Below, piece after piece: positions 1 through 64,000 of a DNA stretch of 64,000 nucleotides; the stretch's first letter is position 1; each line of letters begins with the position of its first letter. The notes below the pieces were generated by a model, which saw only the letters and a program-made list of their open reading frames with translations, had not been told where the DNA came from and ran no database searches. The translations under genes were made by a program, and so were the position numbers. This DNA is from a virus (Duplodnaviria; Caudoviricetes), in the IMG/VR virus record IMGVR_UViG_3300033068_001989, positions 96,001 through 160,000 of that record, one strand, 5' to 3'.

Positions 1-362
1 TTTATATAAATCACAGAAGTTTCAGACATTAGATTTTTATCCTTTATGAATTCTATTTGTTTTATAACATCATCCTTGGTTATTCTATTCTCAGAAAGAC
101 CCCAAGCAAGAACAGTTAATATACCTCTATCGTGAATAAAGTCCGGGATCGTTCCCTTTAGATCCTTAGCTATCTGCATTATCATAAGTTCCTTGCCCAT
201 TGAGAATGAATGTGCTTCTCTATTATCCTTGCTTCTCAATTCAAGTAAGTTGAAATAGCTACCAAAATCAAACTGAAATCTTGGAAGATTCAATTTTGAT
301 TCCATTTCTTTGGAAAGATATGTCTTTCCTGAATTTCTAGGTCCTTCAAATACGTATATCAT
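1..362 (-). CDS. Nucleotide monophosphate (thymidylate-kinase-like) P-loop kinase, partial (runs off window)
   Basis: Not in ORF track. Manual translation from ATG at 362 gives MIYVFEGPRNSGKTYLSKE...FIHDRGILT, with the Walker A and DR motif of the TMPK/dNMP kinase family; open to window edge. Confidence 0.75.
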   Translation of the reverse strand, partial: MIYVFEGPRNSGKTYLSKEMESKLNLPRFQFDFGSYFNLLELRSKDNREAHSFSMGKELMIMQIAKDLKGTIPDFIHDRGILTVLAWGLSENRITKDDVIKQIEFIKDKNLMSETSVIYI

Positions 363-366
363 AAAT

Positions 367-395
367 ATTATAGATGAAAAAAATAATTTAATTTC
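367..395 (-). promoter_or_regulatory. Putative ECF/middle-type promoter GAAAT-N18-TATAAT
   Basis: Motif class recurs upstream of 8 positions with 17-18 nt spacer; here it ends 4 nt before the ATG (near-leaderless). Confidence 0.55.
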
Positions 396-410
396 GACCC
401 TATAAAATTA

Positions 411-447
411 CACAAAAAAAGAAGGATATTTAAAATCCTTCTTTTTT
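411..447 (-). terminator. Intrinsic terminator
   Basis: Stem GAAGGAT/ATCCTTC followed by U-tract and GTG, downstream of the 839-aa gene. Confidence 0.75.
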
Positions 448-465
448 ATTAAAAATAATTATTTA

Positions 466-2985
466 TTACTTTACTTCAACACATTTTAATGGTGATTTTT
501 GTGGGAAATCTTTAAATTCAACAGTATTAATTCTTTTACAGAGATTTGAAACTGCTGGATATATCGTTTTAGTAATTCTTCTAAGGTTCAGAACAACTAT
601 ACCCTTGGATGCCATCATACCGGTACCTGGTTTAAGCCTAATTAATGGGACCAAAGAAGAAAGAGCTTTTTCTTCAGTATAGCCATCGTTATTTTTTTTA
701 TTTAATATTGATACAATCTCAGATCTTTTTGGATTGATTAATGTATCCTTACTAAATGTTAATATCTCTCCGTCACCTGCTTGATCCTGCATCAATCTAT
801 CATCAGCTACTCTCTGACAAATATCTTCAGTTAGAATATTATCAGATACCCATTTAATACAAGGAACGTATTTTTTCTTATCCATATCATACGTTACACA
901 ATTTGATATTGAAACTAGAAGGGTATTTAATAATAAAAATTCATAATATCCCATATCAGGATTAGATGAATCCACATCCAATGCAATTTCAAATGCTCTT
1001 TTAATATCACCCTTCATATTTTCCATGGATATAAAAGGAACCTCTTTATTTGTTAAAATAGTACTTATTCTATTTGCTATGTTTTTAAACTTAGCTTTAT
1101 TTGAAAGTCCAGATATAAACCCACTTAATTCTTTATATTTTTTTTCATGGTTAATATACCCAAGTGTACTAAACTGTAATGCATTATTTTTAAAGAAAAG
1201 GTAGACGTCGTCCTTCTCGTCAACTTTCTCAAATTTTGGCCAGTTAGAAGGTGATTTTAATGAGGTGTCCTTTCTATTTATTCTATATAAACCACCATCA
1301 TTAAAGAAGTATCCATAATCATTAGGTGAAGAAGCTACATCCTCTAATGCTTTCATCCAAGCTTTGATAAACTTGGGATTGTACGAAGGCTTAAGTGATC
1401 CGTCGGTTCTAGTAAAGTTCGTTCCCTCAACATCGATCTTATAAACGCTTCTAAGCTTTTCTGCAAGTTTATTAGCATCAACAGATTTTGTTTCTTCTGA
1501 GTCCCCGTCTTCCTCTCCCTCCTTTGGTTCAGATTTACTCTTATTCTGGGAAAGAGGCTCGCTAGAAATTGTTTCTTTATACTGAGCATCGAGTTCCTTC
1601 TCGAAATCATCATTATTGATTGTTATCTTCTTATTTTCATTTATTTCAGATCCCTTAATAAAATCATCAAATGAAAAAACAGTTGATACACTTTCGTTCA
1701 TTTTAACCTTAGCAACATCGAGTGCTTTATGTATTATTTTTTTATTCTCATCAGAAACCCAATCAGAAGCAAGTATATCAGAAAGCAATGCCTGATCAAT
1801 TTCGCCATTAACATTCTTATTTCCCTCCATTTTCTGTATAGTCGAGATAACAGATTTTGTAGCTGGTCCATACTTACCGTTAGGACCACCTTTAGATTTT
1901 ATTAATTTACCTGCTGCTGGTATACCATCACAAAGAGCTTTTTGTATTGCGAATATTAACCCGCTATCCTTAAATTTATCATCAGCATCAGTATTACCTC
2001 TACTTATAGGAAATAAAGTTTTATTGAAAATTTCTTCCTTCTCCTTATGTTCATCCTTTATAGTAACAAGTGCTGTTGAATATTGTGAATCTGCTCTAGT
2101 CTTTAATAATTTAGCCTCATCGCAAAGTGTATTTACATCACCATAAGCTCCATTAAGTTCCTCGTCATTCTGTATATTTGTAAGTGATTTATCTATTGCA
2201 GCATTTGAAGCTTTAATATACTCTAATCTATACTTATCAACTTGTTTTTCGAGATCATCTAAAGCCTTCTTATCTTTCTCACCAAATGCACCCTTAGAAG
2301 TATCTAAAGATTTTCTTTTCTCATCAAGATCAACAAAAGTAGTCTGCCAATCTCTTCCATATCCATTCTTAGATGTTTTTCCATTCGACGAAAGTATAAG
2401 ATTTGCTAATATTTTTCTAAGATCATCAACTCTACCTTTATATCCAGTGAATATACCGGCCTCGTTTAGCATATCTAATTCCCCATTAAAATAGTAAGAC
2501 TCTGCAATTCCATTTTTTGAATCGTTCTCCTCCTTGGCAGATTTTGCAAGTTGTTCAGTTCTTCTTTGTTTAACCTGAGCACCAGCTTTCATATAATCTA
2601 GTATGAACTTCTCGTTTGCTTTGTTTACTTTACATGCACTTATTAAAGCTTCTGTATATTTCTCAAGTGCTTGTAAATATAAATTTTTTGACTCCGCATA
2701 TGCTGGAGTTTTAACCCCGCTTTCGGCAGAATCGTTTCTAAGTACAGCAACTAAAGATTCTATCGTATCCGCAGAAATTATAGGTGATAGTTTTTCTCTA
2801 CTACCCTCAGGATTTCTTTCTCTTGATGGTGCTATATCAAAAACAACCCTCTGATATATGTCGAGACAAGCATCAGATATTGTTCTTAATACATTATCAA
2901 CAGCTTCATTTTCAAACAGTTTTCCAGATATACTATTTTCGTATATAGCTCTAGCCACCGGATTATTTTTTAAATATTGATTCAT
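466..2985 (-). CDS. Putative virion (internal head) protein with peptidoglycan-binding-like domain
   Basis: 839 aa; AIQKAL...GPNGKYGPATKSVISTIQK resembles PG_binding_1; multiple [ILM]-x-E sites (IYE, LFE, LNE, MNE, INE). Confidence 0.55.
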   Translation of the reverse strand: MNQYLKNNPVARAIYENSISGKLFENEAVDNVLRTISDACLDIYQRVVFDIAPSRERNPEGSREKLSPIISADTIESLVAVLRNDSAESGVKTPAYAESKNLYLQALEKYTEALISACKVNKANEKFILDYMKAGAQVKQRRTEQLAKSAKEENDSKNGIAESYYFNGELDMLNEAGIFTGYKGRVDDLRKILANLILSSNGKTSKNGYGRDWQTTFVDLDEKRKSLDTSKGAFGEKDKKALDDLEKQVDKYRLEYIKASNAAIDKSLTNIQNDEELNGAYGDVNTLCDEAKLLKTRADSQYSTALVTIKDEHKEKEEIFNKTLFPISRGNTDADDKFKDSGLIFAIQKALCDGIPAAGKLIKSKGGPNGKYGPATKSVISTIQKMEGNKNVNGEIDQALLSDILASDWVSDENKKIIHKALDVAKVKMNESVSTVFSFDDFIKGSEINENKKITINNDDFEKELDAQYKETISSEPLSQNKSKSEPKEGEEDGDSEETKSVDANKLAEKLRSVYKIDVEGTNFTRTDGSLKPSYNPKFIKAWMKALEDVASSPNDYGYFFNDGGLYRINRKDTSLKSPSNWPKFEKVDEKDDVYLFFKNNALQFSTLGYINHEKKYKELSGFISGLSNKAKFKNIANRISTILTNKEVPFISMENMKGDIKRAFEIALDVDSSNPDMGYYEFLLLNTLLVSISNCVTYDMDKKKYVPCIKWVSDNILTEDICQRVADDRLMQDQAGDGEILTFSKDTLINPKRSEIVSILNKKNNDGYTEEKALSSLVPLIRLKPGTGMMASKGIVVLNLRRITKTIYPAVSNLCKRINTVEFKDFPQKSPLKCVEVK

Positions 2986-2997
2986 ATCTTTATTAGT

Positions 2998-3258
2998 TTA
3001 TGTTGTAGTAGGCGTAGCTACCGTTTTTGGTTGTTTTTTAATTTCAGCAGAAAGAGCTTTCATCGTATTAGATATCTTAATATGAACTGCTGCTTGCTGA
3101 TCCAGACTCGCTGCTTCAGAAGCAGGATCTCCCTCTTTCTTAATAGATTTTGCATCAGTTAGTTCGTCAAAATTTTGAGATAACTGTAATCTTAATTGCT
3201 GTATCTTTGTTGCCTCGGATTCATCCTCTAGCAGTCTAAATGAATTAAATGTTATCAT
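2998..3258 (-). CDS. Small putative internal head protein
   Basis: 86 aa; N-terminus MITFNSFRLLE resembles T4 capsid targeting sequence; in a late operon. Confidence 0.5.
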   Translation of the reverse strand: MITFNSFRLLEDESEATKIQQLRLQLSQNFDELTDAKSIKKEGDPASEAASLDQQAAVHIKISNTMKALSAEIKKQPKTVATPTTT

Positions 3259-4157
3259 CTTCTAACAACAGTTATTTTTCCTCTAAGATCTCTAATCTTA
3301 TCCATATACTTTTCACGTATCTCCTTAAGTTTAGCTGCTGCACTCTCCTTGGTTGCACCAACACCCTGTTTTTTAGCTATCAGCTCATTGAGAGCATCTC
3401 TTTCAACATCCATTTGTACATAAAGATCATTTCTTTTTCTTATAAGAAAAGAAACTAATTCTCTAACATCACCCTTATCCATAGTTCTAGCATTTTTTGC
3501 AAAATCTGTTATGGACATATTTAAAAACTGTTCCATTTGAGAATCACTTAATCCCGTGGATCCTCCACCAGAAACTGTAGAATTTGGTTCATTTTCTTTA
3601 CCTCTTCCAGTACCACTTATAAGATCACCATACAACTTTCTAAATTCAGAATCCTTTTCCTTAGCCTTTATAACAGTTGCTTTGTATTTATTATATAGGG
3701 ATTTACCTAAAGTTGCATCTGCTAGATTCTTTGCTCTTTTGTACATATCCTCTGCAACTTCAGCATCAACCTTTGTTTTATTGAATTCCCAATATTTCTT
3801 AAGCTTAGTATCGCCATTAATTTCTTGCTTTACCTTGCTCATTATCATATCTATTCTCTTCGCATGTGCTTTCTCGCCAGCTTCTAGAGCATGATTATTT
3901 TTATCTATGAATTTCTCAATTCTTTTAAGCTCAGCAGGATCACTTTTAGTTTGACCTTTTTCGAGATCAAGCTTATCTAATTCGCTTTGTAGCTTCTCCC
4001 ATTCATCAACATAATCGCTCTCGGCAGATCTGTATTCTTCTATTATATCATCGATTTTACCTATAGGTCCACCAAATTTACTACTAAACCAGTTTTTTAC
4101 TTTGTCTATTATACTAGCTTCGTTAATTTGATCCCAATCTTTAAATTTTAAAGTCAT
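3255..4157 (-). CDS. Coiled-coil putative internal head protein
   Basis: 300 aa, helical and charged; N-terminus MTLKFKDWDQINE; resembles the adjacent 391-aa ORF. Confidence 0.5.
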   Translation of the reverse strand: MTLKFKDWDQINEASIIDKVKNWFSSKFGGPIGKIDDIIEEYRSAESDYVDEWEKLQSELDKLDLEKGQTKSDPAELKRIEKFIDKNNHALEAGEKAHAKRIDMIMSKVKQEINGDTKLKKYWEFNKTKVDAEVAEDMYKRAKNLADATLGKSLYNKYKATVIKAKEKDSEFRKLYGDLISGTGRGKENEPNSTVSGGGSTGLSDSQMEQFLNMSITDFAKNARTMDKGDVRELVSFLIRKRNDLYVQMDVERDALNELIAKKQGVGATKESAAAKLKEIREKYMDKIRDLRGKITVVRR

Positions 4158-4160
4158 TGC

Positions 4161-5315
4161 TTATTTATTTATTTTTTCCTTTAGTTTATCTATAATACCT
4201 GTTGTTAATACACCAGATTTACCTATACCTACCGTTGAAAATGCATCTCTAAATGCCTTTAATACCTCACCTTTTATCTGTTTAGCATTACCCGCACCTT
4301 TATTGATTTTATCTATAGCATCTTTAAATTCCTTATTATTTCCAAGGGATTTTTCAATTTCAGCTGCGTTCTTTCCTAGATTTCTAAATGTTGAAAGAAG
4401 TTCCTTCTTATAATCAAGAGCAGTTGCCATTTCTATAAGATCAAGTTTTGCATTTTCTAGATATCTCTCGGTTAGAGGCTTAGTTGATTTTTTTATCTTA
4501 TTGGAAATTTGATTTAGTTTTCTCTCCATGTCAGATTTAATATCTGCTATTTCTTTCTCGAGTTCATTTTTTCTTTTAATTATATCGCCACCCTTTCTTC
4601 TAGATATAATCTTTTTCTCCTTCTCAGCATCAAACGAAACCTCAGCTTTTACTTCCTTAGGTTCCTTATCCTCCTCCTTCTTCATTTGTTCCTCTATCTC
4701 CCTAGCTTTAGCTTCTGCTTCTTCTCTGGCTTTAGCAACTTTCTCCTCATAGGATTTTAATGCTGTCTGATCCTCAGATCTTTCTTTTGCTAGTTTATAT
4801 TCAAGCTCAGCCATTTCTATTTCATTCTCTGCATAACACGATTCCAGATATTCCTTTCTTCTAGAATTTCCATTAACTATTTGCTTTGCAACATCCCTTG
4901 CTTTTTTAAGCTTAAGATTCTGTGCTTTCTCGTATGCATCAAACTCATTAGTTTTAGCTTCTCTCTCCTTAGCTATTGCATCGATTTTTTCTTTATTACC
5001 TTCCTTTGCTAATTGATCTATTTGTTCATCAAATTTAGCTATGGTTTTTCTTAAATCGCTAGCTTTCTGTATAAGATCAAGTTCCAATGAAAGAACTATT
5101 CTTACTGCTTCGTCTATCATACCGACACCAGAAAATGATCCAAGAAGGAATTTAGAGAGTTTATTTGTTAAAAAATTAGCTATTCTTCCTTCGTTTATAG
5201 GAGATATTATTTCTGGGATTTCGATTGATCTTAATTCTTTAAGAAATGATGGGTCAAGATTCTCTATCAAGCCTTCATATTGTTCAAAATCCTCAAAAGA
5301 TGGAATACTTTTCAT
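4161..5315 (-). CDS. Coiled-coil putative internal head protein
   Basis: Likely start MKSIPSFEDF at 5315 (track start 5336 abuts the late promoter motif); LIE/INE sites; directly downstream of the capsid gene. Confidence 0.5.
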   Translation of the reverse strand: MKSIPSFEDFEQYEGLIENLDPSFLKELRSIEIPEIISPINEGRIANFLTNKLSKFLLGSFSGVGMIDEAVRIVLSLELDLIQKASDLRKTIAKFDEQIDQLAKEGNKEKIDAIAKEREAKTNEFDAYEKAQNLKLKKARDVAKQIVNGNSRRKEYLESCYAENEIEMAELEYKLAKERSEDQTALKSYEEKVAKAREEAEAKAREIEEQMKKEEDKEPKEVKAEVSFDAEKEKKIISRRKGGDIIKRKNELEKEIADIKSDMERKLNQISNKIKKSTKPLTERYLENAKLDLIEMATALDYKKELLSTFRNLGKNAAEIEKSLGNNKEFKDAIDKINKGAGNAKQIKGEVLKAFRDAFSTVGIGKSGVLTTGIIDKLKEKINK

Positions 5316-5337
5316 AAATTGATTTATTTTTATCATC

Positions 5338-5345
5338 TATATATC
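5338..5345 (-). promoter_or_regulatory. Putative late promoter GATATATA
   Basis: Exact octamer recurring upstream of structural genes; analogous to T4 late TATAAATA. Confidence 0.65.
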
Positions 5346-5375
5346 ACAGATGTGATTTTTTATTTAAGCTCAACC

Positions 5376-5410
5376 CACAAAAAAAGTCCCAGTAATTACT
5401 GGGACTTTTT
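5376..5410 (-). terminator. Intrinsic terminator after major capsid gene
   Basis: Perfect palindrome AAAAAGTCCCAGTAATTACTGGGACTTTTT plus U-tract and GTG. Confidence 0.85.
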
Positions 5411-5431
5411 GGTATATTTGCTAATCTAAGA

Positions 5432-7162
5432 TTATGCTAAACCACCAGCAGGTACGTTAACATAGAATGTTAAGTACATAGTTTCAGGTAAGAAACCAGC
5501 TTCTACTAATGCATATCTAGATTTAACTGCGATCTTAGGTGACATTGTACCTTCAGAGATTGTCTGAATAGACTCTGCCATCATGTAAGGCATGAATTTT
5601 AATCCTGGTTCGTCATCACCACCTTTTCTTCCAATTAATACTCTCGTATCGTTGTAGTTCATGTTTTGATCTACATATACTGTCATACCAGCAAGAGAAC
5701 CTACAGGGTATAAAGTACCGTTATTTTGAGTTAATGTGTTAGAGAACGGTGCGAAAGTGAACTGAGAAATATCTTGAAGTGCACTTGCTACTGCAGCGTT
5801 AGTAACGATGAAGTTAGCAGGACCTCTTCTACCTCTATTAGCTACTACGTTTGCAGCTGCAAGGATTCTAGAGAATAATCTTCTTTGAAGAGTTGATAAG
5901 TTCTCATATCCACCTGAAGCAGGACCAGCAGGGATTGGCATAGTAACGTTAGCGTCTACTTTATTAATATAAGCAGCAGTTGTACTAGCACCACCGTTTA
6001 TAATAAGGTTTAAGTTTAAGTTTTGTTGTTCAACAGAGTTGAATTGAACGTGGTTAGACCAACCTAAAGCGAATGCTCTTGCTAAGATGTGTTTGTTAAT
6101 AGCTTGAGATACTTCATTAACCAATGCGTTCTCGATCATTGAGATAACGTCGATACCGAATTGTTTGTTAAGATCTTGTATTTGCTCTGTTGTAACAGAA
6201 GCAGCTACTTGGAATGTCTCAGCTTCAACGAATTTAGTGAAAGTTGAAAGACCCATTGAGTTGAAGTATGTAGACTCACCAACACCTCTTAACATTGGGT
6301 TGTAAGTTTTAGTACCATCAACATAAGGACCTTGCCAAGCTTGATCATTAGCGAAACCAGCACCAGAGAATCCTTGGATATGATCTTCTAAAGCTTTAAC
6401 TAATTGAGCAGCATAACCGTTTGGTGAGTAAGAAGCTCCAGTTGATAAAGCAGGACCAACAATACCAAAGTTTGTAAGTGCAGTTGGAGTACCGTTGATA
6501 TAGTTATTGATGTTTGATCCAGCAGCCATACCAGTTACTTGGAAGATTGGGAAACCATCAATTCTAGAAAGACCTACGAATGTTAAGTTTAATGTTCCAA
6601 TATTACCAGTAGCACCAACAGTTGGGAATGAAGCTGCAGTAGCACCTGTAGCACCTGTAGCACCAGATCCGGTATAAACTGGGAATTTAATCATTGTTGG
6701 AGCAGTAGCTAACTGATCAGCAGCTGTTGTAGCAGCACCAGCACCAAGTTTACCACCAGCATAAACGTAATCTAAGTAAGATAAGATACCAGTAGGACCT
6801 GACATAGGGATAACTGGAACGATATCAAAACCGATAGTTTTTGCAGCAACTTGAATTGCTAAAGGCAATAATGATGGGAATTTATCTCCAGATCCTTGCC
6901 ATTGTGTGTTATAGAAACCAGCATTAGCTTGAGTAGATAATGATGTACCACCCATATTCATTCCTGGATAAGCAGGAGGCGCAACGTTACCCATACCATT
7001 AACAACACCTAAAGAGTTATAAGCTCCAGCAGACTCGTTTAATGAGTGATAGTGGCAATATTTAGTTAACCACCCTTTTTTTCCTTCATCTGTGATACCA
7101 GCTTTACTTTCAATAAGCGGTGACCATGTATCGTAGATTTCTTGTTCGTTAATCAATTTCAT
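5432..7162 (-). CDS. gp23: Major capsid protein (T4 gp23-like)
   Basis: Motifs IGFDIVPVIPMSGPTG, TTEQIQDL, NRGRRGPANFIV, GLKFMPY, PKIAVKSRYAL; follows the prohead protease. Confidence 0.93.
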   Translation of the reverse strand: MKLINEQEIYDTWSPLIESKAGITDEGKKGWLTKYCHYHSLNESAGAYNSLGVVNGMGNVAPPAYPGMNMGGTSLSTQANAGFYNTQWQGSGDKFPSLLPLAIQVAAKTIGFDIVPVIPMSGPTGILSYLDYVYAGGKLGAGAATTAADQLATAPTMIKFPVYTGSGATGATGATAASFPTVGATGNIGTLNLTFVGLSRIDGFPIFQVTGMAAGSNINNYINGTPTALTNFGIVGPALSTGASYSPNGYAAQLVKALEDHIQGFSGAGFANDQAWQGPYVDGTKTYNPMLRGVGESTYFNSMGLSTFTKFVEAETFQVAASVTTEQIQDLNKQFGIDVISMIENALVNEVSQAINKHILARAFALGWSNHVQFNSVEQQNLNLNLIINGGASTTAAYINKVDANVTMPIPAGPASGGYENLSTLQRRLFSRILAAANVVANRGRRGPANFIVTNAAVASALQDISQFTFAPFSNTLTQNNGTLYPVGSLAGMTVYVDQNMNYNDTRVLIGRKGGDDEPGLKFMPYMMAESIQTISEGTMSPKIAVKSRYALVEAGFLPETMYLTFYVNVPAGGLA

Positions 7163-7179
7163 GATTTATTTACTTTTTT

Positions 7180-9150
7180 TTATCTTGTTTGAAATTTTTT
7201 CTCTAATGCAGAAGCAATAGCATTCATATATTCGTTAGAATATCCTTGTGATTGCGTTTGTGCATTAGGCATTGCGATATTCTCGCTCTCATCTAATTTT
7301 TGAACTCCAACAGTAGCAGCTCCTAGTTGACGTGTTGACCAGAAGTTTTTCACTTGGTAAGGTGTATCTAATCTATAGAAGTTACTCTGAGCAATAATAG
7401 ATTGCTTGTGTCCCTCGCTAAGTGATTCCCAAACTTGAGTGTATTCTTCAGGCATTGTATCAATAAAATTAAGACCTGTTTTGTTTTTGTTCTCGTTTTC
7501 GTTAAGAACTTCATCTGCCTTTTGTGTGTTGGCTGTTTGCTTCATTGACGCAGAAGCTTCGTTTATATTTGATTCAGTTTTTTGTGTTTTAACTGATTCT
7601 ATCAAACTATCTATACTTGTTGTAAGATCTGTATAATCTCCAGCGAATCCTGATTCGTTTAATCCAGCTGAAGCTGAAAGATCTACATTTTCTCTTAATG
7701 AATCTGTAGCTTTGTGTTTAGTTGTGTTAACTGTTTCAGCTATATATTCTGTGTAAGAGATTGATTTTTTTAATTTTTCTGCTAAGTAATCAGAATAATC
7801 TAAACCTTTATTAACATTTTCTGCTAAGTAATCCGAATATTGTATATTCTTATTAAGACCTTCTGCAAGGTATTCTGAATATTCTATACCATCATTTAAT
7901 TTTTCCGCAAGATATTCAGAGTAAGCTATTCCCTTATCTAAGTTCTCACCAAGATATTCAGAATAAGAAATTCCTTTATCTAAGTTTTCTGCTAGATATT
8001 CAGAGTATTGAATATTCTGATCAAGCTTCTCAGCAAGATATTTTGTATATTCTATTCCTTTGTCTGCAGACTCAGCAACATATTCAGAATAAGAAATTCC
8101 TTTATCTACATTTTCAGCTAGATACTTAGAATAAGAAATATTTTTATCTAAATTCTCAGCAAGATATTTACTATAGTTTATACTTTCGTCTAAGTTTTCA
8201 GCTAAGTATTCACCATATTTAATAGCATTGTCTAAATTCTCAGCTAAATACTCTGAGTATTTTTCTAGTTTAGCAACTCTTTCTTCAAGGTTTGAATTTT
8301 TATCTTCAAAGCTAGATTCTGTTAATACTTGCTTTTGTTCTTTAATTTCTGCAATTTTAGAATTCATAGATTCCATTTCTTTTTTCAAGAAAACGGAATA
8401 TTGATTTAATTCTTCTGCAGTCACAAATTCATTATTCTCCATGAGGATCGTCTTATTTTTATCTGATTTTGATACGAGGTTGTTAAATTCTTCGTTATTT
8501 TCAACTTTATATATCTTCACATCTGAATCATTTTTTAGACCTAATGATTCATTTACACATAGAAGATCGTTGGTAACACTTTTATTTCTCATTTCGAAGA
8601 AATCATCAAAATGATAACCAGCGCTTTCGTATACTCTTTCTAATTGGGCATCCTGAAATCCAGGATCTGCAACTAGATCGTAAGTGAATATTTTTTTAAT
8701 TTGAACTTTCTTATCGTTACCAACAGAACCAGCAGCTCTAGAAGAAATTGAAAGAGGAACTCCAGCATCAACAAGATTTTTAGCTATCTGTCCCATAGGA
8801 GTATCTAAAAGTCTAACTTTGATTTTGATCTCTCTCCCACCTTTATCATAATCAAGCTTTTCTATTATATGAGAAATATTCTTAAGCGAAACATCAAACT
8901 TTTCAGGGTGATCTAATTCGCCAACTAATCTTCTCTGAGCTATTTTCTCATTAAGATAGTTTAAGTGTGGAAGGTATTCGGCTTCTTCGTAAATTCTATT
9001 GTTGTTGTTCTCTTTACCGAAAACAGCAGCAGTACCTTCTAAGACATAATCATTGTTATCGGTCTTTGATGATTCAAGAACCGATGATTGTCTCTCTAGG
9101 ATGAAAACCAATTCTTCGTTTAAATTTTTAGTTGTTGGCATTTTATACAT
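7180..9150 (-). CDS. gp21: Prohead core protease (gp21-like) fused to repeat-rich scaffold (gp22-like)
   Basis: N-terminal NNNNRIY, GELDHP, LDTPMG, ISSRAAG, TYDLVADP motifs of T4-type prohead protease; C-terminal coiled-coil with 14-aa repeats. Confidence 0.88.
   Translation of the reverse strand: MYKMPTTKNLNEELVFILERQSSVLESSKTDNNDYVLEGTAAVFGKENNNNRIYEEAEYLPHLNYLNEKIAQRRLVGELDHPEKFDVSLKNISHIIEKLDYDKGGREIKIKVRLLDTPMGQIAKNLVDAGVPLSISSRAAGSVGNDKKVQIKKIFTYDLVADPGFQDAQLERVYESAGYHFDDFFEMRNKSVTNDLLCVNESLGLKNDSDVKIYKVENNEEFNNLVSKSDKNKTILMENNEFVTAEELNQYSVFLKKEMESMNSKIAEIKEQKQVLTESSFEDKNSNLEERVAKLEKYSEYLAENLDNAIKYGEYLAENLDESINYSKYLAENLDKNISYSKYLAENVDKGISYSEYVAESADKGIEYTKYLAEKLDQNIQYSEYLAENLDKGISYSEYLGENLDKGIAYSEYLAEKLNDGIEYSEYLAEGLNKNIQYSDYLAENVNKGLDYSDYLAEKLKKSISYTEYIAETVNTTKHKATDSLRENVDLSASAGLNESGFAGDYTDLTTSIDSLIESVKTQKTESNINEASASMKQTANTQKADEVLNENENKNKTGLNFIDTMPEEYTQVWESLSEGHKQSIIAQSNFYRLDTPYQVKNFWSTRQLGAATVGVQKLDESENIAMPNAQTQSQGYSNEYMNAIASALEKKFQTR
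7730..8263 (-). repeat. About 13 tandem 42-bp (14-aa) coding repeats, consensus xYSEYLAENLDKGI
   Basis: Directly visible in the translation of 7180..9150. Confidence 0.9.
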
Positions 9151-9164
9151 ATTTTTATGTTACT

Positions 9165-9172
9165 TATATATC
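9165..9172 (-). promoter_or_regulatory. Putative late promoter GATATATA
   Basis: Upstream of the protease/scaffold-capsid operon. Confidence 0.65.
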
Positions 9173-9209
9173 GATTGATATATTGATATTTTTTCGATTT
9201 ATTGGTGAA

Positions 9210-11990
9210 TTATTGAAATTTTATTCTATCTTCCACTTCTTTAGCGAATTTTTTAGCGATTTGGAATGCTTCTCCGTCACGAACTTCATAGGTTTTCGTT
9301 GTATTAAACATAGGTGCATACCTATTTTTAAGTTTAACCTTTATGACCTCACCCTGTCCATTCATGAATGTTTTAGCAAGTGTTACTGCTTTCCATGTAG
9401 GTATTCCAAGAACTTCCTTCTCTTTATCAGTAAGGAATTCATCAACTATGTTTATACCACCTTTAAAGTTCTTATCTCTTATAACTGTAGCATTTTTTCT
9501 GTTTTTAATACTGATATCATCAGGATCAGCAGTAATGAAGTAATCATCCTTATTTGGAGTATTTTCATCATCACTATCTTCAGTATCAGAAGATCCATTA
9601 TCGGCATTATCATTATCTTCAGGATTGGTTTTTCTTCCACCTTCCTCTTTATTATCTGAATCTTCCTTCTTAACCTCCTCCTTGAATTCGTAGACACCTC
9701 TTCTAGGATCTATAAGAGTCTCGTCTGTACTTACACCAACCTCTATACTCGAGCCTAAATTAGCATCATAATCATCCGGACCTATAATAAAATATTTATA
9801 AGCTGCCGGAGTATATTGTCTATCATCCGGATTTGCATACTCCATATCAGTTACTGAATAAACCGCAACTTTAGCTGGGCCTGCAGCCTCCTCATTAGTT
9901 AGAGTTAATGTATCCGAAGATTCTTTTGATTTACCGCTATCTTCAGTTTCTTCGTCTCCGTCTTTCTCATTCAATCTAGAATATTCAGGATACTTACCTA
10001 TAGTATTTATATACTCAAGTACATCCTCAAATTCAGAAAATTTATGTATAACAGATCCTCTTTTAGAAGATTCGTTTATCATTGGGGTTAACCAAAGTTC
10101 TCTATTGTTTTCTGAATCATTTACTCCAGATTCACCAGTTCCACCAGATTGTTCCTTATTTTTCTTCTCTGCCGACTTATCCTTCGTATTTTTATTTTCT
10201 TTTTTCTCTGGTTTTACGTTGTTTATCTTATTGTTTCCACTTGCAAACATCTCCGCTATATCATCACTAGACTTTGATCCAAGTTCCTCGTCGGTAAGAA
10301 GTTTACCTGAAACATTCACATAATCCTTTTGTGTTGTTTGGTAGTAATATTCATATGTTTCAGGAGCATCACCATCGGATATTATATATTGTTCAGAAGC
10401 TTCGTTATAATATTCTAGCAAAACTGACCAGTCACATATACCCATGAAATTAAAACTAGTAGCTATATCTTCAGGCTGATCAACATAAGCTACCTTAACA
10501 TCCATATCTTCATTATCTAGAATCCTTCTTAATCCAGAAAGACCACTTTGAGCGTTTATTGGTCCATTCTTTATAGAGATCAACGTAACAGCATGATCAG
10601 AAAGACCTTTCTGATATTCCTTGGAGTTTATAGCAGTTAATATAAATATTGAATCCCCGCTATTTCCTTTACCTACCTTAAATAATTCAGCAGTTGTTCT
10701 TGTATCATTACTATAAAGAAAACTTGCAGCTATACCAAGACCTGTACCAGCAGGTTGTTTCCAACATATTGTTATTGAAGTACCATCTTTTATCTTTCCC
10801 GGATCAAATTCCTTTCCTCCTTTACCTGATGCGATTGTATCCTCTATCTCATCCCATTTAGGTGCCTGATTGTCACTAAACCAATTCCATGTTGATCCTA
10901 TAGCATCAATAGCTAATAGTGCTTGACCTACAAAAGGAACTAATCTAGCACCACCCTTAGAAACACCTCTACTTAATCCAGTTCTAAATGCAGTTACTAT
11001 CTTAGGTAGAGAAGCTTTACCTAAAACAGCAGCTTTACCTGCTCCTTTTACTCCTCTAACTATAGACTTACCAACAACTACAGTATCTTTAAATTTAAGA
11101 AGATCTACTAGACCACTTCCTAAGACTTTTACTTTTTTAACTCCACCTGATGCAACATTTTTAAGAAATTGTCCAGATTTTGCAAGTAGACCAGTAGCTT
11201 TAGCACCTTCTGTAGCAACAGTAGCTGCTGGTGCAAGACCTCTTATTGATTTTAAAGCTGCTCCTGCAGCAACACCATATCCAACTCTTCTTAATACCGC
11301 CCACGTTACACCTATACCAGCTCCAATAGCTGCGTATTCACCTGCAGTTTTTAGTATACCTTCAACCAATTCTTTCATTGTAGTATCAGGATCAACTGGT
11401 CCTCCAGGGAGTGATTCCTTAATTGATATAACTTTAACCTTAGAATCATCTGATCCAGGAAGAGCAACCATCTTAAATGCTTTGAGCGTTTCGTCAACAT
11501 TTATTTTTGTTTCTGGGTCCTCCATACTGACAAATACAGCTTTTTCCTCACCAGTAGGTAAATCTGCATCCACAGAATTTATATTCTTAAGTTTACCATC
11601 AGCTTTAAGTTTATTATAAGCATAATGAAATTTTATACCAATTTTAGCTTCAGCCGATATTGGTTCGTCTGCTTCATTTAAACTATCATATTCATCAAAA
11701 GATAAAACATCAGATTCATTCAAATTGTTATGAAATCTATAAGATCCTACATTTTCCTTTATGAGATCAGTCAAACTGTTTCCATATCTACTAGTTTCTT
11801 CAGAATCAGCAACCCATTGTCTTTTATTAGCATCCATCCATTTTTTAAACTCCGAAGATTCTGCCCACCATTGAAAATCATCAAATGTTTTTTCCTGTGG
11901 ATTTAATTCAGAAATATCGGTAGGTATGCTTATCATTGGAAAATCGTCGCCAATGTTATATTTCCCATTTTTGGGTAAAAATATATTCAT
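9210..11990 (-). CDS. Large putative virion/ejection protein
   Basis: 926 aa; Gly/Ala-rich hydrophobic segment, acidic linkers, repeated F-x-x-F/Y...LNE motifs. Confidence 0.5.
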   Translation of the reverse strand: MNIFLPKNGKYNIGDDFPMISIPTDISELNPQEKTFDDFQWWAESSEFKKWMDANKRQWVADSEETSRYGNSLTDLIKENVGSYRFHNNLNESDVLSFDEYDSLNEADEPISAEAKIGIKFHYAYNKLKADGKLKNINSVDADLPTGEEKAVFVSMEDPETKINVDETLKAFKMVALPGSDDSKVKVISIKESLPGGPVDPDTTMKELVEGILKTAGEYAAIGAGIGVTWAVLRRVGYGVAAGAALKSIRGLAPAATVATEGAKATGLLAKSGQFLKNVASGGVKKVKVLGSGLVDLLKFKDTVVVGKSIVRGVKGAGKAAVLGKASLPKIVTAFRTGLSRGVSKGGARLVPFVGQALLAIDAIGSTWNWFSDNQAPKWDEIEDTIASGKGGKEFDPGKIKDGTSITICWKQPAGTGLGIAASFLYSNDTRTTAELFKVGKGNSGDSIFILTAINSKEYQKGLSDHAVTLISIKNGPINAQSGLSGLRRILDNEDMDVKVAYVDQPEDIATSFNFMGICDWSVLLEYYNEASEQYIISDGDAPETYEYYYQTTQKDYVNVSGKLLTDEELGSKSSDDIAEMFASGNNKINNVKPEKKENKNTKDKSAEKKNKEQSGGTGESGVNDSENNRELWLTPMINESSKRGSVIHKFSEFEDVLEYINTIGKYPEYSRLNEKDGDEETEDSGKSKESSDTLTLTNEEAAGPAKVAVYSVTDMEYANPDDRQYTPAAYKYFIIGPDDYDANLGSSIEVGVSTDETLIDPRRGVYEFKEEVKKEDSDNKEEGGRKTNPEDNDNADNGSSDTEDSDDENTPNKDDYFITADPDDISIKNRKNATVIRDKNFKGGINIVDEFLTDKEKEVLGIPTWKAVTLAKTFMNGQGEVIKVKLKNRYAPMFNTTKTYEVRDGEAFQIAKKFAKEVEDRIKFQ

Positions 11991-11998
11991 AATATAAA

Positions 11999-12814
11999 TT
12001 ATTTTTCTGTGTAAATTTTATCGTATGATTTAGATATAGTATCTATTAATTTCTCTATATATCCATCATTTCTTAGTTTTTTGAACACGAGATTCCCTAT
12101 AGACATCTCGCCGTCTTTGGAAAGACTTTCTTTCCTCATTTTTTGTATCTTATCTTTAAGTTTAAGGCATCTTTTATATAATGACTTGGCATTACTCGGG
12201 GGATCTGATTGATCCTTTAATTTCACATCTAAAGAATCAATCTCATTCGAAATTGAATCATATTTTTTAGATACGTCCATCTCGTCTATAGTCGGCGGAT
12301 CAAAAACAGGTTTTCTTACCCATTTATTATTCAACAACGAAAAGAGACCAGTGGAATCATGAACCTCATTCTCACTCTGGAGATATAGTTCTGTATCATA
12401 TCCTCTAATAGAAATATTATGTCTAAGATTCCATATGAATCTTACCCCGTCTATAGCGGCTTTTAGTATTTTTGGATTCTCGTCATCTATACCATCAAGA
12501 TTCACGATAACATGAACATCCAGATCCGAGAAATTGGTGTAGTTGTAATTAGATAAAGATCCGGTTAATTGGACATCCTTTATTACTCTCCCTTTTAGAA
12601 GTTCAGGGAATTTTTCGTAGAAATCATTAGCGATTCTTAAAAGTTTTCTTCTAACCCGCTGATCGAATACCCACTCGATGTTTCCATCATCATCCTTCTT
12701 TTTTTTCCAAAAGATAGGATTTAGCTCGTCATGATAAAATGCTCCAATCTCCTTCTCGGTGATTAGATCATTCACATTATGTACGAATAAATTAAAATTA
12801 AATACCTTGTTCAC
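11999..12814 (-). CDS. Pol-beta-superfamily nucleotidyltransferase
   Basis: LTGSLSNYNYTNFSDLDVHV (GS...DxD) and third acidic residue in DTELY; GTG start. Confidence 0.75.
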   Translation of the reverse strand: MNKVFNFNLFVHNVNDLITEKEIGAFYHDELNPIFWKKKKDDDGNIEWVFDQRVRRKLLRIANDFYEKFPELLKGRVIKDVQLTGSLSNYNYTNFSDLDVHVIVNLDGIDDENPKILKAAIDGVRFIWNLRHNISIRGYDTELYLQSENEVHDSTGLFSLLNNKWVRKPVFDPPTIDEMDVSKKYDSISNEIDSLDVKLKDQSDPPSNAKSLYKRCLKLKDKIQKMRKESLSKDGEMSIGNLVFKKLRNDGYIEKLIDTISKSYDKIYTEK

Positions 12815-12850
12815 AAAAAAAGCTTTCCTCTATATATCAAAGGAAAGCTT
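12812..12850 (-). terminator. Hairpin/terminator whose loop contains the late promoter motif GATATATA
   Basis: Minus strand reads AAGCTTTCCT-TTGATATATAG-AGGAAAGCTT-TTTTT-GTG; the GTG is the start of the NTase ORF. Confidence 0.7.
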
Positions 12851-12870
12851 TAAAGTATTTAACTAATATT

Positions 12871-13569
12871 CTAGAAGCAGACTTTCTCAAGAACCTCCAT
12901 GACGGTTCTTACGTCTATTTCACAATAATCTTTTATTTCATCATATGCCTGATTATCCCAAAAGTATCCATTAACTTTAGAGCCATCCATATTTTCTTTA
13001 GGTGATTTAACACCAAGAGAACAAGAAAGAAGATCAAGGCTTAGATATTTTTGTTGCGTCCAGCTACCAAAAGCAAAGACATCTGAGGTATCAATATATG
13101 GTATTTCCCATGGCTTTTTATCCCACACTTGTAGATTCGCTGATGGATTTATACCATTATAAACCATCCTTTTACCTAAACATGGAACGTCAAAACCTTT
13201 TATATTATGTCCACATAATTTCCAATTTTTTGCCATTGCATTATTGAAAACCTTGTTACTTTTTTCTAAAATATCTATCTCGTCGGTACCGTAAAAAGAT
13301 TTAAAAACTTTTTCACCATTGCTAAAGGAACCAAAAGAAACGCAAACAACTCTGGAAAATTCAGGCTCTAAGGATGCCTTAGCTAGATAAACATCACCAT
13401 CGCTCCAGTGTGATATTTCAGGATTAGCCCCTCTATAATAGATAGCTCTCTTTTTCCATAACTCTGCAAGTCTTGGATTCTTTCTTTCAAGTGTCATAAA
13501 ATCCTTCTCTGAGCAAACAGTTTCGACATCAAAATAAAGATAGGTTTCAATAGTTTCTAATTTGAACAT
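12871..13569 (-). CDS. DEDDy 3'-5' exonuclease (PolB-exonuclease-like, stand-alone)
   Basis: FDVET, HNIKGFD, YCEID motifs; likely start MFKLE at 13569. Confidence 0.82.
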   Translation of the reverse strand: MFKLETIETYLYFDVETVCSEKDFMTLERKNPRLAELWKKRAIYYRGANPEISHWSDGDVYLAKASLEPEFSRVVCVSFGSFSNGEKVFKSFYGTDEIDILEKSNKVFNNAMAKNWKLCGHNIKGFDVPCLGKRMVYNGINPSANLQVWDKKPWEIPYIDTSDVFAFGSWTQQKYLSLDLLSCSLGVKSPKENMDGSKVNGYFWDNQAYDEIKDYCEIDVRTVMEVLEKVCF

Positions 13570-13584
13570 AATTATAATTTTATA

Positions 13585-13615
13585 CAAATATAATCAAATA
13601 TTACGGAATAAAAAA
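13585..13615 (-). promoter_or_regulatory. Putative early/host-sigma promoter (Bacteroidota-type -7 TAnnTTTG with upstream TTCCGTA box)
   Basis: TTTTTATTCCGTA-N9-TATATTTG, near-identical to 32425-32455 and similar to 20041-20070. Confidence 0.65.
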
Positions 13616-13616
13616 A

Positions 13617-14522
13617 TTATTTCTTTGAAATTTTATTAATAACTGTCGGGGGTAACCCTCTATGTGATTTTAAATATTCAAGATAACAAAGTTCCTTGTT
13701 TGGTGAATCTATTATAACATCAATGTCAAGTCCAAAAGTTGGAATTCTCATTGTTAATAAATCAGTACAAGTAGGGGAGAGAGCTTTACCGTTATTATCA
13801 ACATCTGCTGCTTCTGAATGAAAGAAGAAAGGTTTAGTATTTACCTTCCATGTTGATGCTGCAAGAAACATAGCCTCTCTTATAGATAATCCACCATCAT
13901 TGAACTGATGTGGTAATATTCTAAAGCATAGAGGTATCCCTGTTTCATAATAAACACCGGATAGAAGATCGGTTATTGAAAAAAGACTGGGTTTCTCGTC
14001 ATTAGTGACTGTTAATCTCTGAATTGTAGAATTTTTGAGTTTAGAGACCATCGAGCAGAATTCCTTCATTGTTTTTTTTCTGTTACCGTAGGCTGATCCT
14101 ATCCTTATAACTATCGAAGGTCCATTCATACCGATTACACCAAGAACATCGGAAAGCTTATTAAGTAGCTTTATAGTTTTTATTCTAATATCCTCGATTT
14201 GACTTCCTAGAAAATAATCCTTACCTATAAATATAACAACTCTCATCGAGTTTTTATTTATCAGTGAATTTATATCATTAATTTTTTCAGAGAGAAGAGG
14301 ATTTTCCTCCTCTATTAAATCGTCATCAAGGAAATCCTGAGTTATATCAAGCTCACTAAGATTTAAACAAACTATCTTAGATGATATCTTGGAATTTATT
14401 ATACATAAAGCCAAGATAAGATCAAGTATATCATCATATGAACATACTTGCTTATCTATTGTTATTGATTTCTTGGGAATCCCAAGATACGATATATTTG
14501 TTTGATTGTGTCCGAATATCAT
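13617..14522 (-). CDS. UV-damage endonuclease (UvsE/UVDE)-like protein, catalytic residues degenerate
   Basis: Overall UvsE layout (IRIGSAYGN, RLTVTNDEK, FSITDL, AASTW, IPTFGLDIDVII), but most His/Glu metal ligands are replaced. Confidence 0.65.
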   Translation of the reverse strand: MIFGHNQTNISYLGIPKKSITIDKQVCSYDDILDLILALCIINSKISSKIVCLNLSELDITQDFLDDDLIEEENPLLSEKINDINSLINKNSMRVVIFIGKDYFLGSQIEDIRIKTIKLLNKLSDVLGVIGMNGPSIVIRIGSAYGNRKKTMKEFCSMVSKLKNSTIQRLTVTNDEKPSLFSITDLLSGVYYETGIPLCFRILPHQFNDGGLSIREAMFLAASTWKVNTKPFFFHSEAADVDNNGKALSPTCTDLLTMRIPTFGLDIDVIIDSPNKELCYLEYLKSHRGLPPTVINKISKK

Positions 14523-14536
14523 CTATAGGGTTTCTT

Positions 14537-14566
14537 ATTTGTACTATAAATGATTGAATTGGTTTC
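14537..14566 (-). promoter_or_regulatory. Putative ECF/middle-type promoter GAAAC-N18-TACAAAT
   Basis: Recurring motif class. Confidence 0.55.
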
Positions 14567-14568
14567 TC

Positions 14569-15048
14569 TTAATTGTTTGTCTCCTGTCCTAATTCACTAG
14601 CGCTATAGACAGTTTTTGAATTATATACTGATCCAGGTAGCTCACTTGCTTTGCTTTTAGATATGGTTTCCATGTTCCCGTGATTCCCACCTTCTGCAAA
14701 TTTTATGCAATCTGATTTTATTTCTATTACCTTCTTGCTTTTCTTTCCTTTAATATAGGATTGTATAAAATATCTATACTGTTTATTGTCAGGATTTCTG
14801 AAGCATCTAACTATAACACCTATAACTTTTTTCTTTGAATCGATAGGCTGAGATTCTACAACATCTCCTATTTGAAATTCAGAACCTTCAACTGTTCTAT
14901 CCACATTTGGATCCGGTCCAACTGATACAGAAAGGTCACCATAAGGTTTATAGCTAACTTTCATAACACCATTACCACTTCCGAGACCATACGTATCACC
15001 AAATACGCCACCATCAAGATATTCGTTTATGTCCTTAATATATTTCAT
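14569..15048 (-). CDS. Hypothetical protein with SH3/KOW-like domain, possible virion protein
   Basis: FQIGDVVES...GVIVR beta pattern; N-terminus MKYIKDINE. Confidence 0.45.
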   Translation of the reverse strand: MKYIKDINEYLDGGVFGDTYGLGSGNGVMKVSYKPYGDLSVSVGPDPNVDRTVEGSEFQIGDVVESQPIDSKKKVIGVIVRCFRNPDNKQYRYFIQSYIKGKKSKKVIEIKSDCIKFAEGGNHGNMETISKSKASELPGSVYNSKTVYSASELGQETNN

Positions 15049-15062
15049 TTAGAATTATTATT

Positions 15063-15599
15063 TTATTTCTGATTTTTTTGGATATTTATAACATCCCTTA
15101 TCTTAGCAGCAAGCTCAAATTTCTCATCAGAAAGTGCTTTTTTTAGCATTTTATCAAGTGCATCAGATTCTGTTGTTTCCTCCTCTGGTTGATTTTTTAT
15201 ATTATTAGCTATTAGATACATCCTCTGAGGTGAATATATTACTTCCAACGTTGGGTCTAGAACCATCTCACCCATTATATCTTCCCCTTCCTCCTCCATT
15301 TCTTCCTTTATCTCGTTGAGATATTCCTCAGTCCATAATGGGTTATCCCAAAATATCATCCAATAACCATATATTAATTCAGGTATGTTATTTTCAATAA
15401 CATATTTAAGGAGACTCTTTAATTCATTCTTAAGATCATTCTTGGTAATGCCATCAGCAAAAGCCTTTCTCTTAACTCCTGGTATAACAGATACCCCGTC
15501 ACCAACTCCATGTTTAAAACATTTATTGACATCAAATATAACATCCCAGTCCATTCCTGAAATAACCTTGTCTATGACTCTATCAGTTTCCTTTTTCAT
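15063..15599 (-). CDS. Protein with C-terminal UVR (UvrB/UvrC) motif
   Basis: LDKMLKKALSDEKFELAAKIRD matches the UVR coiled-coil motif. Confidence 0.6.
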   Translation of the reverse strand: MKKETDRVIDKVISGMDWDVIFDVNKCFKHGVGDGVSVIPGVKRKAFADGITKNDLKNELKSLLKYVIENNIPELIYGYWMIFWDNPLWTEEYLNEIKEEMEEEGEDIMGEMVLDPTLEVIYSPQRMYLIANNIKNQPEEETTESDALDKMLKKALSDEKFELAAKIRDVINIQKNQK

Positions 15600-15603
15600 T
15601 CTT

Positions 15604-15611
15604 TATATATC
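15604..15611 (-). promoter_or_regulatory. Putative late promoter GATATATA
   Basis: Exact octamer overlapping the stop of the gp62-like gene, only 4 nt before the next ATG. Confidence 0.45.
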
Positions 15612-16033
15612 TATTTTTTTAAACCTAACTGATCAGAAACATCTAGCATCCAGTCGTTATATTTATCAGGATAGAATTCTTTCAGCTGTGAAAGATCTCT
15701 CCTGGATATCTTGTATCTATCACAAATAAAATTTTCAATTTCGCTATAATCAGAAACTTTTGTTTTTTTTCCAGTAGTTTCTTTTTTTATTGTCTTTGTG
15801 TATATCCAAGCGGGAGGTTTAGAAAATCTATTAGATAAAGTATCTCTCCACCAATCAACAACAAAATGAGGGGTTACTCTCATTTTGTTAAATTGATTAG
15901 CTTGTACGGGAAATTGTATAGACATTATTCTATTGATCATAAAGAAATTACGAACCTTGTCATTTTTACCTACAGAATCCCACGTTCTTTGATTTTTTGA
16001 AAATATATTTTTTACTATATCGAAAAGTTCCAT
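15611..16033 (-). CDS. gp62: Clamp loader small subunit (T4 gp62-like)
   Basis: MELFDIVKNIF...NFFMINRIMS...WIY...YKISRR pattern typical of gp62; near the gp44-like gene. Confidence 0.65.
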   Translation of the reverse strand: MELFDIVKNIFSKNQRTWDSVGKNDKVRNFFMINRIMSIQFPVQANQFNKMRVTPHFVVDWWRDTLSNRFSKPPAWIYTKTIKKETTGKKTKVSDYSEIENFICDRYKISRRDLSQLKEFYPDKYNDWMLDVSDQLGLKK

Positions 16034-16035
16034 TA

Positions 16036-17190
16036 TTATAAGTATGAAAAAGGATCAAATCCCTTTGGTTGGTATCCAGTTGTTATCCATTCGCTTCCCT
16101 CTAATATTTTTATTCTATCCAGGGTAACAGCTTTCTTCTCCATCTCGAGTCCTCTTGTTATTTCCTGTGAAGCACCCTTTATTACGAAAGGTGGTATGAC
16201 CTTATAATTTAGCCACATAAGAATAAGATTTCTTTCTAGATTATGAGAAACCTTTTTTCTATTTTCGGTTGTATCGACATCCTTAGTTGTTCTTAATATC
16301 AATCCACTTATCCAATTAAGGAATTCCGTGTTTTTAATTAACGAATCAAAAGGAACACCGAACCATTCAGTTTCCAATAATGAAGCATAAATCTTCTTAG
16401 CTTTACTGTCAGTAAATCTAACTAATTTATCTTGTCCATCTTTATTTTTAACCATATATTCCCAAACACTCGGAACGGAATCACCATCATCACCGATTAG
16501 GATCTTATGGAATATAAAAGAATAGCTATCAATCTCTTCGACCTTCACTTTTTTAAGAAACTCTTTAAATTTATCCTTCTCTGGAGATATTGCCGATGAC
16601 ATGTTGAATATACTCATTCCAACAGAATCATTTTTATTTAGCCACAATTCCTCCCATTTCTGATGAACAGATAACATATTCTTTTTTGAATTTGTGTTCC
16701 ATACAGCGGTCCATGCTTTATCGTTCATTCTTGCTAATTGGTGCATATCGTGATCACCACTAATTATGATACAATTTTCACCATTCAAATTGAAATAATC
16801 GGACCAGAACATTAGTAGATCATCTCCTTCAGCACCTTCAACTCTAGAAAATATGAATCCCATTTTCTCTAATTGTTCACCGAATGCTGTCATCAATTCG
16901 AAAAATATCGTCCAGTCCACCGTCTCATCCTTCACTCTTCCAGATTTATAGCCACCGTTTTCTATCTCGACATCCTTTCTCCAGCTCCGACTATCAGCGG
17001 TAAATACCATTCTCCCACCTTGTGGAAGCATCTTAAGTGAAGAACATAAATCAGTAGAAACTTTTCTTATAAAAGCTGCCTGCTCAGATTTCTCCTTCAG
17101 AACCTTTCCTGGGTCCATATTTCCATATCCTGCAAATACCCCGAAAGTTTTATGGAAATGATGATTCCCGTCTATACATACATTTATCAT
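16036..17190 (-). CDS. rnh: 5'-3' exonuclease / T4 RNase H-like flap nuclease
   Basis: IDGN, DSRSWRK, YKSGR, EGDD, SGDHDMHQL, GDDGDSVP motifs. Confidence 0.88.
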   Translation of the reverse strand: MINVCIDGNHHFHKTFGVFAGYGNMDPGKVLKEKSEQAAFIRKVSTDLCSSLKMLPQGGRMVFTADSRSWRKDVEIENGGYKSGRVKDETVDWTIFFELMTAFGEQLEKMGFIFSRVEGAEGDDLLMFWSDYFNLNGENCIIISGDHDMHQLARMNDKAWTAVWNTNSKKNMLSVHQKWEELWLNKNDSVGMSIFNMSSAISPEKDKFKEFLKKVKVEEIDSYSFIFHKILIGDDGDSVPSVWEYMVKNKDGQDKLVRFTDSKAKKIYASLLETEWFGVPFDSLIKNTEFLNWISGLILRTTKDVDTTENRKKVSHNLERNLILMWLNYKVIPPFVIKGASQEITRGLEMEKKAVTLDRIKILEGSEWITTGYQPKGFDPFSYL

Positions 17191-17205
17191 TATTAATATT
17201 TTAAA

Positions 17206-17727
17206 TTAATTAGAGAGATTAATCCACTCCATTGCTCCATCTATAATAAAATTTGGATCAGTTATTCTATGATCGAAATCGGTAAAGTTTTCAAAATCAT
17301 TCTCATCAGAAGCTAATCTTCTATCAACGATGTCAGCATCTTTTCGTTTAAGTAATCTTTCTCTTCTAACTTCAAAAGGTATATCGATATAAACTATAAA
17401 AGATTCTTTCCTATCCTCCGTTTTTAATTTACCTATACCTCCCGGTGTCATTATGAACAGATTTGATTTTTCAAATTCTTCAATTGATGTACCATAGAAC
17501 CATCCATTAAACATTACATATTCATATAGGAGTTTCTTCTCTATAAAATTATGTATAGCAGAATCCAAACTTATAAAATGATAATCGATACCATTAACCT
17601 CACCATCTCTTGGTGGTCTTGTCGTATGCGATACACAATATTTGAATCCATAATTTTCCATCTGTTGTCTAGCATGATCTTTTCCTGAACCTGCTTTTCC
17701 AACCAATATAATTCTTTTATTACTCAT
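17206..17727 (-). CDS. gmk: Guanylate kinase
   Basis: GKAGSGKD Walker A, SHTTRPPRDGEVNGIDYHF, WFYGT. Confidence 0.92.
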   Translation of the reverse strand: MSNKRIILVGKAGSGKDHARQQMENYGFKYCVSHTTRPPRDGEVNGIDYHFISLDSAIHNFIEKKLLYEYVMFNGWFYGTSIEEFEKSNLFIMTPGGIGKLKTEDRKESFIVYIDIPFEVRRERLLKRKDADIVDRRLASDENDFENFTDFDHRITDPNFIIDGAMEWINLSN

Positions 17728-18671
17728 TATTCAATAAGTTTTTGGATCTGAAAAAATAACGAAAGCAATGATACCATTGGATCAATTACTTGGGTTCTTT
17801 GTGCCTGGTGTTCAGCAACGAGAACTATCACTGCTGGAATAATCTTTGATAAATCAGATCTATTATTTATTATCCAGTTTATAAACTCATCTCCTAATGC
17901 AGACATGACATCATCAGTTTTACCCTGATATTCACCAACTATTGTCTGATAATTCTTAACCGGATCCTTAGATGTAACTAGGAGATTGTATAAATTCTCA
18001 TAAGACCACCCAAACTCTTTAACCCTAGCTGAATCTATATTTTTAACACCTTCTATCATCCAGGCTTGTATCTTGTTTAATGCAGCTCTAAAATCTGGAT
18101 AATAACTTTTCTGAAATTCTGACAAAGCTTCATTTTCTATAGTCACCCCAATTTTACCAAGGATGAAATTTACTCTGGTAGCCCATTCAGCTTTAAGACT
18201 CTCATCCTCCTCTGTACTTATTGGGTTGAAGTCAATAACCTCAAATCTACTCTGAATAGCATCAGGAACCTTATTTATATAGTTACATGTGGCTATAAAC
18301 CTTGTATTCGAAGCATATTTTTCCACCGTACCTCTTAGTGCTTTATAGAATTGATCCGATGCACCATCAAACTCATCTAATACAACAACTTTCTTCGACG
18401 ATTTTCCATCCATAACGGATATAGTCGAACAAAAGTCAGTTATTTTTGTTCTGATTGTTTCAACTGAACTTTCATCGGAAACATTTATAAATAAATGGGG
18501 AAACGGTGCTGCTAATATCTTTGCTAATGTCGTTTTTCCACAACCAGGAGATCCGCTAAGTAAAACGTTTTGTCCTAAACCATTCTCAAAAACTTTGGAA
18601 ATTCTTGAGGGCAATATCATATGCTCCAGCTTTTTGGGTCTGAGCTTCTCTGTTAATAATTCTTGTATCAT
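17727..18671 (-). CDS. gp44: Clamp loader AAA+ subunit (gp44/RFC-like)
   Basis: EKLRPK, GSPGCGKTT, LDEFD, FIATCN, IQSRF. Confidence 0.9.
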   Translation of the reverse strand: MIQELLTEKLRPKKLEHMILPSRISKVFENGLGQNVLLSGSPGCGKTTLAKILAAPFPHLFINVSDESSVETIRTKITDFCSTISVMDGKSSKKVVVLDEFDGASDQFYKALRGTVEKYASNTRFIATCNYINKVPDAIQSRFEVIDFNPISTEEDESLKAEWATRVNFILGKIGVTIENEALSEFQKSYYPDFRAALNKIQAWMIEGVKNIDSARVKEFGWSYENLYNLLVTSKDPVKNYQTIVGEYQGKTDDVMSALGDEFINWIINNRSDLSKIIPAVIVLVAEHQAQRTQVIDPMVSLLSLFFQIQKLIE

Positions 18672-18680
18672 TTATATTAA

Positions 18681-20018
18681 TTAAAATTTAGTACTTAAAT
18701 CGTCAGCAGTATCCTTATCATTTCTTATCTCAATGAATCTAGGTAAAAATAAAGAACGGTTGCCATGCTTATCCTCTATTGTAACATTATATTGTACTGC
18801 AACTATTTTACCGATATGCTGATCTGGAGTTTCGCTTAATATCTTAAGATCGTTATCGGTAAAACCTGATCCAACCTTAACATTAAGTGTTCCTGATGAA
18901 TCAGTACATATAAAACCACCAATATACCCTTCTCTTTTTCCTTCCCCTGGATACCATCCACTAACAATTAAATCACAATCATTAACTTCCTTAAGTTTTA
19001 TCCAAGTCTTTGATCTTTTGCATTCATAGATGGAATTATTTTTACATATAACTCCCTCACCTCCATCAGAAACTATTTGCTTATAAATCTCTGCAACATC
19101 CGATGAATTATCTAATTCCCACATCCTTGCGAGTACAACCGGGCTATTATCAGGAAGAAATGATAATACTCTCTCTAGAGTTGATCTTCTTGTAAGATAA
19201 TCAAGAACACCAGAACCATGATTTAATGTCATAACTTCCTCAAAATCAAAAACATTAAAAAGCATATCATTATCTATATCCTTAGGAGCAGTCCCTCTTA
19301 GTATCTGGGTAACCTTCCCGCTAACAGATTTTCTATTGAGGTCAGTTAGTTCACCGTCAAAAAACCAATCACCAAGTATTCCTTGTCCACTATTGATCAT
19401 TGCAGTTTTTAGAGAAAATGATATACGAGAAAGACAGGTTGCATCTAATTCATTGAAAGCCCTAGTGAAGTATGTTATTTCGCCGGATTTGCATATTGCA
19501 ATAACCCTGACTCCATCATATTTTTCCTCACAATATATCTTTTTCCAATTTTCTATAACCTCGTGGTCGTCAGTAGCTAGCATAACAGAGGGATCAGGTA
19601 TAAGCTCATATCCTAGAGCTTTGTTTATAAGCTTAGCTCCAATTCCTATATTCATCCTTTTTGTTATGATTTTCATAAGAACCGATCTTAATTCCAAATC
19701 TTCCTCTGGGTTGTCGCTAATCTTAGTGGATATTAAATTGCAAGCTCTGCTTCTAAGATTATCATTGGCTGCAGAAGCATTTTTAAGCTCCTCTAATAGC
19801 AATCTAAAATCTTCCCATAGGTTAGGATTACTTTCTAATAAAACCTCATTATACGAGATCTTATGAAGTTTTGTTGTTACGAAAGGATTGAAGCAAACAT
19901 CAAGTATGTACTTAAGTTTATCATCAATATTGGATTTTATCAAATCCTGTTTGGATTTCTGCGAGCCGTTTCCGGTTAACAATTCAAGTTCTCTAAAGAG
20001 TCTTAATTTCTCTATCAT
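18681..20018 (-). CDS. gp30: ATP-dependent DNA ligase
   Basis: EEKYDGVR (motif I), DGEL, FNVFD, GEGVI, WIKLK, VGSGF, FLPRF; likely start MIEKL at 20018. Confidence 0.93.
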   Translation of the reverse strand: MIEKLRLFRELELLTGNGSQKSKQDLIKSNIDDKLKYILDVCFNPFVTTKLHKISYNEVLLESNPNLWEDFRLLLEELKNASAANDNLRSRACNLISTKISDNPEEDLELRSVLMKIITKRMNIGIGAKLINKALGYELIPDPSVMLATDDHEVIENWKKIYCEEKYDGVRVIAICKSGEITYFTRAFNELDATCLSRISFSLKTAMINSGQGILGDWFFDGELTDLNRKSVSGKVTQILRGTAPKDIDNDMLFNVFDFEEVMTLNHGSGVLDYLTRRSTLERVLSFLPDNSPVVLARMWELDNSSDVAEIYKQIVSDGGEGVICKNNSIYECKRSKTWIKLKEVNDCDLIVSGWYPGEGKREGYIGGFICTDSSGTLNVKVGSGFTDNDLKILSETPDQHIGKIVAVQYNVTIEDKHGNRSLFLPRFIEIRNDKDTADDLSTKF

Positions 20019-20040
20019 TCTTAATAATTTTAATTTTCTA

Positions 20041-20070
20041 CAAAAATAAATAAAATATACGATTAAAAAA
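20041..20070 (-). promoter_or_regulatory. Putative early/host-sigma promoter (TAnnTTTG)
   Basis: TTTTTTAATCGTA-N9-TATTTTTG, same spacing as the two other copies. Confidence 0.55.
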
Positions 20071-20078
20071 AATAAAGC

Positions 20079-20113
20079 CACAAAAAAAAAGGATATTTTA
20101 AAAATATCCTTTT
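20079..20113 (-). terminator. Intrinsic terminator after portal genes
   Basis: AAAAGGATATTT/AAATATCCTTTT stem, U-tract, GTG. Confidence 0.75.
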
Positions 20114-20116
20114 AGA

Positions 20117-21754
20117 TTATAAAGTTACCTGTGGTGTCTCCTCCGCCCCTTCCGCTGGAGGGGTTTCTTTAGATTCTTCTGGCGTAGTTTCTCCCTCAGG
20201 AGGAGCGGAAGCTGCTCCAGCTTTTTCTTCAGCCTTTTTATATTGTTCGTTAAGCTTTAATTGATCCGGTGACATACCAATGAATCTTTGTATAAGGAAG
20301 TCGTTATCGAAATATGGAACATCCTCCTCTCCTGCCTTAACCTTAAGGTCAGCAAGCGAAGTTACAAATTCACTTTTCTTTTTAAGATTTGTCATTTCAA
20401 CCTGATCTTCAAACTCAAGATCTCTATTAAAATCAAGTCCTATATTAGCTTTAAAGTTTCTATCCTTAGCCAATTCTGGATAATCCAGACACATCTGTAT
20501 ATAAAGAGGTTTTACTAATATCTCCTGGAATATGGATCTAAGTCTTCTTAGAAATTTTTCGAATCTTATTTCGTCTCTCTCCAATTGATCTATCGCTATC
20601 TGATAATTAGCAGGTGTTCCGTTCTTTGCAGCAAATCTTGCATATGGTATTTTCGAATCCATTTTTAACTTATTGAAGAAATAAAGAACGTTATCCATAA
20701 CGTTAAAATCAGGACCGGAAGGATTTAGTGAAGATATCTCAGGTGAAACTCCGTTTTGTTCAGGAAATAAATAATTTTTATAAAACTGAACTTTAGGTCT
20801 ACCGTTTACTGTAAGTTCGCCCGAAGAATCATTAATACTGATTTCCTCCTTGTAATTCGACATAAGCTGTCCTAAGGTTTGCATTGCTTTTTGGGGTGAC
20901 TGAGTACCAATAGGAATGATGAATTTCATTCTATAGCTAGCATTCATAACATTCCATATAACTCTAGAATTCTCCATGATTCTAAGTATATTGTATGATC
21001 TAACTAATCTTTCAACATAACTTGTCCTTGATATTGTATTTCCCTTAGCATAAGATATGTAAATTATCTGTTCATTGGTAAGTTTCCTAAACATCTGGGG
21101 ATTATTAGGATACTGAAGCCAAAATTGCTTATATTCATTTTCACCAACCTTCTCAACAACAGGTTCAAGAGATACTGCATCCAATTCTTTAAATCCTATT
21201 ATTTCCTTACCTTTGCTATCATATATTATTTCAAACGCTAGAAATCCATCTATAATAAACTGTCTAAAATATTGCCAACCCAAAACAGTATTTTGAAATT
21301 GAAATATGTTATACAATCTATTGAAATGTGAACTTATCTTTTCTTTTATATTATCTTTAAGATCTATATTAGAAAAAGATGGCTGAGCAAAATAATTTCT
21401 ATCATCATAAACTATTGCTTCGTCAGTAATGATATCCAATATGAATTCAATCTCACCATTTATTGAGAACTTTCTAAGATAATTTCTCTTCTCAATATAC
21501 GATTTATCAAAATATGCTATATATTTTCTTACTTTAGTATCATGATACGATGCAGTCCACTGAAAAGCACTATCCTTAGTATAACCAGTGCCCTCCTGAT
21601 TGAAAAAAGCTCCCTCAGTTCTACCGATGGCCTGAGAGTTTCTAACAATCATATCATCGTATTGCATACCAAATTTGGATATATTACCCAAATTCTTCAA
21701 TATGTTACCCAATGCCGCTTGATTGGGTTTTAAAAAGTCTAAAAATCCTGCCAT
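20117..21754 (-). CDS. gp20: Portal protein (T4 gp20-like), paralogue 2
   Basis: DEAIV, FRQFIIDG, SYVERL, NYLFP, KIPYARF, RDEIRFEKFLRRLRSIF motifs. Confidence 0.9.
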   Translation of the reverse strand: MAGFLDFLKPNQAALGNILKNLGNISKFGMQYDDMIVRNSQAIGRTEGAFFNQEGTGYTKDSAFQWTASYHDTKVRKYIAYFDKSYIEKRNYLRKFSINGEIEFILDIITDEAIVYDDRNYFAQPSFSNIDLKDNIKEKISSHFNRLYNIFQFQNTVLGWQYFRQFIIDGFLAFEIIYDSKGKEIIGFKELDAVSLEPVVEKVGENEYKQFWLQYPNNPQMFRKLTNEQIIYISYAKGNTISRTSYVERLVRSYNILRIMENSRVIWNVMNASYRMKFIIPIGTQSPQKAMQTLGQLMSNYKEEISINDSSGELTVNGRPKVQFYKNYLFPEQNGVSPEISSLNPSGPDFNVMDNVLYFFNKLKMDSKIPYARFAAKNGTPANYQIAIDQLERDEIRFEKFLRRLRSIFQEILVKPLYIQMCLDYPELAKDRNFKANIGLDFNRDLEFEDQVEMTNLKKKSEFVTSLADLKVKAGEEDVPYFDNDFLIQRFIGMSPDQLKLNEQYKKAEEKAGAASAPPEGETTPEESKETPPAEGAEETPQVTL

Positions 21755-21758
21755 GTTA

Positions 21759-23375
21759 TTATAGTGTTACTTGTGGTGCTTCTTCCCCGCCTTCTTCTTT
21801 CTTAGACTCTTTCCCTCCTGCTGCCTTTTCAGTTTTCGCTTTCTCCTTCGCCTTTCTTTCTTTGGCCTCTTTGTTAGCTATTATATCCTGTTTAGACATA
21901 CCTAAATACTCCTCTATAAGAAATGCATTGGAAAAAAATGGTTTACCGTCATCATTCATTAGACCACCAAGACTAGAGATTGTTTCCTTTCTCTGTACCA
22001 TCTTACCTATTTCCTGATTTTCTTTAAACGGATTGTCAGACCAGTAATTAAGTCCCAATTGACTTTTGAATAGAAAATCTTTTTCAAGATATGGATATTT
22101 ATTAACCATCTGTAGCCACATAGGTTTAACTAATATTTCCTGGAATACGGATCTAAGTCTAGATATAAATTTATAGAATCTTATTTCCTCTTTATCTAAT
22201 CCCTCTGCTCCATTTGAATATGGTGATGTGCTACCTCCGTCAGGATTATGAAACCTCGATGGTGGAACCTTAGATTCCAATATAAATTTATCAAAGAAAT
22301 ATGTTAATGGAGCAGGGTCATTCAAATTTGGTCCCTCTGTATTTATTGGCTCGATAGTCGGTGTTCCGTTAACACCAGAAGGCATAAGATAATTCTTATA
22401 GAACTGTATCTTTGGTCTACCGTCAACAGTAAGCTCGCCGCTTTCATCATTTAACTGTATGTCTTCCTTATATACGCTCATAAGTTCCCCCAATGTTTGC
22501 ATACCTTTTTGTTGAGATTTTGTACCTATAGGAACAGTCATTTTAAGTTTAAATGAAGCATTCATAACAGACCATATAACTCTAGTATATTCTATTATCC
22601 TCAATATATTATAAGGTCTTATAAGTCTCTCGATATAACTAACCCTTGATATTGAATTACCCTTGGCGTATGATATGTATATTATTTGGGGATCATATAG
22701 TACCCTTTTCTTCTTTGGGTCCTGAGGGTATTGTGTCCAAGTACTAACAAAGCTTCCATCCAATTGCTTCTCCACACTAGGAATAAGAGTTATCGGATCA
22801 AGTTCCTTAAAACCGACTATCTTCTTACCACTGTCATCATATACGATTTCAAATGCTAGAAATCCGTCTATAATAAACTGTCTAAAATATTGCCATGCTG
22901 TTATATCATCAGAAAATCCCCATATATCATACAGATTCTTATATACATCATATAGCTCATCCTTTACCTTCTCGTTTACGTCAGTAAGATCTATAAAATC
23001 CGGATATGCAAAAAAATTAGCGGGATCGTAAGTTATTGCTTCATCACATATTGTATCAAGAACCCATTCAACCTCAGGATTAAGAGAGAACATTCTTAAA
23101 AATTCTCGCTTACCTTTATAATCCTTATCGAAGTATCCTATGAATTGTCTGGATGTTACATCTTGCTTAGCAAGAGCCCATAGCATGCTTTCGTCCTCTA
23201 CGTTCGATTTATTCTTATTAAGAAAAGCTGCTTCGGTTACACCGACAGCCTGTGAATTTCTTATAACCATGTCATCATACTTCATACCAAAAGTACTAAG
23301 CTTTTTGACCGACTCACGTATTCTCTGTATTACCGGAGATTCCGATGGTTTATTATTATCTACAAAACCTGCCAT
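21759..23375 (-). CDS. gp20: Portal protein (T4 gp20-like), paralogue 1
   Basis: DEAIT, FRQFIIDG, SYIERL, NYLMP, KVPPSRF, EEIRFYKFISRLRSVF motifs. Confidence 0.9.
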   Translation of the reverse strand: MAGFVDNNKPSESPVIQRIRESVKKLSTFGMKYDDMVIRNSQAVGVTEAAFLNKNKSNVEDESMLWALAKQDVTSRQFIGYFDKDYKGKREFLRMFSLNPEVEWVLDTICDEAITYDPANFFAYPDFIDLTDVNEKVKDELYDVYKNLYDIWGFSDDITAWQYFRQFIIDGFLAFEIVYDDSGKKIVGFKELDPITLIPSVEKQLDGSFVSTWTQYPQDPKKKRVLYDPQIIYISYAKGNSISRVSYIERLIRPYNILRIIEYTRVIWSVMNASFKLKMTVPIGTKSQQKGMQTLGELMSVYKEDIQLNDESGELTVDGRPKIQFYKNYLMPSGVNGTPTIEPINTEGPNLNDPAPLTYFFDKFILESKVPPSRFHNPDGGSTSPYSNGAEGLDKEEIRFYKFISRLRSVFQEILVKPMWLQMVNKYPYLEKDFLFKSQLGLNYWSDNPFKENQEIGKMVQRKETISSLGGLMNDDGKPFFSNAFLIEEYLGMSKQDIIANKEAKERKAKEKAKTEKAAGGKESKKEEGGEEAPQVTL

Positions 23376-23396
23376 TTAATTTATTTTTTTGATATT

Positions 23397-23404
23397 TATA
23401 TATC
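23397..23404 (-). promoter_or_regulatory. Putative late promoter GATATATA (context GATATATAAATA also contains T4 TATAAATA)
   Basis: About 22 nt upstream of the portal start. Confidence 0.7.
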
Positions 23405-23414
23405 GAGATTAATG

Positions 23415-23900
23415 CTATCTACTCTTGAATAAAAAATTTTCGTCAATAACTCCAAATCTATATCCTCTCTTATCTGCCCATTCCTTAGCTGCTTTGAATT
23501 TTGCTTGGTTGGTTATCCATATTTGCATATTTCTGTTATATGACTTAAGCTTAGCTAAAGTCATAACACCTTCCATTATGGGTTTAATCGTTTGTTTTTC
23601 TGGTTTTATCTCTATTATCCATTCCTGTTCACTATTATCTTCCTTTAGGACCTTTATATAAAAATCAACATTATAGTTATGGTCTTTTTTATCAAGAGGA
23701 TTGTAATATGGTATAACAACCGGTTCAGAGCTCCATTTTAATATGGATTCATTTGTGTCACAGTATGTACAAAACCTATATTCCCAGGAAGATCTATAGA
23801 TAATATTATGTATATCACCTATATACTTATCAGGATTCTTAGGATCATATTTACCAGATTTATATTCACCATTAGGTTTTATCTTCTTGATATCTGGCAT
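23415..23900 (-). CDS. gp4: Head completion nuclease (T4 gp4-like, TnsA fold)
   Basis: GKYDPKNPDKYIGD, YRSSWE, WSSE, IPY, VDF, IEIKP, NQAKFKAA. Confidence 0.9.
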   Translation of the reverse strand: MPDIKKIKPNGEYKSGKYDPKNPDKYIGDIHNIIYRSSWEYRFCTYCDTNESILKWSSEPVVIPYYNPLDKKDHNYNVDFYIKVLKEDNSEQEWIIEIKPEKQTIKPIMEGVMTLAKLKSYNRNMQIWITNQAKFKAAKEWADKRGYRFGVIDENFLFKSR

Positions 23901-23903
23901 AGT

Positions 23904-24263
23904 CTAGATGTTATATGAATTATCATCACCAGTTATATAACTAAATGGGATCGTTACCGGATTTTTTGGTGGATGTAATTTCTTCCATCCTTTGGCAAAT
24001 CCATGCTTAGCTATCTGTGTAAAATAAGCAAATGGATTGTTAGATTTTTCCGGATTGAATCTATTCCAATATTTACATAAATCTTCCATAGCAAAAGCCA
24101 TGCAATCCTCTCTATCCTCAGGATCCTTGTATGACATTTTCTTAGATATACCTTCAATCATAAGATTGAACATATCTATAGTTGCTGGCGTTAATTTTCC
24201 AGCATTCTTCGATTCAATAACAGCTGCCATTAGCTCGCTATTCTTTACATAAACTTTTGCCAT
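23904..24263 (-). CDS. gp55: Late transcription sigma factor (T4 gp55-like), short form
   Basis: YVKNSEL, KYWNRFNPEKSNNPFAYFTQI motifs characteristic of gp55. Confidence 0.85.
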   Translation of the reverse strand: MAKVYVKNSELMAAVIESKNAGKLTPATIDMFNLMIEGISKKMSYKDPEDREDCMAFAMEDLCKYWNRFNPEKSNNPFAYFTQIAKHGFAKGWKKLHPPKNPVTIPFSYITGDDNSYNI

Positions 24264-24292
24264 TAATATTTTATTATATTTGGGTATTTAGT

Positions 24293-24321
24293 ATTTTAGT
24301 TATAAAATACTAAAAGATTTC
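24293..24321 (-). promoter_or_regulatory. Putative ECF/middle-type promoter GAAAT-N18-TAAAAT, overlapped by a 12-bp inverted repeat
   Basis: Recurring motif class; IR TTTAGTATTTTA-gtta-TAAAATACTAAA at 24287-24314. Confidence 0.55.
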
Positions 24322-24323
24322 AT

Positions 24324-24362
24324 CACAAAAAAAAGAATGCAGTAAAAAATACTACATTCTTC
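24324..24362 (-). terminator. Intrinsic terminator
   Basis: AAGAATGTAGTA/TACTGCATTCTT stem, U-tract, GTG; begins right after the stop of the -1 frame extension. Confidence 0.75.
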
Positions 24363-24366
24363 TTAA

Positions 24367-24528
24367 TTATTGTTTATCTTCACCGGAGTCATCGTTTTCT
24401 TCGTCGTTAAGATCCTCCGTTTTACCGGTAGGTGCCTTTGCGAATTTACCCTTCATGGATTGAATAAAAGATTTACCAGGTTTATTTTGATTTTCACCTT
24501 TAGGTGCGAAATAGAAGTTGCGACTTAG
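24367..24528 (-). CDS. -1 frame C-terminal extension (53 aa) of the 853-aa protein
   Basis: After the A9-C tract the -1 frame reads LSRNFYFAPKGENQNKPGKSFIQSMKGKFAKAPTGKTEDLNDEENDDSGEDKQ*, with the same xxxAP repeat as the upstream ORF. Confidence 0.6.
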   Translation of the reverse strand, partial: LSRNFYFAPKGENQNKPGKSFIQSMKGKFAKAPTGKTEDLNDEENDDSGEDKQ

Positions 24529-27086
24529 TTTTTTTTTACTTCCTCGGATTCATCAATATTGTATCCAGATTTATAAACTTTAGAATCCTTAGCATCGGAT
24601 GCATCGAATTTTAAAACCCCATTCTTGTCACCAGGAGCAGAACTAAGATTATTTTTCCCTAATTCCTTACCGTTTTGTTTATTACTATTACCAGGTGCTT
24701 CCGCTAGATTTTTCTTAGTGTTAGCATTTTTACCTTTATTCATTTCATCGTTACCAGGAGCATCAGAAAAATCAGGGTCGGTAGAACCGTTTGTTAATTT
24801 AGATTTACCTTTTTTATCTGGTGCATCAGCTAATGATTTATTTTTTACATTAACCTGTGGAGCTTTTTTATCGTTACCTGGAGCTTTAGAATAATTAGTT
24901 TTAGGTGTTGAATTCTTTAAATCTGCCTTACCCTCATTCATTGTTCTATTATATCCATGTAAAGAATCACCGTCCATGTCTATCTTTTCGTTATCGTTAC
25001 CTGGGGCTTTAGAAAATCCATGCATTCCAGCAAGTTTTTTTAACATTTTCTTTTGCTCGCTTTCAGGTAAATCCGACTTATTGAGGTTATTAGATTCTTT
25101 AACCTCACCAGAATCGTCATTGTTATCATCAGCAGCTTCAGCATTATCATCAGCAGCTTTATTTAGTGCTTCGTCAAGATCAGCAAGCTCGTTTATCTGA
25201 TGATCTGCAGTTTTTCCACTATCTAAAAGAATAGTGTATCTACCAGATGATCCATCAATAGATATTACTTTACCTGTTTCTCCTGATTCTTTAACTTTAA
25301 CAAAAGATCCTATATTAAATTTCTGATCCTCGAATAAATCAGAATTTGGTAATAATGTTATATTCTCTTCTACTTTCTGTATTTCGATATTTATCTGATT
25401 CCATTTAGTTTTAAGAGTTTGTAGTTCTTTCTCCAACATTGAATGAGCAACATTTATCTCCTTTGAATTCTTATATAAAGGATTAGATTCCATAAGTGTT
25501 TCAACCTTATTAATCTCACCTTCAATTTTAGAAATATTTTCAAGAATCTTATTTCTATCATTAATCATAACAGATTTAATTTTAGATTCTCCATCAAGAA
25601 ATTCTGTTAAACCTTCTGAAATATCATATCTCATAAAGTTCTTAACAAGTGATACTGCTTGAGATCCATTAACTTCATATAGCGAATTTTCTCTCATAGC
25701 CTCATTTATTTTCTGAAGATATATCTGTCCGTTCCATTTGAAAAGGTTAATAGCAAGGCCTTCATATACATTAGATGTTATAGATTTAGCAAAATCCAAT
25801 TCAACAACATTAGAATAGTTTGTATAAAGTGTCATAATATCACCTACAACCTCAGATTCATTAACACCAAAGTATGACGAAGATTCCAATCCTATTATTT
25901 TAGCTAATCCAATAGAATCACCAAATCTAAGTTTATCCTTACCTAGATAAACAGATACATTATCGTTCTCTTCAACTAATGTAACTATTTTTTTACCGAG
26001 CTTAATTGAAATACCAGATTCGTTTATTTTAACGTGAGATTTCATCGTCGTTAGTGCAAGTCTTAGGTAATTTTCAGAAAGATTAGAATATTCGGATTTT
26101 GGTAATTTTCTTAGTGTATCTGATGTTGCTTCAAATATACATCCACCAATGAAGAAGAATGTTCTTCCACCCTCGAAAAGTACAGGAGAATAAACTTTAG
26201 AAACAGTAGATTCACCCTGAGCATTAACAGGAATTTCTAATTTTCTGCTATCTGTGCTTTCCTGTATATTAAGAAAATTTATAAGATTTTTAATAACTGG
26301 ATTGAAGCTAAATTTAGAAATATTTCTTACCAATAATCCATTAGATTTATTTTCAGAAACCAACCAAGAATTAAGTGTTTCTGAAAGTTCAGAATAGAAA
26401 GAAGCGCTTCCGCTATTCTTAATAGATTCCAAGACATTAGCAACCTCAATTTCTCTAGAGAATGATTTTGCTTTCTCTTTCAGTTCCTCTGCAATAGGTG
26501 CTATTGAAGAATCCCAAGAGAATGAAGCAAGTTCATTAACAAAGTTATTTATAAGTGAAAATTCAGGAACATTTTTATTATCCAATAGATATTGATACTG
26601 CTCGCATACCATTTTTGCTTTAGGGTAAGTATAAATGGATGACTCCTTTATCTTCTCTATAGCATTTCTAATACCAAGATTTTTTACTCCTTGGGATTCG
26701 ATAAACGATTTTGCAGCGGGATCAGAAGTTTCAAGATTTGCTATACTCTCATATAAAGAATTCTCATTATCTTTATTTTCTTTTGGCTTATCTGAATAAG
26801 ATCCAGAATTGCTTGATGTAGATTTTCCTAAACCTCCCCAAGATTCCATAAGTGAAGCAGCAGCTTTTTTAGAGATCTCTGACTCTTCTCTTTTTATTAA
26901 ATCCATATGATTTTGTATATTATTTCCAGCATTATCTAAATCCAGGGATGCATTATGTTCATTAATTAAAACTGTCATGCTTTCTTTAGAAACTGAACCT
27001 CCATTAAGGAAGCTTTCACATAAAGCTTTTACCTCAGGTGATTTTGTTATTTCTTTTACTTTTTTAACTTGATCTATAAAGTCCAT
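24525..27086 (-). CDS. Large putative head/virion protein with SH3/KOW-like domain and C-terminal [FLY]xxAPG repeats
   Basis: 853 aa; late promoter motif upstream; many [ILMV]-x-E sites; FNIGSFVKVKESGETGKV; FSKAPG/YSKAPG/FSDAPG/LAEAPG/LSSAPG repeats. Confidence 0.55.
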   Translation of the reverse strand: MDFIDQVKKVKEITKSPEVKALCESFLNGGSVSKESMTVLINEHNASLDLDNAGNNIQNHMDLIKREESEISKKAAASLMESWGGLGKSTSSNSGSYSDKPKENKDNENSLYESIANLETSDPAAKSFIESQGVKNLGIRNAIEKIKESSIYTYPKAKMVCEQYQYLLDNKNVPEFSLINNFVNELASFSWDSSIAPIAEELKEKAKSFSREIEVANVLESIKNSGSASFYSELSETLNSWLVSENKSNGLLVRNISKFSFNPVIKNLINFLNIQESTDSRKLEIPVNAQGESTVSKVYSPVLFEGGRTFFFIGGCIFEATSDTLRKLPKSEYSNLSENYLRLALTTMKSHVKINESGISIKLGKKIVTLVEENDNVSVYLGKDKLRFGDSIGLAKIIGLESSSYFGVNESEVVGDIMTLYTNYSNVVELDFAKSITSNVYEGLAINLFKWNGQIYLQKINEAMRENSLYEVNGSQAVSLVKNFMRYDISEGLTEFLDGESKIKSVMINDRNKILENISKIEGEINKVETLMESNPLYKNSKEINVAHSMLEKELQTLKTKWNQINIEIQKVEENITLLPNSDLFEDQKFNIGSFVKVKESGETGKVISIDGSSGRYTILLDSGKTADHQINELADLDEALNKAADDNAEAADDNNDDSGEVKESNNLNKSDLPESEQKKMLKKLAGMHGFSKAPGNDNEKIDMDGDSLHGYNRTMNEGKADLKNSTPKTNYSKAPGNDKKAPQVNVKNKSLADAPDKKGKSKLTNGSTDPDFSDAPGNDEMNKGKNANTKKNLAEAPGNSNKQNGKELGKNNLSSAPGDKNGVLKFDASDAKDSKVYKSGYNIDESEEVKKN

Positions 27087-27108
27087 GGTTTACTTTTTTT
27101 TTATTGAT

Positions 27109-27116
27109 TATATATC
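27109..27116 (-). promoter_or_regulatory. Putative late promoter GATATATA
   Basis: About 23 nt upstream of the 853-aa ORF. Confidence 0.65.
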
Positions 27117-27168
27117 CATACAAGGACAAGAAACTTTTTACTATATATTTTATAAATGAAATATTTTA

Positions 27169-27654
27169 TTATCTACCTATTAATATCTCCAATTTTATCT
27201 GAAAATCACTATGAGGATTATTAAATATTATACCTCCATTGTTTAGATATTCATTAGGTTTTGATAAATTCCATCCATCATAGGAGGAATCTGTAGAATA
27301 TTGTTTAGCACCAGAGAGTACCATTAATTCACCCATGTTCATGGTTTGCCCCTTATATACCCAGGTTAGATACTTATTAGATTCAACCATATTATCAGGG
27401 AATTTTGCTTTTATTGCAATAAAGCTAACATATCCCATGGTATCTCCAACATCGCTCTGGCTTAACAAGAAAGATTCACCACCATTTAGGGAAACTCTGC
27501 TTTTCGAAAACGATTCAACACCTATAAGTAGGTCATTCATAGAAAGATATTTTGGTGGAGATGATCTTTTTCCGTCATCAAGTACAAGATTATCTCTATA
27601 AAATCTAAATCCCTCCGGCGTGTCATACGGACACTCTACTGGTCTTGTTGCCAT
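27169..27654 (-). CDS. Hypothetical beta-rich protein (paralogue of neighbour), probable virion protein
   Basis: Shares MGE/DxMxLxGA..GW..NGGxIFxNP..KL pattern with 27656..28345. Confidence 0.5.
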   Translation of the reverse strand: MATRPVECPYDTPEGFRFYRDNLVLDDGKRSSPPKYLSMNDLLIGVESFSKSRVSLNGGESFLLSQSDVGDTMGYVSFIAIKAKFPDNMVESNKYLTWVYKGQTMNMGELMVLSGAKQYSTDSSYDGWNLSKPNEYLNNGGIIFNNPHSDFQIKLEILIGR

Positions 27655-27655
27655 A

Positions 27656-28345
27656 TTAGTTTGCTGTTATTATTGTCAATTTTACAACCATGCTTGTTGG
27701 ATTGGTAAATATAAAACCACCATTAGCACTATTTGGTAAATCGTTATGATTATAGGTACTAAAAGGATCTATATCCCATCCCTTCCAATTATAGCCATTC
27801 TTTATTGCTCCTGTGAGTATCATAAAATCTCCCATAACATTTCGTTGCGAAGCTAGATAATCCCACAATAAAACTTTATCGTCATCATTAGCCTCTGGTA
27901 AATATTCGGCCTTTGCTATTAACATAGATATTTCACCATTGGTATTTGTGAATGATCCAGGATCAAGATTGAAAGAAGTTGTTGGGTTTATTATTATCGT
28001 TTGTTTTTGATAATTAGAAAAACTCTGCAACGGATGGAAAAAATCAGCAACATCAAGAAAGTCCAAAACTTGAGATTGGTAGACAACATCAAAAGATTCC
28101 TTTATAAATTTTACACCTACAGGTTCATTAAATCTTTGGAAGGTTGCTTCTATCGACTTAAATTGACTCTTTATTAATGCAATATTTTTATAATCCGTCT
28201 TAAAAGATCCTGTTGCACCGTTATCTGGGGATTGATTGGGACCTATTGGAAAATTTGAACCACCGCCTGATATCTCATTTCCACCAGGATATGCTGCAGA
28301 TCCTCCGTCGTAGTTATTTATGCTTGGAGCTTCTAAGTCTTTCAC
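27656..28345 (-). CDS. Hypothetical beta-rich protein (paralogue of neighbour), probable virion protein
   Basis: 229 aa; shares motif with 27169..27654; late operon. Confidence 0.5.
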   Translation of the reverse strand: MKDLEAPSINNYDGGSAAYPGGNEISGGGSNFPIGPNQSPDNGATGSFKTDYKNIALIKSQFKSIEATFQRFNEPVGVKFIKESFDVVYQSQVLDFLDVADFFHPLQSFSNYQKQTIIINPTTSFNLDPGSFTNTNGEISMLIAKAEYLPEANDDDKVLLWDYLASQRNVMGDFMILTGAIKNGYNWKGWDIDPFSTYNHNDLPNSANGGFIFTNPTSMVVKLTIITAN

Positions 28346-28359
28346 TATTATTTATTATT

Positions 28360-28971
28360 TTATCTTATCCTAGTAGGATCACTCTCAGGGGTTTCCGTAT
28401 ATACCAGATCCCTAAGATTTGTTATATTTTCTTTTGCTGGTGGATTTACCTCCACATTTACTTCCTCATAAATAGAATTATCAGGTTCAAGTTCCGCCGA
28501 TTCATCAGCAGGCAATTCGATAGAATCGATAGCTTCTGGTTTTATATAATCAACTAGGGATTTTATAAAACCTAATGATACAAGCGGAAGTATTGCTCCA
28601 CTTATTATAGATAGTATTCTTTTCTGATATATTGGATCATCATCAACCAAACCAAATAATTCTATCCACTGTTCAAAATTATTTAGATGTGTATATGCAT
28701 AAAAAGTATTACCCATTGCTTGAACCAGAGTTAATGTTATGAAAAGACACCATACTATAACCTTGTTCATTTTTTCAAGGACTATTAGAGAAGCAAGAGA
28801 TGCAGCTGCACCAATTTCAAACGCTAATGCTAACGATATAGCAAGCCAATCTGGATTTGATAATCTAAAAAAATCTATAACATGTATAGTTGATATAACT
28901 GAAACAATAAGATATAAAGCCACGAAAGTGGATATAACAAATCCATTTATCAATTTATTTTTATCTAACAT
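28360..28971 (-). CDS. Integral membrane protein (about 4 TM helices)
   Basis: Four hydrophobic segments followed by an acidic tail. Confidence 0.65.
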   Translation of the reverse strand: MLDKNKLINGFVISTFVALYLIVSVISTIHVIDFFRLSNPDWLAISLALAFEIGAAASLASLIVLEKMNKVIVWCLFITLTLVQAMGNTFYAYTHLNNFEQWIELFGLVDDDPIYQKRILSIISGAILPLVSLGFIKSLVDYIKPEAIDSIELPADESAELEPDNSIYEEVNVEVNPPAKENITNLRDLVYTETPESDPTRIR

Positions 28972-28975
28972 ATTT

Positions 28976-29215
28976 TTATTTTTCCAATTTTGATATTTCC
29001 TTATCTATTTCCTTCTGTCTATTAACATCCAGAATTTTTCTATCCGTAGATTGAATCATTCTTTTTTCGACTCTAAGCCCTTCCAATTTTATTTCTTTTT
29101 TTATATCTTTTTTCATAGATACAATAGCGGATCCATTTCCGCACGATTTAAAATAGATAAGCAATAAAATAATTATTATTATCTTATTTCCGTGTTCATT
29201 TAAAAATTTATTCAT
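28976..29215 (-). CDS. Small putative lipoprotein / membrane-anchored coiled coil
   Basis: KIIIIILLLIYFKSCG hydrophobic stretch ending in a lipobox-like Cys. Confidence 0.55.
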   Translation of the reverse strand: MNKFLNEHGNKIIIIILLLIYFKSCGNGSAIVSMKKDIKKEIKLEGLRVEKRMIQSTDRKILDVNRQKEIDKEISKLEK

Positions 29216-29242
29216 CTTTGTATTTTTTAAAAGTTTATTTCT

Positions 29243-29250
29243 TATATATC
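29243..29250 (-). promoter_or_regulatory. Putative late promoter GATATATA
   Basis: About 28 nt upstream of the lipoprotein ORF, just after a terminator. Confidence 0.65.
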
Positions 29251-29255
29251 CGAAA

Positions 29256-29307
29256 AAATAAACACAAAAAAAAAGCTAGACGAATCTAGCTTTTTTTGTG
29301 TTTATTT
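29256..29307. terminator. Extended (bidirectional) terminator hairpin, UUCG loop on minus strand
   Basis: AAATAAACAC-A9-GCTAGA-cgaa-TCTAGC-T7-GTGTTTATTT. Confidence 0.8.
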
Positions 29308-29310
29308 GAT

Positions 29311-29841
29311 TTATCCTAGAGATATACCTTGCATAGCAGCATTAAGTTGTGCCTCAATGTCCTTGATTTCCGAAGCATCTTTCTTAGCATCAGATAAAGC
29401 CTGATCAAAAGCCTTATACAAAGAGATAAATTCAGATGCACTAGCTAACCCAACACCTTTAGATTTAGAGATAAAATAATGACTAGCCTCTAAAGGTAGA
29501 GCACCAAGATAAATAACATCATCCTTGATACCTTCCTTCTCGATCTTAACTATCTCCTTGTTGATTTGAATAATACCTAAAGCTTCAGTAGAAGCCCATT
29601 CGGCTTTATTATTCACAAAATCTTTATATAGAGAGAAAATCTCTTTATTACAAGAAACAGCATAAACCTTCGTTCTAATCTCAGATTTTTTATTCTCTAG
29701 CTTTTCTGTTAATTCACTAATTAATGCATCGTCTAGTGTACTAACAAAATCGGTATCATTGAAATCTACTGAAGATGATGCATCCGGACCTACGTTTGTT
29801 GGCTCGATTTTTTCAGATTCTTTTTTAATGTTTTTTGACAT
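29311..29841 (-). CDS. Hypothetical protein
   Basis: 176-aa ORF with its own promoter motif and terminator. Confidence 0.6.
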   Translation of the reverse strand: MSKNIKKESEKIEPTNVGPDASSSVDFNDTDFVSTLDDALISELTEKLENKKSEIRTKVYAVSCNKEIFSLYKDFVNNKAEWASTEALGIIQINKEIVKIEKEGIKDDVIYLGALPLEASHYFISKSKGVGLASASEFISLYKAFDQALSDAKKDASEIKDIEAQLNAAMQGISLG

Positions 29842-29860
29842 AATATTATTTATATTTTAT

Positions 29861-29889
29861 ATTTTTAGTTTATTTTTATTTTTTGTTTC
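29861..29889 (-). promoter_or_regulatory. Putative ECF/middle-type promoter GAAAC-N17-TAAAAAT
   Basis: Recurring motif class. Confidence 0.5.
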
Positions 29890-30701
29890 TATGCTAGATC
29901 GAAAATATCAAGATTATTACATCTATTCTGATCTAAATATGCTCTCAAAGGATCTCTTAGATCTTTTGCTGGATATATTTTTGGTTCTGCGTCTGGTCCT
30001 ATGTGACATAGAAATCCGCTCTCAGTCTCTATTCCTAGTTCATCTTCCAATATTAATCTATATAGAGATATCTGTATAGAATATTCATTATGATGATTTT
30101 CATAAAATGAATTGAAAGGTCTAAGTAGCTTCTTATATTTCCCCTTCGGATGATTATCGTCCTTAAATTCACCATTTGTCTTCCAGTCACCAAGTATAAA
30201 AAGAACCTTATTTCTTTTAGAGTCCCAAAAAAGGAAAGGCTGATCTATAGTACCGGCTAATCTCCATTTTCTAGAAAAAATTCTAAGTTCCGATTTAAGT
30301 GGTACAAGAGAATGGAATTTTCTATTATATAGATCCATAAATTTATCAACTCTAGTTCTATATTCAGTACCTATCTCTGGTAATTCTGGATTCAGTCCGC
30401 TCCAAAAATCTTCTATAAATTTATGAACCTTAGTTCCAAGATCATTAGCAACGTCCCCCTTCTTCTTCCATTCCTCCAATATAACCGATTGATCAACTCC
30501 CTGGTCTCTAGCTTTCCTTTTTGACCAATATTCCTTATCAAATGGTGTTTTAAAATTCTTAATGTATGTAGTTACAGAATCAAATTTTACACCATTATAC
30601 CTATATACATGGCTGGGTTCGTCGAAATTAAAATTACGATCGTCAAAAAATCTTAGCTTTTCATTTATTTCTTTCTTTGCTCTCTCTATAGATTCTATCA
30701 T
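29889..30701 (-). CDS. PD-(D/E)XK exonuclease (lambda-exo/Cas4-like phage family)
   Basis: SVTT, GTKVH, LAGTID, DWKT, YSIQISLY motifs. Confidence 0.82.
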   Translation of the reverse strand: MIESIERAKKEINEKLRFFDDRNFNFDEPSHVYRYNGVKFDSVTTYIKNFKTPFDKEYWSKRKARDQGVDQSVILEEWKKKGDVANDLGTKVHKFIEDFWSGLNPELPEIGTEYRTRVDKFMDLYNRKFHSLVPLKSELRIFSRKWRLAGTIDQPFLFWDSKRNKVLFILGDWKTNGEFKDDNHPKGKYKKLLRPFNSFYENHHNEYSIQISLYRLILEDELGIETESGFLCHIGPDAEPKIYPAKDLRDPLRAYLDQNRCNNLDIFDLA

Positions 30702-31141
30702 TGAATAGGCAATATATTAGATATCCATTCCCATTTATATATAATAAATGATATTAATGAGATTTCAAAAATGAATCTAAATATCCAGAGCCAGCTAATT
30801 TCTCTAAATACAAACTGATAAACAACAAGATAAGATTCCTCATTAGTACCCTTAACTGGTTCTATCCATACAGTAAGTAATTCCTCAAGATTTAAAGATT
30901 TTAAGTACTCATTTATCGGTTTTATCTCATTCAGTACAAATGATGGCCTTGCTTCCTTTGGTAGATCATTCGACATCAAAACCTCGGGTGGCAAATTTAT
31001 AACAGTATACATTCTATTAAGATAATCTCTCCTTAAATTCCTCCTGCTCCATAGTGGAGAATTAAGCTCCTCCGCTTTTATCTGTTTGGTATATTCCCTA
31101 TATAGGGATATCTCCTTCAGTACTCTCGGTAATTTAAACAT
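30698..31141 (-). CDS. Hypothetical protein with C-terminal TM helix
   Basis: 147 aa; hydrophobic C-terminus WLWIFRFIFEISLISFII. Confidence 0.55.
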   Translation of the reverse strand: MFKLPRVLKEISLYREYTKQIKAEELNSPLWSRRNLRRDYLNRMYTVINLPPEVLMSNDLPKEARPSFVLNEIKPINEYLKSLNLEELLTVWIEPVKGTNEESYLVVYQFVFREISWLWIFRFIFEISLISFIIYKWEWISNILPIQ

Positions 31142-31153
31142 AATATTTTATTA

Positions 31154-31182
31154 TTTTATACAGCAAAAAGAATCAAAGTTTC
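31154..31182 (-). promoter_or_regulatory. Putative ECF/middle-type promoter GAAAC-N17-TATAAAA
   Basis: Recurring motif class. Confidence 0.6.
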
Positions 31183-31189
31183 TCTAAGT

Positions 31190-31840
31190 CTATTTCTTGC
31201 ATTTTCCTCTTCCTTTACCGGTAATAACCTCAACTGCTTCATTACCAATATTTTTTGTTATTTTACTTCTTGCTCTTCTTATTCTAGTAGCAACAGATCT
31301 TTTCTTAAGACCGTATTTCTCAGCGATATCCTTATATTTCATATTATTGATTTCCCTATCAATCATTATATTCTTATATAAGTCAGGTAGTCCCTCTATT
31401 TCACCAATAACCGATTCATAGATTTCCTCAAATCTGCTGGTTTCATTAAAGAATGAATTAGACTGATCCTCTTCCATGCTGTAGATACCACCGATATCAC
31501 CGATTTCATTATTGGAAGAAAAGAATTCCATTTCCAAACTTGTTCTCGCATTATATTTTTTTTCCTCCTTCATTAATAAAAGAGTTTCATTCCTTGCTAT
31601 ATTATAACACCAGGTAGAAAAATTACCTCTCTCCTCGTTATACTGCTCTATCTTCTGCCATATTTTTGACATGGTATTAAGAAAGGCATCCTCAGCTAAT
31701 GAAGGGTCTTTAACTATTAGAAAACAATGATTCAATATTCCGGGCTTTAATCTTTCAAATAGATTCTTAAATGACTTATCAGTTCTACACTTTATAAATT
31801 CCGATGCTAATTTTTGTATATTTTTTTCCTTCCCTTGCAT
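31190..31840 (-). CDS. ECF-type sigma-70 family RNA polymerase sigma factor
   Basis: Region 2 (AEDAFLNT...FSTWCYNIARN) and region 4 HTH (LPDLYK...MKYKDIAEKYGLKKRSVATRIRRAR). Confidence 0.88.
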   Translation of the reverse strand: MQGKEKNIQKLASEFIKCRTDKSFKNLFERLKPGILNHCFLIVKDPSLAEDAFLNTMSKIWQKIEQYNEERGNFSTWCYNIARNETLLLMKEEKKYNARTSLEMEFFSSNNEIGDIGGIYSMEEDQSNSFFNETSRFEEIYESVIGEIEGLPDLYKNIMIDREINNMKYKDIAEKYGLKKRSVATRIRRARSKITKNIGNEAVEVITGKGRGKCKK

Positions 31841-31841
31841 A

Positions 31842-32411
31842 TTATTGTTTTTTTCTTAAGATTTCTATCCCTGCCTCTGCAAGAAAAGCTATTGATTCTG
31901 GTTTTCTATAAATTTCTGAAAATACTACTCTTTTAATACCGGATTGTATTATTAATTTAGAGCATTCGTAACAAGGAGATAATGTTACATATAATGTTGA
32001 CCCATCAGAGCTCTGTGTTCCTCTAGCCAATTTTGTTATTGCATTAGCCTCAGCATGAAGAACATATGGCAGAGTAACGTCATCCTCTTCGCACACATTA
32101 GGAAATCCACTAGGAGATCCATTATATCCATCCGATATTATTGACTTATCCTTCACTATAAGTGAACCAACTTGCATTCTTTTACATCTAGAATTCTTTG
32201 ACCATACTTTGGCCATCTCCATGTATATCGAATCCTTCTGATGTTCTCTAGATTCACTATCAAGTTTAAAATCTGGATCTTCAGAATAAAAAACCTCGTA
32301 GGAGTCACATTCTCCAATTTTAGCTTTTTTAATTTTCCACGTGGGTTTTTTTAGAAATCCCTCATTTATAAACGAGGTATCACTATGAATTTCGAATTTC
32401 ATATGGTGCAT
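31842..32411 (-). CDS. dCMP deaminase
   Basis: SRCKRMQVG, GYNG, HAEANAI, LSPCYECSK zinc motifs. Confidence 0.9.
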   Translation of the reverse strand: MHHMKFEIHSDTSFINEGFLKKPTWKIKKAKIGECDSYEVFYSEDPDFKLDSESREHQKDSIYMEMAKVWSKNSRCKRMQVGSLIVKDKSIISDGYNGSPSGFPNVCEEDDVTLPYVLHAEANAITKLARGTQSSDGSTLYVTLSPCYECSKLIIQSGIKRVVFSEIYRKPESIAFLAEAGIEILRKKQ

Positions 32412-32424
32412 TTTTTATTACCTA

Positions 32425-32455
32425 CAAATATAAATAAAAAATACGGAATAAAAAA
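32425..32455 (-). promoter_or_regulatory. Putative early/host-sigma promoter (TTCCGTA-N9-TATATTTG)
   Basis: Near-identical to 13585-13615; lies upstream of the dCMP deaminase and ECF sigma genes. Confidence 0.65.
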
Positions 32456-32473
32456 ATAATTTTAGAATTATTT

Positions 32474-34012
32474 TTAAATCCTTCTTGAGTCTGGTCTTAA
32501 TGGCGAATCCATCGATGATACTCTTAAAGGTCCTTCCAATAAAGAACCGATCCTGCTGAGAGCTGATAGTATGTCATCAATATCTTTCTTAGTAATTTCT
32601 GCAGCGGAACTAGAAGCTGATTCGTTATTTACTGAACTTTTTTCAGTACTTGTCGTATCACTAGGAATTGGATTTGATGTTATATTTTGAGCGATTGCGC
32701 TAGGAGATTCCTTTGCTTCAGTATTGGTCACAGATTTTTGTACAGATTCGGCCTTAGGCTTGACAGAAGGTAAATTTGAAAGCTTTGGTAAATTCTTCTT
32801 TATGTCACCAAGTAATCCTTGTTTATCCGACAAATTCTTGGACCCATCCAGGTATGAGAGTCCTGATGCTATACCATTCTTAGCAACATCCGGAATATTA
32901 AGGTTTGCTTTACTTATTAGCATCTCTGCTGATCCTTTTAATGAACCAGTAAGCTTATCCTTTAATCCGCTATTCAGTAATCCAGAAGAACCAATTTTAC
33001 CAGCGGCATCTTTAATATTTTCCTTAGAAAATGTTCTAGAAAAAAGACCTGATTTTTTCTCAGCAAGCTCTGGACCCTGTTTTTTCTCTACCTCTGTAGA
33101 TTTTTTCTGTATACTCTCCTGTGTTGCTTTAATAGATTCGGAGCTACCTGGTATTTCTGGTTTAGGTGTCGGTTTACCTAGCTTTGCTATATCCTCCTTG
33201 GTGAACGTTCCCTGATTATCTTTATTCTTATAATTCTGTATATAATATTCAATCTCGGAAGCAAGCTCTTTAGGATCAGAATAGAAATCAGGATCCTCAG
33301 CTAAAAGTTCAACTTTCTTTGCAGAAATTTGTTCCTTTGTTGGGTATTTACCGCTATTTGTTTCTTTAATTCTATCCTTAACCGACGGTTGTTTACCAGA
33401 TAATATAGCTTCGGTCTTATCATTGGGTATTACTGTTGTATTCTTTGGGAGCTGTGCAATTTCTGGACCTCTCTCACCAACAAGATAACTACCAGGTGTC
33501 TTAACAACACCACCGCTTTCAAATGCTCCTAATATTCCTTTACCTATATTTCCAACTGATCCAGATATCAGATCTTTAATACCAGCTCCAGAAGTAAGAT
33601 TTTTTGTTATATTGCCAATATCTAAATTTTTAATATCAGCTATTCCTTTGAATGAATCGCTTAGACCTTTTTCGAGACCTTTAAAATCTAGACTTTTAAG
33701 ACCTTTTTCAAGACCTTTAAAATCTAGACTTTTAAGACCATTTTCAAGGCCTTTAAAGTCTAGCTTATCTATACCTTTCAATCCATCTTTAAGTCCCTTA
33801 AATTCATCCTTAAGACCCTTAAAATCCATGGATTTTAATCCATCAACGATCTTTGATACGTCTTTGGATTCTGATTGAGGCTTAGTCTCAACAGTATCGG
33901 CTTTAACAAGATCCTTATTTACCGTAGTATTCTTTTTTATCTCGCCGGAAAGCTTCTCTACATTTCTGCTAAGATCTAATAGTTGGGAAATAAGTTTTTG
34001 GTCAGTAGCCAT
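32474..34012 (-). CDS. Tape-measure / baseplate-hub-like tail protein
   Basis: FESGGVV...YLVGERGPE...VIPN motif typical of tape measure proteins; 11-aa amphipathic repeats; follows tube and chaperone genes. Confidence 0.6.
   Translation of the reverse strand: MATDQKLISQLLDLSRNVEKLSGEIKKNTTVNKDLVKADTVETKPQSESKDVSKIVDGLKSMDFKGLKDEFKGLKDGLKGIDKLDFKGLENGLKSLDFKGLEKGLKSLDFKGLEKGLSDSFKGIADIKNLDIGNITKNLTSGAGIKDLISGSVGNIGKGILGAFESGGVVKTPGSYLVGERGPEIAQLPKNTTVIPNDKTEAILSGKQPSVKDRIKETNSGKYPTKEQISAKKVELLAEDPDFYSDPKELASEIEYYIQNYKNKDNQGTFTKEDIAKLGKPTPKPEIPGSSESIKATQESIQKKSTEVEKKQGPELAEKKSGLFSRTFSKENIKDAAGKIGSSGLLNSGLKDKLTGSLKGSAEMLISKANLNIPDVAKNGIASGLSYLDGSKNLSDKQGLLGDIKKNLPKLSNLPSVKPKAESVQKSVTNTEAKESPSAIAQNITSNPIPSDTTSTEKSSVNNESASSSAAEITKKDIDDILSALSRIGSLLEGPLRVSSMDSPLRPDSRRI
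33660..33845 (-). repeat. 33-bp (11-aa) coding repeats LKSLDFKGLEK
   Basis: Three near-perfect DNA copies at about 33662-33763 plus degenerate copies. Confidence 0.8.
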
Positions 34013-34040
34013 GTTTTTTTTATTCTATATATTTTAAAAA

Positions 34041-34301
34041 TTACTTGGAAAAGTTAAATAACTGTTTAAGTCCTTCGCTCTCCTGATTTTCAAGATTTTC
34101 CGTTTCTATTTTTTTATTTAGATTAGCTAGGAATATCTGATATTCGTAATATGGAACATTCTCTATCCAGTTCATATCAAGATCATGCTCATAGAACAAT
34201 CTAAATTTAATATCCAAGTAATTCTCCAAAGATATCTGAAATAACGAAAAGAGATCTGAGCCCTGAGGGAAAGGCAATATCCGCAGTGACCTCCTTACCA
34301 C
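34041..34301 (-). CDS. Small baseplate hub assembly/tail chaperone (T4 gp51-like), start uncertain
   Basis: SLENYLDIKFRL...WIENVPYYEYQIF resembles gp51; overlaps the upstream ORF in the +1 frame; possible TTG start at 34229. Confidence 0.55.
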   Translation of the reverse strand: MVRRSLRILPFPQGSDLFSLFQISLENYLDIKFRLFYEHDLDMNWIENVPYYEYQIFLANLNKKIETENLENQESEGLKQLFNFSK

Positions 34302-35319
34302 AAACCGGACAAATCTGCTTTACATCAATTTCGGTACCAATCTTTATCTTTTCGGAGAGTCCGAAATATAAGCTATATTCTTCTTTCGACCAATAATCAG
34401 CTTCCCTCATTCTCATTAGTATCCTTTCGTTTGTTAATCCCCTCCATTCCTTAAGTATAAATGGTGCGATTTTAAGGAATCCCTCGTCTATGTCAATATT
34501 TCTAGATGAACAATAAATAACAAAATCACTGATAGCACGATTTATTCCTATCGTAGGAACCGACATCTCTATGGTCTTTCCGATTTTCTTAACCTCAAAA
34601 GTAAAACTTCTTGTTGAGTTATTATAATATTTAAGGATTTTAGGATCAAGTTCATATGATCTCAATGCTCCTGTTCTTAATTCCATGCCTCTAGAAAATG
34701 GACATTCAGCCTTGTCGTCACATTTAATTTTAGGCATAAGAATTATTGAATTCTCACCGCTTATGAATGTTAAATCCCTTATAGCCATAACAGCAAAAAA
34801 TCTATCCTCCTGTATTAGATCTTTAAAAGAAACAACACCTTCACCAGGGAAATCCATTCTAAGACATCTGTCTATAACATAACCTAGTTTTTCCTCTATA
34901 TCTAGTCTATCATCCTCGTCAATAGCAGAAAAATGTCTTATCTCCTTAACATCAGCTGCTCTTATAGCTATTTTTGCACCACTAGGATAGAACATACCTT
35001 TGGATGGCAATAGCTCAACAGGAAGATTCTTCCAACCAACATCAAACGACGGAGAATTGGTATAAGATTCTGCTTTACCTAATGAGGTAATAGGTTCATC
35101 CTTAATTTTTCCATCATTTATATTTCCAAGATTCATAGCAGGTCTAGGTTTTTCTAATGGTTGTTGTTCATTTACATCAACGACATCAGATTCACTTTTT
35201 AAAATAGTATCACTTGCTATTGGTGTAGGTTCAACTTCAATGGGATCATCATATACGATTCCACTTTGCTCCTCTCTCATCTTTAATATCTCCTCAGGGG
35301 ATATGTCTAAATTATTCAT
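34207..35319 (-). CDS. Baseplate hub / tail assembly chaperone (T4 gp26-like)
   Basis: LPSKGMFY, IRAADVKE, DRFF...IR, Cys pairs (C..ECP, CPVCG), located after the tube genes. Confidence 0.7.
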   Translation of the reverse strand: MNNLDISPEEILKMREEQSGIVYDDPIEVEPTPIASDTILKSESDVVDVNEQQPLEKPRPAMNLGNINDGKIKDEPITSLGKAESYTNSPSFDVGWKNLPVELLPSKGMFYPSGAKIAIRAADVKEIRHFSAIDEDDRLDIEEKLGYVIDRCLRMDFPGEGVVSFKDLIQEDRFFAVMAIRDLTFISGENSIILMPKIKCDDKAECPFSRGMELRTGALRSYELDPKILKYYNNSTRSFTFEVKKIGKTIEMSVPTIGINRAISDFVIYCSSRNIDIDEGFLKIAPFILKEWRGLTNERILMRMREADYWSKEEYSLYFGLSEKIKIGTEIDVKQICPVCGKEVTADIAFPSGLRSLFVISDIFGELLGY

Positions 35320-35349
35320 ATATAATTAATTTTATTCTATATAACATAC

Positions 35350-35379
35350 CACAAAAAAAAAGGTCAAAATCTGACCTTT
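35350..35379 (-). terminator. Intrinsic terminator after tail tube genes
   Basis: AAAGGTCA/TGACCTTT stem, U-tract, GTG. Confidence 0.75.
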
Positions 35380-35399
35380 ATTTTTTGAGTTTTTTATAG

Positions 35400-35975
35400 T
35401 TACATGAATAAATCCTCCCAGTAATCACAAACCCATGATGTTCTTATTGTATAGATAGCAGGTGTCTCATAATCAAGATCCATCGCATTTATAGGTTCGC
35501 TTATAAAGCATGAAGGTATTCTTATTCTTCTAAACACATCACCTTGTTTATTAAATATCGAAATAAGTATAGAACCAACATAATCATTTTTAAGTCCCAT
35601 CGCTCCAGTTAATGGATTATAAATTAAATCGGACCATTGTCTAAGTATTTTATATAGCTCCATCGAGTTTGAATTATTAAGATTTACTTCAAATTCCATA
35701 GAAAGGTTCATGTCACTTGTTTGTGGTTCACCACCAGCATATCTTCTGGTAGCAAATTTATAATTTTGATTGACTGTCTGAGCAGGTGCTATATCAACAG
35801 CTAATCCGGTTATTGATTTAACTTGTTGTGTTAATATACTTTCACCTTGGAAAGTAGTACTAGCAGAAACAATAGCAGACGGTGGGGTTATCAGTACTTC
35901 AAACTGATTAAGAAACACCGGCTCGTAATTATTTATACCTGCAAGCGAATTTGTAAAATGTGGTAATCCAGCCAT
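35400..35975 (-). CDS. gp19: Tail tube protein (gp19-like), paralogue 2
   Basis: EPVFLNQFEV, RRYAG, LRQWSDLIYNPLTG, DYW; downstream of sheath. Confidence 0.82.
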   Translation of the reverse strand: MAGLPHFTNSLAGINNYEPVFLNQFEVLITPPSAIVSASTTFQGESILTQQVKSITGLAVDIAPAQTVNQNYKFATRRYAGGEPQTSDMNLSMEFEVNLNNSNSMELYKILRQWSDLIYNPLTGAMGLKNDYVGSILISIFNKQGDVFRRIRIPSCFISEPINAMDLDYETPAIYTIRTSWVCDYWEDLFM

Positions 35976-35989
35976 TTATCTTTTTTATT

Positions 35990-36544
35990 TTATAGAAATA
36001 AATCGTCCCAATAATCAACAGCAAATACCATATCATCTATTTTATATAGATCAGTACTGGTATAGTTTAGATTCATCGGTGATATAGGTTTAGTTGGGAA
36101 TGTATCCTTACATGTTATTCTTCGATAAACATCACCAGCTTTATTGAAAACAGAGATGATTATAGTTCCAGTATAGTCATTTTTAAGACCCATTGCACCT
36201 GTTAATGGATTATAGATCAAATCCGACCATTGTCTTAATGTTTTAAAAACGTACATTGAATTTGAATCATTAAGATTGACACTAAAAGTTATGCTAAGAT
36301 CCATGAAAGTATTTTCAGGTTTAGATCCAGCATAATTTCTTTTAGCAAATTTATATTTTTGCTGAACTGTACCTGGGTTTTTATCCAAGGAAAGTCCATT
36401 AACTTTACTTACGTGTTGTAATAGTATATTTCCTCCAGCTATAGCAGCCGGAGGTATTATTGTTACCTCAAATTGGTTTAAGTAAACAGGTTCATACTTG
36501 TTTACTGCAGATAACGAATTTTGATAATGTGATAGTCCTGCCAT
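35990..36544 (-). CDS. gp19: Tail tube protein (gp19-like), paralogue 1
   Basis: EPVYLNQFEV, RNYAG, LRQWSDLIYNPLTG, DYW; immediately after sheath. Confidence 0.82.
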   Translation of the reverse strand: MAGLSHYQNSLSAVNKYEPVYLNQFEVTIIPPAAIAGGNILLQHVSKVNGLSLDKNPGTVQQKYKFAKRNYAGSKPENTFMDLSITFSVNLNDSNSMYVFKTLRQWSDLIYNPLTGAMGLKNDYTGTIIISVFNKAGDVYRRITCKDTFPTKPISPMNLNYTSTDLYKIDDMVFAVDYWDDLFL

Positions 36545-36583
36545 AATTACTTATATTTATCTTTGTTAGCTAAAAGAAGCAAA

Positions 36584-39500
36584 TTATACAAATTGCATAA
36601 ATCCTCCAGCAGCTATTCCACCTGTTCTAGTAACAGTAATTCTATTAATGAATTTATGTATACCTCTAGCAGGTTCTATTATAATGTCAATTATACCCAT
36701 ATTCATATCTATAATAGCCGGAGTATTATTAGAAGAATCCATTATTGTTTGATAAGCATAGATACCACCGCCTGATCTAACACCATCAAGATAATTATCT
36801 ACAAGTGTTTTAATCTCTAGTCTTATAGAGTCCTCGTTGAAATCAAAAAGATAGTTTGCAAGTATTTCCTGTACGTCATTTTCTATACTGATTAATAAAT
36901 CTCTAACATGTACTAGATTGAATGCTGAATTTACTTGTTGGTAAGCAGTTTGATTACCAAATATAACAACACCAATACCTTTTCTTTTAAGTATTGGATT
37001 GATACCAAAAGGTTCTAGGTTTGCTCTATCCTCGTCAGTGAAATCATATTCAACACCAACTATATTACCACCGCTTAATATACCTCTTTTTTGTCCAGCA
37101 ACGATAGCATAAGGTTCACCGTTTGCGAATTTTCTAATAAAATTATTAGACACGTAAGCAGCTGGGGGAACGTTTATATTTTTATTACCATTTCTTACAA
37201 CTATATAAGGGGAATAGAATGCACAGAATTTAGATCCGTCTTCCTCATTAGGTAAACTAAATGTATATGTAGGATTAAGTGATAGATTACCACCTTCTAC
37301 TATATAAGATGTATTTAATGGAGGATATGGATTTGAAGCAGTAGGTGCATCAGTAAACGATGGGTCAGTACTAGCTCTAAATTGCGCCATAGAAGGAGCA
37401 TTTATAATAGCTAAAGCCTGTTGTCTCATTTTTGCAAGTCTACTAAATTCCCATTTAGATTCAGGTCCTATTATACCACTGAAAGTATCAACAATATATC
37501 TGAATGATATAACATCCTTGGAAGCAAGTGTTTTCGCAACATTAGTATCATAAAGAACAGCTAATATTTCTTGTAATCTTGCATCTGTACCGTTTGGTCT
37601 ATGTCTCTCTTTCATAGTAAATCCATTAAGGAATGTAAAATCGAAAGAATTAGTAAATTGAGCTATAGATTTAAACTTCTGAACTCTAAGTGAATTACCG
37701 CTATTAGAATAGTATAGAACCGGTCTTGCAGTAACAACCTTTAGAACCCCATAAGTTCCAGTTTGAGCAACTGATTTAACCTTAGTAAGTCTGCTTTGTC
37801 TGTTACCTGTAGCTGGCTCACATATATCAAGATCTGTAGAAACTACCCAATCACCAACAGCTAGAGGAGAAACTCCGTTTACCATATTCACGTTAAATGT
37901 TGTAACATCTATCTGAGTACATTCTATGAAATCATTTATAGAACCTACCTGAGATATAATATCAATTTTCTGTGGGCTAACAGGAAGTCCTATATTATTG
38001 GATGCATAAGATGTCCCAAATGCTGCGATATCAACTATCGTGTTAGTATTCATAGAAGACTGTTGCGAATAAGCTCTAGCATAAGTAAGATTAAACTGAT
38101 CTCTATCAACAGTATTTTCAAATCCAATATATTGTTGATTTGGTGTACCTGTAGGTGTTATCCAAATAGAGTCACCATCCTCAATTTCAAGATATCTATG
38201 ATTTTGGAAGAATGTTGATGCATTATATGCAACAATAGAATTTGTATATCCATTCGGTGCATAAGGACCAGTAGCTCCGTCCATCGTAGCTAGACTTATA
38301 ATATCAAAATAATCAGAATCACCAAATTGATAAGAGTCATTATAATAAGGTTTATTGCTACCAGATGCACCGGTATTATATGTTGCTAAATTATAAGTAG
38401 GCTTAACAGTAATTCCTTGAGATCTATATTGTGCAGTATCTAGAGGGTGTGTCCACCATATAAGTAATTGTCCATTAACGTCCTTAGTTCCAGTAACTTT
38501 AAGTTTAACTATATCAGCCTCGTTAAATTGGCTAACAAGTGCTCCTGTTAATCCAGCAACACCACTAACAACACCAAGTATAAACTTTTCATCGCTAGAT
38601 GAAGAAACATCCAAGAATGATTTAAGAGCAGCTCTTTGTCCAGCATTTTGTAGCATACCTCCGGTTGAACCAGTAGCTGCACTAGTTAAAAGGTAATGCA
38701 TACCAGTATCATAAGCATTAGCATCATAAGGAACAAATGATCCCTGATAAACACCCGCTGTGGATCCTGTTATAGTAAATAATGTACCTACTTTAGATCC
38801 AGTAGTAAATCCAGTAACACCAGCAGGACTAACAAATCCAGTAGCTCCTGTTATACCAACTACGTTCTGTGTATATAAATAATCAGCTTCCAATGCTTGA
38901 TCATAGCTCAAGAAATTTATTCTAGGATTAGCAAGGTCTCTGTCTCCACTAAGTTCGTCTATAAGGTGATTACCAACAAGATCTATTTTGGAAGGATTGT
39001 TACAAATATCATCAAAAGCCTGCTCGTCTATTGCACAGAATAGACCAGTAGAAGCAGTATTATTATTTATTAATGTTTGTATGTATTGATTTACTCCATT
39101 CAAATCAACAAAGTCTGGTATAATACAACCAGTAACGGATGTAACTATAGAAACGTTTGGATTTGCAAGGAACTGATCTATTTTAGATTTTACAAAACCG
39201 TTATTAGTAAAGTATGTACTCCACATTGGATCAAGGTGTAATGCCTGATAATTTGTCCAATTTCCATAAACTGCAATAACATCTATAAAATAGTCACTTA
39301 TATAATCATACGGATGCATAAACGTAGGAACGTTATTAGCACCATACCAATCAATAGCAAATATATTATATCCTAATAGTGGGCTAGATGAATCTGTTGA
39401 TTTTCTAACTATTATACTCATAGGAGATTTTCCAAGATTAGTTATATTTAACAATTTACCTTGGTCAGGAATACTTAGGGTTGCAAGAAAATAATTAGGA

Positions 39501-39931
39501 TCTGCAAACCAAAATCTCTCCTTATTGTAATATGAAGAGTATAATTCACTAGTAACTACACCATTATATTCCTCCGTATCCACAGAGAATGATCTATACG
39601 TAACCTTATCCGGGTCCGCTGATTCAAGATTATCGTTCAATTTTAAAAGATTTAATGCAAAAACTGGTCCTGCATTTAAACAAGTTAATATTGATCTATG
39701 GAAGAAAGATCCCTTATTTTCGAGCGACGCGTCAATATCACCAAAGATTGATATCATCGTTGTTGCATCAGGAATATAGACAGGAGTATTAAAAGGTCCC
39801 TTATTCGAGAACCCTATAACAAGTCTAATTGTTTGTGATGTAAGTATGACGTTTTGTGATGCGTCAAATTCAAGCGTATAGACACCAGATGCTCTAAATT
39901 GAGAATAGTCTATTTTTACCTTATTTGCCAT
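36584..39931 (-). CDS. gp18: Contractile tail sheath protein (gp18-like) with large insertion
   Basis: SGVYTLEFD, GFSNKGPFNTPV, VPPAAYV, INPI, GNQT, VHVRDLL, FDFN, MDSSNNTPAIID. Confidence 0.92.
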   Translation of the reverse strand: MANKVKIDYSQFRASGVYTLEFDASQNVILTSQTIRLVIGFSNKGPFNTPVYIPDATTMISIFGDIDASLENKGSFFHRSILTCLNAGPVFALNLLKLNDNLESADPDKVTYRSFSVDTEEYNGVVTSELYSSYYNKERFWFADPNYFLATLSIPDQGKLLNITNLGKSPMSIIVRKSTDSSSPLLGYNIFAIDWYGANNVPTFMHPYDYISDYFIDVIAVYGNWTNYQALHLDPMWSTYFTNNGFVKSKIDQFLANPNVSIVTSVTGCIIPDFVDLNGVNQYIQTLINNNTASTGLFCAIDEQAFDDICNNPSKIDLVGNHLIDELSGDRDLANPRINFLSYDQALEADYLYTQNVVGITGATGFVSPAGVTGFTTGSKVGTLFTITGSTAGVYQGSFVPYDANAYDTGMHYLLTSAATGSTGGMLQNAGQRAALKSFLDVSSSSDEKFILGVVSGVAGLTGALVSQFNEADIVKLKVTGTKDVNGQLLIWWTHPLDTAQYRSQGITVKPTYNLATYNTGASGSNKPYYNDSYQFGDSDYFDIISLATMDGATGPYAPNGYTNSIVAYNASTFFQNHRYLEIEDGDSIWITPTGTPNQQYIGFENTVDRDQFNLTYARAYSQQSSMNTNTIVDIAAFGTSYASNNIGLPVSPQKIDIISQVGSINDFIECTQIDVTTFNVNMVNGVSPLAVGDWVVSTDLDICEPATGNRQSRLTKVKSVAQTGTYGVLKVVTARPVLYYSNSGNSLRVQKFKSIAQFTNSFDFTFLNGFTMKERHRPNGTDARLQEILAVLYDTNVAKTLASKDVISFRYIVDTFSGIIGPESKWEFSRLAKMRQQALAIINAPSMAQFRASTDPSFTDAPTASNPYPPLNTSYIVEGGNLSLNPTYTFSLPNEEDGSKFCAFYSPYIVVRNGNKNINVPPAAYVSNNFIRKFANGEPYAIVAGQKRGILSGGNIVGVEYDFTDEDRANLEPFGINPILKRKGIGVVIFGNQTAYQQVNSAFNLVHVRDLLISIENDVQEILANYLFDFNEDSIRLEIKTLVDNYLDGVRSGGGIYAYQTIMDSSNNTPAIIDMNMGIIDIIIEPARGIHKFINRITVTRTGGIAAGGFMQFV

Positions 39932-39960
39932 TATTTTTCAATATATTTTTACTTCTGTAC

Positions 39961-39968
39961 TATATATC
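39961..39968 (-). promoter_or_regulatory. Putative late promoter GATATATA
   Basis: About 30 nt upstream of the sheath gene. Confidence 0.65.
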
Positions 39969-39993
39969 AAAAAAGAAATGAGAATTATTGATG

Positions 39994-41820
39994 CTACATT
40001 AGGTTATTGAATTCACTGTATGATTTACCCTCCTTAGTTGAAGGTCCTTTTCTATCATCGTCGAAAATTTGATCACCCTCTAATTTTTTTATGATCAAAT
40101 CCTTATATGCATTATCCTCCATCTCGTCAAATACCTCTCCAACCATATGATTGAAGTCATAGCCATCTAAAAGTCCAGGTAGATTAACTAGTGTCATTGC
40201 AACATCATCATGTCCGCTTTGGCTAGAATATGTTCCTCTATTATTAAGACCGAAAGTAAATAACTCAGGTATAGTCCATTTCTTTTCATTGACAAGTATC
40301 TTATTTTCTCTAACCAGGCTTCTTAGTAGTTCACAATACTTCATCTTATTCTTTTCGTTATACTTTATTCCTGGTTTTAAAGTTCTTGCGCTTTCTGAGT
40401 GTTTGGTAAATAAAAACATCTCATCAAAAAATTCATCTCTCGACATCAATTTATCATAAAGAAGTTCACCTTTAAAATTCATTTCCAGTGCTATTTTTAC
40501 ACGATCCACAGTAAAAACATTCTCACATAGAACCTGTAATAACTTAACAACATCTTCAAGCTTTATTTCGTTATCCCTAAATACACCAACCTGAATAAGA
40601 CCGAAGAAATCAGACTCGTCGTCATATTCATCTATTTTTTCTATAACTACCTTTGGTAATGGCGTAACTTTAAATATATTTATTACTGTAAAATCTCCCT
40701 TTCCTCCACCACTAAGATCTATCGATAAAACAAATTTCTTTCCTCTTTCGTTACATGTATCAAGATCAAACTTAGGATGCCATCTGAAATTTTCATATTG
40801 TATATTGTGATTATGCAATTCGCTTATTTCTCTCCATTCATATTCAACCTCATTTTTCTTTATCTTTTTAAGCTCGTCAGATCCTAATAATAAACTAGAT
40901 GAACTTAAAAACTGATTACCATATTCCTGATTGAATAGTTCCTCACTTCCTAAGTTACCTATTTCTTTTTGCTTCCATGCTTCATCCCTTCCAGGAACTT
41001 GCCACCAATCAACTCTAATTGGATTAAAACTATTATCTCCATCCATTGCTCCCTGATAGATTTCATAGAATTTATTCATTCCATTCGGGGTTGATGTTAT
41101 TATTATCCGGGAAACCTTCGATGACGATACAGTAGGATATGTAGATCTAAAGAATGCTTCCATGAAATTATCATTAATGTGAGCAAACTCATCCATATAT
41201 AAAAAATGTATAGTAAATCCGATACCTGATGATTTAGTTGTTGTTTTAGCTAATACCCTACAACCATTATCGAAACGCATTGTCATCACATTATTGATTA
41301 TCATACCAGGTTTAAGAAAAAATGGTAGACCTTTTATTATGGACTTTATCTTATCCATTAATTCCTCTGCGGTATCACCAACATTGGCTAATATCATTGC
41401 GTTCTTATCGTGATTAAAAAGAAGATACCAAACAAGAATTATTGACGAAGTTATGGATTTACCAACTTGTCTGGGAGCTAAAAATACATTAAATCTATTT
41501 GATTGATATTCCTTGAGAACTGATTCCTGATAATCTCTAAGCCTTATATACTCAAGACCAAAATCGGTCATTACCTTGCAATATTTTGCAAAGTATGCAA
41601 CATCCTCCGCACACTTTTTCATTTCTATAACCTCTTCCCTGGTATATTCCCATTGAAGACTAGGTTTTTTTAATTCAGGATCTTGTTCATAAAATGGATT
41701 ATCAACATCCTTATAATCCAATCCTTCCTCGTCTATTCTTCTTAGAAGTTCGTTAACTCTCTCGGTATTCCACAGAGATGTTTCTATCTGATCCTGCTTT
41801 TTCTGTATTATCTCTCCCAT
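39994..41820 (-). CDS. gp17: Terminase large subunit (gp17-like)
   Basis: LRDYQ, PRQVGKS Walker A, YMDEFAH Walker B, ITSTPNG, FNQEY, SIDLSGG, HDDVAM. Confidence 0.95.
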   Translation of the reverse strand: MGEIIQKKQDQIETSLWNTERVNELLRRIDEEGLDYKDVDNPFYEQDPELKKPSLQWEYTREEVIEMKKCAEDVAYFAKYCKVMTDFGLEYIRLRDYQESVLKEYQSNRFNVFLAPRQVGKSITSSIILVWYLLFNHDKNAMILANVGDTAEELMDKIKSIIKGLPFFLKPGMIINNVMTMRFDNGCRVLAKTTTKSSGIGFTIHFLYMDEFAHINDNFMEAFFRSTYPTVSSSKVSRIIITSTPNGMNKFYEIYQGAMDGDNSFNPIRVDWWQVPGRDEAWKQKEIGNLGSEELFNQEYGNQFLSSSSLLLGSDELKKIKKNEVEYEWREISELHNHNIQYENFRWHPKFDLDTCNERGKKFVLSIDLSGGGKGDFTVINIFKVTPLPKVVIEKIDEYDDESDFFGLIQVGVFRDNEIKLEDVVKLLQVLCENVFTVDRVKIALEMNFKGELLYDKLMSRDEFFDEMFLFTKHSESARTLKPGIKYNEKNKMKYCELLRSLVRENKILVNEKKWTIPELFTFGLNNRGTYSSQSGHDDVAMTLVNLPGLLDGYDFNHMVGEVFDEMEDNAYKDLIIKKLEGDQIFDDDRKGPSTKEGKSYSEFNNLM

Positions 41821-41822
41821 TT

Positions 41823-42617
41823 TTAATAAAGGTCATCTTCCACGACGAAATCATCGCTATCCAAATTCTCGTCAGTTTTAGCTACATTTGGATTATCAAG
41901 ATCTAATGTTTTTTTAAGTTTGGCGTTAACAACAGCATTAGGCTCAACCACCTCCGCTGTAATATCAACAACCTCAGATCCTATTATATCTCTAAGGCCT
42001 TCCATTATACCTCTGGTCCCTCTCGATTTAATTCCACCACTATCGGTTATTGCTGATGATGTAGCATTATATGGATCTCCAGGGTTTGATTGATCCATAA
42101 CGACTCTACTAGTTTGTTTTTTCTCATCTATCTCAATTCTGGATTTTTTATAATTCTGCTCCATCTTTTCAAGATAGGCCTGATAATCCTTTGGCATTTG
42201 CATAATTTGAGATTGCATTTGAGCAAGAACTTCAAAGAGTCTAGGATTTGTATTACCTAGATCTATTTCCTCCAATATTTTGGTTATTGTATGCTGAGCT
42301 GTCTTTAATTGAAACATCATAGCGGATACATTCATAGTATCCATCTTCTTCTTCAACTCTACGTGTTTCGCACCAGTATTCTCAGTACTAAGATCAACAT
42401 AAAATTCAGCCAATGAATCCATAAGGGACTTGGCATCAGATGATGCAGATGATTGCTCTCCTGCAAAATCCATAAGATCTGTGGTTTTTATTCTAGGAAG
42501 ATCTAAAGAATCAGCAACAAAAGATGCACTGAAATTCTCATCCATTAATATGGAATCAAGGTTCTCTTTTATTCTTTCCTCTATTACCTTCTCAGGTTTT
42601 GGTTTTCTTCTTGGCAT
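41823..42617 (-). CDS. Probable terminase small subunit (gp16-like)
   Basis: NPRLFEVLAQM resembles the gp16 PRxxEV motif; immediately upstream of TerL. Confidence 0.55.
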   Translation of the reverse strand: MPRRKPKPEKVIEERIKENLDSILMDENFSASFVADSLDLPRIKTTDLMDFAGEQSSASSDAKSLMDSLAEFYVDLSTENTGAKHVELKKKMDTMNVSAMMFQLKTAQHTITKILEEIDLGNTNPRLFEVLAQMQSQIMQMPKDYQAYLEKMEQNYKKSRIEIDEKKQTSRVVMDQSNPGDPYNATSSAITDSGGIKSRGTRGIMEGLRDIIGSEVVDITAEVVEPNAVVNAKLKKTLDLDNPNVAKTDENLDSDDFVVEDDLY

Positions 42618-42620
42618 AAT

Positions 42621-45113
42621 TTATTTATTTCTTGCAAATTTTGGTATATTTAGCAAAGGTTTAGCGTTATCTATTATATGTGCTAGCTGAGAGTCTCTAA
42701 CTATGTTCTGATTAAGAACAGTTGACTGATTATCTATATCTATCATATTCTTAAATAATCTAACATTACTGATGTTTATTGGACCGGTAAAAATCTTATA
42801 TGAATTATTATCAGTACCGTAATATGGACTGAATTTATCAGTAACCAGACTCGAAGGTGCATTGAAAACTATATGATCAATAAACATTCTCGAATCCTCC
42901 TGTAGCTTACTCAATTTACTGGATTGATCAGGAGAGCTATTTGTTGGGTCATACGTTATTCCCCATATTATGGAAGATATTTGTTTATATACATTCGAGA
43001 AATTTATCACTATACCGTACCATTCGTCTATGGAAGGTACGAATTGTAGAGTAGTATTTATAATGAGATCATTAAACCTAACAACTAAACTTCCGGTTTC
43101 CAGAAAAGTATTAGTTAATTCGTCAGTTACACCAGAATGTATAATGTCCGCTCTAAATCCCTTAATATCACCATTCTGATCCTCATATAATCCACTGATT
43201 AAATTTCTAGATTGTGCCTTCTGCATTCTCCATGTAACCGGTCCTTGTGAGAAATTCTCCGACTTATTAATAACTTTGAATCTATATTCATCTATGATGC
43301 TATCAACCTGATATCCACCACTATGAGTGGAATCACCTTTTATTGCTACATATCCTTCTGGGTTGGATTGATAACTTTCCCATCTCTCAAGATTATGTTT
43401 TCTTGGATATGAATTAAAAACAAGAAAGTCGCTATCATACGATTCCAAAGCTATGCTTATAACCGGATACGGTCTTTTCATCAGCTGTTGGTTATTATAA
43501 AGATTCTTTATATTAAACCATGCTGTAAATGCTAACTCCTCACCTATAGCAATTTTAGGAAGCAATTTATAACGAATAGCCTCTCTATATTGCTTGGTCG
43601 CATATATAAAATCAGAGTCATCAACAAATGATCCATAAAGATCATAATAATCATTAAATACTATAGTCCAGTTATTATTTAGGTCATATCCTATTATTGA
43701 TAGATCCTTATAAATATATGATCTTATAGGATCCTGCGACATTTGAGTTATCGTGGTTGCATATTGCTGAGGATTTGTTATTTTAAGCTCCTCATTTTGT
43801 ACCTCTGCTCCAAACAGATCACTAGTAGTAAGACTTATACCATCAAGCTCCTCCTTATGTGCAGGATCTCTAAAGTAAGTATTACTTTTAGGATTATATT
43901 TTTTAAGCTCAATCTTAAAATAAACGGGAGCGTTCATAAAATCTCTAAACAAATAGGTTGAGTTTATTTCATATATTCTATTTGTTATTGGGAAGTATAT
44001 AATATCTCTTTTTCTAGGTTGAGATCCTCTACCAAATATCGACTCGAAATATCTTTTGTCCATCTGAACTTCAAAAGGATCATCATAATTTAACCCAAAT
44101 GGATCGAAATTTATTTTATTATCAGGAAACTGATTCTGATTAACCATTAATTTTACACATTTTTCAGAAACAACATTAAATAATGTATATTCCCTAAGAA
44201 TAACGTCTCTACCTCTAGCCTGCGGTTGAACAGAATAATAATTAGCATCAAGACCAAACATCTTATTGACCATTAAACTAAGATCCTGATATATGTTTAA
44301 TGCTTTGTTAACAGCATAGGGTTTGAATGTAAATCCACAATCAGAAAAAATAACAGGTCTATTCGATGTTTCGGGTGAACATATAGGCGAAGGTCTACTT
44401 TGTATTTTTTCAGGTGTCGGACCGAAATCAAGATCCAGATCAAAGCTAACTATAACTACTGATGGGTCTATGGGTTCATCTGTATTATAAATTATCCCAC
44501 CATCAGGACCTATAAGAACTGAGGTGAATCTAAATTCTGGGTAGAATTTATTGGAAGGATCAAGATCAATTGAGAAAACATCAGAGAAATTATTAGTTAG
44601 ACCATTAAGAGCTGTTCCAACATTAGTCCATAAGGACCAGGTTTTTCCATCTATGCTATATCTAAAATCTATTGATATATCATTAGAATCCAGAATTGAT
44701 CCATTATTATTAGAATAAATAGTATCAATTATCCAGCCATTAAACTTAGTAACGTTCTCAAAAGGTCTATCCCATGTTAATACCCTGTAACTACCTATAT
44801 AGGTGAAGTTTAATGCACTTTCGAGCTGCTCCATTCTTAAACCATAATACTCCGGGGTTTCGCATGGCATATACATCGTATTGCCGTTGACTATAATCTC
44901 GTGAAATCCACCGCAGCCTAATTGTTTAGCTCTAGCTCTCGCACCATTTTCGGTACTGAATATATTATCAACCGATGATTCCAGTACTTTTTCAGTATTC
45001 TGAAGTCCATCGTGATATGCATACCTAGGATCCGATATATCGTATTGTTCTCCCTCGGTATTATATACTGGCGTACCATTTTTTGGTAATCTATTCTCTG
45101 GATAAAAGCTCAT
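42621..45113 (-). CDS. Neck protein gp14-like multidomain protein
   Basis: Central FGLDANYY...FDPFGL...PRKRDIIYFPITNRIYEI resembles gp14; N-terminal LGCGGFH...YMPC module; C-terminal LamG-like beta domain. Confidence 0.6.
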   Translation of the reverse strand: MSFYPENRLPKNGTPVYNTEGEQYDISDPRYAYHDGLQNTEKVLESSVDNIFSTENGARARAKQLGCGGFHEIIVNGNTMYMPCETPEYYGLRMEQLESALNFTYIGSYRVLTWDRPFENVTKFNGWIIDTIYSNNNGSILDSNDISIDFRYSIDGKTWSLWTNVGTALNGLTNNFSDVFSIDLDPSNKFYPEFRFTSVLIGPDGGIIYNTDEPIDPSVVIVSFDLDLDFGPTPEKIQSRPSPICSPETSNRPVIFSDCGFTFKPYAVNKALNIYQDLSLMVNKMFGLDANYYSVQPQARGRDVILREYTLFNVVSEKCVKLMVNQNQFPDNKINFDPFGLNYDDPFEVQMDKRYFESIFGRGSQPRKRDIIYFPITNRIYEINSTYLFRDFMNAPVYFKIELKKYNPKSNTYFRDPAHKEELDGISLTTSDLFGAEVQNEELKITNPQQYATTITQMSQDPIRSYIYKDLSIIGYDLNNNWTIVFNDYYDLYGSFVDDSDFIYATKQYREAIRYKLLPKIAIGEELAFTAWFNIKNLYNNQQLMKRPYPVISIALESYDSDFLVFNSYPRKHNLERWESYQSNPEGYVAIKGDSTHSGGYQVDSIIDEYRFKVINKSENFSQGPVTWRMQKAQSRNLISGLYEDQNGDIKGFRADIIHSGVTDELTNTFLETGSLVVRFNDLIINTTLQFVPSIDEWYGIVINFSNVYKQISSIIWGITYDPTNSSPDQSSKLSKLQEDSRMFIDHIVFNAPSSLVTDKFSPYYGTDNNSYKIFTGPINISNVRLFKNMIDIDNQSTVLNQNIVRDSQLAHIIDNAKPLLNIPKFARNK

Positions 45114-45132
45114 TTCTATTTATACTTTTTCT

Positions 45133-45140
45133 TATATATC
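45133..45140 (-). promoter_or_regulatory. Putative late promoter GATATATA
   Basis: About 20 nt upstream of the neck/terminase operon. Confidence 0.65.
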
Positions 45141-45160
45141 AAAAAGTATTAGACTATAAA

Positions 45161-45195
45161 CAAAAAAAAAGGATCCGATAGGATCCTTTTTTTTT
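45161..45195 (-). terminator. Intrinsic (likely bidirectional) terminator
   Basis: A9-GGATCC-gata-GGATCC-T9. Confidence 0.8.
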
Positions 45196-45207
45196 ATATT
45201 ACTAAAA

Positions 45208-45480
45208 TTAAGATTTGGTATAGATTCCTGTAACAAGATCTAATTTACCATCACCATGTTCGCCTACAACCTTAGCCTGTAGTTCTTCTTCCCTGATGTT
45301 TATTCTGCTGGCCTCGTTATAGAGATGCTCGAGCTCTTGTTCCATCATAGCTAAATCTCTTTTATAAAAAGAAACCTGAACGTTTAATCTTCCTATTTTC
45401 ACGACATTCTCAGTAAGTTCGTCCTTCAATGTTTGAACCTCTAATAATAGCTCATCGCTTAATTTAATTTCTTGACTCAT
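45208..45480 (-). CDS. Small coiled-coil hypothetical protein
   Basis: 90 aa helical hairpin ending GKLDLVTGIY; own promoter motif and terminator. Confidence 0.6.
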   Translation of the reverse strand: MSQEIKLSDELLLEVQTLKDELTENVVKIGRLNVQVSFYKRDLAMMEQELEHLYNEASRINIREEELQAKVVGEHGDGKLDLVTGIYTKS

Positions 45481-45492
45481 TTTAATTTTTTA

Positions 45493-45522
45493 ATTTATAC
45501 TAGCAATAGTGATTATTGTTTC
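45493..45522 (-). promoter_or_regulatory. Putative ECF/middle-type promoter GAAAC-N18-TATAAAT
   Basis: Recurring motif class. Confidence 0.6.
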
Positions 45523-45524
45523 GT

Positions 45525-45815
45525 TTATATCCCGTTTTTTCTAGTAGGAAAAACCCCGCCTATTATAGGTGCAATAAATTGTGAAACCCCTTTATTCGAA
45601 TTTCCACCGTCGAGTATATCACTAAAATCCTTTCCAACTGGATTTGGATTAGAATAAAAATTACCAGAAGCCTTGGCTTCCATTATTTCTATTGTATCAT
45701 TTTTTCTGACATAAGCATTACCTGTACCAACGAAATAAAGCTGATCCCTAGTTTTACTATCGCTTCCGTCAATTATTCTGTTCTCTATTGATAATATTCT
45801 ATCGTCTATTGCCAT
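45525..45815 (-). CDS. Hypothetical protein
   Basis: 96-aa ORF co-oriented after the gp15-like gene. Confidence 0.5.
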   Translation of the reverse strand: MAIDDRILSIENRIIDGSDSKTRDQLYFVGTGNAYVRKNDTIEIMEAKASGNFYSNPNPVGKDFSDILDGGNSNKGVSQFIAPIIGGVFPTRKNGI

Positions 45816-45828
45816 CTTTTTTATTATT

Positions 45829-46575
45829 TTATAATATTTCCCTTCTATTTTTGGGATCTGTATTTTTTGATATCACCTGTTTAGCTCTAAGACCTGCTTG
45901 CATAAGGTTTCCTCTAAATCTTTCAGTCGATAAATCCTTATCTGGAAAATAAGTTTCTAAAGCTACAGAGAAGTTAAATGTTATATATTCCTCATTTGCG
46001 TACGTAAATTCGTATTGTTTAGTTAATTCATATGATTCAGGAAATCCTACAGTTACCGGTATTCTCATTCCCTCAAATTCAAAACTATAACTGTACGTTT
46101 TATAAAAAGTTCTAATAACATTCTGATATATTTTAAATGCATCAAGCAAGGTATCTATTTTCATAGCTATACCAAATGTTAAATTAAGAGGTATAGAATT
46201 GGTATGCGAGGAAAGTGTTTTCATCTCTCCTTTAATGTCCTCAACAGCATAGGACATTCTAACATATTTATTGGTTAATGCTTGAGCATCTATATCCGAT
46301 GACTGATATGAAACTATTCCTATCGGTAATATATCATAGTTTCCCTCAGCATGGGGAAGATTATCTATACAATTTTCATATTCAATAAAAGAATCCATTA
46401 GAAATGCTTCGTCGCCTGTTAGTGAGAAGAAAAAAGGTACATAAACCTCAATCTTTTCTTGCTGGTCATTAACCTGAAAGTATGTTACCTTCTCGTTTAG
46501 TGATCTAAGTAAACCTATTATAAGATTTCTTAGATACACATCATCCATATTAAATTTTTCTAAAAATCCAGACAT
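45829..46575 (-). CDS. gp15: Tail terminator / sheath stabiliser (gp15-like)
   Basis: Y.RNLIIGL, VPFFF, LP.G, IPLNLTF, DAFKIYQ pattern and size typical of gp15. Confidence 0.65.
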   Translation of the reverse strand: MSGFLEKFNMDDVYLRNLIIGLLRSLNEKVTYFQVNDQQEKIEVYVPFFFSLTGDEAFLMDSFIEYENCIDNLPHAEGNYDILPIGIVSYQSSDIDAQALTNKYVRMSYAVEDIKGEMKTLSSHTNSIPLNLTFGIAMKIDTLLDAFKIYQNVIRTFYKTYSYSFEFEGMRIPVTVGFPESYELTKQYEFTYANEEYITFNFSVALETYFPDKDLSTERFRGNLMQAGLRAKQVISKNTDPKNRREIL

Positions 46576-46580
46576 AATTA

Positions 46581-47588
46581 TTAAGGTGTCACTGTGACGA
46601 AATTTATTTTTATTTTACTGGTTGATCCAGAAGCATTAGATGCAGTTAATGTAACAGTATAGTTACCAGCATAATTATAATAAACAACTGGATTCTGAGC
46701 TGTACTTCCTGTTGGAGAAGCAGAAGGACCAAAAACCCAATTCCAACCAGTAGGAGCAAATTGCCACGGAGAATTTGGAGAGGTATCTTTAAACGAAACA
46801 GCCGAACCAGTAGCGGTTATTAGATTATAGGTAGCCCCTGTTCCTGACGTAAAGTTTGTATAGGGTGGAGCTGGTATAGGTCCCTTTCTAGTAGTAACAC
46901 CATCAGGGGTACTATCAAAATCAGGATAACCCAGTGGTATATTATCAAGTCTACCTGGGGTTTTTTGTCTTATTATTGGTATTTCTGCATATCTCACCTG
47001 AAGTGGATAACCAGAATCATCACAATATTTAGGATGTTCAAAATATCCATTAAGATAATCAGATTCACTTATTGCAGTTATATTAGTGTAATGCAATCTA
47101 AGCATTTCAGAACAATCTTTAACAGTTGATTGACTTAATGTTTTTATGACAGCAAAGGATTTAATAGTATTACCTACAGTAGTTCTTTCTATATTTGGAT
47201 TATCATATATTATAAAAAAATAATTACTAGTCGAAACTTTAGAAATTATAGGAATATTTCTTGGAGAAACCGTAGTTGTTACATATTCTCTAGGTATATT
47301 ATTTCTTGGTGCAAGTAAACCGACACCAAATATTCCCATTTTTTTACTAGGTTCTGGTAATACCTCCATATCCTCTATAGAAACGGAATTTAATCCATCA
47401 ACCTTATTCTTTGTACTCTTTATAAGTACATCTTCCTGGGTTCTTGATGGCGGAATCTCAAAACTAGTAACAGGAACACTGATTAATTCAGGAATTTGAT
47501 CCTTGTTGCTTTTTATTAAAGCATTTTCCTGTTTAGGACTTAGTTCCTTTTTATCTGGATTTACCCTTATTGATTGTCTAGGTCTCAA
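46581..47588 (-). CDS. PKD (Ig-like) domain virion protein
   Basis: C-terminal VSFKDTS...WNWVFG...QNPVVYYNYAGNYTVTLTASNASG is a PKD domain. Confidence 0.75.
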   Translation of the reverse strand: MRPRQSIRVNPDKKELSPKQENALIKSNKDQIPELISVPVTSFEIPPSRTQEDVLIKSTKNKVDGLNSVSIEDMEVLPEPSKKMGIFGVGLLAPRNNIPREYVTTTVSPRNIPIISKVSTSNYFFIIYDNPNIERTTVGNTIKSFAVIKTLSQSTVKDCSEMLRLHYTNITAISESDYLNGYFEHPKYCDDSGYPLQVRYAEIPIIRQKTPGRLDNIPLGYPDFDSTPDGVTTRKGPIPAPPYTNFTSGTGATYNLITATGSAVSFKDTSPNSPWQFAPTGWNWVFGPSASPTGSTAQNPVVYYNYAGNYTVTLTASNASGSTSKIKINFVTVTP

Positions 47589-47627
47589 TTTAGTTTTTTT
47601 ATTCTATATATTCGATAGATCAACTTA

Positions 47628-49292
47628 TTAAAATTGATCTATCGTCATAGATGAAAAACTATTTGTTTTTTTAATGTCTATTTTCCAATCGAATATTTCA
47701 TGCGGCATAGGAGCATGATTTATAACAAATATATTAAGACCCATTTCCTTTGAATTCTTCTGAAGAACTCTTAGTATGGATGTAACACCATCAGGGTCAA
47801 CAGAACTAAATAATTCATCCAGAAAGAGAAGATTTATAGAGCTAAATTTTAATTTCATCAATTTCATTATAGCAATCAGTACGACAAAATCAACTTTTTT
47901 CATTTCACCAGTGCTTAGTGTTTGTACTGGTATTTCTATACCCATCTGATATATTGATGCTTTAAACTCATCGTCAAATATAACCTGATATTCCAAATGT
48001 AGGGATTCAAGTAAATCCATTATTTCGGAATTTAAGGATGGAAGTATCGTTTTTATTGCCATCTGCTTAACACCCTTTTCGCTAAGTATATCATCAAGAG
48101 TTTTTACCCATGCATTCTTTTCAGCAGATTTGAAAACGTCATTCTTTATTTTATCCCTATCAATCTCAAGATTCTTTATTATATTTTCCAATGATTTTAA
48201 TTGCCCATCATTTTTTTTATTATTGAGCAATTCTATATCACGAATAATATCCCTTATTCTCTGAGATATCTTGGTATTTTTTTCCTGCAGATCAGATTTT
48301 ATAACTTTCATCTCAGATTCTTTATTTTTAAGATTAGTTATAACAACCTCTGACTCATCTAATTTAGAAACAGATTCACTTAATTCATTCTCCATGGATT
48401 CTTTCTTATGTAAATGAAATCCACCACTTAAAGAGCCTTCACATGTTGGACATAAATCGGATTCGTATAGTTTTAATCTACGATTAAGTGAATCAATATT
48501 ACCTCTTATCTCCAAAAGTTCTTTAGTTGATTTATACAAAAGGTCCGCTAATTTTGTTTCCTCTTCCTTAAAATTATTTATCTTGGTCGTGTGTAATTCC
48601 TGTAGTTTTTTAAATGATTCAAGCGATTTATTTAGTTCGCTCATCTCATTTTTTATATCCTCTTCCATCTGATTTAATAATGTCTCCATCTCCTCGGACG
48701 ATCTTGAAATAGCAGATTCTGTTGTTGATAAGCTTCCAGAAAGTGTATCTAGAGATTCCTTTATCTTTTTGATCTCTCCCTTTAATAATTCCCTCATCTG
48801 ATTCAATATATTAAACCCAAATATTTTATCGATGATTGCTCTTTTATCCTGAGGTGACATTTTTATAAAAGATTTGAAATCATTTATTGATAATGATATA
48901 GTGTTATTAAATACGTAATATGGTATTCCTATAAGATCATCAACAAGATAAGATTGTACGTTACTATTTCCTGCCTGATCGTAAGGAATCCCATTTATAG
49001 ATAATGAGAAAACAGATGGCTCGAGACCTCTCTCGACCGTAATTATCTTTCCGTTATTCTCGAATTCTATTTTAACCCATGCATGACCATTTATTCTATT
49101 AGGAATATCACCTAATTTCTTACCTTCAACCTTCCCATATAAAGCAAATGCAATAACTTGGGATATTGTAGTCTTTCCTGCACCATTCTCCCCAACTATC
49201 TGAAAAAGACAAGCTTCGTTTGGGAATTCCAAAGTCTGTAATCTATTCCCATATGATGAGAAATTTCTCCATTCAATTTTTAATATTTTCAT
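47628..49292 (-). CDS. gp46: Recombination endonuclease ATPase subunit (gp46/Rad50/SbcC)
   Basis: NFSSYG, GENGAGKTT, CPTC zinc hook, LSTGE signature, LFLDE, INH. Confidence 0.93.
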   Translation of the reverse strand: MKILKIEWRNFSSYGNRLQTLEFPNEACLFQIVGENGAGKTTISQVIAFALYGKVEGKKLGDIPNRINGHAWVKIEFENNGKIITVERGLEPSVFSLSINGIPYDQAGNSNVQSYLVDDLIGIPYYVFNNTISLSINDFKSFIKMSPQDKRAIIDKIFGFNILNQMRELLKGEIKKIKESLDTLSGSLSTTESAISRSSEEMETLLNQMEEDIKNEMSELNKSLESFKKLQELHTTKINNFKEEETKLADLLYKSTKELLEIRGNIDSLNRRLKLYESDLCPTCEGSLSGGFHLHKKESMENELSESVSKLDESEVVITNLKNKESEMKVIKSDLQEKNTKISQRIRDIIRDIELLNNKKNDGQLKSLENIIKNLEIDRDKIKNDVFKSAEKNAWVKTLDDILSEKGVKQMAIKTILPSLNSEIMDLLESLHLEYQVIFDDEFKASIYQMGIEIPVQTLSTGEMKKVDFVVLIAIMKLMKLKFSSINLLFLDELFSSVDPDGVTSILRVLQKNSKEMGLNIFVINHAPMPHEIFDWKIDIKKTNSFSSMTIDQF

Positions 49293-50410
49293 TATAACTT
49301 TTTCTCTTGTTCCTGATTTATTACTATATTATGGAGCTTAAATAAGCTTGAAATTATTTTTTCTTTAGTTTCGTCAACAACATCCATAGATTCTACGTAC
49401 GATCTTATAAAATCCAGAACATTGAATTGTCCATTACCCTCAGATTCGATCATCTGGTCGGTTAGTGTCGTACTTTTTCCAGGATCGTATGGATGGAATT
49501 TAAGAAATCTCTGAGTAGTTATCATATCAGTAAGCATACTAAGAGGAGCCTTTAAAGCCATTGTTGGGTCGATCATAATATCAACAAAATTATTCCTGAA
49601 TTTAGGCTCAAGTTCATCTGGCGTTGATTCTAGTATATCAGCAAAATAGAATTTCTTAAATCTAGGGGAAAATGTATTGGGATAAATCGTTTCTTCCATA
49701 TCAGAAAGATCCAAAAGAGTTATCGATTTCTGATTATCCATATCCGATCTAGTCAACTCGTAAGGAGATCCTAGCATAGTTATGTTATCATGTTTCTGAG
49801 CATAATGTATATGGCCAGAATAAACTTTAGTAAACTTCTTAAATTTACTAATATCCGCACCAGATTCGACATTAACAAACCTATTGAATTTCAATCCTCT
49901 TATATCGGCATGACAACATAAGACATCGTGAGGTTCTATGAGATCAAGCGTTTCCGCCTCTGTGTTATGATCCTTCCTCCATGGCATTAGGAAAAAATCT
50001 TTATCCATCAATTTAAGAGTAACAGGATCCTCAAATATATTTATTCCAGGTATCCATTTTATTGACTTGAGTGAATTGACATCGTTTGTGTTCTTACCAA
50101 ATATGTCATGATTTCCTATTATTACATATACACCATCAACAAAGATTGAAGATAGTTCTTCAGCAATAGATATACCAAGATTAAGTACCTTTAGGTTTAT
50201 ACTTTGTCGAGAATCAAAAAAATCGCCAAGATGAATAAGTACATCACCTGGCTTATAATTTTTTCTTACTAAAGGAAAAAACCAATCAAAGAAATACTCC
50301 CTTGTTTGGTCTATCCATTCATTTGAATTGTTTCTTACACCTAAATGAGTATCCGTTATAAACCAAACTCTCCGTGCTTTATCGTTTACTAATTTTAAGG
50401 GCTCATTCAT
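49292..50410 (-). CDS. gp47: Recombination endonuclease nuclease subunit (gp47/Mre11/SbcD)
   Basis: TDTHLG, GDFFD, GNHD, SGHIH, GSPY metallophosphoesterase motifs. Confidence 0.93.
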   Translation of the reverse strand: MNEPLKLVNDKARRVWFITDTHLGVRNNSNEWIDQTREYFFDWFFPLVRKNYKPGDVLIHLGDFFDSRQSINLKVLNLGISIAEELSSIFVDGVYVIIGNHDIFGKNTNDVNSLKSIKWIPGINIFEDPVTLKLMDKDFFLMPWRKDHNTEAETLDLIEPHDVLCCHADIRGLKFNRFVNVESGADISKFKKFTKVYSGHIHYAQKHDNITMLGSPYELTRSDMDNQKSITLLDLSDMEETIYPNTFSPRFKKFYFADILESTPDELEPKFRNNFVDIMIDPTMALKAPLSMLTDMITTQRFLKFHPYDPGKSTTLTDQMIESEGNGQFNVLDFIRSYVESMDVVDETKEKIISSLFKLHNIVINQEQEKKL

Positions 50411-50411
50411 A

Positions 50412-50900
50412 CTAAAACAATTTTCTAATTTTTCTTTTTGACAAAATGCTATATTTTATTTCTAGCTCATTTATGATCATCTCCTTGTATTTTATGGGAG
50501 TTATCTCATATGCTTTGGCGTATGGTATTTGTACATAATCACATATAGAAACAAATTTTTCAGAAAATGAATATTCAGTATCCTCTAATTTTTCAAGTAT
50601 CTCCTGAAATAGATGCGGAACCAAATCCTTCGGTATCTTTTTTTTGTAACTCAAAGGAAACCATCTAGAAGTTTGGAATGCCTCATATACGAGCTCTTCC
50701 AGTTTCTTACGATGAAGATATTCCTCTTCGTCGTACGTTTCACTTAATATGTTATGGCTTTGATCTATATCAAAACTATCATTATAATCGTTATCCTTAG
50801 TGGGATTATTATGTGCTCCAAATATCTTATCACCAAGCTGTTTTTTTGCAACTTCCGGAGTTCCATTTTCGTTTTCCGGAGTTTCTTGGGTTTCTTCCAT
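50412..50900 (-). CDS. Hypothetical protein, possibly gp33-like late transcription co-activator
   Basis: C-terminal FVSICDY..I.......I..KYKEMI..E...IL...KLF loosely matches the gp33 helical pattern. Confidence 0.35.
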   Translation of the reverse strand: MEETQETPENENGTPEVAKKQLGDKIFGAHNNPTKDNDYNDSFDIDQSHNILSETYDEEEYLHRKKLEELVYEAFQTSRWFPLSYKKKIPKDLVPHLFQEILEKLEDTEYSFSEKFVSICDYVQIPYAKAYEITPIKYKEMIINELEIKYSILSKRKIRKLF

Positions 50901-50916
50901 TTTTTAATGGTTATTT

Positions 50917-52215
50917 TTACTCTACGTGCATAGGTACATTAACGTCCTCAGTAATTCTCATATACTTGTAATCAACGCTAAATACCTTGTAGGCATTTTT
51001 ATAGCCATCATCTCTATTTGCTAATATTTTTAATTTATATTCCTTATTAGCATACATTATTGGATCTTGAATTATACCGAACATTCCGTCAACGGTAGCA
51101 ACAAGACCTGATGATTCAGCTGCTGAGTTTATACTTAAATCAGAAGCATCAAAGTCACCTTGTTTGGTTTGTGTAGCAGTAATAATAGACCAATTGTTTT
51201 GCATGGCCATACCCCTTAAATCCTCAGCAATTTGTTTTATCTTCATGTAGGTATTCTCAGAATTTGCATTCCTCCAATTCTTCATAATATTAATATAATC
51301 AACCACAATAACCTTAAATTTAATACCTTTAATTTCCTCCATCTTTTTGAGATATCTCTCAATGTCATTAACAGATGCTTGTGAAGTTGGAAACTCCTTA
51401 ATTGCTAAATGACCAGGGACCTTCAGATTGTCATACATCATAGATCCCAATTTTTTCTTCATTGCTTGTTCATCATCAGCAATTTTATTATATTCAGAGA
51501 CAGGGACACCTAATATATTTGCACCCATTCTCTTAACGTATTTTCTGTCACTCATTTCAAGAGATAATACTGCAACATTATGTCCAGTTTTAACTGCCTG
51601 TGCTGCTATATTACCAAGCCATAACGATTTACCAACTTTTGGCATTCCCATAAAAACATATAATGCCTTGGCAGAAAATCCTCCACCCAGGACAGTATCA
51701 ATAAAAGGAAATCCACTAGAGAATGTATTCTGTGTTAATTGCTTATGGTTCTCAGGATTAAAGAAATCTAACCCTTCATCGAAGCTGAAATTTATACTGT
51801 TTCTTTCAACTATAATATTCTTAAAAGTGTCAATAACAGTCTTAATATTCTCTGATGAAACTGGGGTTGATTGTATATACTTAAGACCATCAACCGCAGA
51901 TTTAGTTAGATTCTTATATTCAACAAAGAATTCAGTTGTTTCTTTTAACCATGCATCCTCGTATTTTGAAAGGTCTATACCATATATGGATCTTATCTCA
52001 GAGTGATCCACTAGATTACCACCCTTCATTTTAAAGGATTCTATCATTTGCTCAGCTGATGGCATTTCGTGATATTTCTCCCAAAATTCCTTAACACCAG
52101 AAAATATTAAACCTAACGATTCATTCTTAAAGAAATCAGATTTGCAGGTATCAAGATAAGGTGAATTTTGGAGTATATACCTAAGTATTACGTTCTCTGA
52201 GTGTGTTAAATCCAT
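50917..52215 (-). CDS. gp41: Replicative DnaB-like helicase (gp41)
   Basis: GMPKVGKS, SLEMS, IKEFPT, VDYINI, IAEDLRG, TATQ, AES. Confidence 0.93.
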   Translation of the reverse strand: MDLTHSENVILRYILQNSPYLDTCKSDFFKNESLGLIFSGVKEFWEKYHEMPSAEQMIESFKMKGGNLVDHSEIRSIYGIDLSKYEDAWLKETTEFFVEYKNLTKSAVDGLKYIQSTPVSSENIKTVIDTFKNIIVERNSINFSFDEGLDFFNPENHKQLTQNTFSSGFPFIDTVLGGGFSAKALYVFMGMPKVGKSLWLGNIAAQAVKTGHNVAVLSLEMSDRKYVKRMGANILGVPVSEYNKIADDEQAMKKKLGSMMYDNLKVPGHLAIKEFPTSQASVNDIERYLKKMEEIKGIKFKVIVVDYINIMKNWRNANSENTYMKIKQIAEDLRGMAMQNNWSIITATQTKQGDFDASDLSINSAAESSGLVATVDGMFGIIQDPIMYANKEYKLKILANRDDGYKNAYKVFSVDYKYMRITEDVNVPMHVE

Positions 52216-52220
52216 TTTTT

Positions 52221-52520
52221 TTAATTTTTATAATAAGGGTTATTATTAATCCTATACCATATCTTACTTGCGGTGCTTTTTTTTGTTTCTATAAAATCTC
52301 CATCATCGATCATTTTTTTAATAATCGCTCCATGAGATTCGCTTTCCCACCTTGGGCCAAATATTGAATTGAATGTTTGCGGTGAGAATTCACCATTGGG
52401 TCTTTTATCCTTAAGAAGATATAGACTAATTTCATAGACTATATCTTCCTTAGTTGGGTAATTAGGAAGAGTCTTCCAAACGCCCATGATATATTTGAAT
52501 TTTATGTTATTCTTCTCCAT
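52221..52520 (-). CDS. Hypothetical protein between uvsX and helicase
   Basis: Likely start MEKNNIK at 52520; occupies the position of T4 gene 40 but shows no recognisable similarity. Confidence 0.55.
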   Translation of the reverse strand: MEKNNIKFKYIMGVWKTLPNYPTKEDIVYEISLYLLKDKRPNGEFSPQTFNSIFGPRWESESHGAIIKKMIDDGDFIETKKSTASKIWYRINNNPYYKN

Positions 52521-53706
52521 TCTCTTCACCAGCTTCTTCGTCAAGTTCATCACTTAGTGAACCTAGTAATTCTGAGTGATCCGCAAGATCTGGAAATTTA
52601 AACTTGTTCTGTATGACATTATTATCAAGCATTTCCAAAACCTCCTGAGTGAAAACTTTATCAGTAAACAATTCAGTAGAAGCTACCGTTTTACCTAGAT
52701 GTTTAACTCCCCATCTTGTTGACGAAGCACTAGGTTTAAAAACTTGTTCTTTTTTTCCATCTGCATTTTTTACTTCCTCGAATTTACCTCTTTCTATTCC
52801 ACAAGCTTCCCAAGAAACATAATCCTGTAAACCAACATAAGGATTCATACCATTAGAAAAGGAGATGTGAAATTTTATAGGTTCTGGGATAGTAAATCTA
52901 CTTTTCTTAAGTGTTGATGTACAAACGATACCGGTTTTTGTACCAGCACCATCCTTTAATTGAGCCTTAGATAAGAAAGCAACAACCGACATAGCAAATA
53001 TTGGTCCATCACCACCAGAACTTTCCTTCGTCGGAATATAAGCTCCACCTCCAGCATAAACGTGATTGGTACAGATCAATGGTACTTTAGCAGCAGTAAG
53101 ATCAAGTGTTATGACACGAAATAATTTTCTAAGCTCTTTGGCTTTAGCACCCATATCGGAAGCATTGTGTCCTTTCATCGCATCAGAAAGTTCCTTATCT
53201 GTACTTAACATACCTAAAGAGTCAAGAACTATAAGAATTTTTGGTGCTTCTCCATTCGCTTTTGCCTTCTTGACCATATCAAGAACATTAGAAACAAATG
53301 TTTGGAATTGAGAAACCGTCTGTATAGGCTGATATCTAATTTTATTCATATCAATACCAAATTTAACAGCCCCAGATTTATCTATCGCTCCTTCGGTATC
53401 ACAATAGATAACGTCATAACCAATTTTTTGGGCCTCTCTAACAACATTTAGACAGAAGAATGATTTCCCTGTACCAGGATCACCCATAACTCCGAAGGAC
53501 CTTGAATTAGGTACACCTCCAAATAACGAGCCGGAAATTTGTGCATTTAGTAGATAGTTACCTGTAGGTATCCATTCATCAACCTCACTAAAAGTATTTG
53601 TTGCTAGAATAGAACCAGTTTCAAATCCTGATATTTTGGATAATGCTTTGTCCATGTTCATAAAAGAGAAACCGGACGATGTTTTTGTTGTTTGCGTTTT
53701 AGCCAT
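52507..53706 (-). CDS. uvsX: RecA-like recombinase UvsX
   Basis: PTGNYLLN, GDPGTGKS, CDTE, LDSLG, TNHVY, SGG, KSRF. Confidence 0.93.
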   Translation of the reverse strand: MAKTQTTKTSSGFSFMNMDKALSKISGFETGSILATNTFSEVDEWIPTGNYLLNAQISGSLFGGVPNSRSFGVMGDPGTGKSFFCLNVVREAQKIGYDVIYCDTEGAIDKSGAVKFGIDMNKIRYQPIQTVSQFQTFVSNVLDMVKKAKANGEAPKILIVLDSLGMLSTDKELSDAMKGHNASDMGAKAKELRKLFRVITLDLTAAKVPLICTNHVYAGGGAYIPTKESSGGDGPIFAMSVVAFLSKAQLKDGAGTKTGIVCTSTLKKSRFTIPEPIKFHISFSNGMNPYVGLQDYVSWEACGIERGKFEEVKNADGKKEQVFKPSASSTRWGVKHLGKTVASTELFTDKVFTQEVLEMLDNNVIQNKFKFPDLADHSELLGSLSDELDEEAGEENGEE

Positions 53707-53729
53707 ATTAAATTAATATTTTTGTCTAT

Positions 53730-53759
53730 TATAATATGGTAAATCCCATGGTTTGTTTC
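53730..53759 (-). promoter_or_regulatory. Putative ECF/middle-type promoter GAAAC-N18-TATTATA
   Basis: Upstream of the uvsX-41-47-46 operon. Confidence 0.5.
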
Positions 53760-53903
53760 TTTTTTAAATGAATTATTAAGATTTGGGTATCTTATTCTAT
53801 TTAAAAATTGGGGGGTAGTAATAAGTTTATATATAATTAAAGTTTGGGCTCTTAGTTGTACTAGATAGATAATAGATTCTTCGCCGGGGTAATTAAGATA
53901 ATT

Positions 53904-53932
53904 ATCTTATCCGACATTTTGGATTTTGTTTC
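53904..53932 (-). promoter_or_regulatory. Putative ECF/middle-type promoter GAAAC-N18-TAAGAT
   Basis: Second copy in the 260-bp intergenic region. Confidence 0.4.
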
Positions 53933-53968
53933 CGATTTTTTAGCCTTTAACGAAACTTTAACGATTTA

Positions 53969-54982
53969 TTATATTTTTGGTGCTTTTATTAGCTCCTTTA
54001 TCTTTTTTTGATTTTTTATTATTGAATCCGCATCTTTCTGTAGCTCCTTAAAACTTTTTTTATCCTTGATGTTATATTTTTTCTTCGTTGAAGAGCTTAC
54101 TACAGTTGCAGCTTCTTCCGCGCACGGGTCGTCTTTCTCTGACCATATATCCTCATCAGATGTTTCTATCTGCAATTTTCTTAGATTCTCTCTAAATTTT
54201 CTAACTGCTTCTGGTACTTGTTTTGACGGTTCAGCTTCTCTATCTATTAATATCATAGATTCAGCTTCACTTCCTGGTTTATATTTTACAGCTTCTGATC
54301 CCTTTTTTCCATTAATAACACCTTCTATAGCATCGAGTCCTCTTTTCACTACCTTATCCATATCCTTCTGTGCTATCTCAAAATCTCTCATCTCTGCATT
54401 TTTAATTTCGACGAGTACTTCTATTGCTTTAGCTACTAGATCATTACCAGTTGATAAATATTCATTAGATTCGAATCCCTCGTTGTTCTTTCCTAAAAAT
54501 TCTCTAACCCAAGTATCGAGTGCTCCTCCGCCGCCTCTTTGTATTATCTTATCTAGTTTATCTGATATTTCATCTAGCTGTTTTTTTCTTCCCTCCTCTA
54601 ATCCTCCATTTTTTTCATATTTGAATTTATTTGTCATCTCCTGCTCACCTGCTTCAGAAATTATAGACTGTACTGTTTTTATAGATTGCTGTAGAAATGT
54701 TATCATTTCTGCACCAGATTCCTTAGCTCTTTTATATAGATCAGTACCTTGCAAACTTCTGAGAACGCTATCTATTGTATTTGCAGCATCAAAAATTGCA
54801 GTTTGTAATATCTCGGCTCTGTATAATTGATCTTGTACCTGTGTATTATATGCTGGCTTTTCTCCTTTATCTAATACCGTACCCGACATTGCTCCTTGTC
54901 CAACTCCGCTAGCCCACTGTCTTGCTTGATTTAACCAAGATCCGAAGCTCTCATTTATTATTTTATTTCTAGTATCCGACAT
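53969..54982 (-). CDS. Helical putative internal head protein
   Basis: 337 aa; N-terminal IINE site; late operon. Confidence 0.5.
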   Translation of the reverse strand: MSDTRNKIINESFGSWLNQARQWASGVGQGAMSGTVLDKGEKPAYNTQVQDQLYRAEILQTAIFDAANTIDSVLRSLQGTDLYKRAKESGAEMITFLQQSIKTVQSIISEAGEQEMTNKFKYEKNGGLEEGRKKQLDEISDKLDKIIQRGGGGALDTWVREFLGKNNEGFESNEYLSTGNDLVAKAIEVLVEIKNAEMRDFEIAQKDMDKVVKRGLDAIEGVINGKKGSEAVKYKPGSEAESMILIDREAEPSKQVPEAVRKFRENLRKLQIETSDEDIWSEKDDPCAEEAATVVSSSTKKKYNIKDKKSFKELQKDADSIIKNQKKIKELIKAPKI

Positions 54983-55711
54983 TTAATTTTTACCTAGTAT
55001 ATTTTTAGCTTCCTTAGTTATTATTTCAAGATATCTTTTACCTGATTTGCTATTTTCTTTCTCTTCAGATTCAGATTCCATATTTTGTAGACAAACAATA
55101 GCACCTTTTTTATAAACCTTTACTGCTTGCATATAATAATCCAAAGCTTTTCCTATCTTCATGAAATATAGTGAATTTGATTTAGTTAGTTTGGAATTTG
55201 CTTCGAGTCTTATTTCTTTAGCCTGCTCCTCGTACTGAGTATCACTTATTTTTTTGGTGTTTCTCTGTTGATCCAAATCCGTTATACTTTTTCTGAACGC
55301 ATCTAGAACCAATCCCTCCTGATCAAATGCATTTATTGACGATAGTTCACCTTTGCTTGCATTTTGCCAATCCCCACCTAGATAATCACTTATTTTTTCA
55401 ATTTCGTCCCATAGTTTTCTATGTGATTCGTATGTAGGTTTAACGTTTCCTGATATTGCAGTTATTCTATTAATACTAGTGTTTCCCTTATCTGGATTTA
55501 TAGGTGCTAAGTTAGTAGACATACTCTTGAGAACTGATGCTGCTTGAGTTAGAAATATAGTATACAATCCGGCCGAGTCATCACCTGTGTCCTGTTTAGG
55601 TATATTCATATTATCCCTATAAGTATCACCAGTTTTTGATGGCGTGTTTTGCTCTACTGGATCTCCTTTTTTCTCGTAGATTCTAAAATCGTGAAATTTC
55701 TTTATTTCCAT
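54983..55711 (-). CDS. Helical putative internal head protein
   Basis: 242 aa; N-terminus MEIKKFHDFRIYE is CTS-like. Confidence 0.5.
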   Translation of the reverse strand: MEIKKFHDFRIYEKKGDPVEQNTPSKTGDTYRDNMNIPKQDTGDDSAGLYTIFLTQAASVLKSMSTNLAPINPDKGNTSINRITAISGNVKPTYESHRKLWDEIEKISDYLGGDWQNASKGELSSINAFDQEGLVLDAFRKSITDLDQQRNTKKISDTQYEEQAKEIRLEANSKLTKSNSLYFMKIGKALDYYMQAVKVYKKGAIVCLQNMESESEEKENSKSGKRYLEIITKEAKNILGKN

Positions 55712-57090
55712 TATTTACTCTTTCCGCTAACTATATCCTGTATTTTAGCTTGTATTTTTGGATCTGTCCAGTTTTTAACCATTGTTTGGAATTCTGGTGT
55801 TAATTTTTTACCATCATCGGTTGATTTTACTAGATCATCGCCGGTATTACCACCTATCAATTTAGCGACTCTTCTTATAGCTTCCTCTGTATTTTTTCCA
55901 TATCCTCCATCAGCTTTTATCTGTTGGCTATCCGGTAATATTGCATTAAGCTTTTCCTGGAAATCTTTTATCGCTTGATAATTAGAACCGCTTTTTTTAA
56001 GATTTTCCTTTTCTATATTACCTGATTTTATCTCTTTAAGATCTGAGGATGTATCTTCTTTCTTATCGCCCTCTTTCTTCTTAGCTTCGGCAGCAGCCTG
56101 CTTATTAACAAGCTCTGATGCTTTAGTTTTTATTTCCTTAGATTTATCTTCAACTGAGGTAAGACTGTCTGTTACTTCTTTATCTATTTTTATCTGAGAT
56201 GTGAATTTAGTTGTAGCGTCGTTCATTGAGCTTTGTATTTTTTCAACCTCTGCCGGTATTTCAGCTAATCTCTCTTTTCTCTCTCTCCTCTTCATTTTGT
56301 CCCATGTATCATCCTTGCTTAATTCATCAGATAATTTACTCATTGCATCAAATGCTGTTTTAGCAGCTTGTTTATATGTGCTATCTAGAGTTGTCTCCTC
56401 AACAGTTTTAAATTGGGCCATTTTCGGTGTTACTATCGTTGTTAGCAATTCGGATCTTCTTTCAGGGAATAGATTTTTATCAAATAATCCTTCATTTAAT
56501 TGTAATTCTTCTCTCCAAGCCTGGAATGATTCCTCCACTGGGGTTTTAGCTTTTTTAAGCTCAGCTGCAAGCTCTGTAACATATTTATTGATAGAATCAT
56601 CTATTCTTTTATTGATACCATCCAAAGATTTTTTCCCTTCCTCTGAAGTAACAAGAGTTGTGTACGATTTCTTTAATAAATCAGAAAATGCTGTAACGTC
56701 TCCACCGATTTGTGATTTATAATCGCCATTAAGTTTTTGAGATACTTTTTTAATTATATCCGCCATGGTATCACCTTTTTTAAGTGGATCTGTTTGTTGT
56801 GATATACTTTGAAGATCCGCAACTACATCGCTATATCCACCATCTATACCTGAAATTATAACGAAATAGATATCAATAAATGCGTTATATAACTGATCAC
56901 CAACTGATGTAGCTGCTGTTGGTGCATTATTGCTTTTGGCTGCATCTTTTTTATCAGCTGGTTCTACTGGTGCTGGTGTTGCTCCCGCAGCTGGTGCTGG
57001 TGTTGCTGGTGTTGCTGGTGTTGCTCCCGCAGCTGGTGTATCAGCTTCGAATATTTTTCCGTATGAATTAAAATCTAATACTCTTTTCAT
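55711..57090 (-). CDS. Putative internal head protein with C-terminal peptidoglycan-binding-like domain
   Basis: N-terminus MKRVLDFNSYGKIFE, PAT-rich linker, C-terminal AIKDFQEKLN...KADGGYGKNTEEAI. Confidence 0.6.
   Translation of the reverse strand: MKRVLDFNSYGKIFEADTPAAGATPATPATPAPAAGATPAPVEPADKKDAAKSNNAPTAATSVGDQLYNAFIDIYFVIISGIDGGYSDVVADLQSISQQTDPLKKGDTMADIIKKVSQKLNGDYKSQIGGDVTAFSDLLKKSYTTLVTSEEGKKSLDGINKRIDDSINKYVTELAAELKKAKTPVEESFQAWREELQLNEGLFDKNLFPERRSELLTTIVTPKMAQFKTVEETTLDSTYKQAAKTAFDAMSKLSDELSKDDTWDKMKRRERKERLAEIPAEVEKIQSSMNDATTKFTSQIKIDKEVTDSLTSVEDKSKEIKTKASELVNKQAAAEAKKKEGDKKEDTSSDLKEIKSGNIEKENLKKSGSNYQAIKDFQEKLNAILPDSQQIKADGGYGKNTEEAIRRVAKLIGGNTGDDLVKSTDDGKKLTPEFQTMVKNWTDPKIQAKIQDIVSGKSK
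56965..57040 (-). repeat. Pro/Ala/Thr low-complexity coding repeat (TPAAGATPATPATPAPAAGATPAP)
   Basis: 9-bp TGTTGCTGG-type units and a duplicated GTTGCTCCCGCAGCTGGTG. Confidence 0.7.
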
Positions 57091-57114
57091 AATATAGTTT
57101 GTATTTTTTAATAG

Positions 57115-57122
57115 TATATATC
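57115..57122 (-). promoter_or_regulatory. Putative late promoter GATATATA
   Basis: Directly abuts the U-tract of the upstream terminator; about 25 nt before the ATG. Confidence 0.65.
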
Positions 57123-57157
57123 AAAAAAAAAACACATAACTAAAGTTATGTGTTTTT
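57123..57157 (-). terminator. Intrinsic terminator after glycan cluster
   Basis: AAAAACACATAAC/GTTATGTGTTTTT stem and long U-tract. Confidence 0.8.
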
Positions 57158-57226
57158 GCTTATTATAGATTCCAATATCCCATTATTAGTAAATATTTCT
57201 ATTCGCTAAATTTCACATGCCTATTT

Positions 57227-58213
57227 TTAATTATTTTTATAATACTCGATCCAATGTGATATCATCTCGTCTAGCATCGTTTCGAATGTATAACTAGGGA
57301 GCCATCCTATTTCTTTTCTTAATTTAGTTGAATCACCTTTTAGATCCTCTAATTCTTCGGGTCTAAGGTATTTTTCGCTAGTCTCTACATAATCTTCCCA
57401 TCTAAGCTCCAATTTATCAAAAACATATTCAACCAATTCTTTAACAGTGTGTGATTCACCAGTGGAGCAAACAAAGTCTCCTGGTACATCCTGCTGTAAC
57501 ATCATCCACATAGCTTTAACGTAATCTTTTGCGTGACCCCAATCTCTAGACGCATTTAGATTGCCTAGAACGAGCTTTTTTTCAAGACCCAACTTAATCT
57601 CTACCGCTGTCTTTACAACCTTGTTAGTGACAAAATTAACACCTCTACGGGGTGATTCATGATTGAATAAGATACCATTGCTTATGAACATATCATAGGA
57701 ATTCCTATAATTTCTACAGATATTATAGGAAAATACTTTAGCACAGCCATATGGTGAAACTGGATTCATCTGTGTTGATTCCCTTTGATATCCATCCTGG
57801 TCTATCGTATTCCCAAACATTTCTGATGATGATGCCTGATATATTCTTATATTTTTATTATGTAATCTTATTGCTTCGAGTAGATTAAGCGTACCTATTC
57901 CTGTTGCTTGTGCAGTATATACCGGCTGATCGAATGATATTCTTACATGCGATTGTGCAGCTAGATTATAAACCTCAGATGGATCTGATATTTTTAATGC
58001 ATGAAGAAGTGAGGGTACATCTAGTAAATCTGCATAGATGAGATTATCCTTTATTTTATCATATATGGTATCAAGTCTGGATGTTTGATTTTCTGATACC
58101 GAGTTTCTTTTTATTGTACCAAATACTTCGTAACCCTTATCAATTAAAAATTCTGCAAGATAGCTACCATCCTGCCCATTTATACCTGTTATTAATGCTC
58201 TTGTTTTTTCCAT
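57227..58213 (-). CDS. gmd: GDP-mannose 4,6-dehydratase
   Basis: ALITGINGQDGSYLAE, NLAAQSHV, QASSSE, SPYGCAK, LFNHESPRRG, RDWGHAKDY. Confidence 0.95.
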   Translation of the reverse strand: MEKTRALITGINGQDGSYLAEFLIDKGYEVFGTIKRNSVSENQTSRLDTIYDKIKDNLIYADLLDVPSLLHALKISDPSEVYNLAAQSHVRISFDQPVYTAQATGIGTLNLLEAIRLHNKNIRIYQASSSEMFGNTIDQDGYQRESTQMNPVSPYGCAKVFSYNICRNYRNSYDMFISNGILFNHESPRRGVNFVTNKVVKTAVEIKLGLEKKLVLGNLNASRDWGHAKDYVKAMWMMLQQDVPGDFVCSTGESHTVKELVEYVFDKLELRWEDYVETSEKYLRPEELEDLKGDSTKLRKEIGWLPSYTFETMLDEMISHWIEYYKNN

Positions 58214-58218
58214 GTATA

Positions 58219-59145
58219 TTATAGTCTAACTTTTGGATAGTTTTCATTGAACCACGATATGGATTTCTCAAGACCCTCTCTTATTGGGGTAAATTCGAAA
58301 TTTGGAAATATTTCTTTGATGACTGAATTATCACTAGGCTTCCTGTATTGTCCATCAGGTTTTGATTTATCGAATATAATTTCTCCGTCATATTCCATTA
58401 TATCTGCAATCATTTCAACAACGGATCCTATGGATATTTCCTCGGAGGTTGATAGTATAACTGGATCGGATCCATCGTAATTATCATAGAGCAATCTTGT
58501 TAATTTTGCAACATCCTCGGAGAATATAAATTCTCTTAGAGGTCTACCTGAACCCCAAACTTTAAATTCTGTTTTATTCTTTTTTGCAAGATACATCTTA
58601 TGTATAAGCATCGGTATAACATGGCCAGACTCGAGATTGTAATTATCGGAAGGTCCATAGATATTGCATGGGATCACACTAAAATAATTAACACCATATT
58701 GCTCTCTATATGATTTTATCTGTATATCAGCCATTCTTTTTGCATATGCATAAGCATAGTTTGACGGATGTGGTGGACCCAGATGTATTTTATCTGGTGA
58801 TAGTGGATATTCAACATTATCTGGAAAAACACACGTTGAAAGGAATGCAATAAATTTTTTTATTCCAAAATTTCGGGCAGAATCTATTATTGCTGTGTTC
58901 ATTGATATATTCTCATAGAAGAACTGTCCTTGGCCGTTCATATTACCTTGTATACCTCCTACCTTTGCTGCGCAATGAATTATACCCTCCGGTAAATCAC
59001 CAATTTTTTCAGACCAGTAGAAATGCTCATCTATGTATTTTTGATTGAGTAGGTTTAGATCGCTTGAACCGATTCTTTCATATTCTGTTCCTTTAAATTG
59101 TGAACCAACCAGGCCATATGCTCCTGTTACTAATATTTTTCCCAT
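58219..59145 (-). CDS. fcl: GDP-L-fucose synthase
   Basis: GAYGLVG, HCAAKVGGI, STCVFP, YAYAKR, PCNIYG, HVIP, VWGSGRPLREF, KPDG. Confidence 0.93.
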   Translation of the reverse strand: MGKILVTGAYGLVGSQFKGTEYERIGSSDLNLLNQKYIDEHFYWSEKIGDLPEGIIHCAAKVGGIQGNMNGQGQFFYENISMNTAIIDSARNFGIKKFIAFLSTCVFPDNVEYPLSPDKIHLGPPHPSNYAYAYAKRMADIQIKSYREQYGVNYFSVIPCNIYGPSDNYNLESGHVIPMLIHKMYLAKKNKTEFKVWGSGRPLREFIFSEDVAKLTRLLYDNYDGSDPVILSTSEEISIGSVVEMIADIMEYDGEIIFDKSKPDGQYRKPSDNSVIKEIFPNFEFTPIREGLEKSISWFNENYPKVRL

Positions 59146-59958
59146 TTACATTTTTTTATATTTTCTTATATAATCCTGATTTGTATAATATTCAAGAGTT
59201 TCGTGCATATTTAATGTTTCCAGATAATTATAGATGTCCCAATTTTCTCTAAAGAAATTATTAGCAGGACTGCTATCATTTCCCCTATGATGTTCTAGAT
59301 GATATACCATAAAATGATCAACCCACCTTACATTTAATCCAAGTTTAATGAATCTTTTCCCTCTCTCTTTGTCTTCCGGTCCATATGATATGAAGTTTTC
59401 ATTTTCACCTCCATATGCTCTATATGAATTTGTATTAAAGAATATGCAATGTCCGTATTCCGTATAAAAATCTGAAAATAATGAGGGGTCTGAATCTATA
59501 TAGTCCAGATTTAGATCGTTGTTGAATAGATTTTCGTGTATGTTTGGTGTTTGTAAAACTGTTCTTTGTGTCATTCCACCGAAAGAATAAGGATACAGTA
59601 CATCTACGTTTTCTTCTAGTATCATTCTGACCGATTCTGTATACACTTCTGGTTTCATCAGAACGTCTATATCATAATTAGCAACTACCGGGGTTTCCAC
59701 TGAATCTAACATTATATTTAGATATTTTGTTCTATGAAATGCTTCCTCTGGTTTCTCTACCCAGTGCTTTATTTCTATATTCTTAAGGGTATCTAGAAAA
59801 TCTAATCTGGATTCATTATCTGATACCTCATAGATAAAAACATTCGTATTGAAATTCTTGTTTATATAATTTAGAACAGTTTTTGCATTATTATATCTGT
59901 CCTTATGTTCTATTAATATTGGTATAATAATAGTACAGTTTTTTAAATCTCTAACCAT
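59146..59958 (-). CDS. GT-A fold glycosyltransferase (GT2/GT7C-like)
   Basis: IIIP, NYDIDV, GGENENFISYGPEDKE, HLEH. Confidence 0.78.
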   Translation of the reverse strand: MVRDLKNCTIIIPILIEHKDRYNNAKTVLNYINKNFNTNVFIYEVSDNESRLDFLDTLKNIEIKHWVEKPEEAFHRTKYLNIMLDSVETPVVANYDIDVLMKPEVYTESVRMILEENVDVLYPYSFGGMTQRTVLQTPNIHENLFNNDLNLDYIDSDPSLFSDFYTEYGHCIFFNTNSYRAYGGENENFISYGPEDKERGKRFIKLGLNVRWVDHFMVYHLEHHRGNDSSPANNFFRENWDIYNYLETLNMHETLEYYTNQDYIRKYKKM

Positions 59959-60667
59959 TTCTCAATTCTCTTTTTTTGTCCTCGCCTCCCTTATCAAGAA
60001 AGACTATAGTTGGGGTATTACCATATTCATATTCGCTTGGACAGGAAAATCCTATACCTAATATTCTATCCGGTTTATTATCCATGAAATATTTATTTAG
60101 ATGTGATTCATCATGCCATATAGCTATTATACCATCCTCCAGATCTAGATCTATATTTTTACTAATTTTTTCGGACATTTCTATAAATGATTTCGAATCA
60201 GCACCAAAAAATCCACCGCAATAGTAATGCTCATTTTTACCAGTTTCTATAAATGCTCTGGATTTAGGATTTCTTTCAGGTGTTCCCTGTGGGTTCCAGG
60301 ATATTAGTGTAAATCCAGGATGTAGGGTACCTATGGTTCCATTATCTCCACTTATCATATCGGATAATGGTAGTTGTTTTCTGAATATGCTATCAACATC
60401 TATATAAAACGAAAAGTCGGATTTTTCTATCGTTTCCCTACCTAAAAGAAAATAGTGGAATCTTTTCAATGTCGGCATTGGCCAAGGCTCTCTAGATATT
60501 TCAACTTTTTCTATATCTTGTGAATCCGTGATATCTTGTGAATCCGTGTATATTATAAAACTTAATTCGCAATCATTAACAAACATATCTCTTGCTGATT
60601 TGATAATATCATCTAGAAATAGCGTATATTTATTTGTTGCTATAAGATTTAGAGTAACTTTTTTCAT
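59951..60667 (-). CDS. GT6 family glycosyltransferase (ABO/alpha-1,3-Gal(NAc)T-like)
   Basis: IATNKY, TLKRF, DVD, GTLHPGF, ERNPKSRAFI, YYCGGFFG, AIWHDESHLNKY. Confidence 0.9.
   Translation of the reverse strand: MKKVTLNLIATNKYTLFLDDIIKSARDMFVNDCELSFIIYTDSQDITDSQDIEKVEISREPWPMPTLKRFHYFLLGRETIEKSDFSFYIDVDSIFRKQLPLSDMISGDNGTIGTLHPGFTLISWNPQGTPERNPKSRAFIETGKNEHYYCGGFFGADSKSFIEMSEKISKNIDLDLEDGIIAIWHDESHLNKYFMDNKPDRILGIGFSCPSEYEYGNTPTIVFLDKGGEDKKRELRNG
60513..60548. repeat. Perfect 18-bp tandem duplication inside GT6 (TDSQDI x2)
   Basis: ATATCTTGTGAATCCGTG repeated twice. Confidence 0.9.
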
Positions 60668-60710
60668 TTACTTTTTATCTTTATAGTAATAATCGGGTAA
60701 ATTATTTCCA

Positions 60711-61151
60711 CTATATTTTGTATTTCTCTATAAAATCACTACAAACACCGGAACATCCATCTATTGGATCCTGATTAATTTCTGGCATTACAGCTATGCT
60801 ATTCCTTATCGGTTGTTTCCCAGGATATGCCCAAATATGGTTATGACTTGTTAATGTTAACGTATCTTCTTCGTGCCAAAAATAATTTACATCATAACCA
60901 CATTCTTTAAAAAACACTACGGCTTCAACGTTCTTACAGTGGACCCAAAGTTTAGATAACCTATCACGAATAAATCTAAAATCGATATCATAATCTGGTT
61001 TATCATGACCCAGCCACAACATATTGTCTTTAAACCAAACATCAATTTCAACATCATATCCTTTTTTTATAGCTAAATCGATGTACGTTGGCTCATTCTC
61101 CCATGACTCAAATTTACCATTAATATTACCCCTATGTGCGATTAATATCAT
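60711..61151 (-). CDS. Short PLC-like/glycerophosphodiester phosphodiesterase-fold protein
   Basis: IAHRGN, EN, VEIDV, LGHD, VHCKN, GVCSD motifs. Confidence 0.7.
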   Translation of the reverse strand: MILIAHRGNINGKFESWENEPTYIDLAIKKGYDVEIDVWFKDNMLWLGHDKPDYDIDFRFIRDRLSKLWVHCKNVEAVVFFKECGYDVNYFWHEEDTLTLTSHNHIWAYPGKQPIRNSIAVMPEINQDPIDGCSGVCSDFIEKYKI

Positions 61152-62119
61152 ATCTTGTTTATTAAATTTAATTTATAATATTCCTCTATTTCTTTTTGAT
61201 AGATTCTATGTGGAGTGTTTATTGTGTTATATGCCATATGTAGGCAGAATCCATTCCTTATGAAAACCATATTCAGATTATTTTTTTCCATGTATAGATT
61301 AAGAGGAACCTCGTCGTAGGGATCTCTAAAAAGGGATTTATCGTTGATTATTTTTTTCCACGTATCTGTTTTTATAAAATAAAAACTGTTACAGAAATAT
61401 GGGAATTTTAATTTTTCTAGTCTATAATTATTTGGCCCCATTAATTTTAATGGTTCCCCGCAGATATATTCAGCTAATTTATTATGTGCTTCTATTGATA
61501 CCCTAACTGGATGTATTCCCTTATAATAATGATCTATTTTATAGATATCTTCATAGAATTCATAATTCCATTTTTTTCTAATTTTATTCAGGGATTCGTA
61601 ATTTGCACCCCACATATTATCTATTTTTGTTTTTATAAATATCTGGTGCATTTCATTTTTTTGTTCATCTGTACAAAAGTCCTCTATGAATAGATCAACA
61701 GAAGGAATACCGTTTGATATAAGTGGAGATACGAACAGATTGGAGTTATCGTCTAGAATTTCGAGATTATCTATTATATAATCCCATACATGTGACGATA
61801 TTAGTATATCATCATCCATGGAACAAGAATATTTATATTCGGAATTTGCAAGATGTTCTATCTTGCTCATATAATTGGTTCCTATCTCATCTCTCTTGTC
61901 TATGCATATCGAATTTGAACTTATACCTAATCTTACAAATTCGGAAGATTCTGTTTCCCATATGCTACTTTCTTGAATATTAGAAAAACATATAACAACA
62001 TATATTTTTTTATTATTTCTTATTTTTCTAATCTCATTCAGTGATTTTCTTGTAAATTCTATTCTATCTGTATTATGAGCTAGTATATTTATTTGTAACA
62101 TTTTTTCCATATTATTCAT
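61148..62119 (-). CDS. Putative GT-A glycosyltransferase
   Basis: NYMSKI, SMDDD, SNGIPSV, YKGIHPVR, DEVPLN, HMAYN; paralogue of neighbour. Confidence 0.55.
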   Translation of the reverse strand: MNNMEKMLQINILAHNTDRIEFTRKSLNEIRKIRNNKKIYVVICFSNIQESSIWETESSEFVRLGISSNSICIDKRDEIGTNYMSKIEHLANSEYKYSCSMDDDILISSHVWDYIIDNLEILDDNSNLFVSPLISNGIPSVDLFIEDFCTDEQKNEMHQIFIKTKIDNMWGANYESLNKIRKKWNYEFYEDIYKIDHYYKGIHPVRVSIEAHNKLAEYICGEPLKLMGPNNYRLEKLKFPYFCNSFYFIKTDTWKKIINDKSLFRDPYDEVPLNLYMEKNNLNMVFIRNGFCLHMAYNTINTPHRIYQKEIEEYYKLNLINKI

Positions 62120-63152
62120 ATAAGGATTTTATAAAATCCATCTCGTATAAATCTAACGAGTTTTCCGGCTTCTCTATGTTACTTCCACCGTCTACCTCAT
62201 TTAGATACCATCTCCAGTTATATGTCATATGGATTGCATAACCGCCTCTGATTATTATATGATTAAGATTGTTGATCCATGAGAATCTATTGATTGGTAC
62301 CTCGTCACACCCATCAATTATAAGATTCTCGTGATTTATTATTTTATCATATTTGTCAGTTCTTATAACAAAACACATATCACAAAGATATGTTGAATAT
62401 TCTGCTCTAATTGGTTTGCAATCTTTAGAGGCAAAGAATTTTTCCCTGTTATTTATAATTCCATCATTTATGAGCTTATTACCAAATCCATGTCTTACTG
62501 GGTGCATTCCCTTATAAAATTTACAGTAGTTATTTATTGTTCTCCCATTACCTATATCGGTAAGCCCATCCATGTAAGAATTAATGGACCTATAATAATT
62601 TATATAATCCCATGGTTCTTGACTATTTACTGTGTGCTGATTTAATGGAGTATAATCCATTATTCCATCCTGTACCTGAAATACACATCTACTGAATTCC
62701 CTCCTTATTTCGTTAGCATATTCAGGATCAAAAAAATCATCTATAAAATATTCAACCGATGGTATTCCTGTTGAGATCGTAGGTGATAATGTTAGTGTTG
62801 AGTCGTCATTCAGAAGTTCGCATTCTTGAATTATATAATCCATTGTATATGCTGGAACTATTACATCATTATCAAATTTCATGATGTATTTATACCCATT
62901 AGTTTTTGCATAGTCTATAGCATATCTAACTTTTGGTAGATAATTACTTTGCGGACATTCAACTCCTGCCAAATCATAATCTAGCCCACTATTTCTGAGC
63001 TCGTTGTCATAGAATGAAAGATCGTTACTAGAATTAACTATTAATATTTTTACATCCTCTTTATTTTTCATCTTTTTAATTTCATCAATAAACTTTCCAA
63101 ATACAAAGTATCTGTCATTGCTTGTTAGATAAAATATTAATAATTTATTCAT
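62112..63152 (-). CDS. Putative GT-A glycosyltransferase
   Basis: NYLPKV, KFDND, STGIPSV, YKGMHPVR, DEVPIN, HMTYN. Confidence 0.55.
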   Translation of the reverse strand: MNKLLIFYLTSNDRYFVFGKFIDEIKKMKNKEDVKILIVNSSNDLSFYDNELRNSGLDYDLAGVECPQSNYLPKVRYAIDYAKTNGYKYIMKFDNDVIVPAYTMDYIIQECELLNDDSTLTLSPTISTGIPSVEYFIDDFFDPEYANEIRREFSRCVFQVQDGIMDYTPLNQHTVNSQEPWDYINYYRSINSYMDGLTDIGNGRTINNYCKFYKGMHPVRHGFGNKLINDGIINNREKFFASKDCKPIRAEYSTYLCDMCFVIRTDKYDKIINHENLIIDGCDEVPINRFSWINNLNHIIIRGGYAIHMTYNWRWYLNEVDGGSNIEKPENSLDLYEMDFIKSLYE

Positions 63153-63165
63153 TTTATAATGCTAT

Positions 63166-64000
63166 TTATTGTTTATGATTTTCTAAGTAATAATCTAAAT
63201 CCTCAGGAGTTCCCAATCCCCACATACCGCTTGTATTGAAGGTTCTTATTATTAATCCTCTTTCGATTGCTTGATTGAAAACTGGACAAACGTAAAATTC
63301 ATTATTTATTCTGATATTCTTGTCTATCATCTCCTCTGCGCAGCTTACAAAATCTGAACCTCTCTTCCAATAGTAATAGCCAACCGTTGCTATATCCGAT
63401 ATTGGATTTTTTTCTGCTACCTCTGTAACTATTCCAGCTTCATCTATTTTTGCAAATGACCATTTAGGATGTGTAGCCGTAAATGTAACTATTCCTCCAT
63501 CGGAGTTGGTTTCATTCATTTTATACATAAATTCATTGGAATCCCATTCAACGAATTGATCTGAATTTGCAAAAAATAATGGTGAATCATTATTTATGTA
63601 ATTTTTTGCTAATAGACTCGTACATGCTGCACCCTCAGTTATTCCGTCAGTTTCAACTATTGTACATCCTGGTGTTATTAAATTAAGAAGCGTGTCAAGA
63701 TTGTATTTTTCTCTATGGCTTTTCTGTACTATATAGATATAATTTGCATCTATATTTAAGTTCTCTACCACGAGTTGTATCATTGGCTTTTTATTAACCT
63801 CTATTAGTGGCTTGGGAAATGTATATCCCGCTTTTTCGAATCTGCTTCCTGCCCCTGCCATAGGTATTAATACATTTAGCCTCTCGTCCTTCCATTTTGG
63901 GGTACTCTTCATAATTTCTGTATTTAATTTATTTTTAATTCTGTTGTATGTTACATCAGCTGGAGAATTTACCCTAAGTACATCCGCTCTGCTTCTTGAT
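63166..64000 (-). CDS. Sugar-phosphate nucleotidyltransferase, probably fused to an N-terminal HAD phosphatase (partial)
   Basis: IPMAGAGSRF, PKPLI, ANSDQ, AEKNPISD, GLGTPEDL; frame stays open upstream of the ATG at 63912 to the window edge (SRSRADVLRVNSPADVTY..., resembling a HAD C-terminus). Confidence 0.8.
   Translation of the reverse strand, partial: SRSRADVLRVNSPADVTYNRIKNKLNTEIMKSTPKWKDERLNVLIPMAGAGSRFEKAGYTFPKPLIEVNKKPMIQLVVENLNIDANYIYIVQKSHREKYNLDTLLNLITPGCTIVETDGITEGAACTSLLAKNYINNDSPLFFANSDQFVEWDSNEFMYKMNETNSDGGIVTFTATHPKWSFAKIDEAGIVTEVAEKNPISDIATVGYYYWKRGSDFVSCAEEMIDKNIRINNEFYVCPVFNQAIERGLIIRTFNTSGMWGLGTPEDLDYYLENHKQ

Follow-up and report, generated by a model that had tools for sequence, protein, structure and literature searches.

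The portal is the hallmark gateway of tailed phages and herpesviruses, a homododecamer encoded by a single-copy gene, and to our knowledge every characterized tailed phage has one such gene and builds its portal from twelve copies of the product. The window analyzed here is a stretch of 64,000 nucleotides (positions 96,001 to 160,000) of the Caudoviricetes record IMGVR_UViG_3300033068_001989, and it contains two portal genes in tandem. This raises the question of whether both genes are maintained and, if so, whether their products form one portal or two.

Both genes are on the minus strand. Copy A (P0002, 538 aa; 21759–23375) is upstream, and copy B (P0001, 545 aa; 20117–21754) follows it after a spacer of 4 nt (21755–21758) between the A stop codon and the B ATG. 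The open reading frames are intact and adjacent, as described in the first-pass annotation, and each matches the Pfam family PF07230 (Portal_T4) almost from end to end: A scores 192.2 bits over profile positions 9–430 of 433 and B scores 228 bits over positions 4–431, where the curated cut-off is 22.9 bits. Both also match the portal family PHROG 213 (E values of 3e-54 for A and 5e-68 for B) and the solved structures of T4 gp20 (chains 3JA7, 6UZC and 9LU6; 2.5e-10 for A and 2e-19 for B). The wing, stem, clip, tunnel-loop and crown segments of both proteins align to the T4 boundaries with none missing (PMC4493910), and A and B are, as predicted proteins, full-length T4-type portals. They are 49% identical over 505 aa, and the MAGF start and PQVTL end previously noted as common to the two copies are present in both. 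AlphaFold2 monomer models of A and B from 43-row alignments were poor, at mean pLDDT values of 50.8 and 52.0 and with values under 50 in the stem and clip, and a complex prediction with A(30–505) and B(30–505) from paired 43-row alignments, run without controls, gave scores of 0.04 and 0.02, which speak neither for nor against an A–B complex.

The tandem pair is widespread. It is present in the same order in 78 of 80 related viral contigs, which are all of those that reach far enough upstream, the remaining two being cut at the contig end. There are exactly two portal matches in each of five complete or near-complete relatives, two of which have terminal repeats, and complete relatives of 430 kb and 434 kb have exactly two portal genes. 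The two-portal phages form a large clade of uncultured phages of 270–434 kb, and the window's record and the five complete or near-complete relatives do not conform to the canonical pattern of one portal gene per genome. A mis-assembly or chimera, which had been raised as a way in which the pair might prove spurious, is excluded by the occurrence of the same pair on 78 independent contigs from many samples, and A and B differ at half of their residues.

Phylogenetic analysis places A and B in separate clades, each with 100% support and joined to each other at 99%, and the joint group lies inside the diversity of single-copy portals from other huge phages, which points to one old duplication. 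The A and B subtrees mirror each other. A deeper lineage also has two copies, P0005 and a second MAGF... start on contig L106. The copies are under equally strong purifying selection, with a median omega of 0.022 for A and 0.018 for B, even though orthologue identity within the clade falls to about 66%; the orthologue alignments of A and of B each average 74% identity per column, and conservation is equal in A and B domain by domain. The earlier proposal that both copies are maintained is therefore borne out by the tree, by the presence of both genes in every sufficiently long relative and by omega values of about 0.02, with no sign of relaxed selection on either copy. We conclude that a single in-place duplication almost certainly gave rise to the pair, and that both complete copies have been kept in order, in one unit and under equal constraint throughout the clade. 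Copy A is consistently the farther from the family model (about 192 bits, as compared to about 228 for B), at 27 diagnostic sites the B state is about twice as frequent in outgroups as the A state, and A is the more derived paralogue, with B closer to the single-copy portals; the stem branch lengths in the main tree are alike (0.46 and 0.45).

The arrangement of the genes suggests a single transcription unit. The spacer between A and B is 1–23 nt in all 58 non-redundant genomes, and a promoter would not fit into the 4 nt available in the window. After B, a terminator-like hairpin of 12 bp followed by a U run (20082–20113, minus strand) closes the two-gene unit; the hairpin itself, from 20113 to 20087, has a predicted ΔG of −9.9 kcal/mol and a z score of −3.5, and none of 200 shuffled sequences folds as well. 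Because the spacer is tight and conserved and there is one terminator, A and B would be made jointly, at the same time and place, and the co-expression previously proposed for them is thus suggested by the operon architecture alone. The first-pass annotation also placed the pair between a late promoter and a terminator; the terminator hairpin is present 3' of B, whereas the promoter is less convincing. The octamer TATAAATA, which resembles T4 late promoters, lies 17 nt 5' of the A ATG (23393–23400, minus strand), and the call is weak since this octamer is at chance level in the AT-rich window (20 seen and 17.8 expected) and an exact copy is found upstream of A in only 6 of the 58 non-redundant genomes, all of them the closest relatives. 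It precedes B in three of the genomes. We therefore rejected TATAAATA as a conserved late promoter.

The pair adjoins gp4-, gp55- and gp44-like genes in a T4-like module. A gp4-like head completion gene (23415–23900, minus strand; PHROG 218, with a PF08722 TnsA-like N-terminal domain) is directly 5' of A, and farther upstream is a gene for a gp55-like late sigma factor (23904–24263, minus strand; PHROG 234, E value of 5e-15). The window also holds genes for the capsid protein, protease, large terminase, sheath and tube, and A and B are thus located among the head-morphogenesis genes of a tailed phage. The synteny around them is common to the single-copy relatives. A gp2-like gene is located between the gp4-like gene and portal A in 48 of 55 relatives and is absent from the window; displacement of gp2, the DNA-end protector, by portal A was considered and rejected, as those 48 two-portal loci and L106 keep gp2 along with both portals. 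No gp13-type adaptor was identified near the gp14-like gene with PHROGs or Pfam. Elsewhere, the record carries paralogous tail fibres and homing endonucleases.

We then considered where the two proteins differ. There are 27 fixed differences between A and B, of which 19 are in the stem, clip, channel loop and tunnel loop; these regions have 19 differences in 80 conserved columns and the remainder of the protein has 8 in 104 (odds ratio 3.7, p 0.003). The tunnel loop has only 27% identity between the A and B consensus sequences. The inter-subunit beta-sheet of T4 gp20 lies in these regions, as do the contacts that its tunnel loops make between neighbouring subunits (PMC4493910). Conservative exchanges (D/E, K/R, I/V and F/Y) account for most of the fixed differences, and so these do not alone prove that the interfaces are complementary. 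Co-varying A/B columns outside of the tail are few (e.g. WIN_A 69 with WIN_B 69, and 178 with 177), representing too few independent events.

The C-terminal tips behave differently from the rest of the proteins. In A the tip is APQVTL (21762–21779, minus strand), following a Lys/Glu/Gly-rich linker, and in B it is TPQVTL (20120–20137, minus strand), following a Pro/Glu/Ala-rich linker. Across the clade the two tips co-vary within genomes, with pairs of PQVTL, PEVTL, PAVTL, PAVTI or TATL in both copies, and the tip has been lost from one copy in four lineages and never from both. An acidic or Gly-rich stretch with a hydrophobic last residue also ends the single-copy relatives and T4 gp20. Clear gene conversion is confined to the 3' tails, and there to some genomes; along the gene body, A/B nucleotide identity reaches 85% or more only in windows that correspond to universally conserved motifs. 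The short hydrophobic tip evolves in concert in A and B, in part through local gene conversion rather than through selection by a shared partner. Co-variation together with loss from only one copy fits a single partner common to A and B, with the two copies partly redundant in the same assembly. The suggestion that the tail is a common docking motif is accordingly favoured by the co-variation and by the similar ends in relatives, but is tempered by gene conversion and by the ability of one copy to lose the tip.

The portal is not the only duplicated component. Two tail-tube paralogues of 184 aa (35990–36544, minus strand) and 191 aa (35400–35975, minus strand) are 56% identical, and this doubling is restricted to the two-portal clade, single-portal relatives having one tail-tube gene. 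The tail-tube gene was duplicated on the same stem lineage as the portal gene, and together the two doublings suggest a DNA channel made of two kinds of subunit.

The reading we prefer, which we regard as about evenly balanced between right and wrong, is that A and B co-assemble in one mixed portal ring. Co-expressed paralogues of a homomeric ring co-assemble initially and, as long as their interfaces do not diverge, tend to remain heteromeric. Made together, A and B would be incorporated into one ring, perhaps in A6B6 alternation, at the only portal vertex. Each copy would retain its contacts with the capsid, with the terminase or neck and with the internal partner of the C-terminal tip, and fixed differences between the two would have arisen in the axial core of stem, clip and tunnel loop, where neighbouring subunits and DNA meet. 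An extension of this, a DNA conduit of alternating paralogue pairs formed by an A6B6 portal and a two-subunit tail tube, is a speculative and rather improbable proposition. We know of no heteromeric portal in tailed phages or herpesviruses.

It is also conceivable, although unlikely, that A and B form two separate homododecamers, either as alternative portals in two virion subpopulations or with a second ring elsewhere, such as one stacked on the portal. Equal constraint on every portal domain in both copies would be expected of two alternative complete portals as well, and the interfaces of two proteins that are 49% identical and differ at fixed positions of the inter-subunit core could be distinct enough for sorting into homomers; the doubled tail tube in the same clade could then mean two matched sets. 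However, each of the five complete or near-complete relatives has one full-length (~575 aa) gp23-type capsid gene, with a shorter gp23-like ORF (~300 aa) in four of them. The window's record, which is partial at 207 kb, has single genes for the gp23-type capsid protein, large terminase, head protease and sheath, and no paralogues of these. The single full-length capsid gene in the relatives and the single terminase and protease genes in the record fit one head assembly line, and the second special vertex that the first-pass annotation offered as an alternative finds no specific support in these gene counts. Expression of A and B from one tight operon also argues against two rings, and loss of the tip from one copy but never from both would be odd if each ring docks alone. 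We know of no tailed phage with two portal-type rings.

A division of labour in time, with one copy as the virion portal and the other, probably A, as a non-virion assembly factor, is in our estimation improbable. Such a factor could, for example, nucleate the prohead or hold the true portal prior to assembly, and the greater distance of A from the family model, its weaker match to the T4 gp20 structures and the excess of B states in outgroups are all in keeping with this. Yet the clip (the docking region for terminase and neck), the channel elements and the wing are as tightly conserved in A as in B, the stem branch of A is of similar length, and full conservation would not be expected of a mere chaperone. 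More doubtful still is that the second copy is a redundant or dosage duplicate, or a decoy for host sensors of portal proteins, without structural novelty. Giant phages do tolerate extra genes, the paralogous tail fibres and homing endonucleases of this record among them, but redundant copies would not stay intact at an omega of about 0.02 over this extent of orthologue divergence, nor would they be expected to hold 27 fixed paralogue-specific residues, and because a virion requires just 12 portal subunits a dosage benefit is implausible.

Comparison with known systems shows how A and B depart from them. T4 gp20 (PF07230; PDB 3JA7, 6UZC, 9MKB and 9LU6/9LU7) belongs to the family whose model A and B match end to end, and it likewise finishes with a flexible linker and a hydrophobic last residue (...QEQEDF); its identity to A and B is low, and T4 has one portal gene and a homododecamer rather than two tandem paralogues maintained clade-wide. 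The nearest proteins, at 34–48% identity, are the single portals of huge phages (LR756500, LR756501, LR756502, LR756504, the Lak megaphages and P0003). Those of LR756500 and P0004 have the MAGF start of A and B, and the single-portal huge phages share the same neighbourhood of sigma factor, gp4, gp2, portal and clamp loader genes. Unlike the two-portal clade, they have one full-length portal gene and one tail-tube gene, and LR756501 has only an extra portal fragment beside its full-length gene.

Duplicated structural genes are retained in other assemblies. In T4, the major capsid protein gp23 and its vertex paralogue gp24 are both kept in one structure, although they occupy different positions (hexamers and pentamers) and not one ring as proposed for A and B; we know of no portal counterpart to this duplication. 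Duplication turned homomeric rings into heteromeric ones in eukaryotic CCT, the proteasome alpha and beta rings and Mcm2-7. The route proposed for A and B, through duplication of a ring-subunit gene, co-expression and retention of both copies, is the same, and A and B do descend from one duplicated ring-subunit gene; the cellular rings differ in that their subunit order is proven, A and B being known here from their genes. A full-text literature search on two, duplicated or paralogous portals found nothing relevant.

If A and B do form an A6B6 ring, the symmetry of the portal would be reduced from 12-fold to 6-fold, the head-to-tail symmetry step would be inside the portal, and this would be the first heteromeric portal in the lineage of tailed phages and herpesviruses. 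Twelve identical subunits are assumed in all models of how the capsid nucleates, of how DNA is gated and of the 12-versus-5 symmetry mismatch that the portal has with the capsid and motor. A widespread clade that has long needed two portal subunits would be a natural experiment on these models, and its value is strengthened by the parallel doubling of the tail tube. Phages in metagenomes are also counted and classified by their portal genes, which are taken as single-copy markers, and members of the two-portal clade would be counted twice.

Two portal genes lie in tandem on the minus strand, with copy A (P0002, 538 aa; 21759-23375) upstream and copy B (P0001, 545 aa; 20117-21754) following after a 4 nt spacer. 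Both match PHROG 213 'portal protein' and cover the Pfam PF07230 (Portal_T4) model essentially from end to end, scoring 192 bits for A and 228 bits for B (cut-off 22.9 bits), and both match solved T4 gp20 chains (E 2.5e-10 and 2e-19 for A and B respectively). The two proteins are 49% identical over 505 residues, and each begins with MAGF and ends with PQVTL. These matches bear out the proposal of the first-pass annotation that they are adjacent, full-length portal paralogues.

That annotation also placed the pair between a late promoter and a terminator, and it is the terminator that stands: B is followed by a 12-bp hairpin with a U run (20113-20082, minus strand; dG -9.9 kcal/mol, z -3.5). 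The octamer TATAAATA, located 17 nt ahead of the ATG of A (23393-23400, minus strand), occurs in the window only as often as expected by chance, is kept upstream of A in the closest relatives only, and by itself is poor evidence for a promoter. The spacer between A and B is only 1-23 nt in all 58 non-redundant genomes, leaving no room for an independent promoter before B. No Shine-Dalgarno sequence is visible on the minus strand before A (23376-23392) or B (21755-21790), and the leaders of both genes are A-rich; this absence is a possible hint that the host, for instance a member of the Bacteroidota, starts translation independently of Shine-Dalgarno pairing. From the tight, conserved spacer and the lack of a visible Shine-Dalgarno at either gene, we infer that A and B are transcribed jointly and translated roughly jointly.

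The parent IMG/VR record is 207,751 bp long and 73% complete (CheckV). The window has no close match at the DNA level in the GenBank phage set; by protein sequence the closest records, 34-45% identical, come from the Lak megaphages and from the huge uncultured phages LR756500-LR756504. Copy-B relatives are encoded on 140 IMG/VR stretches, from which we took 80 loci (66-96% identity, contigs up to 434 kb). Using tblastn with both proteins, we found an A-like gene upstream and a B-like gene downstream in 78 of these, and the two remaining contigs stop 20-30 nt before the B-like gene; both copies are maintained, as had been proposed. Identity among orthologues is 66 to 99%, and that of A to B stays at 48-55% throughout. 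We checked five relatives that are complete or nearly so, two with direct terminal repeats (430 and 434 kb) and three others (349, 319 and 271 kb): each has two Portal_T4 matches and no more, and a single full-length (about 575-aa) gp23-type capsid gene. Four of the five also encode a shorter gp23-like ORF, some 300 aa long.

In a maximum-likelihood tree of 131 portals, including 61 rows for A and 64 for B, A and B are each monophyletic with 100% support and the A+B clade has 99%, so the phylogeny that had been suggested for the two copies returns one duplication. Their stems are 0.46 and 0.45 long, respectively, and their internal topologies are mirrored. No relative with a single copy was found inside the clade among contigs that span the locus; the single portals of LR756500, LR756501, LR756502, LR756504, phage PAU and phage PTm1 all fall outside it, and other huge phages and six LR756500-like loci have one full-length portal. 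A HMMER search of 1.84 billion cluster representatives yielded 1303 relatives, and A and B remained monophyletic when the best of these were added. The nearest single-copy lineage, represented by P0003, has the gene order sigma, gp4, gp2, portal, clamp loader. Another cluster representative, P0005, is A-like (48% identity to A, 42% to B), and its 5-kb contig carries the start of a second portal gene right after it, which places the origin of the two-copy state further back than the 80 loci do. That the portal gene was duplicated in place once, long ago, and that one operon has kept both copies as complete portals, is secure. In LR756501 (735 kb) there is, in addition to the full-length portal, a 342-aa ORF (LR756501.1 142329-142826, locus L095) that matches only portal residues 78-266, with 44% identity, and is either a portal fragment or a wing-domain-only paralogue.

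Neither copy is decaying. The dN/dS comparison gave median omega values of 0.022 for A and 0.018 for B (Nei-Gojobori, 12 unsaturated genome pairs), contrary to relaxed selection on one copy; mean column identity is 74% for both (orthologue alignments, 43 sequences each), and conservation per domain is equal. When the A/B alignment is mapped to the T4 gp20 domain boundaries of Sun et al. 2015 (PMC4493910), consensus identity between the copies is 65% in the clip, 64% in the wing, 59% in the stem, 51% in the crown, 46% in the N-terminal segment, 44% in the channel loop and 27% in the tunnel loop. Diagnostic columns, in which A and B differ while each is conserved at 90% or more among its own orthologues, number 27. 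The stem, clip, tunnel loop and channel loop contain 19 of them; they make up 19/80 conserved columns there and 8/104 elsewhere (Fisher odds ratio 3.7, p 0.003), and most of the fixed differences are conservative. The axial core of T4 gp20 holds its only main-chain inter-subunit contacts, in a clip beta-sheet common to neighbours, as well as tunnel-loop contacts between neighbours, DNA-facing loops and the terminase/neck docking site (PMC4493910). Predicted monomer models of A and B were too poor for interface mapping. At the diagnostic sites outgroups match B roughly twice as often as they match A, and in all genomes checked A scores about 35 bits below B with the family model, so A is the more derived copy. 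P0005 has 15 A states and 8 B states at the 27 sites.

In both tails a low-complexity linker (Glu/Gly/Pro/Lys) leads into the ending x-[V/I/F]-T-[L/I/F]. T4 gp20 ends in QEQEDF and single-copy huge-phage portals in NFDF, EFEF or APTF, which makes an acidic or Gly-rich stretch with a hydrophobic last residue the ancestral form of the tail. The A and B tips co-vary by genome (PQVTL/PQVTL in the window's subclade, and PEVTL/PEVTL, PAVTL/PAVTL, PAVTI/PAVTI, EAVTL/EAVTL and ETATL/DTATL). In some genomes the nucleotide likeness of A and B spans the last 60-90 nt, with 63-65/90 matches compared with about 45/90 in the window, which speaks for gene conversion over short tracts at the 3' ends; along the gene body no such homogenisation was found. 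The tip has been lost from A in two lineages and from B in two others, and from both copies in none of 58 genomes, a pattern consistent with the two tails being partly redundant and having a single internal partner in common.

Co-expressed paralogues of duplicated homomers co-assemble by default, and we favour, at about an even chance, a model in which A and B would assemble into one mixed portal ring. It draws on the probable joint production of A and B, the single head-assembly gene set, the retention by both copies of every interaction surface, including the concertedly evolving tip, and the location of the fixed differences where neighbouring subunits meet. Two separate homomeric rings are rather unlikely; the tip pattern is easier to understand if A and B share one assembly, although the events are too few for statistics. 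It is improbable that A and B divide the work in time, with only one of them present in the virion, and redundancy or a decoy role is more doubtful still. In full-text literature searches we came across no account of a portal that is duplicated or heteromeric.

The tail-tube gene is also double, with tandem paralogues of 184 aa (35990-36544, minus strand) and 191 aa (35400-35975, minus strand) that are 56% identical. This doubling is confined to the two-portal clade: each of the four complete relatives that we checked there has both genes, and LR756500, its relative G006, LR756501, LR756502 and LR756504 have one copy each. Each tube copy is monophyletic in a small tree (96% and 99% support), the two join at 92%, and the pair is sister to the single-copy LR756500/G006 tube. 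The tree indicates that the tail tube was duplicated once, on the stem lineage that also duplicated its portal; two successive ring-forming parts of the DNA conduit were thus doubled there, and neither pair has since been reduced to one gene.

The window otherwise encodes one gp23-type capsid gene (5432-7162), a head protease, one large terminase and a sheath. Upstream of A are a gp4-like head completion gene (23415-23900) and a gp55-like late sigma gene (23904-24263). Downstream of B are an exonuclease, an ORF that we take to be DNA ligase-like from its KYDGVR motif rather than from a database match, and a clamp-loader-like ORF whose position and length agree with the gp44-lid/AAA gene after the portal in related locus L107. 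Of 55 related loci, 48 (in the range L008-L083) carry a gp2-like DNA-end-protector gene between gp4 and portal A, and single-copy relatives have one in the same position. It is missing from the window, where 23376-23414 separates the gp4-like gene from A, and from L004-L007, L009, L024 and L058, and a search of the whole of G001 and G002, the complete relatives of 430 and 434 kb, detected no homologue; gp2 was lost in the window's subclade.

An 853-aa ORF at 24525-27086 (minus strand) has no family match, and its C-terminal half contains repeated short 'APGN/APGD'-type motifs within Lys/Asn-rich low-complexity sequence; L106 (the P0005 contig) and L107 have a large unannotated ORF at the equivalent place, upstream of the sigma gene. 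The gp14-like neck protein (42621-45113, minus strand) is 830 aa, about three times the T4 size, with weak matches to PF11649 and PHROG 679 'head closure Hc2', and no gp13-type adaptor was recognised beside it in the window. Apart from these duplications, the record has paralogous tail fibres and homing endonucleases and two paralogue pairs of unknown function; three homing-endonuclease-like paralogues, 58-65% identical, lie outside the window (G000:C1 869-1543, 176205-176852 and 177127-177777).
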